From positions 693,639-757,638 of the forward strand of contig JAAOMT010000289.1 of the NCBI GenBank assembly GCA_016748015.1: a DNA stretch of 64,000 nt, in the 5' to 3' direction. Below the pieces are notes generated by a model that saw only the letters and a list, made by a program, of their open reading frames with translations, searched no databases and was not told the origin of the DNA. Position numbers and translations under genes: made by a program. This document shows positions 1-64,000 of this stretch, piece by piece (the first letter of the stretch is position 1; every line of letters starts with the position of its first letter). This DNA is from Geosiphon pyriformis uo1. Lineage: Eukaryota; Fungi; Glomeromycota.

Positions 1-754
1 CTGGACTAGCGTAGTAATAAGCGGAGATCGGTGGATGATGAGAAACTTGTTCTGAGACAAAAAAAGCTTCAGTTTTATCGGCAAACTGCCATCGTGCGCG
101 AAAATGTTCTCCTAACACAGGATTGTATGGTTTTTTTACCCCCTACAATATATATATATATATTATAAAGATAAGTTTAGGATTGGATTGGATTTGCAAG
201 CAAGTGAACATAACAACACAATAAAAGCCTATCAACCTTTGGCTTAATATGCCAGCCAGACAGATAATATCGCACAACATTCACAAACCGCTTAACAGGA
301 TCGTCTTGCTTTGATATTCTGAATTCAAGGATGAAAGAAAAAAGTGATGAGGCATAGAGAAACCTCCAGGGATATATTTTAAATACCCAAATGTTTGCAA
401 AAGTGAGAAAAAACTGTCGATTCGGATTTAATTATAGTTGAAAACCGTCTTAAATGATCAATATAAGTCTTATCAGATCATAATAGACTTTGATTTATAG
501 TGAGCAAGGGGAATTCTGTTACTTTAGAAAGAAAATGTTTTAAGAGCAATCAAAACAAACCTGAGAATCAGTTCAGGATGACTCATAAAATCGGTGATCC
601 TCTCTAGCATACTTCGTGGTTCCAAAACAAAAGTTGGCAATGTAACGCGATGTAAGTCCATGCCTTTTCGAAGTTGTGAGATGAGCCCGAGTAGAATGCT
701 CCTAGGCTCATCATCAAGAACTTCGGCATCATTAGAATTTTCCTCCTCTGCCAT
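1..754 (-). CDS. Oxysterol-binding protein (OSH6/7-like), 5' part; continues beyond window start
   Basis: Exons ~754-561, ~319-238 and ~142-1 joined by GT-AG introns give MAEEEN...[23 protein letters not shown]...[22 protein letters not shown]...[16 protein letters not shown] is the OSBP signature. Confidence 0.93.
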
Positions 755-1020
755 GGGTGATTAGGTTTATTGATGTAAAGAGATTCTAGAAATGAAATTT
801 TGAGCTCAGATTTATCTAATGAGGTTGTAGATCGCCACAGAAAAAACAAACGTCTAAAATTCGGGATTGGCTCTTTAAAAAGTGAACGAGAAACCAGTGG
901 TCATGGACTTGAGCCGTGAATACTATTCATCTGTTTTATGCCCGTTCATGCAGACCCGTCGAGGATTAAGTGGTAACACAAGTCCCAAAACCCCGCGGTA
1001 AATATTTGATATGTTACCAG

Positions 1021-1525
1021 TTATTTGGTCCTATCAGTCCCAAATTTTAAGTTTTTTTAATTTTTGGCGGGAAAATTTTAAAATATATTATTGTGCTTTT
1101 AAAATTTAAAAATATTATTATAGCATTTATTATTATTATTATTTTATTATTATTTTATATTTAAATATTTTATTTTTATTTTTTGTATAACTTTATTTAT
1201 TAACATAAATAATTATTGTTTTTTAAATTATTTGGTCATAATTAATTTTATAATTTAAAATGAAAATTTATTTAATTTATTTATAAATTTGATTAAAATT
1301 TGGTCAAAATAATAGTAATTAAAATAATTATTATAATTTTAAATGTTTTATTTTTAAATTTTAAATTTTTAAATTTTTCAATAATCATTTGGATACTTTT
1401 AAATAAATTAATAAATCTTTTAATAATTAAAACAATTAAAAAACATATAGTTTTTAAATAAATACATTATTATTAACATAAAAGAATAAAAAAAATGTTA
1501 AATTTTATTTTTATGCAAATAAAAA

Positions 1526-1580
<55 letters not shown>

Positions 1581-1947
1581 AAACATTATTTATTATAAAA
1601 AATTATATTTAATTTACTAAAAATAATTTTTTGTTTAAAGAGTTTTATAAATATATATTTATGTATATATATTGTTTAAATATTTAAAGTGGTTGGGCTA
1701 CATCGCAAGCATGTTAAATAAATAAATAAATATAAATATATATTTATATATTTGAAATTCATGTGAATAAATTTTAAATAAATAAATCTTTTGGCAGATT
1801 CTTTTTAAAAAATTATAAAATACTTCTTTAATAATTAATATCAATCAAATATAGATTAGATAATGAATATTAGGAGCCACGTTTAATATGAAACATATAT
1901 TTGTTGAATTTATTTAAATAACGGCTGGGATCTCACACTATATACAA

Positions 1948-1978
<31 letters not shown>

Positions 1979-2200
1979 AAACTTTTGATAATTTAAAGCT
2001 AGATCAAATATATAAACTCATCATTAAACTGTATAAAAATATAAAAATATACATATTTAACATTTTGGTGTCTGACGAATTTAGCAAAATTTTTTATCTG
2101 TTAATAAAAGATTTTATTCAAAACAAAAAAGTGTTGACTAAATCTTTTTTTTTTTTAATCAATTCAATTGTCAGCGTAAATACTTTTTTTTTTTTGTGAA
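1021..2200. mobile_element. AT-rich island of heavily decayed repeats, including LINE-like 3' ends with (TAAA)n tails
   Basis: Very low GC. GGGCTACATCGCAAGCATGT-(TAAA)n at ~1690-1735 and GGGATCTCACAC..(TAAA)n at ~1925-1981 resemble the element ends at 18.7 kb and 24.1-24.2 kb. Confidence 0.5.
1528..1579. repeat. (TTA)n microsatellite, ~17 units
   Basis: Perfect trinucleotide run seen directly. Confidence 0.95.
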
Positions 2201-2943
2201 TATTTCATAATTGTAACCCAAGAGGTAGTATTGGTACCCATTTCATTTACTGAATCATATCAAAATGAGAAATTCTTATCTCGATCAAAGAAAAAAATAA
2301 GTTAATTAAAAAGTGGTGTCAAAAAATTTTTAGATCAATTATTTACTTTGCGTAATACATATTTTATTTTGCTCTTGTTGGAAAATGAGCATGGCAAATA
2401 TTACCTTTCACTGAATCTCGTTAATTTTTCTCATAATTTAGGCTACCATTAAAAACTCTGTACTGTGCCAATCAAATTGTGGAACTTTTTTTGACTGCGC
2501 GGGAACAAACAAAATTCTGCGGCATTTTTTACATTTACTTATTCTTTACGATTATCAGGCTAAAAACTAAGCCTGCTTTGTTGGCTACATCGATCTAATT
2601 CTATGGATCTCGTAAACAATAGATCATGGAAAAAAAAAAAAAGGTTTCAGATTAAAATTACCCAAGTAAATCGCGTCCTTGGGCAATAGTCTCACGAAAA
2701 ACCCTAAACATGATTTTCGGGTGTTCTGAAATTTGAAAACTACGGTGATCGCTGGTAAGGCCGAATTAATATCTCGTTCATTAGAAAATAACAAGGGTGG
2801 GATTCATCCCGAATTCCTAAAATATGTTAATGATCGGTAAATCATCCTGTTAAAATAGAAATTCTCCAGACCGCCTGCAGTGCATTGACCGTTTGACAGG
2901 TTTTCTGCAAGTTCATCATCTGCAATATTCTTTTACCAAAAAA

Positions 2944-3060
2944 GGTTCATTGTCACCGCAGTTAGATCCTTTTGGATATCCAATATTAAAATAGACTGTA
3001 TTGGTTCATTATCACCGCAGTTAGATCCTTTGGATATCAAATATTAAAATAGACTGTATT
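2944..3060. repeat. Tandem duplication of a 58-59 bp unit
   Basis: ggttcattRtcaccgcagttagatcctt(t)tggatatcMaatattaaaatagactgtatt at 2944-3002 and 3003-3060, with 2 substitutions and 1 indel. Confidence 0.95.
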
Positions 3061-3154
3061 TAACTACAACCTCACTTGTTTAAGTTCCTTCTTCCGATTA
3101 CAAATATATAATCAAAGTAAATTTCTTATCATTAGAGCAAGAAACATTAAAAAA

Positions 3155-4760
3155 ATGCCTCTTCGTAAGACAACTAATAAATTATTTTCCAGGAGGGTAT
3201 CGTCCAGTAATCGTTTGCTTCCGGGTCAAACAAGGCTTGACCAGTACTTTACTGGTCCTTCTAATACCTCGACACCTTATAGCAACTCGACAATCTTACA
3301 ACTACCCTTGACAACTTCACTTCAATTCAAACGAAAAACATTGGGGGCTGTATCTATAGTTCCAGAAGCTAAGCGAGCCAAAAAAGAAAATGAGTCCCGA
3401 CAATGGGCAAGGACCCCCGCGCAACTTGTCGGACCTTCCGGAAACTCAACCTCCACTCAACCGCAACTATCAACGCCACCCCAATCTAAACGACCAAGAT
3501 TGGAGGATCCACAGGAGAAAATAGTCAAAAAAGAAAACGAGGGGCAATGGGGAGGGGTTTTTAGTGACATTTTGGACCGAAAAAATAACTCTGCTGCCAC
3601 GCGCATTCCCTACACCCTTAAAAATGATAAGGGAAAAGCCAGGGAAGTTCCAACTAGATCCCCGACACCTAACACGTGTTTAAAAGATGTATTAATTGAT
3701 TTAAACGCTGGGGAACTCAGCGAGGAAAACGATCCCCAACAATGGGAAAAAACTTTTGAGGATTTCGTTGGCAGCTCCTCATCCTCCCATCCCCCACCTC
3801 AGCTTAATAATAAGCCAAGGTTTAAACTTCAAATTATTGATTCCGAAGCCAAACAATCTAATAAGGAAAATATGGTGTATCACGATATAGGAAACTTTAA
3901 CTACCATACTACAAGTCGGGTTTACTGTCATAATAAGCCCAAGGGAAAAAGTAGGACGGGTCTGAGTACCTTCCCCCTTTCACTTTTGGAGGATCAAACA
4001 ACCGAAGGATTCAAAAAAGAAAATGATGTGCAAAAATGGGCCAGAGTTTTTGAGAATTTTGCTACCCAACAGAATAAACATCGTTACATTAGTAGAATAC
4101 GAGTCAGGGACCCAAAAGGTCGAAGAAAATTTTCCTTCCCCTATGACAAACGTATCGACTTACCCAAAGGGCAGGGAACCGGTTACAATAGCTACCATCC
4201 TAACGTCCTGGAGAATGGAAAATTTGATAGAGAGGTTTTCAATTCGCTGCCGGAAGGTATATATTATATTTTATATAATTTTAGTCGATTAGCTAATGTT
4301 CATTCAATTTTAAGATCTTAAAACCTATATATCGAACGAATCTCGCCACTTCCTACGAAATAAGAAATACGAGGAAGATAAAAAGTTTTGGATGGATGTT
4401 CGGCTTAAGGCATGGAAAGAACGGACTCGCTATAAGAGACGTCGATTCCCGATCCCGAACATTAAGATTGAGCCAAAAAAGAGGCCGGTTCTCCAAAGCA
4501 TGACCACTGTTGAGGAGATTCGAGCTATTATCAGGGTATGGATCCGTGATAACCTGAATTCAGAAAACTTGGAAGAGCTACTCCGATTCTTACTAGAGGT
4601 TATAGCCGATAAGGAATTGGAAAAAGTTCAATTAATCATCCGTTACTTGCAAAGGATAACTGAAAACTTGGGTGATGAATGGAAGCAGGCAACTTACTAT
4701 ATCACAGAGAAGATCAATGATACCGTCATGGAACTCTATGACGGTTCACTTTTATTCTAA
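3155..4760 (+). CDS. REV1-CTD/UBM/PIP-box protein lacking a polymerase domain (~515 aa, 2 exons: 3155-4256, 4315-4760)
   Basis: A GTATAT...CTAAT...TAAG intron (4257-4314) joins both ORFs in frame and creates UBM-like FDREVFNSLPEDLKTYI. The C-terminus RPVLQ..EEIRAIIRVWI..KELEKVQLIIRYLQR..W..A..I..Y..SL matches the REV1 C-terminal helical bundle. N-terminal QTRLDQYF fits a PIP box. Confidence 0.8.
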
Positions 4761-5644
4761 TTATCAGAGTAGAGATACTGAAGGGTGGTATTATTTTTTG
4801 AAGTCCTACTTTTCTGCTTTTAACAAATGAATTCCTGAAATATTTACTAATCGGCTTCATATTTATTTTCATTAATTTAAAACATTGGCTTCCATAAAGA
4901 ACAAGAAATTCTAATTTGATAGTCTGATTATCTTTTTTAGCGAAACACTAATTATTTGAGTCATATTTTATAGGTAATTGCGCGTCTCCGAATCCTAACT
5001 GATGCGAGACATCCCAAACTGTAGATTTAAATCATATTCGATTCAGGAGCTATAGGTACGAGTTGGTGGGTGCGGCTGTTAGGCTCCGAGCTTAGCATGT
5101 CCTGATGCATGATGTCCAGGATGATTTCTATTAAATTTATGGATCGAATTTACACCTTTTCGAAACAGAAGATTAGAATTATACATTTTAGTTAATCTTA
5201 CGAAAATGAATCATGTATTCTCTCTTCTTCTTCAAAAAAAAAAAGGCAAATATGGAATGAAAATAAAATCATGGGTAATAAAAAAGGAAAAATAAAACTT
5301 GAAACTTAAAGAAACCTATTAATCCTCATTTTTGATTACCTAAAACAACCCTTGTATAGGGGGAGAACTTCATTAGTTTAATCAAATTTATCTCTATTGC
5401 AGAAATTTGATTGATAACGTTTTTGTTACTTAGGATATCATTGGCAAAATTGAGGAATATTAAATCGAATCTAATAATGTTCCCTCAGAATAATAAAAAT
5501 TATACAAAGATAAACTGGTAACGGTATGTAGGATTAACCACTATTAAAACATCATTTAACTCGATTTTATTGAATCTTATAACAATGCCATGAGATTTAT
5601 CTGCCAAAATCCTTAGGTATTATTTACAATTAAATAGTCCCCAA

Positions 5645-8600
5645 TTAGTCCATATCCATTTTTGTCTCTCCCTCCTCCTCTTCTGAAGTTTCTTCAATTG
5701 GTTCGTGTAAATCAACCTCGAATTGAATGTCTTGATCAGAGCCCATATACGAGTCAGACATGAAATAAAGGGTAAGAGTCTGTCGGCCAATTCTTTCGGG
5801 GTAGGCGACCTCTAACTTTATATCTAGTTCCTTGTTCAAGGTGATCCGTTTTATACCCAAAAGTTTATTGTCCTCTGGATCACAAACAACTATCCACCAA
5901 CCTTCATCTTTCTTGTGTGGAAAGTAGGGCGCTATTACCGGGCCGATATCATTTTCTTCGTCCCGTTTCAAATGTACTTCAATATTTCCTTGAGCGCCAG
6001 CCAATAATTCATCCTCGTCCAACACTTTCACTGAAACCTCAATGTCTGGATAGCGGTTGGAAAATTTTGCGACTTCATTGAATTTTGAATCTTCCAGTTG
6101 AAGTATCTTTCGAAGTTCATCCTCATCCCTTTCCCCTAATTCAAATACGTTCTCAACCCCATGCTTTTTACAACGCTGAATAAGAGCATCGGTAAAGTAA
6201 GGGACCTGTTTTAACTCTGAATCCCGATCCCATACAGCTTGAACACACATCTGCGACAATTCCATCGCAGCTAGTGCGGGTTTTAGCCATCCTTCAGAAC
6301 TGATCACATCGACAATGGCTTGAAGCAAAGGAATGATTTTGCCTAATATCATGGTTTGATCTGATTGCAAATCTGGGGGCAATTGATTCCTAGAAAAGTG
6401 TGCTTGCAACAAAATGTTCGTCTTGACATGAGGTGAATTAAATTTAGGCGATTTGAGTTTAGCCGGGACTCTATCATAAATTGCTCTGAGGATCTTGTCT
6501 TCGTGATGGCGTATTGGGATAGATTCAAATTCCGCAGCTGAAGCAACAATTTCTAAAAGTCCACGAATTTTGGTCTTGGCATTTAGACTCATACTAAACA
6601 TTTCCACTGTTATATAGCTGACGTTATAATATGCGGCAATCATCCCTAGGTTAAGGCTTGTTACATCCATTTCATCTTCTAAGCTTATACATTTAGAAGC
6701 AGTCAGATCATTCACAGTTGTCTCAACCAATTCTGATAAATGATCGGACAAGTGTCTATGGTCCGATCCTTGCATGCCATAATAGTTGGGGTTTTCAACC
6801 ATTCGACGATACAAAAATGTCCAAGTGAGATAATCGACTGCATCTTGTTTGTTTTCAATTGTTCGTGTCATGATCTCTGCATTGAAATGATCATGTAAAA
6901 AATGATCCAAATGGGATTCCACTGGGAGGGCTTCGTATAAAAATTTCTTGTAAAATTCCTTTTTGATAGCTTGGCACATTAAAACACATCGCCCTGTATC
7001 ATCTTCTCGGGGGCGGCAGGCTCGACCCATCATTTGAAGAACGTCAGTGATTGGATAGTCAGCGTAACGATGTTCTTTGCCTTCGAAATATTGAGTTCCC
7101 ATTATTACAACCAGATGACAATTCAAATTTAAGCCCCAACATGTATCGCGTGATGCTACCAAAACTTGAATGGCTCCCGCTTGAAATAAACTTTGCACAA
7201 TTTCTTTATCGTTCGGGCTCAAAGCCTCATGATAGAAACCAACACCATGCTGCAAAGTTGCAAATAAAGCTTTATCATTAATAGCTTCCAAATGCTCTTG
7301 AATATCTTCAATATTTGCATGCAAGAACCGATTGGGAACACCATCGGCAGCGCTGAAAGTAAGTAAATCTAGTGCTGTCAGGCGACTTTGTTTACGAGAG
7401 GGGACAAAAACAATAGCCGGTCTCTCTAAGGAATATGCTGTAATAGAAACATAAACCGGTTTCGCCATGGCCATCATCAATGAAGCAAAATGAGGTATAT
7501 TATAATTTTGAATGTGTATTTCCAAGGGCACAGGTCGAACACTTGGATGGAAATTGAAAATATTTGCAGGCTTCGCGGCAATCCATTCGCCAAGATCTAG
7601 GGCATTGGCCAAAGAAGTACTTAAACAGACAATACGAATTTGGTTTGCTATTTGACCCGTCTTTTTTTTCTCTTCACCAATTTGCTCAGCTATATAACGC
7701 ATACGTGAGACCACAATTTCATATGTTGGCCCAACATCACTGCCAATCAAATGTATTTCGTCCGCAATGAATAAAGCGACTGTTTGAACATTTTTACGCT
7801 GTTTCCACCTTCTAGATATCAAATCCCATTGCGTAGGTGTAGCGAAGATTACATCACCGCCTTCCAAGAGTTTTAAGTCAGCGCTAAGTTCTCCTGTAAG
7901 AGCGACAATACTCTTACCACCTTGAATATTGCCAAACTTCTGTCGCCACTCTACAACTTGATGGTCGACTAACTCTTGAAACGGTGCAATATATACGCAA
8001 CGTCCTGGGTTTGGCTTAGACCATAAACGGAGCAAAGCGAATTCAGCACACACAGTTTTACCAGAGCCCGGAGGAGCTCCAACAAATACGTTGTCGTCAG
8101 AGTTATATAGGGCATTAAAAACTTGTGTTTGAATAGGATTAAACTTATCAATCCATGTATTATAGACTCTTTCAAATTCGCTATTGCGTAACGCGGTGAC
8201 AGGCAAAGGCTGCATGTCCAACAATTCTGTATGTGGTGGATACTTCTTGGGGAGAATTAGATGTCGGAAAGATACAGGTAATTTTGTCTCGCAATGCAAC
8301 CATCGGTCAGAAATGACGGAAATGAAATAATTTGGTGGTAAAGGTTCAAAAAGTGGTACGGTAAAGGTAATGATATGATCCTCTTCGGCATACTTTTTCT
8401 TAAGGATGAAAGAGTCGTGGTATAGAATCACATCGCCATCAACATCTTCAACCAAAACCCAAAATGCCTCACCCGTACCATGAATATTATCATCCCACTG
8501 GAAGTCAGGTGTTATGGTGAGTTCGACTTTGAGCAATGATCGTGTAATAGGTTGGACGAATGATTTCAGGGATAACTTTGGGAACTGATGAACAAGCTTA

Positions 8601-11600
8601 TAAATTAATTTGGCAAGATTTTGACCAACTAATTGAGACAGTTCAGGAACTCCTAAATCAAAGTATCTTTCCCATTCAAATTCTTTCTTTTCTATCTTCT
8701 TTATATGCTCAAATTGCAATCTTTTGAATTGACGAAAAGGTGTCATGGAAAGCCACATTTGCTTTTCAACCATCTTGCAAAGATCCAAAGCTCTTCGGGA
8801 AAGTTGAGACCACCCTCGTTTAAGGCAGATCTCAAACATAGCTCGAAGAAGCCGGCTAGCTGACTGCGTGACATATACCATATCTGATACAAGTGCGAAA
8901 CCTTCTAATTTAAGTTGAGATATGTAAGCCTGAAGTAATACATTAATTTTAGAGGTTGGTTCCTCGATTCCTTCCTTGACAGGAATAGGTACACGCTCCA
9001 AAAGTTTTGACAATTCGAGCTTCTCTTCTTCGCGTACAGGAATGTATTTGAATTCATCAGAGAGGGCAAAGACACGAAATAGCTCTATATGTCCCATCAT
9101 TGGTTTTAAGTGCTGATTGTAAGTCGCCATAGAATTGTGTGTTATATAATAGTGCGAGGCGATCCGTCCCAACTCAGTGACTTGGAATCGGCCAGTCTTT
9201 TTATCGTATTTTATTAAATTGGATTTATCAAGGAGCAATGCCGCAGAATGAATTAAATCTACCCGCTTCTGTTCAAGGTAAGGGTCCTCATCTAGGTAAT
9301 CTAATGTGATGCCATATAATGTGGGATTGCGTAACATTCGAACATAAAGGTATGTATAACCTAACCATTGTACGGCTTCATCACGATTACGCACTGTTCC
9401 CAAAACAATTTCAGCATTCAAATTATCTCCCAATTTACTGATAAACTGACTTTCGATTGGCAACTGTTGATTGAGTAAAGATAAATAATATTGAAGCTCA
9501 CTATGAGATGTTATGATTATACCTTCGCCAAATGTGTCGTACTGAGGGCGACCAGAGCGACCCAACATCTGGAGGACGTCTTCAGGGCTAAGTTCAACCC
9601 ATCGACCTTTTTCGGGTGAATAAATTTGCGTACCCTTGATAATAACGGTATGGGCAGGTAAATTAACACCCCAAGCTAAAGTTGCAGTAGATACAAGAAC
9701 TTGGATATGTTTATCAGAAAAAAGTCCCTCAACAAGCTCACGATCGGTACGATTCATTCCAGCATGATGAATTCCAAAACCATATGGCAATAAATCTTGA
9801 AGGTTAGGGTCTTTGGCCGTGGGCGCTTCAGTTTGTAAAATTTCACGACTTGCAGAATCTTCTCTTAAAAATTGACCAATCGTGTCCTTTTCCAAAGCCA
9901 TATCACGAATAGTTTTGGCTGTTTTGGCTGTTTCTTTACGTGAATGTACAAATATTAGTACTTGATTGTTCCCAGCCTGAGCCATTACTTTTTGATAGGC
10001 AACTTCATTCATAACTTGAAATCGTTTGATAGCTTTCTTTTCAGTAATGCCTATGTATTCCTGTTTTAAAGGGCATGGTCGGTAACTACTGTCAAAGTGA
10101 AACAAACCCTTATTGGGATCAACTCGCAAAAATGTGGCCACATCAGCGTAATTTGGTAAAGTAGCTGAAAGACCCACTAATCTTATCATCTCTTGCGTCT
10201 GCTCCATGTGACGAATTGTACGTGCTACTATACTTTCGATCACAGGGCCACGATCATCATGGAGTAAGTGAATTTCATCGAATATAATGAGCTTTACAAG
10301 ATTAGTATAGCTACGGTCGGTAGCTTTCCGTGTGATAACATCCCATTTTTCTGGGGTTGTGACAATAATTTGGGTCTCCGAAATTTGTTGTTTGGTGAGT
10401 TGCCTATCACCCGTTAGCTCCGAGACTTTGATACCAAAAGATGCCAGACGAGTTGAGAAATTACCCACCATTTCTTGTACTAGAGCTTTCATAGGCGCAA
10501 TATATACAATTTTGAAGTTATCTGTATTGATGAGCCCAGTTTCTTCGTTGCGATGTTTTGAAAGTTCATTAAGAATACAGAGCATAGCAACGTTTGTTTT
10601 ACCCGAGCCAGTTGGGGCACATAGCAACAAGTTATCATCGGCTCCAAAAGCAACAGGATATAATTTGCTTTGAATCCGATTGAGATTTTTTGCCCCCCTA
10701 AAAGCATCCTGTATCCATGCTGGGATTTCCTTGAGAGGAATGAGTTTTTCATCTTCCGCAAATGGTTTTGGTTTTGGTGGGGGAACATGTATTTCTTCAT
10801 ATCCTTTCATTGGTTTTTTAAATGACCCTTGAGGCAGTGTACAATTTTTATTAGACATCAAGTGGCCACCTTGCGTGAATGCCAAAGATTCGAGATCGAT
10901 TACTGCTTTGGGCATAGCTGACGCCCCCAAAGGAGCCTTGGCTTTAATCGTGATGGATGGACCATGCGTTATAGATGGCTGATCAATTTCCATAATATTT
11001 TCTACAACCCCTCTGCGGGCTGCGCCTTCTCCGCGACGGACTCTTTCACCTGCAAGTTCTTTTAATATCCACTCCAGACCTTTTTCCTTAATTTCATTTT
11101 CTATTTCTAAACGATGGGGGTCTTCATTTCCAACTCTGGCCAGTTTTGTGCACCAAACTATAACATCTCTATTTGCGGTTAAGGTTTTTACAAGGTCAAA
11201 TTTATCATAATCATATAAGTTCATCAAAGCATTTTCGCATTCACGAGGATCATAATCTGAAGCAAGAATGAGCATCGTGCTGGACGTTTTTTCTTGGGCA
11301 GTATGAGGGTCTGAATAATAATTGGAAACCAGGCGCTGTAGCCAAAAGGCATCAATGTCATGAGGTGAAATTTTTTTTTCAGACTGTATGTCAGTTAACT
11401 TCTTAGATGGGAAATATCCAGGTCCTTGTACTGTATTAAAACCTTCGGCCTCTTCGTCTGAAAAATACTCATCCCTTTCATCACCAATCTGGCCCAAGCC
11501 TAAGATACCAGTTGTTTCTGCTTCAACTCCACCCTCATCTTCCCCATCATCTTCTGATTCAACCTCATATGTTCCATATTCATCTTCATCCTCTTCTTCT

Positions 11601-12343
11601 TCATCAAAGACAACTGCCACACCTAGTTCATCATCGATATCACCGGCACGATCACCGTCTTTGTCAATTTCCATCTCATCATCAGCTCGGTAATCAGTTA
11701 ATTTTTTGACAAGATTGACCAGTTGAGCAAAACGATCCGAAGCGATTGGGCCAATAGCCACTTCAATCTGCTTCAATTTATCGAAATCTTTCAGAGTATC
11801 AGCTTTCAAGATTTTTAAAACATCATCCGCTGCACTGCGAACAACATCTTGACTTTGATCGCCTAGATTCTGATATACAAATGCGAGAATTAATTCATAG
11901 GCTTCACGTGTTTCTTTTGTTCTTGGCCGATACGAAAGACTCTCCACATCTTCTGTGGCCGTCAACACGTTCGAATAGCCATATGCCTTTTTAATGTCTC
12001 TTTGAAGCAAATTTCAAGCAAACAATAGTTATTTAATAGGTTTAAAAAAGTGAGTAACATATTTTTCTCAAAATCAAACCTACGTTTCTTCTTTTCGCCT
12101 TCGCTTTTTTTCTTCTGCCTCCTCAGCTTTACGTGGTTTCTTCTTCTTCGCCTCTAGATCCTTCACACTACTTCTCTGTGCTCGGGTACCAAAGTCTTTA
12201 GGGTTAATCTTTCCCCACAAAGATTCTGGCTCACCCGAAGGTTCATGATCTCGGCGTGGTAACTCGGATCTATTAGCTTGAAGTACGAGATTCGAGTTTG
12301 CGGTGTACTGATACTGATTGCCACGGGCAATTTGTTCAGCCAT
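5645..12343 (-). CDS. BRR2: U5 snRNP 200 kDa RNA helicase Brr2 (exons 12343-12084 and 11999-5645)
   Basis: Two Ski2-like helicase cassettes ([12 protein letters not shown] and [12 protein letters not shown]) plus two Sec63 units. N-terminus [14 protein letters not shown] is conserved. One GT-AG intron at 12000-12083. Confidence 0.98.
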
Positions 12344-12545
12344 TAATAAAAAAAAATTACTGAAGAAGGATGAGAACGAAAGCCAGAATGCTCAAAATGA
12401 TGGCAAACTCTCGCACAAAGAATAGATATAGTTTCCGTTGAAAAGTGATCGTTACCACTGTTGACACTTTCAATTTATTTAAATTTCTAATGAGATCATT
12501 TAGATTGCGTAGATCATTTCAGCAANNNNNNNNNNNNNNNNNNNN

Positions 12546-13458
12546 ACTGCCACACCTAGTTCATCATCGATATCACCGGCACGATCACCGTCTTTGTCAA
12601 TTTCCATCTCATCATCAGCTCGGTAATCAGTTAATTTTTTGCCAAGATTGACCAGTTGAGCAAAACGATCCGAAGCGATTGGGCCAATAGCCACTTCAAT
12701 CTGCTTCAATTTATCGAAATCTTTCAGAGTATCAGCTTTCAAGATTTTTAAAACATCATCCGCTGCACTGCGAACAACATCTTGACTTTGATCGCCTAGA
12801 TTCTGATATACAAATGCGAGAATTAATTCATAGGCTTCACGTGTTTCTTTTGTTCTTGGCCGATACGAAAGACTCTCCACATCTTCTGTGGCCGTCAACA
12901 CGTTCGAATAGCCATATGCCTTTTTAATGTCTCTTTGAAGCAAATTTCAAGCAAACAATAGTTATTTAATAGGTTTAAAAAAGTGAGTAACATATTTTTC
13001 TCAAAATCAAACCTACGTTTCTTCTTTTCGCCTTCGCTTTTTTTCTTCTGCCTCCTCAGCTTTACGTGGTTTCTTCTTCTTCGCCTCTAGATCCTTCACA
13101 CTACTTCTCTGTGCTCGGGTACCAAAGTCTTTAGGGTTAATCTTTCCCCACAAAGATTCTGGCTCACCCGAAGGTTCATGATCTCGGCGTGGTAACTCGG
13201 ATCTATTAGCTTGAAGTACGAGATTCGAGTTTGCGGTGTACTGATACTGATTGCCACGGGCAATTTGTTCAGCCATTAATAAAAAAAAATTACTGAAGAA
13301 GGATGAGAACGAAAGCCAGAATGCTCAAAATGATGGCAAACTCTCGCACAAAGAATAGATATAGTTTCCGTTGAAAAGTGATCGTTACCACTGTTGACAC
13401 TTTCAATTTATTTAAATTTCTAATGAGATCATTTAGATTGCGTAGATCATTTCAGCAA
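12546..13458. other. Near-identical copy of 11613-12525 (BRR2 5' end) across a 20-N gap; probable assembly overlap
   Basis: 913 bp identical except one SNP (11709 vs 12642). The copies abut the N gap at 12526-12545. Confidence 0.9.
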
Positions 13459-13515
13459 ATAATATCGCTGATTTGGTAAATTAAGTTTAGTTTTTGAAAT
13501 TTTGTTACTTTCACA
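13277..13515. promoter_or_regulatory. Compact divergent promoter region between BRR2 and CCT7
   Basis: Head-to-head ATGs are 239 bp apart once the gap duplicate is collapsed. Contains a direct repeat AGATCATTT x2. Confidence 0.6.
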
Positions 13516-16050
13516 ATGTCTCGTCCAGGAGTTCCGCTCATGGTTAGTAAAGCTAAAAAAGCTTTACCTGTCCATTCAAATAATTTTCGCGCTTGTATTT
13601 GATACTCCAATTCAGAGTATAAACTCCTCAAAGCCAAAGAATTTTGTTTTAATAATGAAAAAATTAGGGATCTTCATTCATATATATTTGCAAGTACCTA
13701 CCCATCAAAATTTTCTTTTTCTTAAAAGCAACCCCAAATTATATTACTCAAAGAAGGCACAGACGCCTCTCAAGGGAGAGGTCAACTTTTATCAAATATA
13801 AGTGCCTGTATGGCGGTCGTTGATACTGTGCGAAGTACTTTGGGACCCAGAGGGATGGATAAACTAATTGTTGATGATAAGGGTAATTACTAGAAACCTT
13901 TTACCTCATGTTTTTACCAATAATCTCTCTTCAATGATTGAGTTTTTAAAAAGGTGAAGCCACGATTTCTAATGATGGGGCTACCATTATGAAGCTTCTT
14001 GATATTGTTCACCCTGCCGCAAAGACATTGGTTGATATAGCCAGATCACAAGATGCCGAAGTAGGTTCCAGAGTAAATTGTTGAAAATTCAAACACCTTA
14101 GTTAAATCTTTAAGTTGGATTTCGCAATCTACAAAAAAACATAGGTGGGAGACGGGACGACTAGTGTAGTTTTGCTTGCAGGTGAATTTTTAAAAGAAGT
14201 CCGAGGATTTATCGAAGAAGGTGTCAGTCCACATGTAATCATAAAAGGGTACAGGAAAGCAGCCCAATTGGTTAGCATTCTTATTATGCTTGAACTATGT
14301 CTTTCGTGAATAATATTTCTCTGACATTAATCAAGGAGATAATCTTTTGATCTATTGGTAAATCGGCTTGAACAGGCTATAAACAAAATAAAGGAAATCG
14401 CTGTCAAGATTGAGCGTAAAGATGAAACGTGAGTTTCTTCAATTGATTTCTATTTACCTGGATTAACCATATTAATTTCTTTCCTTAGAGAATTTCGGTC
14501 TCTGTTGCTAAAATGCGCCGCAACCGCTATGTCCTCAAAACTGATCCGCTCGCATGAGGATTTTTTTACCAAAATGGTTGTAGATGCTGTTTTATGTTTG
14601 GATCAACAAGATTTAAACGAACGGTTAATAGGTATAAAGAGGATTCCTGGTGGGGCGATGCAAGTAAGTTAAACAAACTGTAATGTATTTGATTTAAATT
14701 GCAACTCGAGATTTAACGAATAAGCATCGCTATCAATTTTATTTGGTATTTTGAATAGGACTCTCTTCTCATAGATGGTGTTGCATTCAAGAAGACCTTT
14801 TCATATGCTGGTTTTGAACAACAGCCAAAGTATTTCGAGAATCCAAAGATTTTGGCGTTAAATGTGGAATTAGAATTAAAAGCCGAGAAAGATAATGCTG
14901 AAGTGCGCGTGGAGGATGTCAATGTATCTTGAAATCTGAACAAATTTGCATATTTATAAATTTATGAAAAAAACGTATAAAAATTTTAATCTTCACTCTT
15001 TCTAAATCAATAGGAATACCAAGCCATTGTTGACGCAGAATGGTCAATTATATACTCTAAACTTGAAGCGATTGTCAATACTGGTGCTAAAATAGTTCTT
15101 TCTAAGCTTCCCATAGGCGATCTAGCCACACAGTATTTTGCAGATCGAGGAATATTTTGTGCCGGAAGGGTACCGAGTGACGATTTAAATCGAGTTGTGA
15201 TTGCAGTTGGCGGCTCAATACAATCTACATGTTCTGATATTGAAGACCGGCATTTGGGTAAATGCCAAACCTTTGAAGAAAAACAAATTGGTGGCGAAAG
15301 GTTCAATTTGTTCCAGGGATGTCCAGCTGCAAAAACATGTACACTTATCCTCCGTGGGGGTGCGGAGCAGTTTATCGCAGAGGTAGAGCGGAGCTTGCAT
15401 GACGCAATAATGATCGTGAAAAGGGCTATAAGCAACTCTTTGATTGTTGCAGGTGGTGGGGCTACTGAGGTTAGATGATTTGGACTAGTATAAAGATTGA
15501 TTACTAATTGCATATCGACTAATATTCTACTATTTGCGTCATAGATGGAATTGTCAAAATATTTGCGAGATCACTCCCGCACTATTGAGGGCAAGCAACA
15601 ATTGATCATTGGTGCGTTTGGTCGTGCCTTGGAAGTTATCCCTCGTCAATTATGTGATAATGCGGGATTCGACGCCACGGATATTTTAAATAAACTGAGG
15701 ATGAAACATGCACATGGTATTTAAAATGAGATAATTATTTGTTGCAGAATTTAATTTTCTTGAACCTTAATCACGAATTCCTTTTCTTAAATCCAGAAGG
15801 AGCTAAATGGTATGGAGTTGATATCAATTCTGAATCAATTGCTGACAATTATGCATCATTTATTTGGGAACCAGCTCTTGTAAAGACAAATGCCATTTCA
15901 GCTGCTACCGAAGCTGCATGCCTCATTCTGAGTGTGGATGAGACGGTAAGGAATCCTCAATCTGAAAAGCCACAAGGTGGTCCTCAAATGCCAAGGGGTG
16001 GAGCACAAAGGGGATTTAGAGGTCGTGGCCGGGGCATACCTCGTCGATGA
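13516..16050 (+). CDS. CCT7: T-complex protein 1 subunit eta (10 exons)
   Basis: Spliced: [102 protein letters not shown], ending in the RGRGRG tail typical of eta. Confidence 0.96.
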
Positions 16051-16219
16051 GAAAATTATTGAGAATTTTTGCATATGGTTCCATATGTTGACAACAAGTT
16101 ATTAAATTTTTGAATTCTGAGTAAATAGCATTCAATTAAACTTTTAGATATGAAATTCTTCAGAAAACGAGGTAGAATATGAATACTAGGAACATAGTTT
16201 GTATTGTACTGTCACCAGA

Positions 16220-17729
16220 CTACATTTCCATATTTTCAGTTTGACGATCGTGACTTAAAACACTCATACATTTCCACTCCCCACTATATGAGGCTATAAA
16301 TAAAAGGGAAAATCAGAACAGAGTTAAGGCAGAATATGTGGAAAACGTAAAATGTTTGTACCTTTCCATAACCTTACTTTTCCATCGTCACCTGAAGACG
16401 ACAAAATAGTGCCCGTAACATTCCATTCCACTCTCCACACCTGGTGTTAGATATCAACGATAAATCTTAAAATAATACTCAAAATAAATGTTGTTGTGTA
16501 ACGGCTTTACCTCAACATTATGATCCCCAAAACTGCAAAGAAGTTCTGCATGATATCCTGTTCTATCTGAAGTTATTTTATAAATCCTCACATGTTGATC
16601 CTTTGAAGCCGTCGCGATTAGTTGGTAGCTTCTATCAGGGAGATGAGTCAACATATTTCAATACCGAACGAGACAAATTTTGACTCATGATCATGTAATG
16701 GCAATCAAAATTGTGATACGAGCCTTCCCATCGTCGGGGCCCAGCTAACGTCGTGTACAGTATCCTCATGGCCAGAGAGTATTTCATAAGCCTGCCACTT
16801 ACCTTGCCCATCCTGTCGAAAAATCTGATGTCGAGGTCGAAAACAGCACTAAAGTTAGATAACTTATTTCTATTAAAAATGGATCAACTAATAACTACTA
16901 ACCTTTGCCTCTTTACCACAGCCTACTACCATCATTGAAGGGGGAAATCGCGACGGACACCATGAAATACAGTAATGACCATCGACTTCTTTTGTTATAG
17001 TTCCAGGATTTATTTCGAATTCCTCCATACAACTATATTCTTCTAAGTTGTTCACATTAAGAAATTCATAAATGCGAACGACACCATCGGCGGCGCATGC
17101 TGCCTAGTCGAAATGCCATTATTCGGTAGACATTAAAAGAGCCTAGTATCTTAAGTGTAAGCCTATTATAATCCAATGTGGAGATTGAAAGAAGCAAACC
17201 AATTTCAAATGCAAAGTATCAGGGGCAAATTCGATGTCTTGCACCGATTTTAAAGCGTCTGGTATACGCGCGCGAAGGATAAAACGCCTTCCACTATTCT
17301 TCGGTTCTATTATATTAAAATCAGTTTAAGAGCTTGAATGAGCTGGGGAATCGACTAATTGAGGTTGCTTTAACAGTTGAGAGTAATGTACCATGATCTT
17401 GTTCCTCCCAAATACGAACACTGCGATCAAAAGAACAGGACGCAATAACTTGCCCAAACTCTGGGTGTGCCCAAGCAACTTTGAGAATTGAACAATCATG
17501 GGCCTATGATGCAAGAAAGTGAATATGGTAGGGTAAAAAATTCGACATCAAAAACAGCCCAAAGTACCCTCCAAGAATCGACCGTTTCCCAACTATTTGT
17601 TTTCGAATTGTGTTCCCAGACTTTGAGCCTTTGGTCGGAAGAACAAGTAACCAATCGTTTGCCATAGAAATCGTAGGCAACATCGTGAATCAAGTCTTCA
17701 TGTGCTGTATCAAATGTCTGAACAGCCAT
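16220..17729 (-). CDS. SEH1: WD40 nucleoporin/SEACAT subunit Seh1 (8 exons)
   Basis: [104 protein letters not shown]. Confidence 0.95.
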
Positions 17730-18654
17730 TTGAGTGTAAGTATGGTTTTTTGATAATCTTATTTCGAAAAATAGTTATAAATAAAATTTAGCAATTATAA
17801 ATTTATCTAATTAATTAATTTATGAAAGTGATTTTTTATGAAATTGTATAATTTTTAATGTCACAATTGTAATATTTTATATTATTATTTATTTTGATAA
17901 TTAATTTGATTTGATTCTTAAATAATATTATCTTTGTTTTTGCAATTATTGTTTTTTACTTTTAAGGTTATAATTAAGCAACTATAAATATAAATTATGC
18001 ATTTTTAACATATAACTAGCAATTTAGATTTATGTTAAAAAACATTATATAAAATTAACCAAATCTTAACTGTGGTGTTAATTTTACAAATGTAGATAAT
18101 TAAAACATATTAAAAAATATACTTAATTTATTCTTCTTCTTAAAATAGCTTTATTAATCTAATTAAAAAATGTTATTTTTAATTCTATTCATAAATACTT
18201 AATTTTTTGAAAGCTTATTTATTTATTTTCTATAGCTTAACAATAAAAATCCAGATTTTGTTTTTGTACTTAATTAATAATAAATAAACGATTTTTTTTA
18301 TTTTTATTATAATTATTTTAATGTATTTATAAGCTTTTAAAGCTTTTTAAAACCAATTTTTTAACACAAATTTCGTAGCTAATATTTTATAAAATTACTT
18401 TAATACAGTTAATACATCAATATTTTTACAAAAAAATAATTTAAATAAACTTTTTAAAATATTAAATATGTTACATTAAATATTTTTTATTTTATTGTAA
18501 AAACTTATTATAAAATATTTTTATAATGTATATACAAAAACCAATAATTAAATTTACATAAAAATATGTATTTAAATATTAAATTAAAATAATAATTTTA
18601 TTTCATATTATTAATAAGTTTTTGTATATTGCTTAATTTTTTATTATTATTAAG

Positions 18655-20900
18655 ATTTAATAAGCATGGCCCAATTACTATCTAAAAATTAGGAACAAAC
18701 TAAGTGTTTTAAAACTAAATATAATTCACATGTTTTTTATATATAACCAGCTATTCAAGCCAATTTAGACTATATTACATTGATATAACAAAAGTAAACT
18801 TATCTAATGCCAATATTTTTTGAATTATGTCAAACAATTTGATATTACAAAAGACCAATTCAACCAGCTATTCAGCTATTTCAAGAAATCAGTTTTAATA
18901 CTATTAGATTTATGTATTCAAAGAGACATTAAGTTAGAAAATATATTATTATCAATGCCAGCTAGAAGATTCGAATTATTAGACTTGTTAATATTATCTA
19001 TATAGCACTTTTTTTTAATAAAATTATCTTTTTTTTTAATTTATTAACAACTTTGTTAAAAAAATTCAGATATATCATAAGTTTATTAATCTTAAAGTTA
19101 AAAATATTGCTTAAAACCAAATTACTCTTAATAAATTGTTCAAATACAGCAATCAGAAAAACAATAGGCTTAACAATTAACTCAATCAATACAGAAAGTT
19201 TGGCCAAATCAGATTTCAAAGAAATCAATTAAAAAAACATTAAAGAATTACCAACAATTACAAAAAAAAGAACAAAAGTTATTAGAAATAGAAACTTAAA
19301 AGAGTTCAAAAAAGCAGAAGTTTTGACATAAAATTTAGCACTTACAAAATGTGATATAAACATCTTAAAAACCTTGGAACTTTTAAAAAGAAAAAGTAAA
19401 AATATTTTACAATTTATAGTCAAATGGCCTATTTTTTAATACTTAAAACAATACTAACAATCAAAAGTTTCTTATTAAATACAACACTTTTTTAGTGTAT
19501 TAGTCTTAACTATTGTAGTATTCAAATTAGTTTAAGATTTAAATATAACCAGAACAAAATAAAAACAGTAACCAAAATCAAAAAGTAAAAAATAAAACAA
19601 GTTTAACTATTAACTTAAGAGATCATATTACTAATTTTAAAATTAGTACAGCCAAAAAAAAGGTTAATCAACTTGGTTTTAAACTTATTATAAGACAAAA
19701 TAGTTTTATTTTGATTAACCAAAAGAAGGATTTTAATACTATTCTTGTTTATTAACACTAATCAATGATTCAAAACAAATACAACATATCTAGCTCTTTA
19801 AAATGAACAACAATATATTACTAAACACTAGCAAATTTCAGCACAACTTACCAAAAACACTAAGTGTTGTCTTAATATTAACAGCAAACATATTTAAAGA
19901 CATATCATGTAAGACAATAATAGCAAAAAAGAAATCAAACTCAGAAACCACCAAAAATTTGGCAATTTTAAGAGTAGTCAGATAAACAAAGCTTGTGAAC
20001 TCAACCAAAAATACAGCTTTTAAAAACTTTTAAAAAGCAAATTTTACACAAATAAGCTTTATATTGTTTTTTAATATTGACTTAATATTTAGAAAACTAT
20101 GTACAAACTAAAAAACAGCTTTAATATAAGCCAATTTAATCTTAAAAATAATATTAAATACCAAAATAAAAATCATTTATCTAGTAAATCTTTGATGATT
20201 AAAAATAATTTTCTAAATATCACTAATGACAGCATTAAAAATTAGCAGAAAAAATAAATTGGTTTTTATTTATTTAATCCAGTTTTTAAGAACAGATAAT
20301 CTAACAAAAAACTGTTATTTTACTTTTAAAATTGGTAATAATTTATTAGAAGAAACCATATTTGGCAGTACAATTAGTAGTTAATCTTGGCCAATCTTAA
20401 ATAATATATTGGATAATATAATGAAAATCTTATCTAAGATCTTATTAAGAATCATAATAAGATTTAGTATAACAATAGCAGAAATAAATAGCTGCTTTTA
20501 CTTTTTGGAATTCTTGGTCTTTTTGACTATTTTCAAAAAAAAAGTATTAATAATACCAAATATAGCAACAATAATTGAGAAAACCAGCTTGTTAATTGGT
20601 CTATTATTAAAAACTTTTAAGCTCTTGGTAAAAATAAAAACAACACTAAAACTAATCTAAGTATGTCTTTTTGAAAAAACTTTAACTGGTAAAAAACCAG
20701 TCAAAAATAAAAAAGATGTTTTAACAGCCACCAAAAACAGCTTTTTACTATTACTAACTAAAAAAAAGACTTCTAAAATGTTTTATCTAACTGTTTTTAC
20801 AACAGAAAAAACTTTTTTTGTTGAAACTTTGTAAAATACCAAAAAAAAAGTATTAGTTACAGCTTTTTTATTCTTTGTTTTAGTTATAATTATAAAATTA
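18655..20900 (-). mobile_element. Decayed LINE-like ORF1-only element (zinc knuckle + coiled coil) ending in a LINE-type 3' end
   Basis: Relic CX2CX4HX4C (C-F-K-Y-*-K-I-G-H-L-T-I-N-C, ~19400-19450). ORF relics at 18998-19423. The ORF end near 18780 is followed directly by CTGGTTATATATA..AACATG..TGGGCCATGC and an A-rich tail. Confidence 0.6.
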
Positions 20901-21169
20901 AGAAAACAAAGAGTTTATTTATAAAAAATTTTTTTTTTAATTATTTAACAAAAATATGTTTTGCTTAATAAATTAAATTATATTTATTAATATAAATTAT
21001 AATAACAAATATAAATATAAAAAAATAAATAAAATTAATTAATTTTTTTTGTTGATTTTTTAGTCACAATAAAAGTAAATAATTTTTGTAAAAAATAGTT
21101 TTTTTATTCTCTATTCTTTTTTTTCTTATATTTTTTAATTGTTTTTTTTAATATACTTCTGTTTATAAC

Positions 21170-21680
21170 TATAACATTAGTAAATTTTTTTGCTAATAAG
21201 TCTGGTTCTGATATAACTGAATTAGAAATTCACTTAAGCACCAAAAAAAAGTGAGTAAAAAATATTTATTCTTATAGTATGTTTTATAAAGAACCAAAAA
21301 AATTTATTGCTAATAATAATATAGTCGATTTATTTATTGGTTTTTTAAGTCTAGAAAATATTAGTAGTTTTAATACAAAATCTGTGGTGTTTTAAGAAGC
21401 AAAGTTAATAATAAAGTTAGTAATATTAGTAGTCTGTCAAATATAAAGAATATAAAAATATATTTACCAAGAAAACTAGTTATATAAATTTATATACTTT
21501 AGTAATTAACAAGAATATAAATAATATTATGTTAAAAAAAACTTGTATTTAGACATACATATTAAGTTAATTACTGAAAACTCTTTCATTTAATAATTTA
21601 AATGATAATAATAATATTTTAGTATTTTTGTCTTCTAAATTTGTTGGCTTTAAACAGTTGCTATTAGTCAAATTACATGT
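21170..21680 (+). mobile_element. Decayed 5' fragment of a LINE-like ORF1, truncated by an LTR
   Basis: Coding-like relic riddled with stops, resembling recalled Glomeromycotina LINE ORF1 N-termini. It ends abruptly at the LTR start TGTTACA. Confidence 0.45.
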
Positions 21681-22562
21681 TGTTACAAGTAATTATTTGA
21701 GGTGTTGAAACAAATAACAAACTCATAACTTGATACTTAATAGCTGAAAATGCTAATAATTTCTGAAGATTTTTGAGTCTAAAAGTTTTTGTTGAGTTTT
21801 TTGTATAATAAACAAAGATTTAATTGATGGTTTTTTCTATAATTTTTTTTTTAGCATAATAATCAGTTTAATCTAACAGTTATGTTTTTCTGATAAGCTA
21901 TCTTTAAATTTTTATTCTTATTTCCAGGTCTTTTATCAGACTATCTTTGATATTAAATACTTAGTGCTTAATTTCTTTAATTAATTAGTAAACAACAAAA
22001 AAATAAAACCAAAGAAAATAAAAAAAAATAAAAAAAATCAAGAAAAAAAAATAAAAAAATTAGTATTCTATCAATAGCTGTAATTAAAAGTTATTGTTTT
22101 AATATAGTTAAGTATTGAATTTTATTAACATAGAATATTGATAATAAAAAAAATAATTAATATTTTTAATCAAATAACAATAACATAAATTGGATAATAA
22201 TTAAATATTTTTATTGATATTAATAGATTTCTATTTTAAGTTATAAAAAAAATTTTTTTAAAGAGAAGAGTATTATTGGTTTGAACTCTATTAAATTTTA
22301 AATACTTTTCTGTTTTTAATATTCTCACTATATATACATAATTTATGTTATATAAGATTTTTAGAAATTTTATAATTCCTTAAAAAAATTTTGAAATTCT
22401 GAAATCCTACAATTTTCCAAGAGAAATTCTGTAATTCTAAAATCCTACAATTCTGGAATCCTGTAATTCTTTAAGACAAATCTTGGAATTTCTATTTTAC
22501 TACATTTATTTCTGATTGGCTATTTTACCTATTATTATAATTTTTAATTTTTACAAGTAATA
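21681..22562 (-). mobile_element. Solo/recombinant Gypsy LTR related to the LTRs of elements B and C
   Basis: TGTTACA...AGTAATA termini. Shares the U5 block, the double-hairpin block, TATA and GGAATCCTG/AATTC repeats with 51598-52463. No matching TSD. Confidence 0.85.
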
Positions 22563-23330
22563 CCACCAATAAAAACTTTAATAATAGCAACTAAGAAAGC
22601 CTTAAAAATAAAATTTACACAAAATAACTTAATATTATTTCTAAAAATTAATTTGAATTTAATAAAGCCAAACAACAAATAAAACAGAAAATTAACTAAA
22701 ACCAACTTGATTTTAAAATAAAAACAAATACTAAAATAAAAATTATTTACTCAAAAAATTTTTAATAATTAAAAATTGTTTTTCAAGTACTATTAAAAAC
22801 AGTATCAAAAAACAAAAAAAAAAAGATTGATTCAGTTTTTATTTGATTAGTTTAATCCTTAAAATTAGGTAACTTAATAAGTTGTTAAAAAAATCTTATT
22901 TAAGATTTTATCTAAAACTATAAAAAAGTTTGATATAACAATAATAAATACAAGTAACTACTACTGTTTTTTTGATTTTTTGGCCTTTTTGGCTATTTGT
23001 AAAAAAATAGTAATGATATTAATAATAATAACAGAAAAAATTAACTTGTTAATTAGTCTGTTGTTGAATATTTTTGGACTTTTGAAGAAAATAAAAACAA
23101 CATTAAAACTAACTTAAATGTATTTTTTAAAAAAAACTTTAATTGAAAAAAAATTACCAGCCAAAGATAAAAAAAATGTTTTAAAAGCTGCGAAAAACAG
23201 CTTTTCACTATTAATATTTAAGAAAAATATTGTTAGAACATTCTGTTTAATTGTTTTAACAATAAAAAAAATAACTCTTAAAACTTTTTTACTCTTTGTT
23301 TTAGATGTAGTCATAAAATAAATAAATAAA
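22563..23330 (-). mobile_element. Second truncated copy of the ORF1-type element (5' part)
   Basis: Clear similarity to 20000-20900, e.g. GCCAAAGATAAAAAAAATGTTTTAAAAGCTGCGAAAAACAGCTTTT vs GTCAAAAATAAAAAAGATGTTTTAACAGCCACCAAAAACAGCTTTT. Confidence 0.7.
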
Positions 23331-23339
23331 AAGTTTATA

Positions 23340-24240
23340 AAACAATTTAAAATTTAATTAGTTTATAAATTAAAAAGATTTAAATTTTAATTATAAAATA
23401 ATTTATTATTAAAAAAAACTAATTTATATAAATTTACGTTATTTTTTAATAAATTAATTTTTTATCTGTATTAACAAAATTAAAACAAATCTTATAAAAT
23501 TTTTAAATCATAAATTACATAATATAAAGATTTTTTTTAATAATATTAATAATATATTTTTATTTAATTTAATATTTGTTATAATAATTTAAAATATTCA
23601 ATAAAATTTTTATTTAATAAGTATTTAAAACATTTTGGTTATTTAAAAACAATTTAATAATACTATTAAACAAAACAATATTTAAAAATAAAATAATTGC
23701 TTAAAGTTTTATTAAAATTAAAGCTTTTAACAAATCAAATTAAATTATGTTTTGGTCTAACTTGAATTTAAATTAGTTAAAAAATAACAAGTTTTTTTTT
23801 TTTAAAATCTTAAACAAAAAAGTGCTTTTATATAGTTTTTCTTAAAAAATTTGTTTTTAAAAATTAATTTGGTGAGTTTTTGGATTTCTTTAAATTTAAT
23901 TAGTAATTATAAAAAACATATAAATGCTTAACTTTAAATTTTAATCTTGTTTTATTAAATTAATGAATTTTTTAATATTAAATAATAATGTAAGTGTTTA
24001 ATGTAGTTTTAATTAATTTGTATAACTGGTTATATATAGCAAATATATAAAACATGTTTTTTGTATAATAATTTTTTATTGAGTAATAGTTGAGCCACAC
24101 TTTGTTAAAGCATAATAAAAAAACAAAAAAACAACACAAAATAATTATTTTCAAGTTTTAAATTTATTATATGAATATGTACTATTATTTTTTATTTATT
24201 TATTTAATTAACGAGTGAGGCCCAAACGCCATTATTTTAA
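23340..24240. mobile_element. Decayed LINE 3' ends, tail to tail (+ end at ~24140, - end at ~24185-24240)
   Basis: CTGGTTATATATAGC..AACATG..TGAGCCACACTTTG + A-rich tail on +; TGGGCCTCACTCG + (TAAA)n on -. Confidence 0.55.
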
Positions 24241-25143
24241 TGTGTAATATTTTTTAATAAATTTATAATTTGTTGATTCATGGTTAACTTTAATTTTGTC
24301 AATGAAACTGTTTTACTATGGATAATATTTAATTCGAAATGATAAAAATATATAGATGCGTAATAAGTTTCTTGGATATTTCAGAGTATAAAAATTGGAA
24401 CATGAATTTATCTAAACGTGGATTTGGTCAATAAATTAATATAAACAACTGAAAGGTTAAAAGGTTGGAATTACAGATCCCAACAATCTTATACTTTAAT
24501 TTTTGTGAGTTGCGTGTGTTGTAAGCTATATCTATTGTTTATTTTATAAGCTTTGATTATACAGATCACAAGAATCATGCTAAAAATATTTGGAAAGAAA
24601 CTTTCGCAAATTCTTTTAAAAATATAAGTTATCCACAAAAATATTTCCGAAAATACAAATAAAGCTCTTCCCGTTTAGAATCTCAGCTTTTCAATTTCAG
24701 AAAAAATTCTTTCAAGAAAAATTTATTTCTACACGAATACATAGACATCTAAATAACGATACGGTGTGCTTTCAAAGAATTGATTTTTGCTGCTCATTAA
24801 TTTAGAATTGTTTGGAATATAATATATTTTTATTGTATAATTAATTCATCTCCCCACAGGGTAATATTATAACTGGTCAAAAATTCCCAGTTTATTTAGT
24901 GCATCAATATCAAAGTCCTTAGCTAAAGCCGGATTTATCATCTGACCTTCAAAGAAAGAAGTGGTGTATGAGTCATTGATTATTTCCATGCCTTAAAAGT
25001 ATTAAAAGGAACTAATTTCGAGTTATATTGAAAACAACTTACTGCTCATCTAAACCTGAACAGCCGGCTACTTTTTTCAATCAAAATCTCGAGGATTAGG
25101 GACCAGTTTTACAGTAATTTACCGATCCCATCGTTTGGTATTT

Positions 25144-27821
25144 TCAATCAAGAGAAATAACGGTTTGCGGACCATATTCCGTCATTATTATTTCATCATC
25201 GGGAACAATAATTTCAGAATCTAGTTGAACCCTCTTTAATGCCGAAGAAGTCTCTTCAAGCTCCGCATATGCTTCGAGTTTTCGCTTTAAAGTGGGAGCT
25301 GGCTTGAAATCTTGATCTTTCGTATTTGGGGAGCTAATGCCCAAGACTTCACCTTCGATCTCATACCAATCATTAGGTGAATTAAAACTTTCCCTATTAA
25401 AAAGATTTTTATGATAAAGCGCCGGGTGAAAAATCAAATTATGTCAGAATTTAGAAATTTTTACCTGTGAGAAATAGCAAAAATGGCAGGCTCGTGGTTA
25501 CTCTGGTCTTCTTCAGATGTCACCCTTATTAGCTTACCATCAGTTATTTTCAATTGTTCAAACGTTACATCTAAATTGTCATCATATTCAACATCATACA
25601 ATAAACTAAAAAGGTGTAATAGGAAAATGTATCAAGTGAATAAGAAATTAGAATTAATTTCTTTAAACATCCTCTACCTTGCACCTTCCTCAACGGTTAC
25701 ATCCCCGTAATCTAATCCGCCAATATTGTGATTACAAAGGATTTTCTCGACGAAGTCTCGAAGAGTTGCCACTTTTGTATTAATCTTTAAAATGAAATGA
25801 CTATTCCTGCAAACTGCACAATTAAGATTGGGCGTCTTCAAAGATTCAGATGGCAGGAGATTAGGACGCCTTACTCCATCCAAATAGATCTAAAACATTA
25901 GAGGAAGATGAAAATTGAAATATTTTTGAAGGAGGTTTTTATTTTAATTGCTTCTGTTACCGTTTTACATTCATCCAAACGGCCTTTAAGAATATTAAAT
26001 GACTGGATGACGATTATTCCAGCGATAACGGCATTCGTGGTTGCAATTGCAGGGATTATATTTCCCGCCATTGCTTCATTTCAGTTTATATCAAAGTTAG
26101 CACGTTAAATTATCATGCAATGGCAAAACGAAAGAATAAATGATCGACCTTTTACTTGAAATATTGATTTTTCCTCTATTCCAAAAATTCTAGCTCTGAG
26201 ATTGGATGTAGCGGTTACAAAATTCAGCGCATCAGAATCATCTTTATCAAATGAGAGCAAAGCGTCGGGTTTGATTTTTTGTTCTTCTAGTAGCCTTGCA
26301 CTTAAACTTTTTAGGCTAGGAGATAACACGCGTAAGCCTTATTTGCCATATAGAAAACGGGATTGGGTACAAGCCTGAGAAAACAACTAACCTTCTTATG
26401 AATACATCAAAATTTTCTCTCAAGCTCCACGTTCGCTGATTTTTGAGTGTGTTGCTATCATTTGTTTCTATTTCGTCTTCCCCTTCGCAAGGGATTTGTT
26501 CGAGATCCTCGTATTTTAAAGGTACAGGCCGTTGACGCGTTTTCCACATGTCTTCCATCATTAGAAGTCGTTGGATGTCCTCAGTGAATACTTTTTGAAA
26601 TACTTTCCGAGGATATTCAGAGGTGCCCATAGCTAATCTAATCTGTTTTAATGCTTCAGTCTCTTCCCTGAGATTTTCTATTTCTTCGGCTGATAGAAAA
26701 TAAATATTTAACATATTTATGCATAGGAAAAGTCAAGATAAAAAAAATTGGCTACCATTTTCACTGTTGCTCTCTTGAATTGGTGAGTCTTCTTCTTCTT
26801 CAGATATGCCAAATAATTGACTTCATTTTGAAATGATCACCCGCACATTAGTAGAGGAGTTCATTATAAATAACAAGAAATGGGATTGATTAAATGAATC
26901 AAGTAAAAATTTTCACCTGAAAAGATAACTTTTAGCCCAAACGATACAATGAATTGGACTAATCGGAGTACTACGAATAGTGCAAACAGCATAGGTTTTC
27001 CGCATTGGCTTTGGCTGGCAGTCGTAGCATTCTGTCATGTCCTGGAGGATTCGTTGATAGTGTCAATAAAAATCAATTTATTTGGGAATAAGACTTGATT
27101 GAAGTTCACCTTTTTGATAACGGTCACTTGCCCCAAATACCCTTCCGTTCCTGATTCTACAAGAGGGACATTGGCAGCCAAACACATACTGTTCACATAC
27201 CTTCTTGCCTCTGTCACATAAATGCAGAAAAAAATCGTTATTTGTGATGAATCATATTAGTTCCAAAGCTCTATCTAAATAAAGCAGTACCTACCAAGGT
27301 TATCCAGTGCATTCATCACAATATTAAATCGCTTAAACCAATCAACATTAAATTGAGGGTCTTTGATGTTGGCATGATGTGATATTATTTCGACGTTAGG
27401 GTTAAATTTCAAAGCGGATTCTTTGGCCACCTAAAAATTGAGAGGGATTAAGAGTTTGAAAAGAAAACGCGTAAACGGAGCTTATATCTTAAGAGAAACT
27501 TGCGTGTGCTTTGGACTTTTTTATGTGTTGCTTTTGAAATAAAAACTGACGGTTAAGGTTTGAGAGGTCGATGGTGTCAAGGTCAACCTGTTAAATGAAA
27601 GAGACATATAGTTGAGTATTGAGGTTTGCATAGGTTTTCATCCTTGCATAAGGTAAAAGTTTGGAACATGCCAATTCTATCAGTCGAAAACCTGAGAGTA
27701 CTAAGTTCTTCAATAATTCACAACCGATTCCGCCTGCCCCCACCACCAAAACGCGGCTAGTTAATACTATTTCATATAAAGAAGGCCCTAGAATGTTTTC
27801 TATGTGGGAATTACGCGACAT
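25144..27821 (-). CDS. UBA2: SUMO-activating enzyme E1 subunit Uba2/SAE2 (12 exons)
   Basis: [62 protein letters not shown] (catalytic Cys)..[23 protein letters not shown]. Introns 1 and 2 are GC-AG. Confidence 0.96.
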
Positions 27822-29911
27822 TATTTCAAAAAAGATTTAAAAACTAAGGTTTTAAAGTTCTCTGAACGAAATAAGGGACACTTTTGATATATAAAGACAG
27901 TTAGAGATTAACTTTAATGCTTTAAGGTGAGCCAAAGCCCATGCTAAAAGGATTCATATTATCCGATTTATCGTAAACCTGGCCAATTGACAATAATTCC
28001 ATTTTGTTCATTGGACAAACTCATTACGCGGAGGAACTTTAATAAAAATTTATCCAATAAAATTTGACTTGAAATCATTTGGAAAACTATTTTTTAAAGC
28101 TTAGAATTATAACATACTTTTACATAATTTGACCTGGATGGTTCACAATTTAATAACTGATGTTAATAAAAATTATAAAATTGGCATTTGATTAAAAAAA
28201 TAAATATTTGAATAAAATTTCTAGGAATAATTAGTATTTTTTCTGATAATAAAAATAACTAGAGAAACAATTTTTTAGACAATTACTACACAAAAGAATT
28301 GAAACATTTCTTGTATTTCAAATTTAGTTAACACCAAAGCTATATAACGATCAGGGATATATATATCTCAAAGACCTCAATAAATCATTTTTCTTTTGAT
28401 AAAGGAAATTCAAATTGATATGGATTTATTTTCATTATTAATATCCATGGTTAATACCACATATTAATCGTAGAGAGAAAATTTTTTGTCCTTATTCAAT
28501 CAAATTTCTGAAATGCAGCCTTGTTGAAATGTGGGCGAATTTCTTCCTAACCTAATCCGAGTAGGTCCTAATTGAAAGATTACCATGCCAATATAGTTGA
28601 CCGAAAAAATATTTTAAATTAAATTTCTGTTACGAAAAAAGGGAGTTGATACAAAAATTCATCATCGGCGATGAGATATTCATGAAACAGAATTACACTT
28701 AAAGAAACCTGTAAACATTGGATTAAAATAATAGGACGGATCTAAAAAAGATTTCAAAAGTCTTCATGAAATGGGTTACAGATTCAAAATATGGAAATAA
28801 TATCTGGAAATTAGATCAATATCAAATAGATACATCCAAATTCAGTATTTGCCAGCAAAAGCAAAAAAACTCATGTTAAATAGAAGCCCGGGACTAGGTA
28901 ATTGTAGAGATATTGTTGGAACTAGTAATCCTTATTGTTTATTTTGACTATGGAACACTTGGCCTCCCGCAAAAATCATTTTGAAGATAAGAGGGAAATC
29001 ATTCAATATTTTTTATCAACTGAAATGATGAATCAATAATATCTAGAGACTCGAGTATGAGATATAGGAAATACCGGAATTTATGTTGACAGCTTTTATA
29101 TCATCACAATTGTAGCAGATTTTCATTCCTTTTGGGCTTTAAGCTATAACGCAAGGTGGTGGCATATTACTGTAAGATAGTTCTGTTTGGGATTAAGCCA
29201 TCAATTCGGATTTTGAATCCGCCGCGATTAGCCTTACATCTTTCCCATCGAGCCAATTCCGATTTCAGAACATAGGTATTTTTACTCCACACGTGATAAA
29301 AATCTTGATCTTGAAGAAAATTGTCCTTTGCTTTAGAAATTATCGAAGAGACAACTGACGAATTTGGAGAATAAACAAATACTGTAATATTATCGCTTGC
29401 CTCTTTGATCTTTTTAAAAGAAATGAGATTTCGTCAGCTTGGAGCCATGAATAAAATGACGAATAAATATGCTCGTCAAGGGTGGATCTCTTTATGTTTC
29501 GGTTTTCCTTTACTTATCAATGTTTCCTTTTGAATGATTAAATGTCAGTTTTCTCAAACACATGAGGCTTTAACAGAGACCCAAAGTCCTGGAAGACAAA
29601 TACTTACAAATAAAATCCCATTCTCTCTTTTTCCATTATTGACTAATTTTGTAAATGAAAATATAATTTTGATTTTACCAGCTAAGTGGTTTAAAAAACG
29701 CGTACAGTTCTACTCGAAAGTATGATATCATTCGTTGAGTTAGAATGAATCATCATTCGATCATGAGTCATTTTGATCTATGTTTGATGACAAAAAGTTT
29801 TTATTATTAAGACTCCGCGAACTTATTTCAATTAATACAATTACCCCTATACTTTTTATCTTTTATATTACTTTTCCCTTAATTGTACTTTTGTTTTTAC
29901 TATAGAATATA

Positions 29912-32960
<3,049 letters not shown>

Positions 32961-33399
32961 AATCAACAATAAATGAATTGAAATACTATCCTTTAAATAC
33001 TAACAGCGAACATTCTGTAGCATTAGCAGATAGCTGCCTTTAGTACCTCATTTGGAAGATTACAAATTACCGGTTTTTTTAAAAGAATGATTCCATTATT
33101 TGCGTAAAATGTTTTTAAAAGTATTGCCCCAATCCATAATGAGGCTTAAATTTGCCAGTTTTTTAAAATTGGCAAGTTAATAAATAAAATTTTACCAACT
33201 TGAATCTTGAAATAATGTATCAATAAAAGTTGATCTTAATTTTAATGTGTTAAAATTTAGCAATGTTCAAGTTCGATTTTTAATTATTTTTTTAAATAAA
33301 TATTGATAATTGGTTTTAATTAGTTATATATAATTAAATAAAAATAAGTTTCTTCTACATCTTAAATTTCCTGAAAAAGTTATTTTTGAAGAATAAGTT

Positions 33400-35530
33400 T
33401 TTTCTTTGTTATAATCTTTCAATATTCAGTTCAATATTTTTATACTTTTTTTGTTCAAATACAAGGCTGTTGTCAAGTTTACTGTTGTTATAGATGTTAA
33501 TAAAAGTAATAAAAATTTGGACTTTGATTTTGCTGGTAAAATTTTTTCTTTACAAAAGAAATAAAAAAAGATTTTTTTTCTCAAGCTTGATAACAATAGT
33601 GCTGGCTTTTTTTCCAGTAAGTAATTTAAGTAATATTAATACTAACAATACAACAAAAACAGAAAGTATTAATATGAATAAACAATATTTAATAAAAAAA
33701 ACTATTTTTAACAATAATAATAGTAGCAACATAAAAACAAAGAATATAAGTACTATTTTAAAAACATCTAAAGTTAAAACTTATATGATAATTACAAAGT
33801 TTTTGGGCAAAATTAATTTTAATAATATTGGTAAAAATTTTAATGTTTTTTTTGTTTTTTTTTAAGATCAAAATAAATATATTTGTTAAAAAATTTTTTA
33901 TCTTAAATATTAATCTTTTAGTTATTATTAGTGTATTATTTTAAGATAAATTAAAAGCAATTAAAAATTTGTTTTTAAATATAAATAGTTTTAAAAAATA
34001 TTTATTTTTTTAAAGTTTAATATTATTATTTGTGTTATTTTTATATTTAAATTTAAAATAATAAAAGCTGTAAATATAATAAATAACAATAATATAATAG
34101 TAAATATAATATTAAAAAACTAATAAATAATTATACATATTAAGTTGTAATATTTAAAAATATTTTTGTAAAAATATTAATAAAAATTATATATATTATA
34201 TTATTTAATTTTAAAAATATTAAGTTAATTAAAATACAATTGATAAAACTATAACAAAAAACATTAATTAAATTTAATAATTAAAACCAAGTTAATTTTT
34301 TAGCATCTAAATAGTTTATTTTAATTGAAAAAAATACAATTTAAATAATTAAAACCAATATTAACAAATTATAAAATTTAAAAAATGCTTATAAGATTTT
34401 GTTTTATACTTTATCTATAAATATAATTATATATAATCTGTAAAAAATTTTGAAATTTATTGGTAAAAAAACTTGTATAATTAATTATTATTTAGTTTTT
34501 TATGCTTATACAAAATATTTTATTGTTTATTTCAAATTAAAAATATATTTTGGCAAATTATAAGTTATTTTTATAAATTATTAAATATTTTGTTGATTTT
34601 TTAATATTTTAATAAATTTTTAAATATTATATAGTATAAAATATTATATAATTTAAAATATTATATAATCTAATTATATTTTTGTATTATATAAATTAAG
34701 TTATTAATTAGATAATAATATTTAATAATTTGATAAAATAATATATAATAAATTAAAACAATAATATATAATAATTAATAATAAAAATTATAATTTTATG
34801 TTAATTAATAATTCAAAGTTTTATTAATAATAATAATTTTAAATAAACAGTTTTTTTTATTTAATATTTACTTTTTTATAAGATATTATTAAATATAAAT
34901 TACAGTTAAGTTTTGTTTCTAAAAATCTATATTATAAATAAAATATATAATTAAAAAAAACTTAAAATTAAAAACTAATCTGCTAAAAATTTTTCTAAAT
35001 AAAACTTTATATTTTTCTTTTTTATATAGCTTAAAATCTTTAACCAAATATATTTAAAAATAAAATTATGTTAATATTGGCTTTTTTAAATGTTTTTAAT
35101 ATTCTTAAATATTTGTTTAATTAATAGATTTTAAATTTACAAATTATTAATTAAATTTTAAAAAATTTATTATAATATTCTGTTAAGTTATTATATATAA
35201 ATTTTTAATTTATTGAAAATTAACAACAACTTTAAATTAGTTTTCAAAAAACAATTTGTACTTAGACTTTTTATAATCTTGGTTATCAGTAATTCTAGCT
35301 TAAAAATTTTTGATAATTGTTTGTTCTTTGGATATTTGTATTTACTAAACCAATATTTAGAAAAAACTTTATTAGCAGAATCTACTACTATCTTTTTTAA
35401 AATTTTTTATATTATATTTAGATTTTTACAGTTTTTTGTATTATTGAATTTTGCTATATTTAATAAAAACTTTTTTAAAAAACACTTCTTAAATTATAAC
35501 TACTTAGCAGCATTACATCTTTAATTTTAA
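33400..35530 (+). mobile_element. Extremely decayed LINE-like ORF1 relic
   Basis: Very low GC. Residual codon-like relic (e.g. NTTKTESINMNKQYLIKKTIF) resembles recalled LINE ORF1 sequences. Confidence 0.45.
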
Positions 35531-36195
35531 ATTTTTATTTATTTTTGTTGGCTTCTTTGTGTATACTATTCAGTCAGACATCTAAAAAACTATTCAAACC
35601 AATTAAAACCAAAACTGTCTTATAATTAGTATTAAAAAAGTCAAAAACAGAATTAATTCTATAACCAGCAACAGTAAACAATAAATTTTTATTAACAAAA
35701 ATGCAATTTATGACTTTTTTGACTTCTCTTAAGTTGCTCTAAGTAAAGACTTTAATTAATAAATATCTGTTAAATGAATTAACCAAACTTAAATCCAAAC
35801 AAAACTTGAAACTCACATTTTTTTTAGATTTGTTTTTATTGAAATTCCTACCCAAAACCATAAAAGTGCTAGAATTAACTGCTTTAGCAATAAGAAAGTT
35901 GATTTTTACAGTTTGACCAAACTTAATTTCAGAAAAAGCAGCATATAAATCCAAAATTGTAACTAAAAGCTTGTTTTTAAAGAGAAGCCATACTAAAATA
36001 ACCTAATCCAAAACTTTTTTTATTTTAAAAACATGCCAAGCCAGAAAATTATTTATAATAATAGCCACTTTAGTGCCAAAAAAACTTTTATCTAAACCAG
36101 ACATAAAGATTTACACTTTATTAAACTTATTTATAACTTATAACTTAGTATTAAATTTTAACTTTGTTTTAATAATAATAAAAATTATATTACTC
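35530..36195 (-). mobile_element. LINE ORF2 AP-endonuclease fragment, interrupted by LTR element A
   Basis: ORF 35739-35954 LIAKAVNSSTFMVLGRNFN is the APE GGDFN motif after G>A changes. Upstream relic of the GVAII motif. Confidence 0.65.
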
Positions 36196-36865
36196 TGTTA
36201 TCAGTAGAATTTAGCTATTAATTAGCATGAAATTACTCTCATAATTTCTATTATTAATTAGCATACATTATTATTTATTTCAATTATCATTTATTATTTA
36301 ATTAAATTATCAAATATTATTACTCAATCAATAATTCAATTTGTACTCTAGAAATTAAAATAATCAAATTACACAATACTTTGAATCATTTAACATAGTC
36401 AAAATTCGCCGAAATTAATGAAAATTGGCCGAAATAATCAATAGTTCAGTGAAATAACTTGTAGTTTGCCGAAATGTATCTTTAGTTTACCCAAATTATA
36501 GCAAAGAGAAAAGTGCAAGTTCAAAGACTAGTACTACAGCAAATTTTATAAAAAAAGAGCTTCTCTTTTCAAGAAAATATATCTTCTTATAGTATCTTAC
36601 CATAGCATCCTACTTTAAATATCTTAATTGAAACAAATCACCTTTTACACATTCAAATAAAAATTAAAATATTCAAAAACCAAATCCTTAAATTATTACA
36701 CTTGAAATTCTCTCAACACAACTAACATTTTGAAATTGATTAGCTACCAATTTCAATAATTTGTTAGTGACTCCAGGCCTGAATAAAAAACGTTTCTTTT
36801 AACAGAATTCTATTTCTTTTACATTTTTTTTCTTTTTCTTTTCTTTTTTTATCATAATCATTTGG

Positions 36866-38077
36866 TGTTACAAATGATTATTTGGGGTCTCAAGTCAAAT
36901 AACAAATCTGTAACTTGGTGCTTGGTTGGTATTCTGGTGTTGATATCTGAAGGTTTTGTTGTAGAGTTCTTTGTATAATGAACAGAGATTTAATAGTTGT
37001 TTTCAGTAGCCTCCTAGAATTGTAATTCCATCAAATTTCTTTCTCAGTGTGGTGGCTGGTAATCTTGGCAGAGATGCCCTTCTGGTAAGCTATCCTTAAA
37101 TTCTCAATTCTTATACTCTTTCTTTGGGGTCTTTTACCAGACTATTTTTGATGTCAATAACTCAGCACTTAATCTTTAATCAGTTTTAGTAAAACCAAAG
37201 AAATAACAAAAAAAAATAAAAAAAAATTAAAGAAATGAATGAAAGCAATTGCAAGTTAGTATTCCATCAATAACTATGATCAAGAGCTATTGTTTCAGTG
37301 TAGTTAAGTATCAAATACTATCAACATAAAGTGTTGATAGTGAAGAATGGATTGAGATAGTAAATAATTATTTATTGATATTTGTGATATGGAAGGTTTC
37401 TAACTGATGAATTCTTTTTTTTTTTGTATTTTTAATAATTATGATTTGCAAGTCTAATTGATTTTATGAGTCTAATTGACTCCATGAATTAATTGACTTT
37501 GAGTCTCCTTGACTAATTTTCTAACTTCTAATACTACTGCTATATATACATAATTTAAGTTCTATGAGATTGCTTACATTCCCGAGCAATGTGCCATGAT
37601 TTCTGACATTGCTCCACATTGCTAAGCAATGTGCCTGTAATTTCTGACAATGTGCTTATTGCTAAACANNNNNNNNNNNNNNNNNNNNTTTTTTTTTTTG
37701 TATTTTTAATAATTATGATTTGCAAGTCTAATTGATTTTATGAGTCTAATTGACTCCATGAATTAATTGACTTTGAGTCTCCTTGACTAATTTTCTAACT
37801 TCTAATACTACTGCTATATATACATAATTTAAGTTCTATGAGATTGCTTACATTCCCGAGCAATGTGCCATGATTTCTGACATTGCTCCACATTGCTAAG
37901 CAATGTGCCTGTAATTTCTGACAATGTGCTTATTGCTAAACAAGATGCTGTAATTCTCTGACAATGCTTCACATTGCTGAGCAATATGCTTACATGCTGA
38001 ATACTATTTTCTTATTGGTTTATTTTCTCTATCTGTTTTTCCTATTATTTTTTTGTATTCTTTTTCTATGAGTAATA
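36866..38077 (-). mobile_element. Solo LTR inserted in the LTR of element A (TSD TTGG)
   Basis: TGTTACA..AGTAATA termini, similarity to B LTRs including the ACATTGCTNAGCAATGT repeats, and TTGG on both flanks. Includes a gap-associated duplicate. Confidence 0.88.
37689..37942. other. Exact copy of 37415-37668 across a 20-N gap; assembly overlap
   Basis: Identical 254 bp on either side of Ns at 37669-37688. Confidence 0.9.
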
Positions 38078-40013
38078 TTGGGTAACCTACAGACAAGATT
38101 CCTGTAGAAGAGTTGACTTTCACAAACAAAGTAACTACATATTTTTAGTGAGCTTTTAGACAAGCAATTTCTGAGAAAGAGTTGATATTTACTATAACGT
38201 AACTACATAAAAATAACTGGCACAAAATTGGCCATTTCACTCATAAGCCCAGCAGTTCAAATTATAAGAGATAATTTGAAGATAAATTCAGTTATTGGAG
38301 GTTCAATTGCTTTTAGAAAACGTAAAAGTAACAACAGACAAACAGTAAGAACATTCAAAAAAAGAGACCAAAAACCTTTGGTAACATTTGGTGCTTTCCC
38401 ATAGAAATAACACAGCAATAACAACTTCAAAGTAGTGACCACACTAGACACAACAACTCTAGAGTATTATCAGTCAATTTATACCCATTGCAAGCAAAGA
38501 TTCAACATTCCAGACGGAATTGAAATTTTTAAGAAGATACTTTACCAGTATATTGAAAACCACATCAACAATTATCTTCTTGGAGATTACAACATTTCAG
38601 AAGTTAGAAGCAATCTTTACAATAATTTAGTGCACTATTCACAGTTGAGAACTGAAGACCTTAACAGTGAAACACTTGCCACTTACTTCTAAGAACTTAA
38701 TTTTAACATTATCAAGTATTGTGAAGAAACATATCCAGTACAGTTTAAATACTTTATTGACTTTAAATCAGAAACAGAAACAAGCAACAAAGACAAACAA
38801 AAATTGAAACAACACTCAAATATCATCTCAAATACTCCAAAGACATTAAAGACAACTATTAAACACTTACAAACACCCAAACAAAGAACTAGTATCAAAT
38901 TACCACTTTCTATTACACCATTTCCAATTTTATTTGCTCGATCACAAATGCCGAATTCACTACTTAACTATTTTTCCAGACCAGAAGATTATTAGTCACC
39001 TAAAAATCCTATTCAACAGCAGAAACCCATATCAACAAGCACCAATATTATTAATTACTTACAGAAAAACGAAAGTAATCATTTAGAAAACTTGGAAAGT
39101 AAAGAAACTAAATCAGAACAAGAAGAAACCACAGAAAATGAAAAAGAAATGGCAACTGCTTATATTGCAAAGATTCCAAAATTCACTGATGAAAACAATA
39201 ATATCAGTTTTCAAAAATGACTTGACAAAGTTCAAAAAGCAGGAGATGCAAATAGTTGGAATACTGCAAGAATGCTCAAAGCAATTTCATATTTTCTCCA
39301 AAGAACTGCAAGAGAATGGTTTAAAAACTTAAAAGAACTATTTAGAAACTGGCAAGCATTTAAAGATGCTTTCTTACAACAATTTACTAACAATAATACC
39401 TCTATCACTCTCTAAAATCACTTTTACAATATCAAACAAGAAACATCTGAAACTGTTATGACTTATCTTGGAAGATTCAACAAACTTTTTTGACAAATTT
39501 AACAATTGGAAACCAATGAATACTATTTCAATGTCCAGATTTTAGATCAGTTTATAGCAGAATTAAAAAACAAATTGATCAAAAAAATTTACCCACATGT
39601 CCCAAAAGACTTAGCAACAGTCATTAGACATGCAAAAAACTACAAAATGGCAATAAAAGAAATAAACCATACCAAATTTGTGAATCTTGCTATTAGAGAA
39701 ACCAGCTCAGCAGCTAAAAAAAAAATTGACCAACTTACAAAGAAAGTTGAAAACTATTTTACTAACCAGCAACAACAGTAACAACCACAAAAATATCAGT
39801 CACCACAATAATGAAACCAAACCAACTACTTATCATTATCAAACAGTCAAAACCAAAGTTGTTATTATTGTAAGATTTTAGGACATTGGAAATGAGATTG
39901 CAGAAAGCTACAAAGAAACCAACAAAACAAGAGTAATCAGTGTTACTCTTCAACACAGCAATCTTATTACCAGTCTCTACTACCAGCCTACTATTATTTA
40001 AGACTCCAACAGT

Positions 40014-40771
40014 TGTTACTCATAAAAAGAAAACAGATATAGAAAATAGCAGACCAATAAGAGAATAGTATTTAGCATGTGAGCACATTGCTCAGCAATG
40101 TGAAGCAATGTCAGAAATCATGGCACATTGCTCAAGAAATCAAAGCACATTACTTGAAAATGTAAACAATCTCGTAGAACATCAATTATGTATATATAGC
40201 AGTAATTTTAGAAGTAAAAAGAACAGAATCCTTTAGTTAGAAATCTTCTATTCACAAATATTAAATAAATAAATCATTCACCATCCAAATCCACTCTCCA
40301 TTATCAACACTTTATGTTGATAGTAATTGATACTTAACCATGCTAGAACAATAGCTCTTAATCATGGCTATTGACGAGATACTAACTTGCATATCACCTT
40401 GGCTCATTTTTTTATTTTTTTTTATTTTTATTTTTTTATTTTTATTGTTGAATATTAACTGATTAAGAATTAAAGCACTGAGTAATTGATGTTATGGATA
40501 GCCTAGTAAAAGACCTAGAAATAAGGGTAAATTATATATATATTAACGGATAGCTTACTAGAAGAGCATAACTGCCAGAATAAATCAGCCACTAAGCTAA
40601 AAACAGAAATTGGGAACACAACTCACCAACCAACTACATCATCATTGAATCTCTGTTCATTATACAAAAAACTCCATAACAAAACCTTCAGATAAAACAA
40701 CATTATATTAATTAAGCACCAAGTTATGGGTTTGTTATTTGATTTAAGACCCTAAATAATCATCTGTAACA
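40014..40771 (+). repeat. 5' LTR of element B
   Basis: TGTTAC..GTAACA; aligns with 49136-49997. Confidence 0.93.
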
Positions 40772-40790
40772 TTTGGTGCTTCCTGTGAGA
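40772..40790 (+). promoter_or_regulatory. Primer binding site (tRNA ending ..AGCACCA; elongator Met or Ile-UAU type, unresolved)
   Basis: TTTGGTGCTTCCTGTGAG directly after the LTR. Equivalent sites at 38387 (+) and 61876-61894 (-). Confidence 0.8.
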
Positions 40791-43700
40791 TATAATCCTA
40801 TAAAGAACAACACCAAAAACAATTATCTAAAAGTGGCAGAATCAGAAATCATAGGAACAAATCATTTAGGATTCGCCAAATTCTTATTTCAACAGTACAG
40901 CCAACAATTAGACTTAACCAACAACTATTATCTAACAAAATCTGCTTTCAACTTTTATGTTAGCAAAAAAATCACAAACTGCCTAAGAGAAACAGTTGAC
41001 ATTGAATCAGCAAGAAAAAACTTCTATACAGAATTATTTCAACATACTAGCTTACCAAGAAACTACAGTTTTGTACCAATTATTAGAAAAATCAATCAAA
41101 CTATTGAAAGATATACACAACAACAATTTTTCATCACCTATGCAGATAAAGACAAAGGAAGATTGCAAACTCCAACAGTAACACCAAAACAAATACAACC
41201 ATCCAATTGGAAAAAAACCCAAGTTGAATTACCTACCAATCTATTATATCATTATATGCCTGGAAGTGCCATCAACATCTCATCAACAGATGCATCTACA
41301 TCAAATGCAACATCAATTTTTGGATACTTCCCATTTCAAAGTAAACAAAGAAAAGCAGAGTTATTGAACCATATGGTGATTACTTTGAAGAATTTAAATC
41401 ATGATTACCAACACCATCAAGATTCCGACCACCACTACCCCAACCAGATTTTGGAAACACAAGTCCCTAGGAGATTACAGAATCAGAAGAAGAAAAAGAA
41501 GAAAAAAAATTTGAGGATTAAGAATTTACTTATCAGAACCCGATCCCAGAAAACTCAGACATTAAAACCCTGAACTTTTAGACTCAGCAAAATCTAAATT
41601 TAGAAAATTTGGAAATTGAAACTCCAAATTTTCAAATGCAGCACGATCAGAACAATTGAAACCCCAATATTAATAATCAACAACACTTACCTCCAGTAAT
41701 TATAATCAATCCACCCCCAGCTCCACCAATCGACGAACAGCAACAACAGCCACCATAACAACAATTCCAACTAAACTTAAATCCAATGGCCTACGCTCCA
41801 ATAGCAAAACTCGAGAAATTCACTGGTAAAGAAGATGACATCCAAGTATGACTTAATGACATAAAAAAAGCCATAGCAGCTAATGAATAGAATGATGCCA
41901 GAGCCATACAAGCCATCCCATATTTTCTCCAGAATACTGCCAATTCATAGTACCAAAGCCTGGTTAACAAACTCCAAGATTTTAATGCATTCAAAATTAA
42001 GTTCTTAAAATACTTCAGCAACAATAACAGCATTAACAGACTAGCAAACACATTTACTACCATCAAACAAGAAGAAAATAAAGCAGTCACTACTTACTTA
42101 GAATACTGCTACAGGAATCTGCACCAGATTCAAGCTATTGATGCCAATTATTTCACAGTGGCCCAAATCCTAAATCAGTTTATTTGCGGATTATACAGTA
42201 GTATCCTGCAACATGTACATCCAATGCATTCTGTCAATCTGCAAGCAGCCATTACAAATGCCAGAGATTTTGAAGCCGCTAAACTCGAAGCTAATCATGT
42301 TCAAGCTGTTAATCTAATAATGAATGGATCATCTGAATTGAATTCCAAATTGAAACAATTTAGTGATTTCATCAATCAGAAATTAGAAGGATACTTAGCT
42401 GACAATTGTGCAATCTATTAACTACTACAAAAATGCAATAATTCTGGAAATGCGAATTGTTTTCAGAATCAGTTACATCCATCATTGTCGACCAATTAAC
42501 AGTGACAACAGAAAACATGTGTTTGCCACTATTGTGGTAAACAAGGACATCTACAAATTGATTGCCACTATTGCTTAAATAACCAACAATTGGAAAATCA
42601 ATATCGAAACTCCGATTGCCAGTTTTGAATTCCGAATAATCTACCAACTCAGAGCCATACTATCAGAATTACATATCTATAACGCAGCAGCCACTTTATC
42701 AACCACCAGTATATCAAGCACCAATCTATCAACTAACAACACTGACAATTTATCAGCCACGGTCACAACCCATTTATCAGTCACAGCCTCAGGTAATCTA
42801 TCAGTCCCAACAAATTCAAACACTACCACAGAACTTATCTCAAAATGGAACCCAAAGGCCGAGATTGATCCAACAAAACTGGAAATCATCAATGGTAGTT
42901 TACCAACCAATCCCCAGTTCTTCCACACAACCAGCAGGATCTCGACAATGTAATTCGAACACTGAGTACACCCAAAACCTGAATTCCCAGAACTATTTAA
43001 GTCTCCTAATTACTCCAAAAGACACCCAACGCAATAATCCAGAGACCAACCAACAATCAACACTTACCAGCAATATTCCATTAGCTACCATTACCAAGAA
43101 CAAATCACTGGATGCCATCTTCCCATTTGAACTCAAAAAACCATTGACCACGCCACTATTTAGTGAGCCACTCTGGAAAAAAAACTTATTATGGCCATGT
43201 ATACTGATGCCAAAGTTGATGGCCATTTCATCAAACTGATCCTAGACAGTGAATTAGCTGGCAGCATAATTACAAAACAACTTATGGACCAATTAGGTTG
43301 TTGAGTTGATTGTGCCACCAGCGCTTGAATTATAACTGCTGATGGAGCAACAAAAACTCCCATTGGTGAGATTGATGACTTCTCCATTGAAATCAACAGT
43401 ATCATGATTCTAATCAAAGTACTGGTTATGGAAGCCACTTAATACCAAGCACTCGTTGGTAATAATTGACTATCCAAAACCAATGCGTTGCTTGATTGGA
43501 ATACACAGCAGCTTCAAATTAGCCAAAACGGCTGACACACATGCGTACCAGCCATGTGTGGCCATTTTAAGACCATCAATTCGACAACACCACTTATTAA
43601 ATTCGAGGAAGAGGAGAAAAAACCTACCTGGGAAGCCTATCAAGTTTCTTGGGCTGACACCAAACACAATAAGCTGCTGCCAGTACCTTTGTGAGATGAC

Positions 43701-44769
43701 AACAACAAAAAAAAGCAGAGCAAAGAACTTACCTGGAAAGCCAATCAAGCCTAGGAAACTGACAACAACTAGGAAGAACAAATAAATTGGAAATAGAAAG
43801 AAGACAAAAAGAAAGAAAGAAAGAGGAAGGAAGAAAAACCAACAACTGACAGCAATTCCACTTATACTTCTTATACTATACTCCACCAATCCACTTATTG
43901 CCACCCAAAACTGGTATGCATCAATTGCGGCAAGAAATTGTCATCAATAGACACTTGTTGTGGTGATGATGAGGAGTACACTTTGACAACAAAATCCTAC
44001 TGCTGCCCATGTATCATTGAATGCTTTGAAAGCCCAAAATGAGTTGGAAAATGTGACAATAAACCATGCTTGGCTTGTGGAGAAACTCTTCTGAATGAAG
44101 AAATATGGAACAACATTTCTGGGCAAGGAGGAACATGCGATGAATTGTGTTAATACATGATTTTCATAAATGACTGAGTGAAAAAAAAAATGCCCATAAA
44201 CATTGTCTGGAGACAAACCATTAAATGTCTGGATGGATGTCCACATGATGATGATAAAATCTGGCAAATGACACTTGCCAAAATCAAAGAAGCGACACCA
44301 GAAGAGATAAAAACAATTAAAAATAACCCACCTAAACCTATAGAACTCAACTGGAACCCAGAACCAGTCATAAATCTCCTAGATCCAGAACAATTCTACA
44401 AACATTACCAAGAGCTAGCACCTATGAGAGAAGAGCAGAAGCAAATGCTTAGAAGAAATAAATACAAGACTATATAACTATTGTTTAATTCCCTGTAACT
44501 TTCAATACTGTAATGAGTGTAACCTCATTTACAATCCACCACCATGCATGATCTACACAATTCCAAAAGAAAACAAACCAATCAGCAGCTGCACATCAGA
44601 ATTGGAATCAGTTTTCAATTCCAATTCAAACTCTGACAACAATAACAACAAAAACACTGGTTTCAGCTCCATGCAATATGGCAATAAAAATATTAACTAT
44701 TCAAACTCTGATTCAAATCCCAAAATATACATGGTGCTTTCTGATCTCTCTAAGGAGCAGAAACTTAAA

Positions 44770-45190
44770 TGGTATAGTAATTATAATAAAGGTATCATGC
44801 CAGAACATGCACATGATACTGATGCAGAGTTTGATCTAAGATATCCAGGAAAAGAAGCCATCAAATTAGAACCACATTTGCACACTTGCATTGATCTGAA
44901 AATAGCACTGAAAATTCCAGTAACAACAATGGTTCAGTTAACATTTAGGAGTAGTCTAGCAAAAAAGAGAATCAACATTAGAGGAGAAATAATTGATACA
45001 GAATACATAGGAAATATTATTGTTATGCTACAAAATGATTCAGAAAAAGCATATACCATAGATCCAAATAAAAAGATAGCACAGGCAATATTTCTACCTC
45101 TGGTGAAAATAGCTTAACTAGTGTCAGTAGAAAACAGGGAAAAATTAGAGATTATTGCTAAAAGGATACAGGAATTCAGATCAACGAGTA
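44770..45190 (+). pseudogene. Retroelement dUTPase domain (element B)
   Basis: Five dUTPase motifs recognisable: DAEFDL, RSSLAKK, IIDTEYIGNI, KIAQAI, and relic RGIQGFGST. Confidence 0.88.
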
Positions 45191-45739
45191 AAATAGATAT
45201 ACCAATTAATATGACAGAGGAAAAAATTGTTGACAAAGAAGAAATTATCTCAACTCATTAAACAATTTCTATTCTGCCATATGACCAGTATATGTTAGCC
45301 ATAAAAAGGGAAGTAAAGAATCAAGCTTAATTGTTTGAAGCAGAAGCCACCATTTGTGAATCAGGGAAGATTGAACTTACCAATCTCTACATATCAGCCA
45401 AAAGCCCCAAAAACATCAAAATTTCCATCTATAATACAACTGGAAAGGTCATCAAAATACCAAAGAGAACCATCATTGGATATTTAACCACCAAAGTTGA
45501 GGATCAACCACCAAACCACATTCCAGATTTTCCATAGCTTTGCAGATATGTGAATATTACATTACAAACCATCTATGAAAGAAGTGAATGTTATCTGCTC
45601 CAACCAAAACAATTGAAACAGATAAACATGGGGAATCTAGATCCACTTCAACAGATGCAACTCAAAATATTACTCAACAATTTCAATGACATCTTTGCTA
45701 GCAAAAATGAATTTGGCCGAACCAACATTACCCAGCATT

Positions 45740-47019
45740 AAATCAAGACTGAAGATGTAATGTCAATTAAACAAAGAGCATACAGAATACCACCAGCTAG
45801 CCATGAGATCATTTGTCAAGAAATCAACTGGATGCTTAACAATGGGCTAATTCAGCCATCAATGAGTCCATGGTTGTCACCAGTAGTACTAGTCCATAAG
45901 AAGAATAGAAAAATCTATTTTTGTGTAGATTACCAAAAACTAAATAGAGTAACTAAAAGTGATAACTACCCAACTCCAAAGATCCAGGAATTATTTAACA
46001 CTTTTGGTGGAAATAAATGGTTCTTAACATTAGATCTAGATAGTAGATACTGGCAAGTACCCATGGATCCAGCCAACAAAGAAAAAACAGCATTTACCAC
46101 AAGAGAAAGAAATTTTGAGTTTGAAGTCATGCCATTTGGCTTGATAAATACTTCAGCCATATTCCAATGGCTTATGAAAATTGTTTATACCAGACTACTA
46201 TAGAAATTAGTAGTCATATACTTAGATAACACCAATGTGTTCTCAAAAACATTTGATGATCATCTGCATCATCTTCAACAAGTATTCGAAAGATTAAGAA
46301 GAGCTTGATTGAAACTAAATACAACCAAATGTTTCTTTGAAAAAACTGAACTCAAGTTTTTGGGACATGTAGTGAGCAAAAATGGAATCAAAACAGATCC
46401 AGACAAGATCAAAATAGTTAAGAACTTTCTAGTACCAGCCAACTTGCCAAAACTAAAGACATTTTTGGGATTTGCAGGCTACTATTGCTGCTTTATCAAG
46501 GATTTTTCTAAACTAGCTCAGCCACTTCACTATCTACAAACCAAAAATGTGAAGTATAAATGGACTGAAGCTCAACAAAAAGTATTTGACACATTAAAAA
46601 GAAAGCTTATTCAAGCTTCAGTATTGATGTATCCAAATCACAACAAACCATTCATTATTACTACTGATGCATCAGGTCAAGTATTGGGAGCAGTACTATT
46701 ACAGAAAAGACCAGATGGAAGAGAATATTCAATAGCTTACACCAGTAAAAGCTTAAGTCCAGCTGAGAAGAACTATAGAACTCCAGCACTAAAACACTTA
46801 GTTATCTATTGGGCTGTCATCAAATGGAAAGAATACTTGAACCAAAAGTTTAAAGTGTACACTGATCACAAAGGATTGACTTCAATCCAGAAACAAGAAT
46901 TTACAAATGATCATCATGCCAGATGAAAAATAGAACTTTCACCATTTAATTATATAGTACATAAAAAGAGAAAAGACAATGGAAATGCCAACAGATTGTC
47001 ACAAATGAGACAAATCTAA
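45740..47019 (+). pseudogene. RT-RNaseH of element B
   Basis: IQPSMSPWLSPVVLV, FCVDYQKLN, KTAFTT..FEFEVMPFGL, YLDN, FLGHVVS, TDAS, YTDHK, NANRLS. Confidence 0.93.
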
Positions 47020-47049
47020 AAACATTTCAACCCAAAAATATAACAAAAG

Positions 47050-48431
47050 ATGAATACACAAAAATACTAACAACTCCAGCATTATATAAATACTCAATTG
47101 TTCAAGAAAAAATTATCTCAAAAAGAACAAAACAATATAAAACAGCAATTAAAATATTTCATCAATCATCAAAATATACTTTACCAGAAAAACAGAAGAA
47201 ATCCAGACCAACCAACTAGAGTAATTACAAAATCAAAAAAAGAAACAATATTGTTTAACATGCATTTAGATCCAACAGCAAGACATTTTTATAAAAAAGC
47301 AACCATAGAAAGAACCAAAAAAAAATACTATTGGCTGTCAATGTATCCAGACATTATTCAATATGTTCAAAGTTGTAATGCTTGTCAAAGAAGAGGTGAA
47401 ACAAAACCCAGTGAACCATTAAGACCAATCAAAGTAAGACAACCATTTGATTACATTGGAATTAACTTAGTCAGACCATTAACAATTACCAATAGAGGCA
47501 ACAGATATATTGTAGTAGCTATAAACTATCTCACAAAATGGCCAGAAGCAAAAGCCATTCAAAAAACAGATGCAAAATTCATTGTTGAATTCATCCATTA
47601 AGATTTGATATGTCAACACAAATGTTCAAAGAACTACTATTAGATCAAGGAACTCATTTTGTGAATAGAACATTAACAGAATTAAGTCAGAGATTTGGAA
47701 TAAAAAGACCATTATCATTACTATATCATTCACAAACCAATGGACTAATTGAAAGATTCAATAGAACATTGTGTGAAGCAATTGCCAAAATTAGTCAAGA
47801 AAACCAAGATAAATGGGATTTGTTTATATTATCAGTATTATTTGCTTATCGGACAATAAGACAAGATACTACACAAACAACACTATTTGAATTGGTATAT
47901 GATAGAACAGCAACATTACCAGTTAAGATAAAGGTCAACACATATCCAACTGAACCAATAACAGAAGCTAATTTCCAAGAAACATTGTTGAAATGAACAT
48001 ATGACTTAATAGAAATACTAGAAAACAGATGATGAAAAACAGCTGACAACATTCAAAAGTCACAAAAAAAGCAAAAAAAATGACACAAAAACCAACTACC
48101 AAATAAACCAGTTGAATTCTAGATTAGAGACAAAGTACTATTACATTATACCAAAGCAAAAAAACAATAAAGTAGAAAATTTGACCTCAAATGGGACAGA
48201 TCATTTCACATAGAAGAAATTATAGGAAATAGAGCTTATAAATTAAGATAAAACAACAAAATCTTAGCCAAAGCAGCACATAGTGATCAACTGAAACCAT
48301 ATTACCAAATAACATTATCATTTACCAATAACATTCCACAACTGGGAGTACAAAGAATACTAGTTCAACCAGATGAGATTTCACAAGATCTGGAACCAAT
48401 CATAGTTATTAAACCAAACACAACAAATTAA
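47050..48431 (+). pseudogene. Integrase of element B
   Basis: H..HF..YYW..C..CQ zinc finger; IDYLTKWPEA-like, DQGTHF, QTNGLIERFNRTL. Confidence 0.92.
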
Positions 48432-48462
48432 ACAACCAAAAGAATATATAAAGACATAGTAT

Positions 48463-49122
48463 ATGCAACAAAAGCAACCAAGAAAAATAGAAATACCAGA
48501 TTATATCCACACTATAGCTCAACAATTGTTCCAGGCCTTAAGTGAACAACAGTTAGACATGGAAATTGTTATTAACAACCAAATAATTTGCTATCAAAAC
48601 ACCCAAAGAAAGACAAAAAATACACCATATTAGCGACTATCAAAGAATGATAAAAACTGGTCAGATAACATAATAGAAAAAGTAAAAAACACTTTTGGAA
48701 AAATACTTATTATGGCATCAACAGAAGAACTTACAAAAGAGAATTGGAAGCAATGGACAGAGCAACTTCTTATATCATACTGTTACTACCAGTTAGGTTG
48801 AAAGTTGAATATTCAGGAGTTGTATATCGACAAATCCAAGAGAATATTTAACCAAAACATAATACAACAAATTGAAGAATTTATCAGAAAGAAACCAAAT
48901 TCAATACTATATGTTAAAACAATATACCAACTACACAACATATTTCAGAACTATCCAGAAATACTGTTACACTCTGGCATGGAAACCATAACTATTAACC
49001 AATAGGGGAGAATGAACAATACACAAGTAAAAGACATGAAGAACAGAGTCAAACAAACAATACTTGAAAAAGAAGTATTAGAATTAATTCAAAATAAAGA
49101 TTTTGACAGAGTTCAATATTAA
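48463..49122 (+). pseudogene. Extra ORF3 (~219 codons, unknown function) between integrase and PPT of element B
   Basis: One frame from ATG 48463 to TAA 49122 with only transition-type internal stops. Homologous to 52477-53126 (-). Confidence 0.75.
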
Positions 49123-49135
49123 AAGAAAGAAATAA

Positions 49136-49997
49136 TGTTATTTATAAAAAGAAAACAGATATAAAAAATAGCAGACCAATAAAAAAATAGTATTTAGCAC
49201 ATGAGCACATTGCTCAGCAATATGGAGCAATGTTAGAAATCATGGCACATTGCTCAGTAATGTAAAGCAATATTAGAAAGCATGGCACATTGCTCAGCAA
49301 TGTGGAACAATGTTAGAAAATTAGGGCATATTGTTCAGCAATGTGAGCATTGCTCAAGAAATTAAAGCACATCGCTTAGAAATGTGAACAATCTCATAGA
49401 ACATCAATTATGTATATATAGTGGTAATGTTAAAAGTAAAAAGAACAGAATCCTTTAGTTAGAAATCTTTTATCTACAAATATTAAATAAATAAATTATT
49501 CATCATCCAAATTCACTCTTTACTATCAACACTTCATGTTGATAGTAATTGATACTTAACCACACTAAAACAATAGCTCTTGATCATAGCTATTAATGAG
49601 ATACTAACTTGTATATCACCTTGGCTTATTTCTTTATTTTCTTTTATTTCTTTCTTTTTTTGATTTTTATTGTTGAATACTAACTGATTAAGAATTAAAG
49701 CACTGAGTAATTAATGTTATGGATAGCCTGGTAAAAGACCCAGAAATAAGGATAAAATTATATATATATTAACAGATAGCTTATCAGAAGGGCACAACTG
49801 CCAGAATAAACTGGCCACCAAGCTAAAGACAGAAATTGGAAACACAACTCACCAACCAACTACATCATTATTGAATCTCTGTTCATTATACAAAGAACTC
49901 CACAACAAAATCTTCAGATAAAACAACATTATATCAATTGAGCACCAAGTTACGGGTTTGTTATTTGATTTGAGACCCCAAATAATCATCTGTAATA
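49136..49997 (+). repeat. 3' LTR of element B
   Basis: Preceded by a purine tract and followed by TSD CAGT. More U3 repeat units than the 5' LTR. Confidence 0.93.
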
Positions 49998-51597
49998 CAG
50001 TAGAACAACTATTATTAGTCTGCCCTACAGCAGCAATATCAACAATCTTTACCAATCCAACAGTATCAACAGCTACCTACACAACAATACCAAGTACCAG
50101 CCCAAAGATTGGTTCAACATAACCAATTTACATCTCAAAATTAATTTCAGAATAACAAAATCAACCCAAATAACCAGTTGGTTCTCTGAAATTCTGGTCA
50201 GCAAAGACCCAATCATTATTACACTCAATTCAGTTATCTTACAATGCCTAAAGGATCAGATTTTCAACAAACTGCACTTTCTGAAAGTAAAGTTACAGCA
50301 CCAAGATCAAACCCTTCCAATAATACTATTCTACCAGCCCAAATTACACAAAATGCCAACTTTTCAGATATATTCCCATTCGAATTTAAAGCAAATAAAT
50401 CACCATTCTTGCTTAGCAATGTAGCAGTTAATGAGCAAAAAGTTATTACTGCCATGTATACTAAAGCTACAGTAGAAAAAAAGTCTATCTGATTAATTCT
50501 AGACAATAGATCCACTGGAAGTATTATTACCTACTAATTAATACAACAACTCAATCAAAATATTAACAGACCAGCCCAAACAGTAATTGCTATAACAGAT
50601 AGTATAAAAAAGACACCAGTAAAAGAAATTGACAACTTCCTATTTACCATTAATGAAATTACTATTCCAGTCAAAGTTTTAGTTATGGATGCACTCTAAT
50701 ACCAAGTTATTGTTGGAAATGATTGGCTTTTCAAGGCCAATGCAAATTTAAATTGGGAAACCCAGGAATTGAAGATTTCATACCAAGGACAATACACCAA
50801 AGTACCTGCTATTTGTGGTACTTTTAATAAAAAATATAAAAAAGTTCCAGTATTTGAATTTAAAGAGGAAAAAGAACTACCAGTTATTGAAATCTTTATG
50901 GCTCTTAGATCACCATCCAATTGAACTGAAAAAACAGAACAAGAAATCTTTAAAGAAACCAGAGGATAGAATGTAGTTAGATATTCCACACCAGAACCAC
51001 AGAAACAACCATCTTACATCCCACTCAAATATAAAGATTGCAACAAAAAACTTTCATCTATGGGAGCCTGTATTTCTCCAAAAGAGGAATATAAAACTCG
51101 CACCTGTTACTTCTGCAAAGCATGCCATAGAGAACGATTTGAATTCCCAAAAAGAAGTGGAAAATAGGACAATACACCTTGCCTTATATGTGGAAATATG
51201 CTATCTGAAGAATACAACTGGATTGATGTTGTAATAAGGAAAGGAGTATGTAATCAAACTTGCCAATATGCTCTATCAATTTCAGAAAAAGTGAAAAGAA
51301 GAATCCTATTCAATGCAGCATACAACAGTGCTTTCAACAAATTGTATTACTATTCTTATGATGCTGAAATGATTTTTGACTTAACAATAATATTAATCAA
51401 TAGAGCCACCCAAGAAGATGTCTACCAAATGAAAGAAGCTGAATACATTGAGTATACTATGAAATTAGCTAGATTTGATTATGAAGATAAAGTAGAAACC
51501 TACAACCAAATTGCAAATTATACATATCCAACCAAAGAAGCTCAAATTCAATGATTAGAGCAAATAAATATTCAATTATGTGAAAAATGTGTTATGC

Positions 51598-52463
51598 TGT
51601 TACTGGTAATTATTTAGAGTCTTAGATTAAATAACAAACCTATAACTTGGTGCTCAAAAGCTACTCGCATTATTGATAATATCTTTAAATGATTGGTATC
51701 TGAAGGTTTTTCCAAATGAGTTCTTTGTATAATAGACAGAAATTCAATAATTGTTTTATCCATAGCTTCTCAGACTTGCAAGTCTGTCAATTCTTTTCTC
51801 GGCTTGGTGGCTGGCAATCCTCTGGTAAGTAATCTGTATCTTCTGTATATGTTCTACCCACTTGCAGAGGTCTTTTATCAGGCAATCTTTGACGTCAGTA
51901 ATCAGCACTTTTAATTAACCAATTAGTACACAACAATCAAATCAAATAAAATAAATAAAATAAAATAAAATAAAATAAAATAAAAATAAAGAAAGAAAAG
52001 AAATAAGTCAAGACAATTTGCAAGTTAGTATTCTATCAATAGCCATAATCAAGAGCTATTGTTCCAGTATAGTTAAGTATCAATTTCTATCAATATGGAG
52101 TGTTGATAGTGGAATTAGGTTTGAGGTACCAAATAGTTATTTATTATGTTTGGAAAATTGTTTTGAAAATCTAAACTTGAAGGTCTCCCTTTTTAGCTTT
52201 TAATATTACTGCTATATATACATAATTGAAATTCTTCAATTTCTTGATTCTTCACAACAGAAATTCTGGAATTTTTGGAATTCTGCAATTTCTTTGAGAG
52301 GAATCCTGGAATTTTGGAATCCTGTGATTCCTCATCGGAGAATCCTGAAATTCCTAAAATTCTGCAATTCTTGAAAAAAATCCTGGAATTCCATATTTAC
52401 TACATCTACTTCTGATTGGTTAATAATCATGCTAATATTTTTTCTATATTTCTATAAATAACA
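51598..52463 (-). repeat. 3' LTR of element C
   Basis: Aligns end to end with 61895-62749. Confidence 0.93.
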
Positions 52464-52476
52464 TTATTTTTTCCTT

Positions 52477-53126
52477 TTAATATTGAGCTCTGTCGAAATC
52501 CAACTCATTTAATTCACCCTCTTGAAGTATTTTCTGAATTTCATTTTTGAGAATTACTTGTATTATTTGAGTTTGTAATTCCTCAAATTGAGCATTGGTG
52601 ATCTTTCCCAATTGATTACTGGTAACTGTATCCATTGTTTTGTTGAGTAAGATTTCTGGTCGATTTTGAAATACTGAGTGTATTCAGTATATAGCTCAAG
52701 CTTGTGTGGATAAGTTGTTTTTCCCCACAAAATGTTTTAATTGTTGTAGTATTGTTGTGTTAAATAACTGCTTTGTTTTATCCGTATATAAGTTCTGTAT
52801 ATTCATGTGTTGTTCTAAGTAAAAATAACAATAGTTTCTTGGAAATTGTTGTATCCACCAATTCCAAGTTTCCTTAGTCAACTCTTGATATATTGACTCT
52901 TTTGTCAATTCTTTTATTGCCAATTTTATTTTTGTAATGATTTTGTTGACAGTATTTTCTGGTTTCTTCTGTTTTTTGTGTTACAATGTTTTTCTAATAT
53001 CTTGATATTGAATGGTTTGTTGATTGATTGTAATCTCCATTTCTTGGTGTTGAATCAATGAAAAAGTTGTTGTGCTAGTGAGTGAATGTTGTCTGTAATT
53101 TCCATTTTTCTGATATTTCCTGTCAT
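52477..53126 (-). pseudogene. Extra ORF3 of element C
   Basis: MEITDNIHSLAQQLF..ELTKETWNWWIQQFPRNYCYF..NIQNLYTDK..IHSVFQNRPEILL..DFDRAQY*; aligns with B ORF3. Confidence 0.75.
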
Positions 53127-56100
53127 GTCTACCATGTCTTTATATTCTTTTGATGGATTGATTTCTCGTTTTGTTGTCAATAATAATGATTGGTTCCAGA
53201 TCTTGTGGAATCTCCTCTGGTTGGACTAGTATTCTCTGTACTCCTAATTGTGGAATATTACTGGTGGAGGGTAATGTGGTGTTGTGATATGATTTTAGTC
53301 AATCTTCATGTACTGCTTTGGTTAAAATTTTGTTGTCCAGTCTTAATTTGTAAGCTCTATTTCCTAAAATTTTTTCTATGTGAAATGGTCCATCTTATTT
53401 GGGGTCAAATTTTCCACTCTATTGTTTTTCCACTTTGGTACAATATAAGAGTACTTTGTTTCTAATCTTGAATTCAACTGGTTTGTCTGTTAGTTGACTA
53501 TCATGTCTTTCTTTTTGTTTTTCTTGTGACTTCTGAATATTATCAGCTGCTCTTTTTTGTTTGTTTTCCAATGTTTTCATTAAGTCATATGTTCTTCTTA
53601 ACAATGTTTCTTGAAAATTCTCTTCTGTTATTGGTTCAATTGGATATGTGTTAACCTCTATCTCAACTGGTATTGTTGCTGTTCTACCATATACTAATTC
53701 AAATAGTGTTGCTTGTGTAGTATCTTGCTTCATTGTCCAATAAGCAAATAGTACTGATGGTATAAACAAATCCCATTCATCCTAGTTTTCTTGGCTGAGT
53801 TTGGCAATTGCTTCATACAATGTTCTATTAAATCTTTCAATTAGACCATTTGTTTGTGGATGATATGGTGATAATAGTGGCCTCTTAATTCCGAATCTCT
53901 GGCTTAATTCTGCTAATGTTTTATTCACAAAGTGGGTTTCTTGGTCTGATAATAGTTCTTTTGGACATTCATGTCAACAGATCAAATCTTAATAAACAAA
54001 TTCGGCAACAGATTCTGCATCTGCTCTTTGAATTGCTTTTGCTTCTGGCCATTTAGTGAGATAGTCTATGGCTACTGCAATATATCTGTTGCCTCCACTA
54101 GTAATTGTTAATGGTCTGACCAAGTCAATTCTAATACGATCAAATAGTTGTCCTACTTTGATTGGTCTTAATAGTTCATTGGGTTTTGTTCCTCCTTTTC
54201 TCTGACAAGCATCACAATTTTTAACATATTGGATGATGTCTGGATACATTGATGGCCAATAGTATCTCTTTCTGGTTTTTTTTATGATTGCTTCTTTATG
54301 AAAATGTCCTGCAGTTAGATCTGAGTGCATGTTAAACAGTATTGTCTCTTTTTCTGGTTCTGTAATTACTCTGGTTGGTTGATCTGAATCTTTTCTATTT
54401 TTCCAATAAAGTATATTTCGGTAAGTGATAAAATATTTGGATTGTTGTTTAATCCTCTTTTGTTCCAGTTGAGATAATTTTTCTTGAACTGTTGAGTATC
54501 TATATAATATTGAAGTTGTTAATATTTTTGTATGTTCATCTTTTGTTATATTTTTGTGAGTATTGTTTTGGTTTTGTTATATTTTTAGGTTGAAATGTTC
54601 TTAGATTTGTCTTATTCGTGACAGACCATCAGCATTTCCATTGTTTTTTCCTTTTTTATAATGTATAGTATAAGTATATGGCGAAAGTGCCATTTTTCAT
54701 CTTGACTGTCTTCTGTCTCCAAATTCTTGTTTTTGGAGTGATGTCAATTTTTTGTGATCTGTGTACATCTCAAACTTTTGGCTCAAGTATTCTTTCCATT
54801 TTATAACTGCCCAATATATTGCTAAGTGTTCTAGTTCCAGAGTTCCATAGTTCTTTTCAGCTGATGTTAAGCCTCTACTGGCATAAGCTACTGGATGTTC
54901 TCTTCTATCTGGTCCTCTCTGAGATAGTACTGCTCCCAATGCTTGGCCTGATGCATTGGTGGTGATGATGAATGGTTTGCTATGATCTGGATAAATCAAT
55001 ACTAGAGCTTGAATAAGCTTTCTTCTTAAGATGTCAAAAGCTTCTTGCTGGGTTTTAGTCAATTCATATTTTGTATTCTTGGTTTGGAGATGATTAAGTG
55101 GCTGAGATATCTTGGAAAAATCTTTGATAAAGCAGCAATAGTAGCCTGCAAATCCTAAGAATGATTTTAACTCAGTCATGTTGGTTGGTACTGAGAATTT
55201 CTTTACTATCTCTATCTTATTCAGATCCATCTTGATGCCATCTTTGCTGACTATATGTCCCAAGAATTTTAGTTCTGTTTTGCCAAAAAAACATTTGGTT
55301 GCATTTAACTTCAATTTTGCTCATCATAGTCTTTCGAATACTTGTTGGAGATAATGAAGATGATCATCAAATGTTTTTGAGAACATGTTGGTGTCATTCA
55401 GATAGACTACTACTGATTTCCATAATAAGTTGGTGTATACTATTTTCATTAGCCATTGGAATATGGCTGGAGCATTCATCAAACCAAATGACATGACTTC
55501 AAACTCAAAATTCCTTTCTCTTGTTGTGAAAGCCATCTTTTCTTTGTCTGCTGGATCCATAGCTACTTGCCAGTAACCACTGTTCAAGTCTAATGTTGAG
55601 AATTATTTGTTTCCACCAAAAGCATTAAATAATTTCTGAATTTGTGGAGTTGGGTAGCTGTTTCCATGAGTAATTTCATTGAGCTTTCTATAATCCACAC
55701 AAAAGCAAATCTTTCCATTTTTTTTCTGGATGAGTACTACTGGTGACGACCATGGGCTCATTGATGGCTGAATTAACCTGTTGTCAAGCATTCAATTGAT
55801 TTCTTGATGGATGATCTCATGGCTGGCTGGTGGTATTCTATATGCTTGTTGTTTAATTGGCATTGCATCTCCAGTCTTAATCTGGTGTTGGATGATCTTA
55901 GTTCTGCCAAATTCATTTTCACTGGCAAAGATGTTATTGAAATTGGCAAGCAACATTTTGAGCTGCATACATTGAAGTGGGTTTAAGTTTCCCATGTTTA
56001 TCTGTTCTAATTGTTCTGGTTGTAGCAGATAACATTTGTTTTATCTGTAGATTGTTTGTAATGTAATGTCTACATATCCACAAAGCTGTGGAAAATCTGA

Positions 56101-56429
56101 AATGCTGCTTGGTGTTTGATCTTCAATTTTCATGGTTAAATATTCAAGAGTGGTTCCTTCTGGTATCTCTACAACATTTTTAGTGTTGTTGTAAATGAAA
56201 ATTTTGATATGATTATGGCTCTTGGCTGGTATGTGTAGATTAATAAGTCCAATTTCTTCTGATTCATAAAGGCTTGCTTCTACTTCAAAAATTTGTGCTT
56301 GATCCCTCACCTTTCTTTCTATGACTACCATGTACTAGTTATATGGTGAAATGGAAATTGCTTGGCCAGTTGAGATAATTTCTCTTTGGTCAACAATTTT
56401 TTCTTTCACCATATTAACTGGTACATCTA

Positions 56430-56860
56430 TTCTATTTATTGATCTAAATCCCTGTATCCCTCTAGCTGTTATCCCTAATTCTTTCTTATTTTTTATTGAC
56501 ACTAACTGAGCTATTTTCACCAGAGGCAGGAATATTGCTTGTGTTATTCTTTTATTTGGCTCTATAACATAGGCCTTTTCTGAGTCATTTGTAACATAGC
56601 AATAATATTTTCTATGTATCCTGCGTCAATTATTCCTTCTCTGATGTTTATCCCTTTTTTTGCTAAACTACTCCAAGATGCTAGTTGAATCATTGTTGTT
56701 GCTGGGATTTCCAGCATTATTTTCAGATCAATGCAGGTGCACAAATGTGGTTCCAATTTGATGACATCTTTTCCTGAATATCTCAAGTCAAATCTGGCAT
56801 TAATATTATGCATGCATTTTGGCATAATACCTTCATTATTATTACTGAACCATTTCAGTT
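56430..56860 (-). pseudogene. Retroelement dUTPase domain (element C)
   Basis: ARFDLRY, WSSLAKKG, GIIDAGYIENI, ARGIQGFRS. Confidence 0.88.
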
Positions 56861-58073
56861 CTTGTTCCTTGGTGAGGTCAGGAAGCATGATATATTGTTC
56901 ATAATTTGAGTCGGAGTTTGAATCTGAGTTAATATTGTTGTCATTGTCATTGCCATTTTGAATGAAGCTGGAACCATTATTCTCATCATCATCATTGTCG
57001 GAGTTTGAATTGGGATCGAATGGTAATTTTGACTCTGATGTGCAGCTGCTGATTGGTTCTTCCTCTTTGGGGATTGTGTAGATCATGCATGATGGTGGAT
57101 TGTAAATAAGATCACAATCATTACAATATTCAAAGTCACTGGGAATTAAACAATGGTGACACAGTCTTGTATTCAACTGTGCTAGCCATTGTTTTTGCTC
57201 CTTTCTAGTGGGTGCCAAGTTTTGGTAGTGTTCATGGAACTCTTCTGGTTCCAGAAAATTTATGACTGGCTCTGTGTTCCAGTCAAGTTTGATGGATTCT
57301 GGTGGGTTGTTTTTAATTGTCCTAATTTCTTCTAGTGACGTGTCTTCAATTTTGGCAATTGCCATTTGCTATAATTTATTGTTGTCGTGTGGACAACTAT
57401 CCAATTGCTATACAGCTCTTCTCCAGGCGGCTTCTATTGGTGTCTCTTTCTTGACCCAGTCACTGATGAAGATTGTGTATTGGCAGGAAATATTGCATGT
57501 TTCCCCTCTTCCAGGAATGTTGTTCCATATTCTTTTGTCAAAAAGAGTTTCTCCACAGGCTAAACATGGTGTATTATCCCATTTTCTCACTCGTTTTGGT
57601 CTTCCAAAACATTCAACGAGGCATGTGTGACAATAGAACTTGGTTGCCATTTGATATTCTTCGTCATCACCACAACATGCACCCATTGACAACAATTTCT
57701 TGCTGCAATTGACGCACACTAGTTTGGGTTGGCAATAGGTGAATTGTTGTGGTATTGTGTGTTGATAGAAGATATATGGGTTTGTTGGCAGTGGCTCTTC
57801 TTCTTTTGCTTTTTCTTTCCCTTTGTTGCTTTCTTCTCATTTCCAGCTTGGTGTTGGTTTCCTTTCATCATTGTCAGTCCAAGTCAGGTTGTTTGTTTCT
57901 TAAGTAAGTTCCTCTCTTTGTTTTCCCTTGGGGTTGTTGTCCTACGATAGTATTGGTGGTAGCTCATGGTGGTCTTTGTTGTTGGTCTAAGTGTCAATAG
58001 TGGTTCTACAGGTAGGTTTTTTTCCTTGTTCCTTCTTTCCATTGTTATTGTCATCCCAGGTGAGTATTGGTAG

Positions 58074-58951
58074 TGTTATGGTTTAAGAATTTAGCAAAAA
58101 GAATCATAAAAATAATACAAACTATTTAATCATAATATAGCACAGTAATAATCTTAGAAAGGTAATGATTAACATAGTAGCAAACACCATCTCGCAATAG
58201 TGGCAAGCACCAGTTCACAATAGCAGCCAACACCAACTGGTGATAGTAGTAAACACCAGGTTAAAATATCAAAAAGAAAGTATTACAATATGTTTTCTCA
58301 TAGAACTACAAACATGTATATATACAGTAGTTTTAATATTGGGAAAAAAACAATCAAGTAATAAAAATCATAACTTATCAAGTAATAGATCCAATTTTAT
58401 CCAACAAACTTCACTTTAAATCATACTTTCAAATTAAATATCCCAAGAAACCTTTAAATCAAAAAGAAATGAAAAAGAATATTTAAAACTGAATTATTAC
58501 AACCTAAAGTATTAAGAAACTTACTTGTATTATTTATTGAATGAAACTATCATTCATCAACTGAATCTCTTAGAAGAATAATTCTTGATCAAGATTATTC
58601 ATGTTGTTATTAATTGATAAAAGCTTTATTGTAAGAATTAGAAAAAAAGCGCTAAAGACCATTAACATTCTGTGTTTCTAGATTAGAGAAACACATCAGA
58701 CAATTGCAAGGATAGCCTCAGAAAAGACCCCAAACAGTGGGTAGATTTCAGTTCAGCCTCTAAGAAGGAGTACATAAACACACACAACAATCAGGAATTG
58801 AAGAATAACTTACATCACAACATTAAAAAGAAAGCCTTCAGTATAACAGTGACATTATCACACAAATAGAATTAAGGAACTCACGAAAGACTGATTGCAA
58901 TTAAAACAGGATATCAGCAATTAAATATAACAAGAAAACCATCTCATAACA
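58074..58951 (+). mobile_element. Solo LTR of a further family inserted in element C (TSD GTAG/GCAG)
   Basis: TGTTATG..CATAACA termini, ~23-bp internal repeats and ATGTATATATACAG TATA. Element C coding sequence resumes on both sides. Confidence 0.85.
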
Positions 58952-61894
58952 GCAGCAGTTCATTGTGGTCGACATCAGCTCACAATACTTGGTATGCCTT
59001 CCAAGTAGGCTTTAGTTTTTTCTTCTCGAGATCGATAAGTGGCACTGATGTTGTAATGTTGTTAGGTTTGAAATGGCCACACGTTGCCAGTACTTGCATG
59101 TGTTGGCCATTTTGGCTGAGCTGGAGTTCCTGTATGGTCCAGTCGAGAATGGCATTGTTTTTAGACAACCAATCATTGCCCACTAGTGCTTAGTATTGGG
59201 TTGCTTCCATCACTAAGACTTTGATGAGAGTAATGATGCCATTAACTTCAATTGGAAGGTCATTAATTTCACCAATAGGCGTTTTCATGGTACCATCAGC
59301 AGTGATAATTCTAGTGCTGGCAGTTCGATCAACTCAGTAACCTAATTGATCCATGAGTTGTTGTGTAATGATGCTGCCTGCTGAACTACTGTTAAGAATT
59401 AACTTGATAGAGTGGCCATCAACTTTTGCATCAGTGTACATGGCAGTGATGGGTTTTTTTTCCAGAGCTGCTTCACTGAATAAAGGGATTAACATAACTT
59501 CCTTGAATTCAAATAAAAAGATGGCTGCCAAAGACTCGTCATTGGTGATGATTGCTGGTAGAATGTTGTTGGTAAGTATTGTTGGTTGTTGATCGAGTTC
59601 TGGATTGTTGGAAGTGATGTCTTCTGAAGTAACCAGGAGACTTAAATAGTTCTGGGAATTCAGGTTTTGGGTGGAACCGATACCCGAATTTCACTGACAA
59701 GATCCTGATTGTTGGCCTGATAAACTGAAGATTGGTTGATGAACAACTATCGCTAATTTTCAGTTTTGGGTGATTCTGAATTTCGGATTTCCTGACATCA
59801 TTATAGCTGAGTTTTGGTGTGGTGTTTGAACTTGTTGGGATTGATAAATTACTTGAGGCTGTAACTGATAAATGACTTGTGGCTGTGGTTGATAAATTGT
59901 TGGTGGCTGTGGCTGATAAATGGGCAGTTGATATATTGTTGGCTGATAAATTGGTTGCTACATTATAGGCAGATAAGCATTTTAATATTGCTCTTGATTG
60001 GATTGGTGATTTGAAGTCTGAAACTGGCGATCGGAGTTTCGATAATGATTTTCCGATTGTGAGTTGTTATAAATATGGCAGTTTGTCCTAATATGCCCTT
60101 GTTTACCACAGTTGTAACAGACACACATTTCTGGCTGTCATGACTGATTAGTGGATGATCCTGGACATGCTTGATTCTGAAAACAATTCATGTTTTCTAA
60201 ATCATTATGTCATTGGGGTGGCTAATAAATTGTATGATTGTCAGCTAAGTAGCCCTCTAATTTCTGATTGATGTTGTCACTGAATTGTTTTAGCTTGGAA
60301 TCCAGGTCAGATGATCTATTCATTACTAAATTCACAGCTTAGACATGGTTAGCTTCTAACTCGGCGGCTTCAAAATCTCTGGCATGAATCATGGCGGTTG
60401 GGAGATCAATTAGATGCATTGGACATACTCGCTGGAGGATGCTACTGCACAATCCTCAGATGAATTGGTTCAAGATCTGTGGCACTGTAAAGTAGTCAGC
60501 TTGGATTGTCTGAATTTGGTGCAGATTTCTATGGAAGCATCTCAAGTAAGTGGTGATTGCTTCTATGTCTCCTTGTTTGATGGTGGTGAAAGTACTTGCC
60601 AAGTGGTTGATGCTGTTGTTGTCACTAAAATACCTCAAAAATTCTAATTTGAAGGCATTAAAGTTTTGAGATTTCTGAACTAGACTGTAATACCAAGAGT
60701 CTGCCATGTCTTTGAGAAAATAGAGGATGATTTGCATGGTTCTGGCATTATCCCAGTTATTAGCAGTGATTGCTTTGGCGATGTTGTTAATCTAGGCTTG
60801 AGCATTGTCTTCTTTGCCAGTAAATTTCTTGAGTTTGGCTATTGGTGCATATGCCATTGGATCTAAGTTGGGTTGTGATGGTTGTTGAAGTGGTACTAGT
60901 AGCTGTTAGATCTGCTGATGTGGTTGTTGTAGTGGCTGGCCAATTGGTTCAACTGGTGGTGGGTTAATGACAATAACAGGTGGTAAGTCTGGTTGATTAA
61001 TTAGATTGGAGTTTTGATTGTTCTGATTTGGCGGTGGTTGAATATTTAGGGTTTTGATTTTTGGGTTTTCTAAATTTAAATTTTGCTGGGTTTGAAGATT
61101 CAGTGTTTTAACTTCTGGGTTTTCAGTAATCAGATTCTGGTAAGTAAATTCTTGATCTTCTGATTCTTCTTCCTCTTCTTCTTCAGATAGTTCTCACAGG
61201 GTAGTGGTTCCAAAGTCTGGTTGAAATGGCAGTGATCAAATTCCTGATAGTGTTGGTAATCGCAATTTAAATTCTTTAAAATATTTGCCATATGGTTCTA
61301 ATAACTCCACTTTCCTTTGTTTACTTTGGAATGGGAATCGTCCAAATGTTAATGTCACATTTGATGTGAACGCGCCTGTTGATAAAATGTTGATGGCACT
61401 TCCGGGTATATAGTGATAAGATAAATTGGTTGGTGATTCAACTCTTGTCTTTTTCCAAGTAGGTAGTTGTATTTTTCTGGGAGTTACTGTTGGTGTTTGT
61501 AGTTTTCCTTTGTTTTTATTAGTGTATGTAATTGGATATCTTTGTTGAGTGTGATGTTCAATTTTTTTGTTGATTTTAGTAATAATGGATGCGAAATTAT
61601 GATTTGTTGGTAGGTTGGTGTTTTAAATTAATTCTCTGTAGAAAGTTTCTCTTGCTGATTCAGTATTCACTAGTGTTCTTAACAAAGAAGAAATCTTTTC
61701 GTTGATGTAAAAATTAAAGACTGATTTAGCAGATATATGATTGTGGTTTAATCCCAAGTGTTGACAATAGTGTTGAAATAAGGATTTCACAAATCCTAAA
61801 TAGTTTGCTCCTATATTTTCTGATTCTGCCACTTTTGGATGATGTTTGTTGGTGCTGGTTCTCTGTAGAATTATACCTTACAGGGAGCACCAAA

Positions 61895-62749
61895 TGTTAC
61901 CAGTAATTATTTGGGGTCTCAGGTTAAATAACAAACCCGTAACTTGGTGCTCAAAAGCTACTCGTGTTATTGATAATATCTTTAAGTGGTTGGTATCTAA
62001 AGGTTTTCCAAATGAGTCCTTTGTATAATGAACAGAGATTCAATAGTTGTTTTATCTGTAGCTTCTCAGACTCGCAAGTCTGTCAATTTTTTTTTCGGCT
62101 TAGTGGCCGGCAATTTTTTGGTAAGTAATCCGTATCTTTTGTACGTGTTCTACCCACTTGTAGGGGTCTTTTATCAGGCAATTCTTGACATCAGTAATCA
62201 GCACTTTTAATTAACCAATTAGTGCACAACAATCAAATCAAAATAAAATAAAGAAAAAAAAATAAAATAAAAATAAAGAAAAAAAAAAATAAGCCAAGGT
62301 TATTTACAAGTTAGTATTCCGTTAATAGCCGTAATCAAGAACTATTGTTTTAATGTGATTAAGTATCAATTTCTATCAACATGGAGTGTTGATAGTGGAA
62401 TTAGGTTTGAGATACTAAATAGTTATTTATTATGTTTAGAAGGTTGTTTTGAAAATCTAAACTTGGAGGTCTCTTTTTTCAGCTTTTAATACTACTGTTA
62501 TATATACATAATTGAGATTTCTCAATTCTTTAATTCTTCATGACAGGAATCCTGAAATTTCTGGAATCCTGCAATTCTTTTGAGAGAAATCCTGGAATTC
62601 TGAAATTCTGCAATTCCTTATTGGGGAATCCTGAAATTCTTAGAATCCTGCAATTTCTGAGAAGAATCCTGGAATTTCATATTTACTACGTTTACTTCTG
62701 ATTGGCTAATAATTATGCTAATATTTTTTCTATATTTCTATGAGTAACA
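61895..62749 (-). repeat. 5' LTR of element C
   Basis: Adjacent to PBS and flanked by TSD ATGC. Confidence 0.93.
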
Positions 62750-62949
62750 ATGCTTTGTAATAACCAATGATATTTAGAATACTATGCTCTTAACATTCCT
62801 CTGCCAAATGAGAATGATAAAAATGAAATCGAATTTGGAGTATCTGAACTGGTAGAAGAACTATCAATCACCCCCATTTATCTTTTTAAAAATCAACCAC
62901 CCTTATAACTTAAATATTTCAACAACTATGGCCAAGGAATCAGACCAGA

Positions 62950-63337
62950 AAAAACACACGAGATTAATGCTGCATATGATCTAAGATACCCAGGAAAAGA
63001 TACTTTGGTTCTTCAACCAAAGTCCTTAACAAAAATCAATTTCAAAATTGCTCTTGAAATTCCACTTAAAGCAATGATTCAAATTGCATCCAGATTATCA
63101 TTGGCAAGCAAAGGAATCAACATTAAAGGAGGAATCATAGATGCAAAATATACTGAAAACATTACCATCATGTTGCAGAATAAAATAGACAAACTATTCA
63201 GGATTGAACATGCCAAAAAAATTGCCCAAGCAATTTATCTACTCTTAATCAACATTTTGGGTTTACAATCAGTTAACAACAGAGAACAATTGGGAAAAAG
63301 TGAAAGAAAAATGCAAGATTTTGGTTCAACTGGATGA
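62950..63337 (+). pseudogene. Retroelement dUTPase domain (element A)
   Basis: AAYDLRYP, RLSLASKG, GGIIDAKY, KIAQAI, RKMQDFGSTG. Confidence 0.88.
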
Positions 63338-64000
63338 TTTACAGTGCCAGTAAACATAACTCTCAATGCACAGAATGAATTCCACCAGATTCTTCAACTT
63401 CCCCAACCAATTACCATTTCACCTTTTGGAGAACATCAAGAAATTTACATTTGCTCAAAACCTACCACTACCCAACAAATCTTTGAGTCCAATGAACAAA
63501 TCTGTTTAAAGCATGAAATCTCAATCCCAAACGTTTATATTCCCAAAAGAATGAAAAAATTTTGAGTTACATTCTACAACCCCAATAATTACCCTATTGT
63601 CTTATTGAATAAATTAGAAATTGGAATCATATGCAGCAATATTTTCCAAGATGAAAATCCTCAAATTGTCTCTAATTTTATTGAAATTATAAAACATATA
63701 TTACTTTCAAATTCAAACATCATTTCTACTACCAAAAACTACCACTTTTTGGAAGAAAAACTCTCTCAAATCAACATGGGTCTCTTAAAACCCCAACAAC
63801 AAAGACAATTAAAACAGCTAATAGCTGAATTTGCAGATATATTTGCAAAAGACAACAATGATCTTGAAAAAACTAATATTGTTCAACACCAAATCTATAC
63901 AGAAGATGCTCTACCAAAACAATAATAAGCATATTGAATTCCATCTGCTAGCCACCAATTCATCAGAAAAGAAGTACAAAGAATGCTCAAAAATGGATTA

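What the first reader, a model, noticed from the sequence alone, without database searches (positions are those of the whole stretch)
3155..4760. Polymerase-less REV1-like scaffold: PIP box + UBM + REV1-CTD
Seen: splicing intron 4257-4314 fuses two anonymous ORFs into ~515 aa. It has QTRLDQYF at residues 25-32, FDREVFNSLPEDL across the splice junction, and a C-terminal ~90 aa matching the REV1-CTD pattern. Known: REV1 is BRCT + Y-family polymerase + UBMs + CTD, and the CTD recruits Pol eta/iota/kappa and Rev7/Pol zeta; QxxLxxYF binds PCNA; UBMs bind ubiquitin. No BRCT or catalytic motifs are visible, and only ~1 kb of non-repeat DNA lies upstream. Inference: a stand-alone adaptor or decoy that docks on ubiquitinated PCNA and recruits or sequesters translesion polymerases, with a PIP box replacing the BRCT. 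I do not recall this architecture being described.
Basis: partly seen in the sequence, partly recalled or inferred. Interest (0 to 1): 0.85.

Follow-up and report, generated by a model that had tools for sequence, protein, structure and literature searches.

The report
REV1 scaffold without its polymerase
The fungus Geosiphon pyriformis seems to have kept only the protein-docking tail of the DNA-damage-bypass factor REV1 and lost its enzyme part, which would explain how it keeps polymerase zeta although published surveys score REV1 as lost in its whole group.

Summary
Real. The gene (G9A89_020801, Geosiphon pyriformis) ends in a true REV1 C-terminal domain (Pfam above cut-off; model matches REV1-CT structures, rmsd 1.2-1.5 A) preceded by one UBM. 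It is the genome's only REV1_C match; no REV1 polymerase core was found here or elsewhere (only Pol kappa, Pol eta). The 58-nt intron sits exactly where Mucorales REV1 genes have one, so this is REV1's own 3' end. A metagenome ortholog shares 47% over 180 residues with saturated silent sites. Published surveys call REV1 lost in all Glomeromycotina, yet Geosiphon alone keeps Pol zeta; I confirmed REV3, not REV7. Rev7-binding residues are kept; the inserter-pocket aspartate (human D1186) is Asn in both orthologs. Best reading: a catalysis-free adaptor bringing Pol zeta to ubiquitinated PCNA. Caveats: the single RNA contig uses another acceptor (108-nt intron), giving a 372-aa product without the domain; the PIP box is unverified (1.7% by chance); the ortholog's N-terminus is unseen. 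New: four to five internal KEN/W repeats and a separate BRCT-only gene. The scan's notes on this genome hold no earlier report of it.

The parts
2884..3154 (+). 5' leader; cDNA contig starts at 2884 behind a 10-letter non-genomic tag that resembles a template-switch adaptor (resemblance from memory); no ATG before 3155
2945..3062 (+). 59-nt tandem duplication inside the leader
3155..4256 (+). Coding exon 1 (367 codons + 1 base); mostly low-confidence/disordered in the model, no Pfam family, single copy in the genome
3227..3250 (+). Canonical PIP-box pattern QTRLDQYF (aa 25-32); function and conservation untested
   Evidence: 1.7% of shuffles carry such a pattern
3383..4060 (+). Four to five dispersed copies of a [K/E]EN-x(2-5)-W-x3-F repeat (aa 77, 126, 190, 237, 288), alike also at DNA level; four contain a KEN tripeptide
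   Evidence: 0 of 50,000 shuffles reach four copies; pattern chosen after the fact
4181..4204 (+). GYNSYHPN motif before the UBM, identical in the ortholog, not seen in canonical REV1s aligned here
4223..4349 (+). Ubiquitin-binding motif (aa 357-379), split by the intron; aligns with the last UBM of fungal and fish REV1
   Evidence: (Pfam UBM E 0.21, below cut-off)
4257..4314 (+). 58-nt phase-1 intron, ancestral REV1 position; keeps the frame into the CTD
4315..4381 (+). Alternative acceptor at 4364 (108-nt intron, seen in RNA contig) and the premature stop it reads into at 4379-4381
4315..4760 (+). Coding exon 2: long helix (aa 367-409), linker, CTD, stop
4485..4757 (+). REV1 C-terminal four-helix bundle with N-terminal hairpin (aa 425-515); Rev7-face L469, E470, Y509, L513 kept; N452 in place of human D1186
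524..754 (-). Upstream neighbour: first coding part of an oxysterol-binding protein gene, divergent; bounds the locus
5645..12010 (-). Downstream neighbour: 2121-aa BRR2-like helicase ORF, convergent; bounds the locus
   Evidence: name from sequence motifs, own knowledge

Best explanation
This is the REV1 gene of Geosiphon after loss of its BRCT and whole Y-family polymerase core. The 58-nt splice form makes a 515-aa protein: a disordered N-terminal arm with a PIP-like motif and short repeats, one UBM, a long helix and the REV1-CTD. It most likely works as a catalysis-free adaptor: the UBM (and possibly the PIP motif) hold it on monoubiquitinated PCNA at a stalled fork, and the CTD binds Rev7 and so brings Pol zeta to extend past the lesion. 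Binding of inserter polymerases may be weakened (D1186N). Shown: domain identity, orthology, selection, absence of a detectable core, presence of REV3. Inferred: all binding steps, and that enough of the 58-nt form is made.
For: REV1_C above cut-off and fold match; sole REV1_C in the genome; no REV1 core with Pfam IMS, IMS_C, IMS_HHH_1, Mucor REV1 or a 7-sequence fungal REV1 profile; intron shared with Blakeslea, Hesseltinella and Dichotomocladium REV1; ortholog 84/180 identical, pS 0.78, pN 0.37, similar branch lengths 0.61 and 0.73; REV3 in the genome; preprint 10.1101/2025.09.02.673565 lists Rev3 and Rev7 for Geosiphon only among Glomeromycotina; no close relative among 1.84 billion representatives except the ortholog; Rev7 hydrophobic cage L1203/Y1244/L1248 conserved; REV1 catalysis is dispensable for TLS and BRCT competes with PIP motifs for the same PCNA site (PMC11276120).
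Against: The only RNA contig shows the non-productive 108-nt splice. REV7 was not found by my own HORMA search, which also shows that this genome search can miss divergent intron-rich genes. PIP and UBM are statistically weak on their own. The ortholog contig (944 nt) does not reach the N-terminus. In yeast the BRCT/M1 region contacts Rev3 and DNA, and it is missing here. Isolated human CTD is dominant-negative (PMC12452859).
Confidence: 0.6

Rival explanations
1. Decaying remnant: the gene was functional until recently but in Geosiphon is mostly mis-spliced, on the way to the loss seen in other Glomeromycotina.
For: RNA contig uses the frame-breaking acceptor at 4364; N-terminal 340 aa have no homolog and look rebuilt by internal duplication; relatives lack the gene.
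Against: Both exons are stop-free over 515 codons; branch site and canonical acceptor intact; Geosiphon branch is not longer than the ortholog's; interface residues kept; assembled contigs keep only one path of a splice bubble.
Confidence: 0.13
2. Split REV1: the polymerase half exists as a separate gene that the assembly lacks or the searches missed, and this gene is its scaffold half.
For: Fungal REV1 genes are intron-rich (13-17 introns); assembly BUSCO 90.8%; search scores only best candidates.
Against: The same profile picked up a 29-aa Pol eta exon and a distant BRCT; two proteome surveys also found no REV1; no remnant within the window or 10 kb upstream.
Confidence: 0.08
3. Two-gene scaffold: the separate 203-aa BRCT-only gene (G9A89_022326) supplies the M1-helix/BRCT function in trans, and this gene supplies UBM plus CTD.
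For: Its best solved-structure match is REV1-BRCT (E 6e-12) and it has an M1-like basic helix aligning to Mucorales REV1 N-termini.
Against: None of its four introns matches the three in Mucorales REV1-BRCT; only about 35% identity; from memory it resembles a small BRCT-only family that coexists with full REV1 in other fungi (not tested here).
Confidence: 0.09
4. Decoy or brake: the protein sequesters Rev7/Pol zeta and limits mutagenic bypass, or serves a Rev7 role outside lesion bypass (cell-cycle control, in line with the KEN repeats).
For: Isolated CTD is dominant-negative in human and yeast cells; KEN tripeptides are APC/C degron-like (own knowledge); altered RIR pocket.
Against: Dominant-negative action works by competing with a native REV1, which this genome lacks; the UBM is retained next to the CTD; the human effect needs D1186, changed here.
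Confidence: 0.1

Closest known systems
REV1 (eukaryotic Y-family dCMP transferase and TLS scaffold; Pfam REV1_C PF16727)
   Same: CTD sequence and fold, preceding UBM, shared intron, Rev7-binding residues, tree position among fungal REV1.
   Different: No BRCT, no polymerase core, no PAD, one UBM instead of two or three; new disordered arm with PIP-like motif and repeats; D1186N.
Engineered REV1-CTD fragments (PMC12452859)
   Same: CTD without catalytic core.
   Different: Artificial, expressed beside native REV1, dominant-negative; here natural, under selection, and the only REV1-derived CTD of the genome.
Bacterial ImuB of the ImuA-ImuB-DnaE2 mutasome (own knowledge, not tested)
   Same: A Y-family-derived protein without catalysis that links the sliding clamp to an error-prone extender polymerase.
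   Different: ImuB keeps the polymerase fold with dead active site; no sequence relation to this protein, which has dropped the fold altogether.
PIP plus ubiquitin-binding readers of ubiquitinated PCNA, such as Spartan/DVC1 and Pol eta/iota/kappa tails (own knowledge)
   Same: PIP motif combined with a ubiquitin-binding module.
   Different: None carries a REV1-CTD; canonical fungal REV1s checked here have no canonical PIP pattern.

Membership tests
REV1 | C-terminal four-helix REV1_C domain | tested here: met
   Pfam 35.5 bits over 26.5; Foldseek rmsd 1.2-1.5 A to 4gk0/2lsi
REV1 | Y-family polymerase core (IMS, thumb, little finger) | tested here: not met
   No hit in the gene, the window or 10 kb upstream
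REV1 | N-terminal M1 helix and BRCT domain | tested here: not met
   No BRCT in exon 1; cDNA starts at 2884 with first ATG at 3155
REV1 | Ubiquitin-binding motif before the CTD | tested here: inconclusive
   Aligns to last UBM of other REV1s with shared intron but Pfam UBM E 0.21, below cut-off (Mucor REV1 is also below it)
REV1 | Descent from the REV1 gene (orthology) | tested here: met
   Same phase-1 intron in three Mucorales REV1 genes; groups with fungal REV1 99/97 in a 20-row tree with thin sampling; only REV1_C in the genome
REV1 | Rev7-binding surface (L1203, E1204, Y1244, L1248) | tested here: met
   L469, E470, Y509, L513; sequence only
REV1 | RIR pocket (L1159, L1171, L1172, W1175, D1186, V1190) | tested here: inconclusive
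   Hydrophobic positions kept; D1186 is N in Geosiphon and the ortholog, D in 19 of 19 others
REV1 | Physical binding to Rev7, ubiquitin and PCNA; need for Pol zeta mutagenesis | not testable with these tools
   No complex prediction or experiment available
PCNA-interacting (PIP-box) proteins | Conserved QxxLxxFF-type motif in a disordered region that binds PCNA | tested here: inconclusive
   Pattern present in a low-pLDDT region; 1.7% chance; no ortholog N-terminus to test conservation
ImuB-type inactive polymerase scaffold | Retained Y-family fold without catalytic acidic residues | tested here: not met
   No polymerase fold at all; analogy of role only

The most novel reading that the evidence does not exclude
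A natural, fully non-catalytic REV1 in which a PIP box took over from the BRCT, the CTD specialised on Rev7/Pol zeta (D1186N), and a two-acceptor splice switch plus KEN-type repeats set how much mutagenic bypass the cell allows; it was kept exactly as long as Pol zeta was kept in Glomeromycotina.
Probability: 0.3. Interest if true: 0.85.

Novelty: new variant of a known kind. Interest (0 to 1): 0.72.

Why it matters
Genetics has long suggested that REV1's docking role matters more than its enzyme activity; this looks like evolution running that experiment. It gives a minimal natural scaffold for testing what Pol zeta needs from REV1. It also revises a published account (Rev1 lost first, then Pol zeta, in mycorrhizal fungi): what went first may have been only the catalytic part, with the scaffold kept until Pol zeta itself was lost, which removes the oddity of Pol zeta without REV1 in Geosiphon. 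Surveys that score REV1 by its polymerase domain would miss such genes elsewhere.

Tried and rejected
Word-index homolog searches with exon 2 and with aa 340-515 found nothing but the protein itself. ESM Atlas gave no usable hit for aa 60-345 and only weak BRCT leads for the BRCT gene. Other short 'CTD-only' database entries are not precedents: P0007 and P0006 lie directly behind REV1 polymerase exons and P0004 behind REV1 linker exons. A weak thumb-domain hit was XPF/RAD1. Re-initiation at ATG 4392 after the premature stop was rejected: that Met is Lys in the ortholog. Transposon origin of exon 1 was rejected: single copy at DNA and protein level. A PEX5-like WxxxF reading of the repeats was considered and left as a chance likeness, untested. 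The bacterial promoter scan is not applicable. Paper searches found no description of a natural polymerase-less REV1, in a library that lacks most subscription papers. Paraglomus occultum CAG8575874.1, listed in the preprint's Rev1 row, could not be fetched.

Full report
Observation. The window holds an ORF from ATG 3155 and a second one ending at 4760. Removing 4257-4314 (GT..AG, 58 nt, single branch site CTAAT at 4293) joins them into 515 aa; of all nearby acceptors it is the one that keeps the UBM whole and the frame open. The result is identical to the public model KAG9299630.1, hypothetical protein G9A89_020801 of Geosiphon pyriformis. Exon 2 scores above the Pfam cut-off for REV1_C (35.5 bits against 26.5, E 1.5e-8, whole model covered), its solved-structure hits are all REV1-CT, and an AlphaFold model (pLDDT above 90 over the bundle) superposes on human REV1-CT with rmsd 1.2-1.5 A. 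Exon 1 has no Pfam match and is modelled without a folded domain, although it had no alignment depth there.

Method note. Searches were first run exon by exon by reference. The spliced model of the ortholog was built only inside scripts and was not sent to any search tool, so a search with that joined model was left out.

It is REV1's own tail. The intron lies in phase 1 between the LP-x and the D/E of the last UBM. Blakeslea, Hesseltinella and Dichotomocladium REV1 have an intron at exactly that place and phase (Mucor plumbeus lacks it). In a 20-row tree the domain groups with fungal REV1 (99/97), outside Mucorales, with thin sampling. REV1_C matches only this locus in the genome.

No polymerase half was found. 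Pfam IMS finds two loci, Pol kappa and Pol eta by their sequence; IMS_C finds Pol kappa; Mucor REV1 finds Pol kappa and this CTD; a profile of seven fungal REV1 N-terminal halves finds Pol kappa, a 29-aa Pol eta exon and one BRCT; a thumb model adds only XPF. Local searches of the window and 10 kb upstream show no remnant; the gene is flanked by a divergent OSBP gene and a convergent helicase gene, with no assembly gap before position 12526. The cDNA contig begins at 2884 and has no ATG before 3155. Limits: the search scores only best candidates, missed REV7, and the assembly is 90.8% BUSCO-complete.

Selection. Among 1.84 billion representatives the only close relative is a 944-nt metagenome contig (L010, SRR32799307; 80 bits, next 49). 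Modelled with the same phase-1 intron and a second, U12-type AT-AC intron, it aligns at 84 of 180 residues; synonymous sites are saturated (pS 0.78) while pN is 0.37, and 51 of 84 identical residues use different codons. The pair is a supported clade (99/93) with similar branch lengths. The contig stops before the N-terminal arm, so it is unknown whether that organism also lacks the polymerase. Other short REV1_C entries in databases are pieces of full genes.

Context. [quoted passage not shown] PMC11061109, which included this genome, also calls REV1 absent from Glomeromycotina, and REV7 too. I confirmed REV3 exons in the genome but not REV7. So the one species with Pol zeta is the one with a REV1 tail.

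Surfaces. By alignment to human REV1, the Rev7 hydrophobic cage L1203, Y1244, L1248 and E1204 (PMC8468184; PMC7181697) are L469, Y509, L513 and E470; K1211 and R1215 (PMC12452859) are both Arg. The RIR pocket keeps its hydrophobic residues, but D1186, which binds the backbone of the FF motif, is Asn in both Geosiphon and the ortholog and Asp in all 19 others. That the inserter side is weakened is inference.

The N-terminal arm. QTRLDQYF fits the PIP pattern and lies in a disordered region, but 1.7% of shuffles hold such a pattern and conservation could not be tested. It is a plausible substitute for the BRCT, since yeast Rev1-BRCT competes with PIP motifs for the same PCNA site (PMC11276120). 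They may be degrons, binding helices or neutral duplication products.

The splicing problem. The only run that holds the locus is one set of assembled contigs. Its contig covers 2884-4851 and skips 108 nt, 4257-4364. That form reads into a stop at 4379-4381 and gives 372 aa with a cut UBM and no CTD. Contigs keep one path of a bubble, so the 58-nt form is not excluded, and the 50 nt between the acceptors code for residues conserved in the ortholog. Still, the non-productive form is at least common. This could be regulation or decay; the data cannot tell.

A second gene. G9A89_022326 (203 aa, another contig) is an M1-like helix plus a REV1-type BRCT. It shares no intron with Mucorales REV1 and, from memory, resembles a stand-alone fungal BRCT family; a split-gene origin is therefore not favoured but not excluded.

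Mechanism. Most likely (0.6) the protein is a catalysis-free adaptor: UBM and perhaps PIP on ubiquitinated PCNA, CTD on Rev7, delivering Pol zeta, while Pol eta and kappa reach PCNA by their own tails. REV1's dCMP transferase activity is described as dispensable for lesion bypass. A decoy role is less likely because the dominant-negative effect of isolated CTD depends on competing with native REV1, which is absent. Rivals: decay (0.13), decoy or non-TLS Rev7 role (0.10), two-gene scaffold (0.09), unseen polymerase half (0.08).

Verdict. It descends from REV1 and works like its scaffold half, but fails the enzyme-family tests (no core, no BRCT). I found no description of a natural polymerase-less REV1 in the searchable literature. 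New variant of a known kind; interest 0.72, held down by the RNA result, the unverified PIP box and the single complete example.

Noticed in passing
L010:517-596: The ortholog's CTD is interrupted by a U12-type intron (ATATCTTT donor, TCCTTAAT branch site, AC end) that Geosiphon lacks; removing it restores the alignment.
   Followed up: partly
L029:1441-2296 (G000 contig C777, minus strand): 203-aa gene G9A89_022326 with M1-like helix and REV1-type BRCT, no other domain; four introns, none shared with Mucorales REV1.
   Followed up: partly
window 5645-12010: BRR2-like helicase encoded by one uninterrupted 2121-aa ORF in a genome where neighbouring and repair genes are intron-rich; Pol kappa (L003) is intronless too.
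   Followed up: no
window 2945-3062: 59-nt tandem duplication in the 5' leader of the gene.
   Followed up: no
window 4903-5169: A second cDNA contig starting with the same adaptor-like tag, probably a further piece of this gene's 3' UTR, running towards the convergent helicase gene.
   Followed up: no
preprint 10.1101/2025.09.02.673565 Table S3: Paraglomus occultum CAG8575874.1 stands in the Rev1 row although the text says all Glomeromycotina lost Rev1; may be another remnant.
   Followed up: no
L007 (Pol eta, minus strand, last exon): Geosiphon Pol eta tail carries two FF-type motifs and a UBZ-like zinc finger, so it could reach PCNA without REV1.
   Followed up: no
window 1000-2100: Very AT-rich stretch (12% GC) with ATT and AAAT microsatellites between the OSBP gene and this gene.
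   Followed up: no
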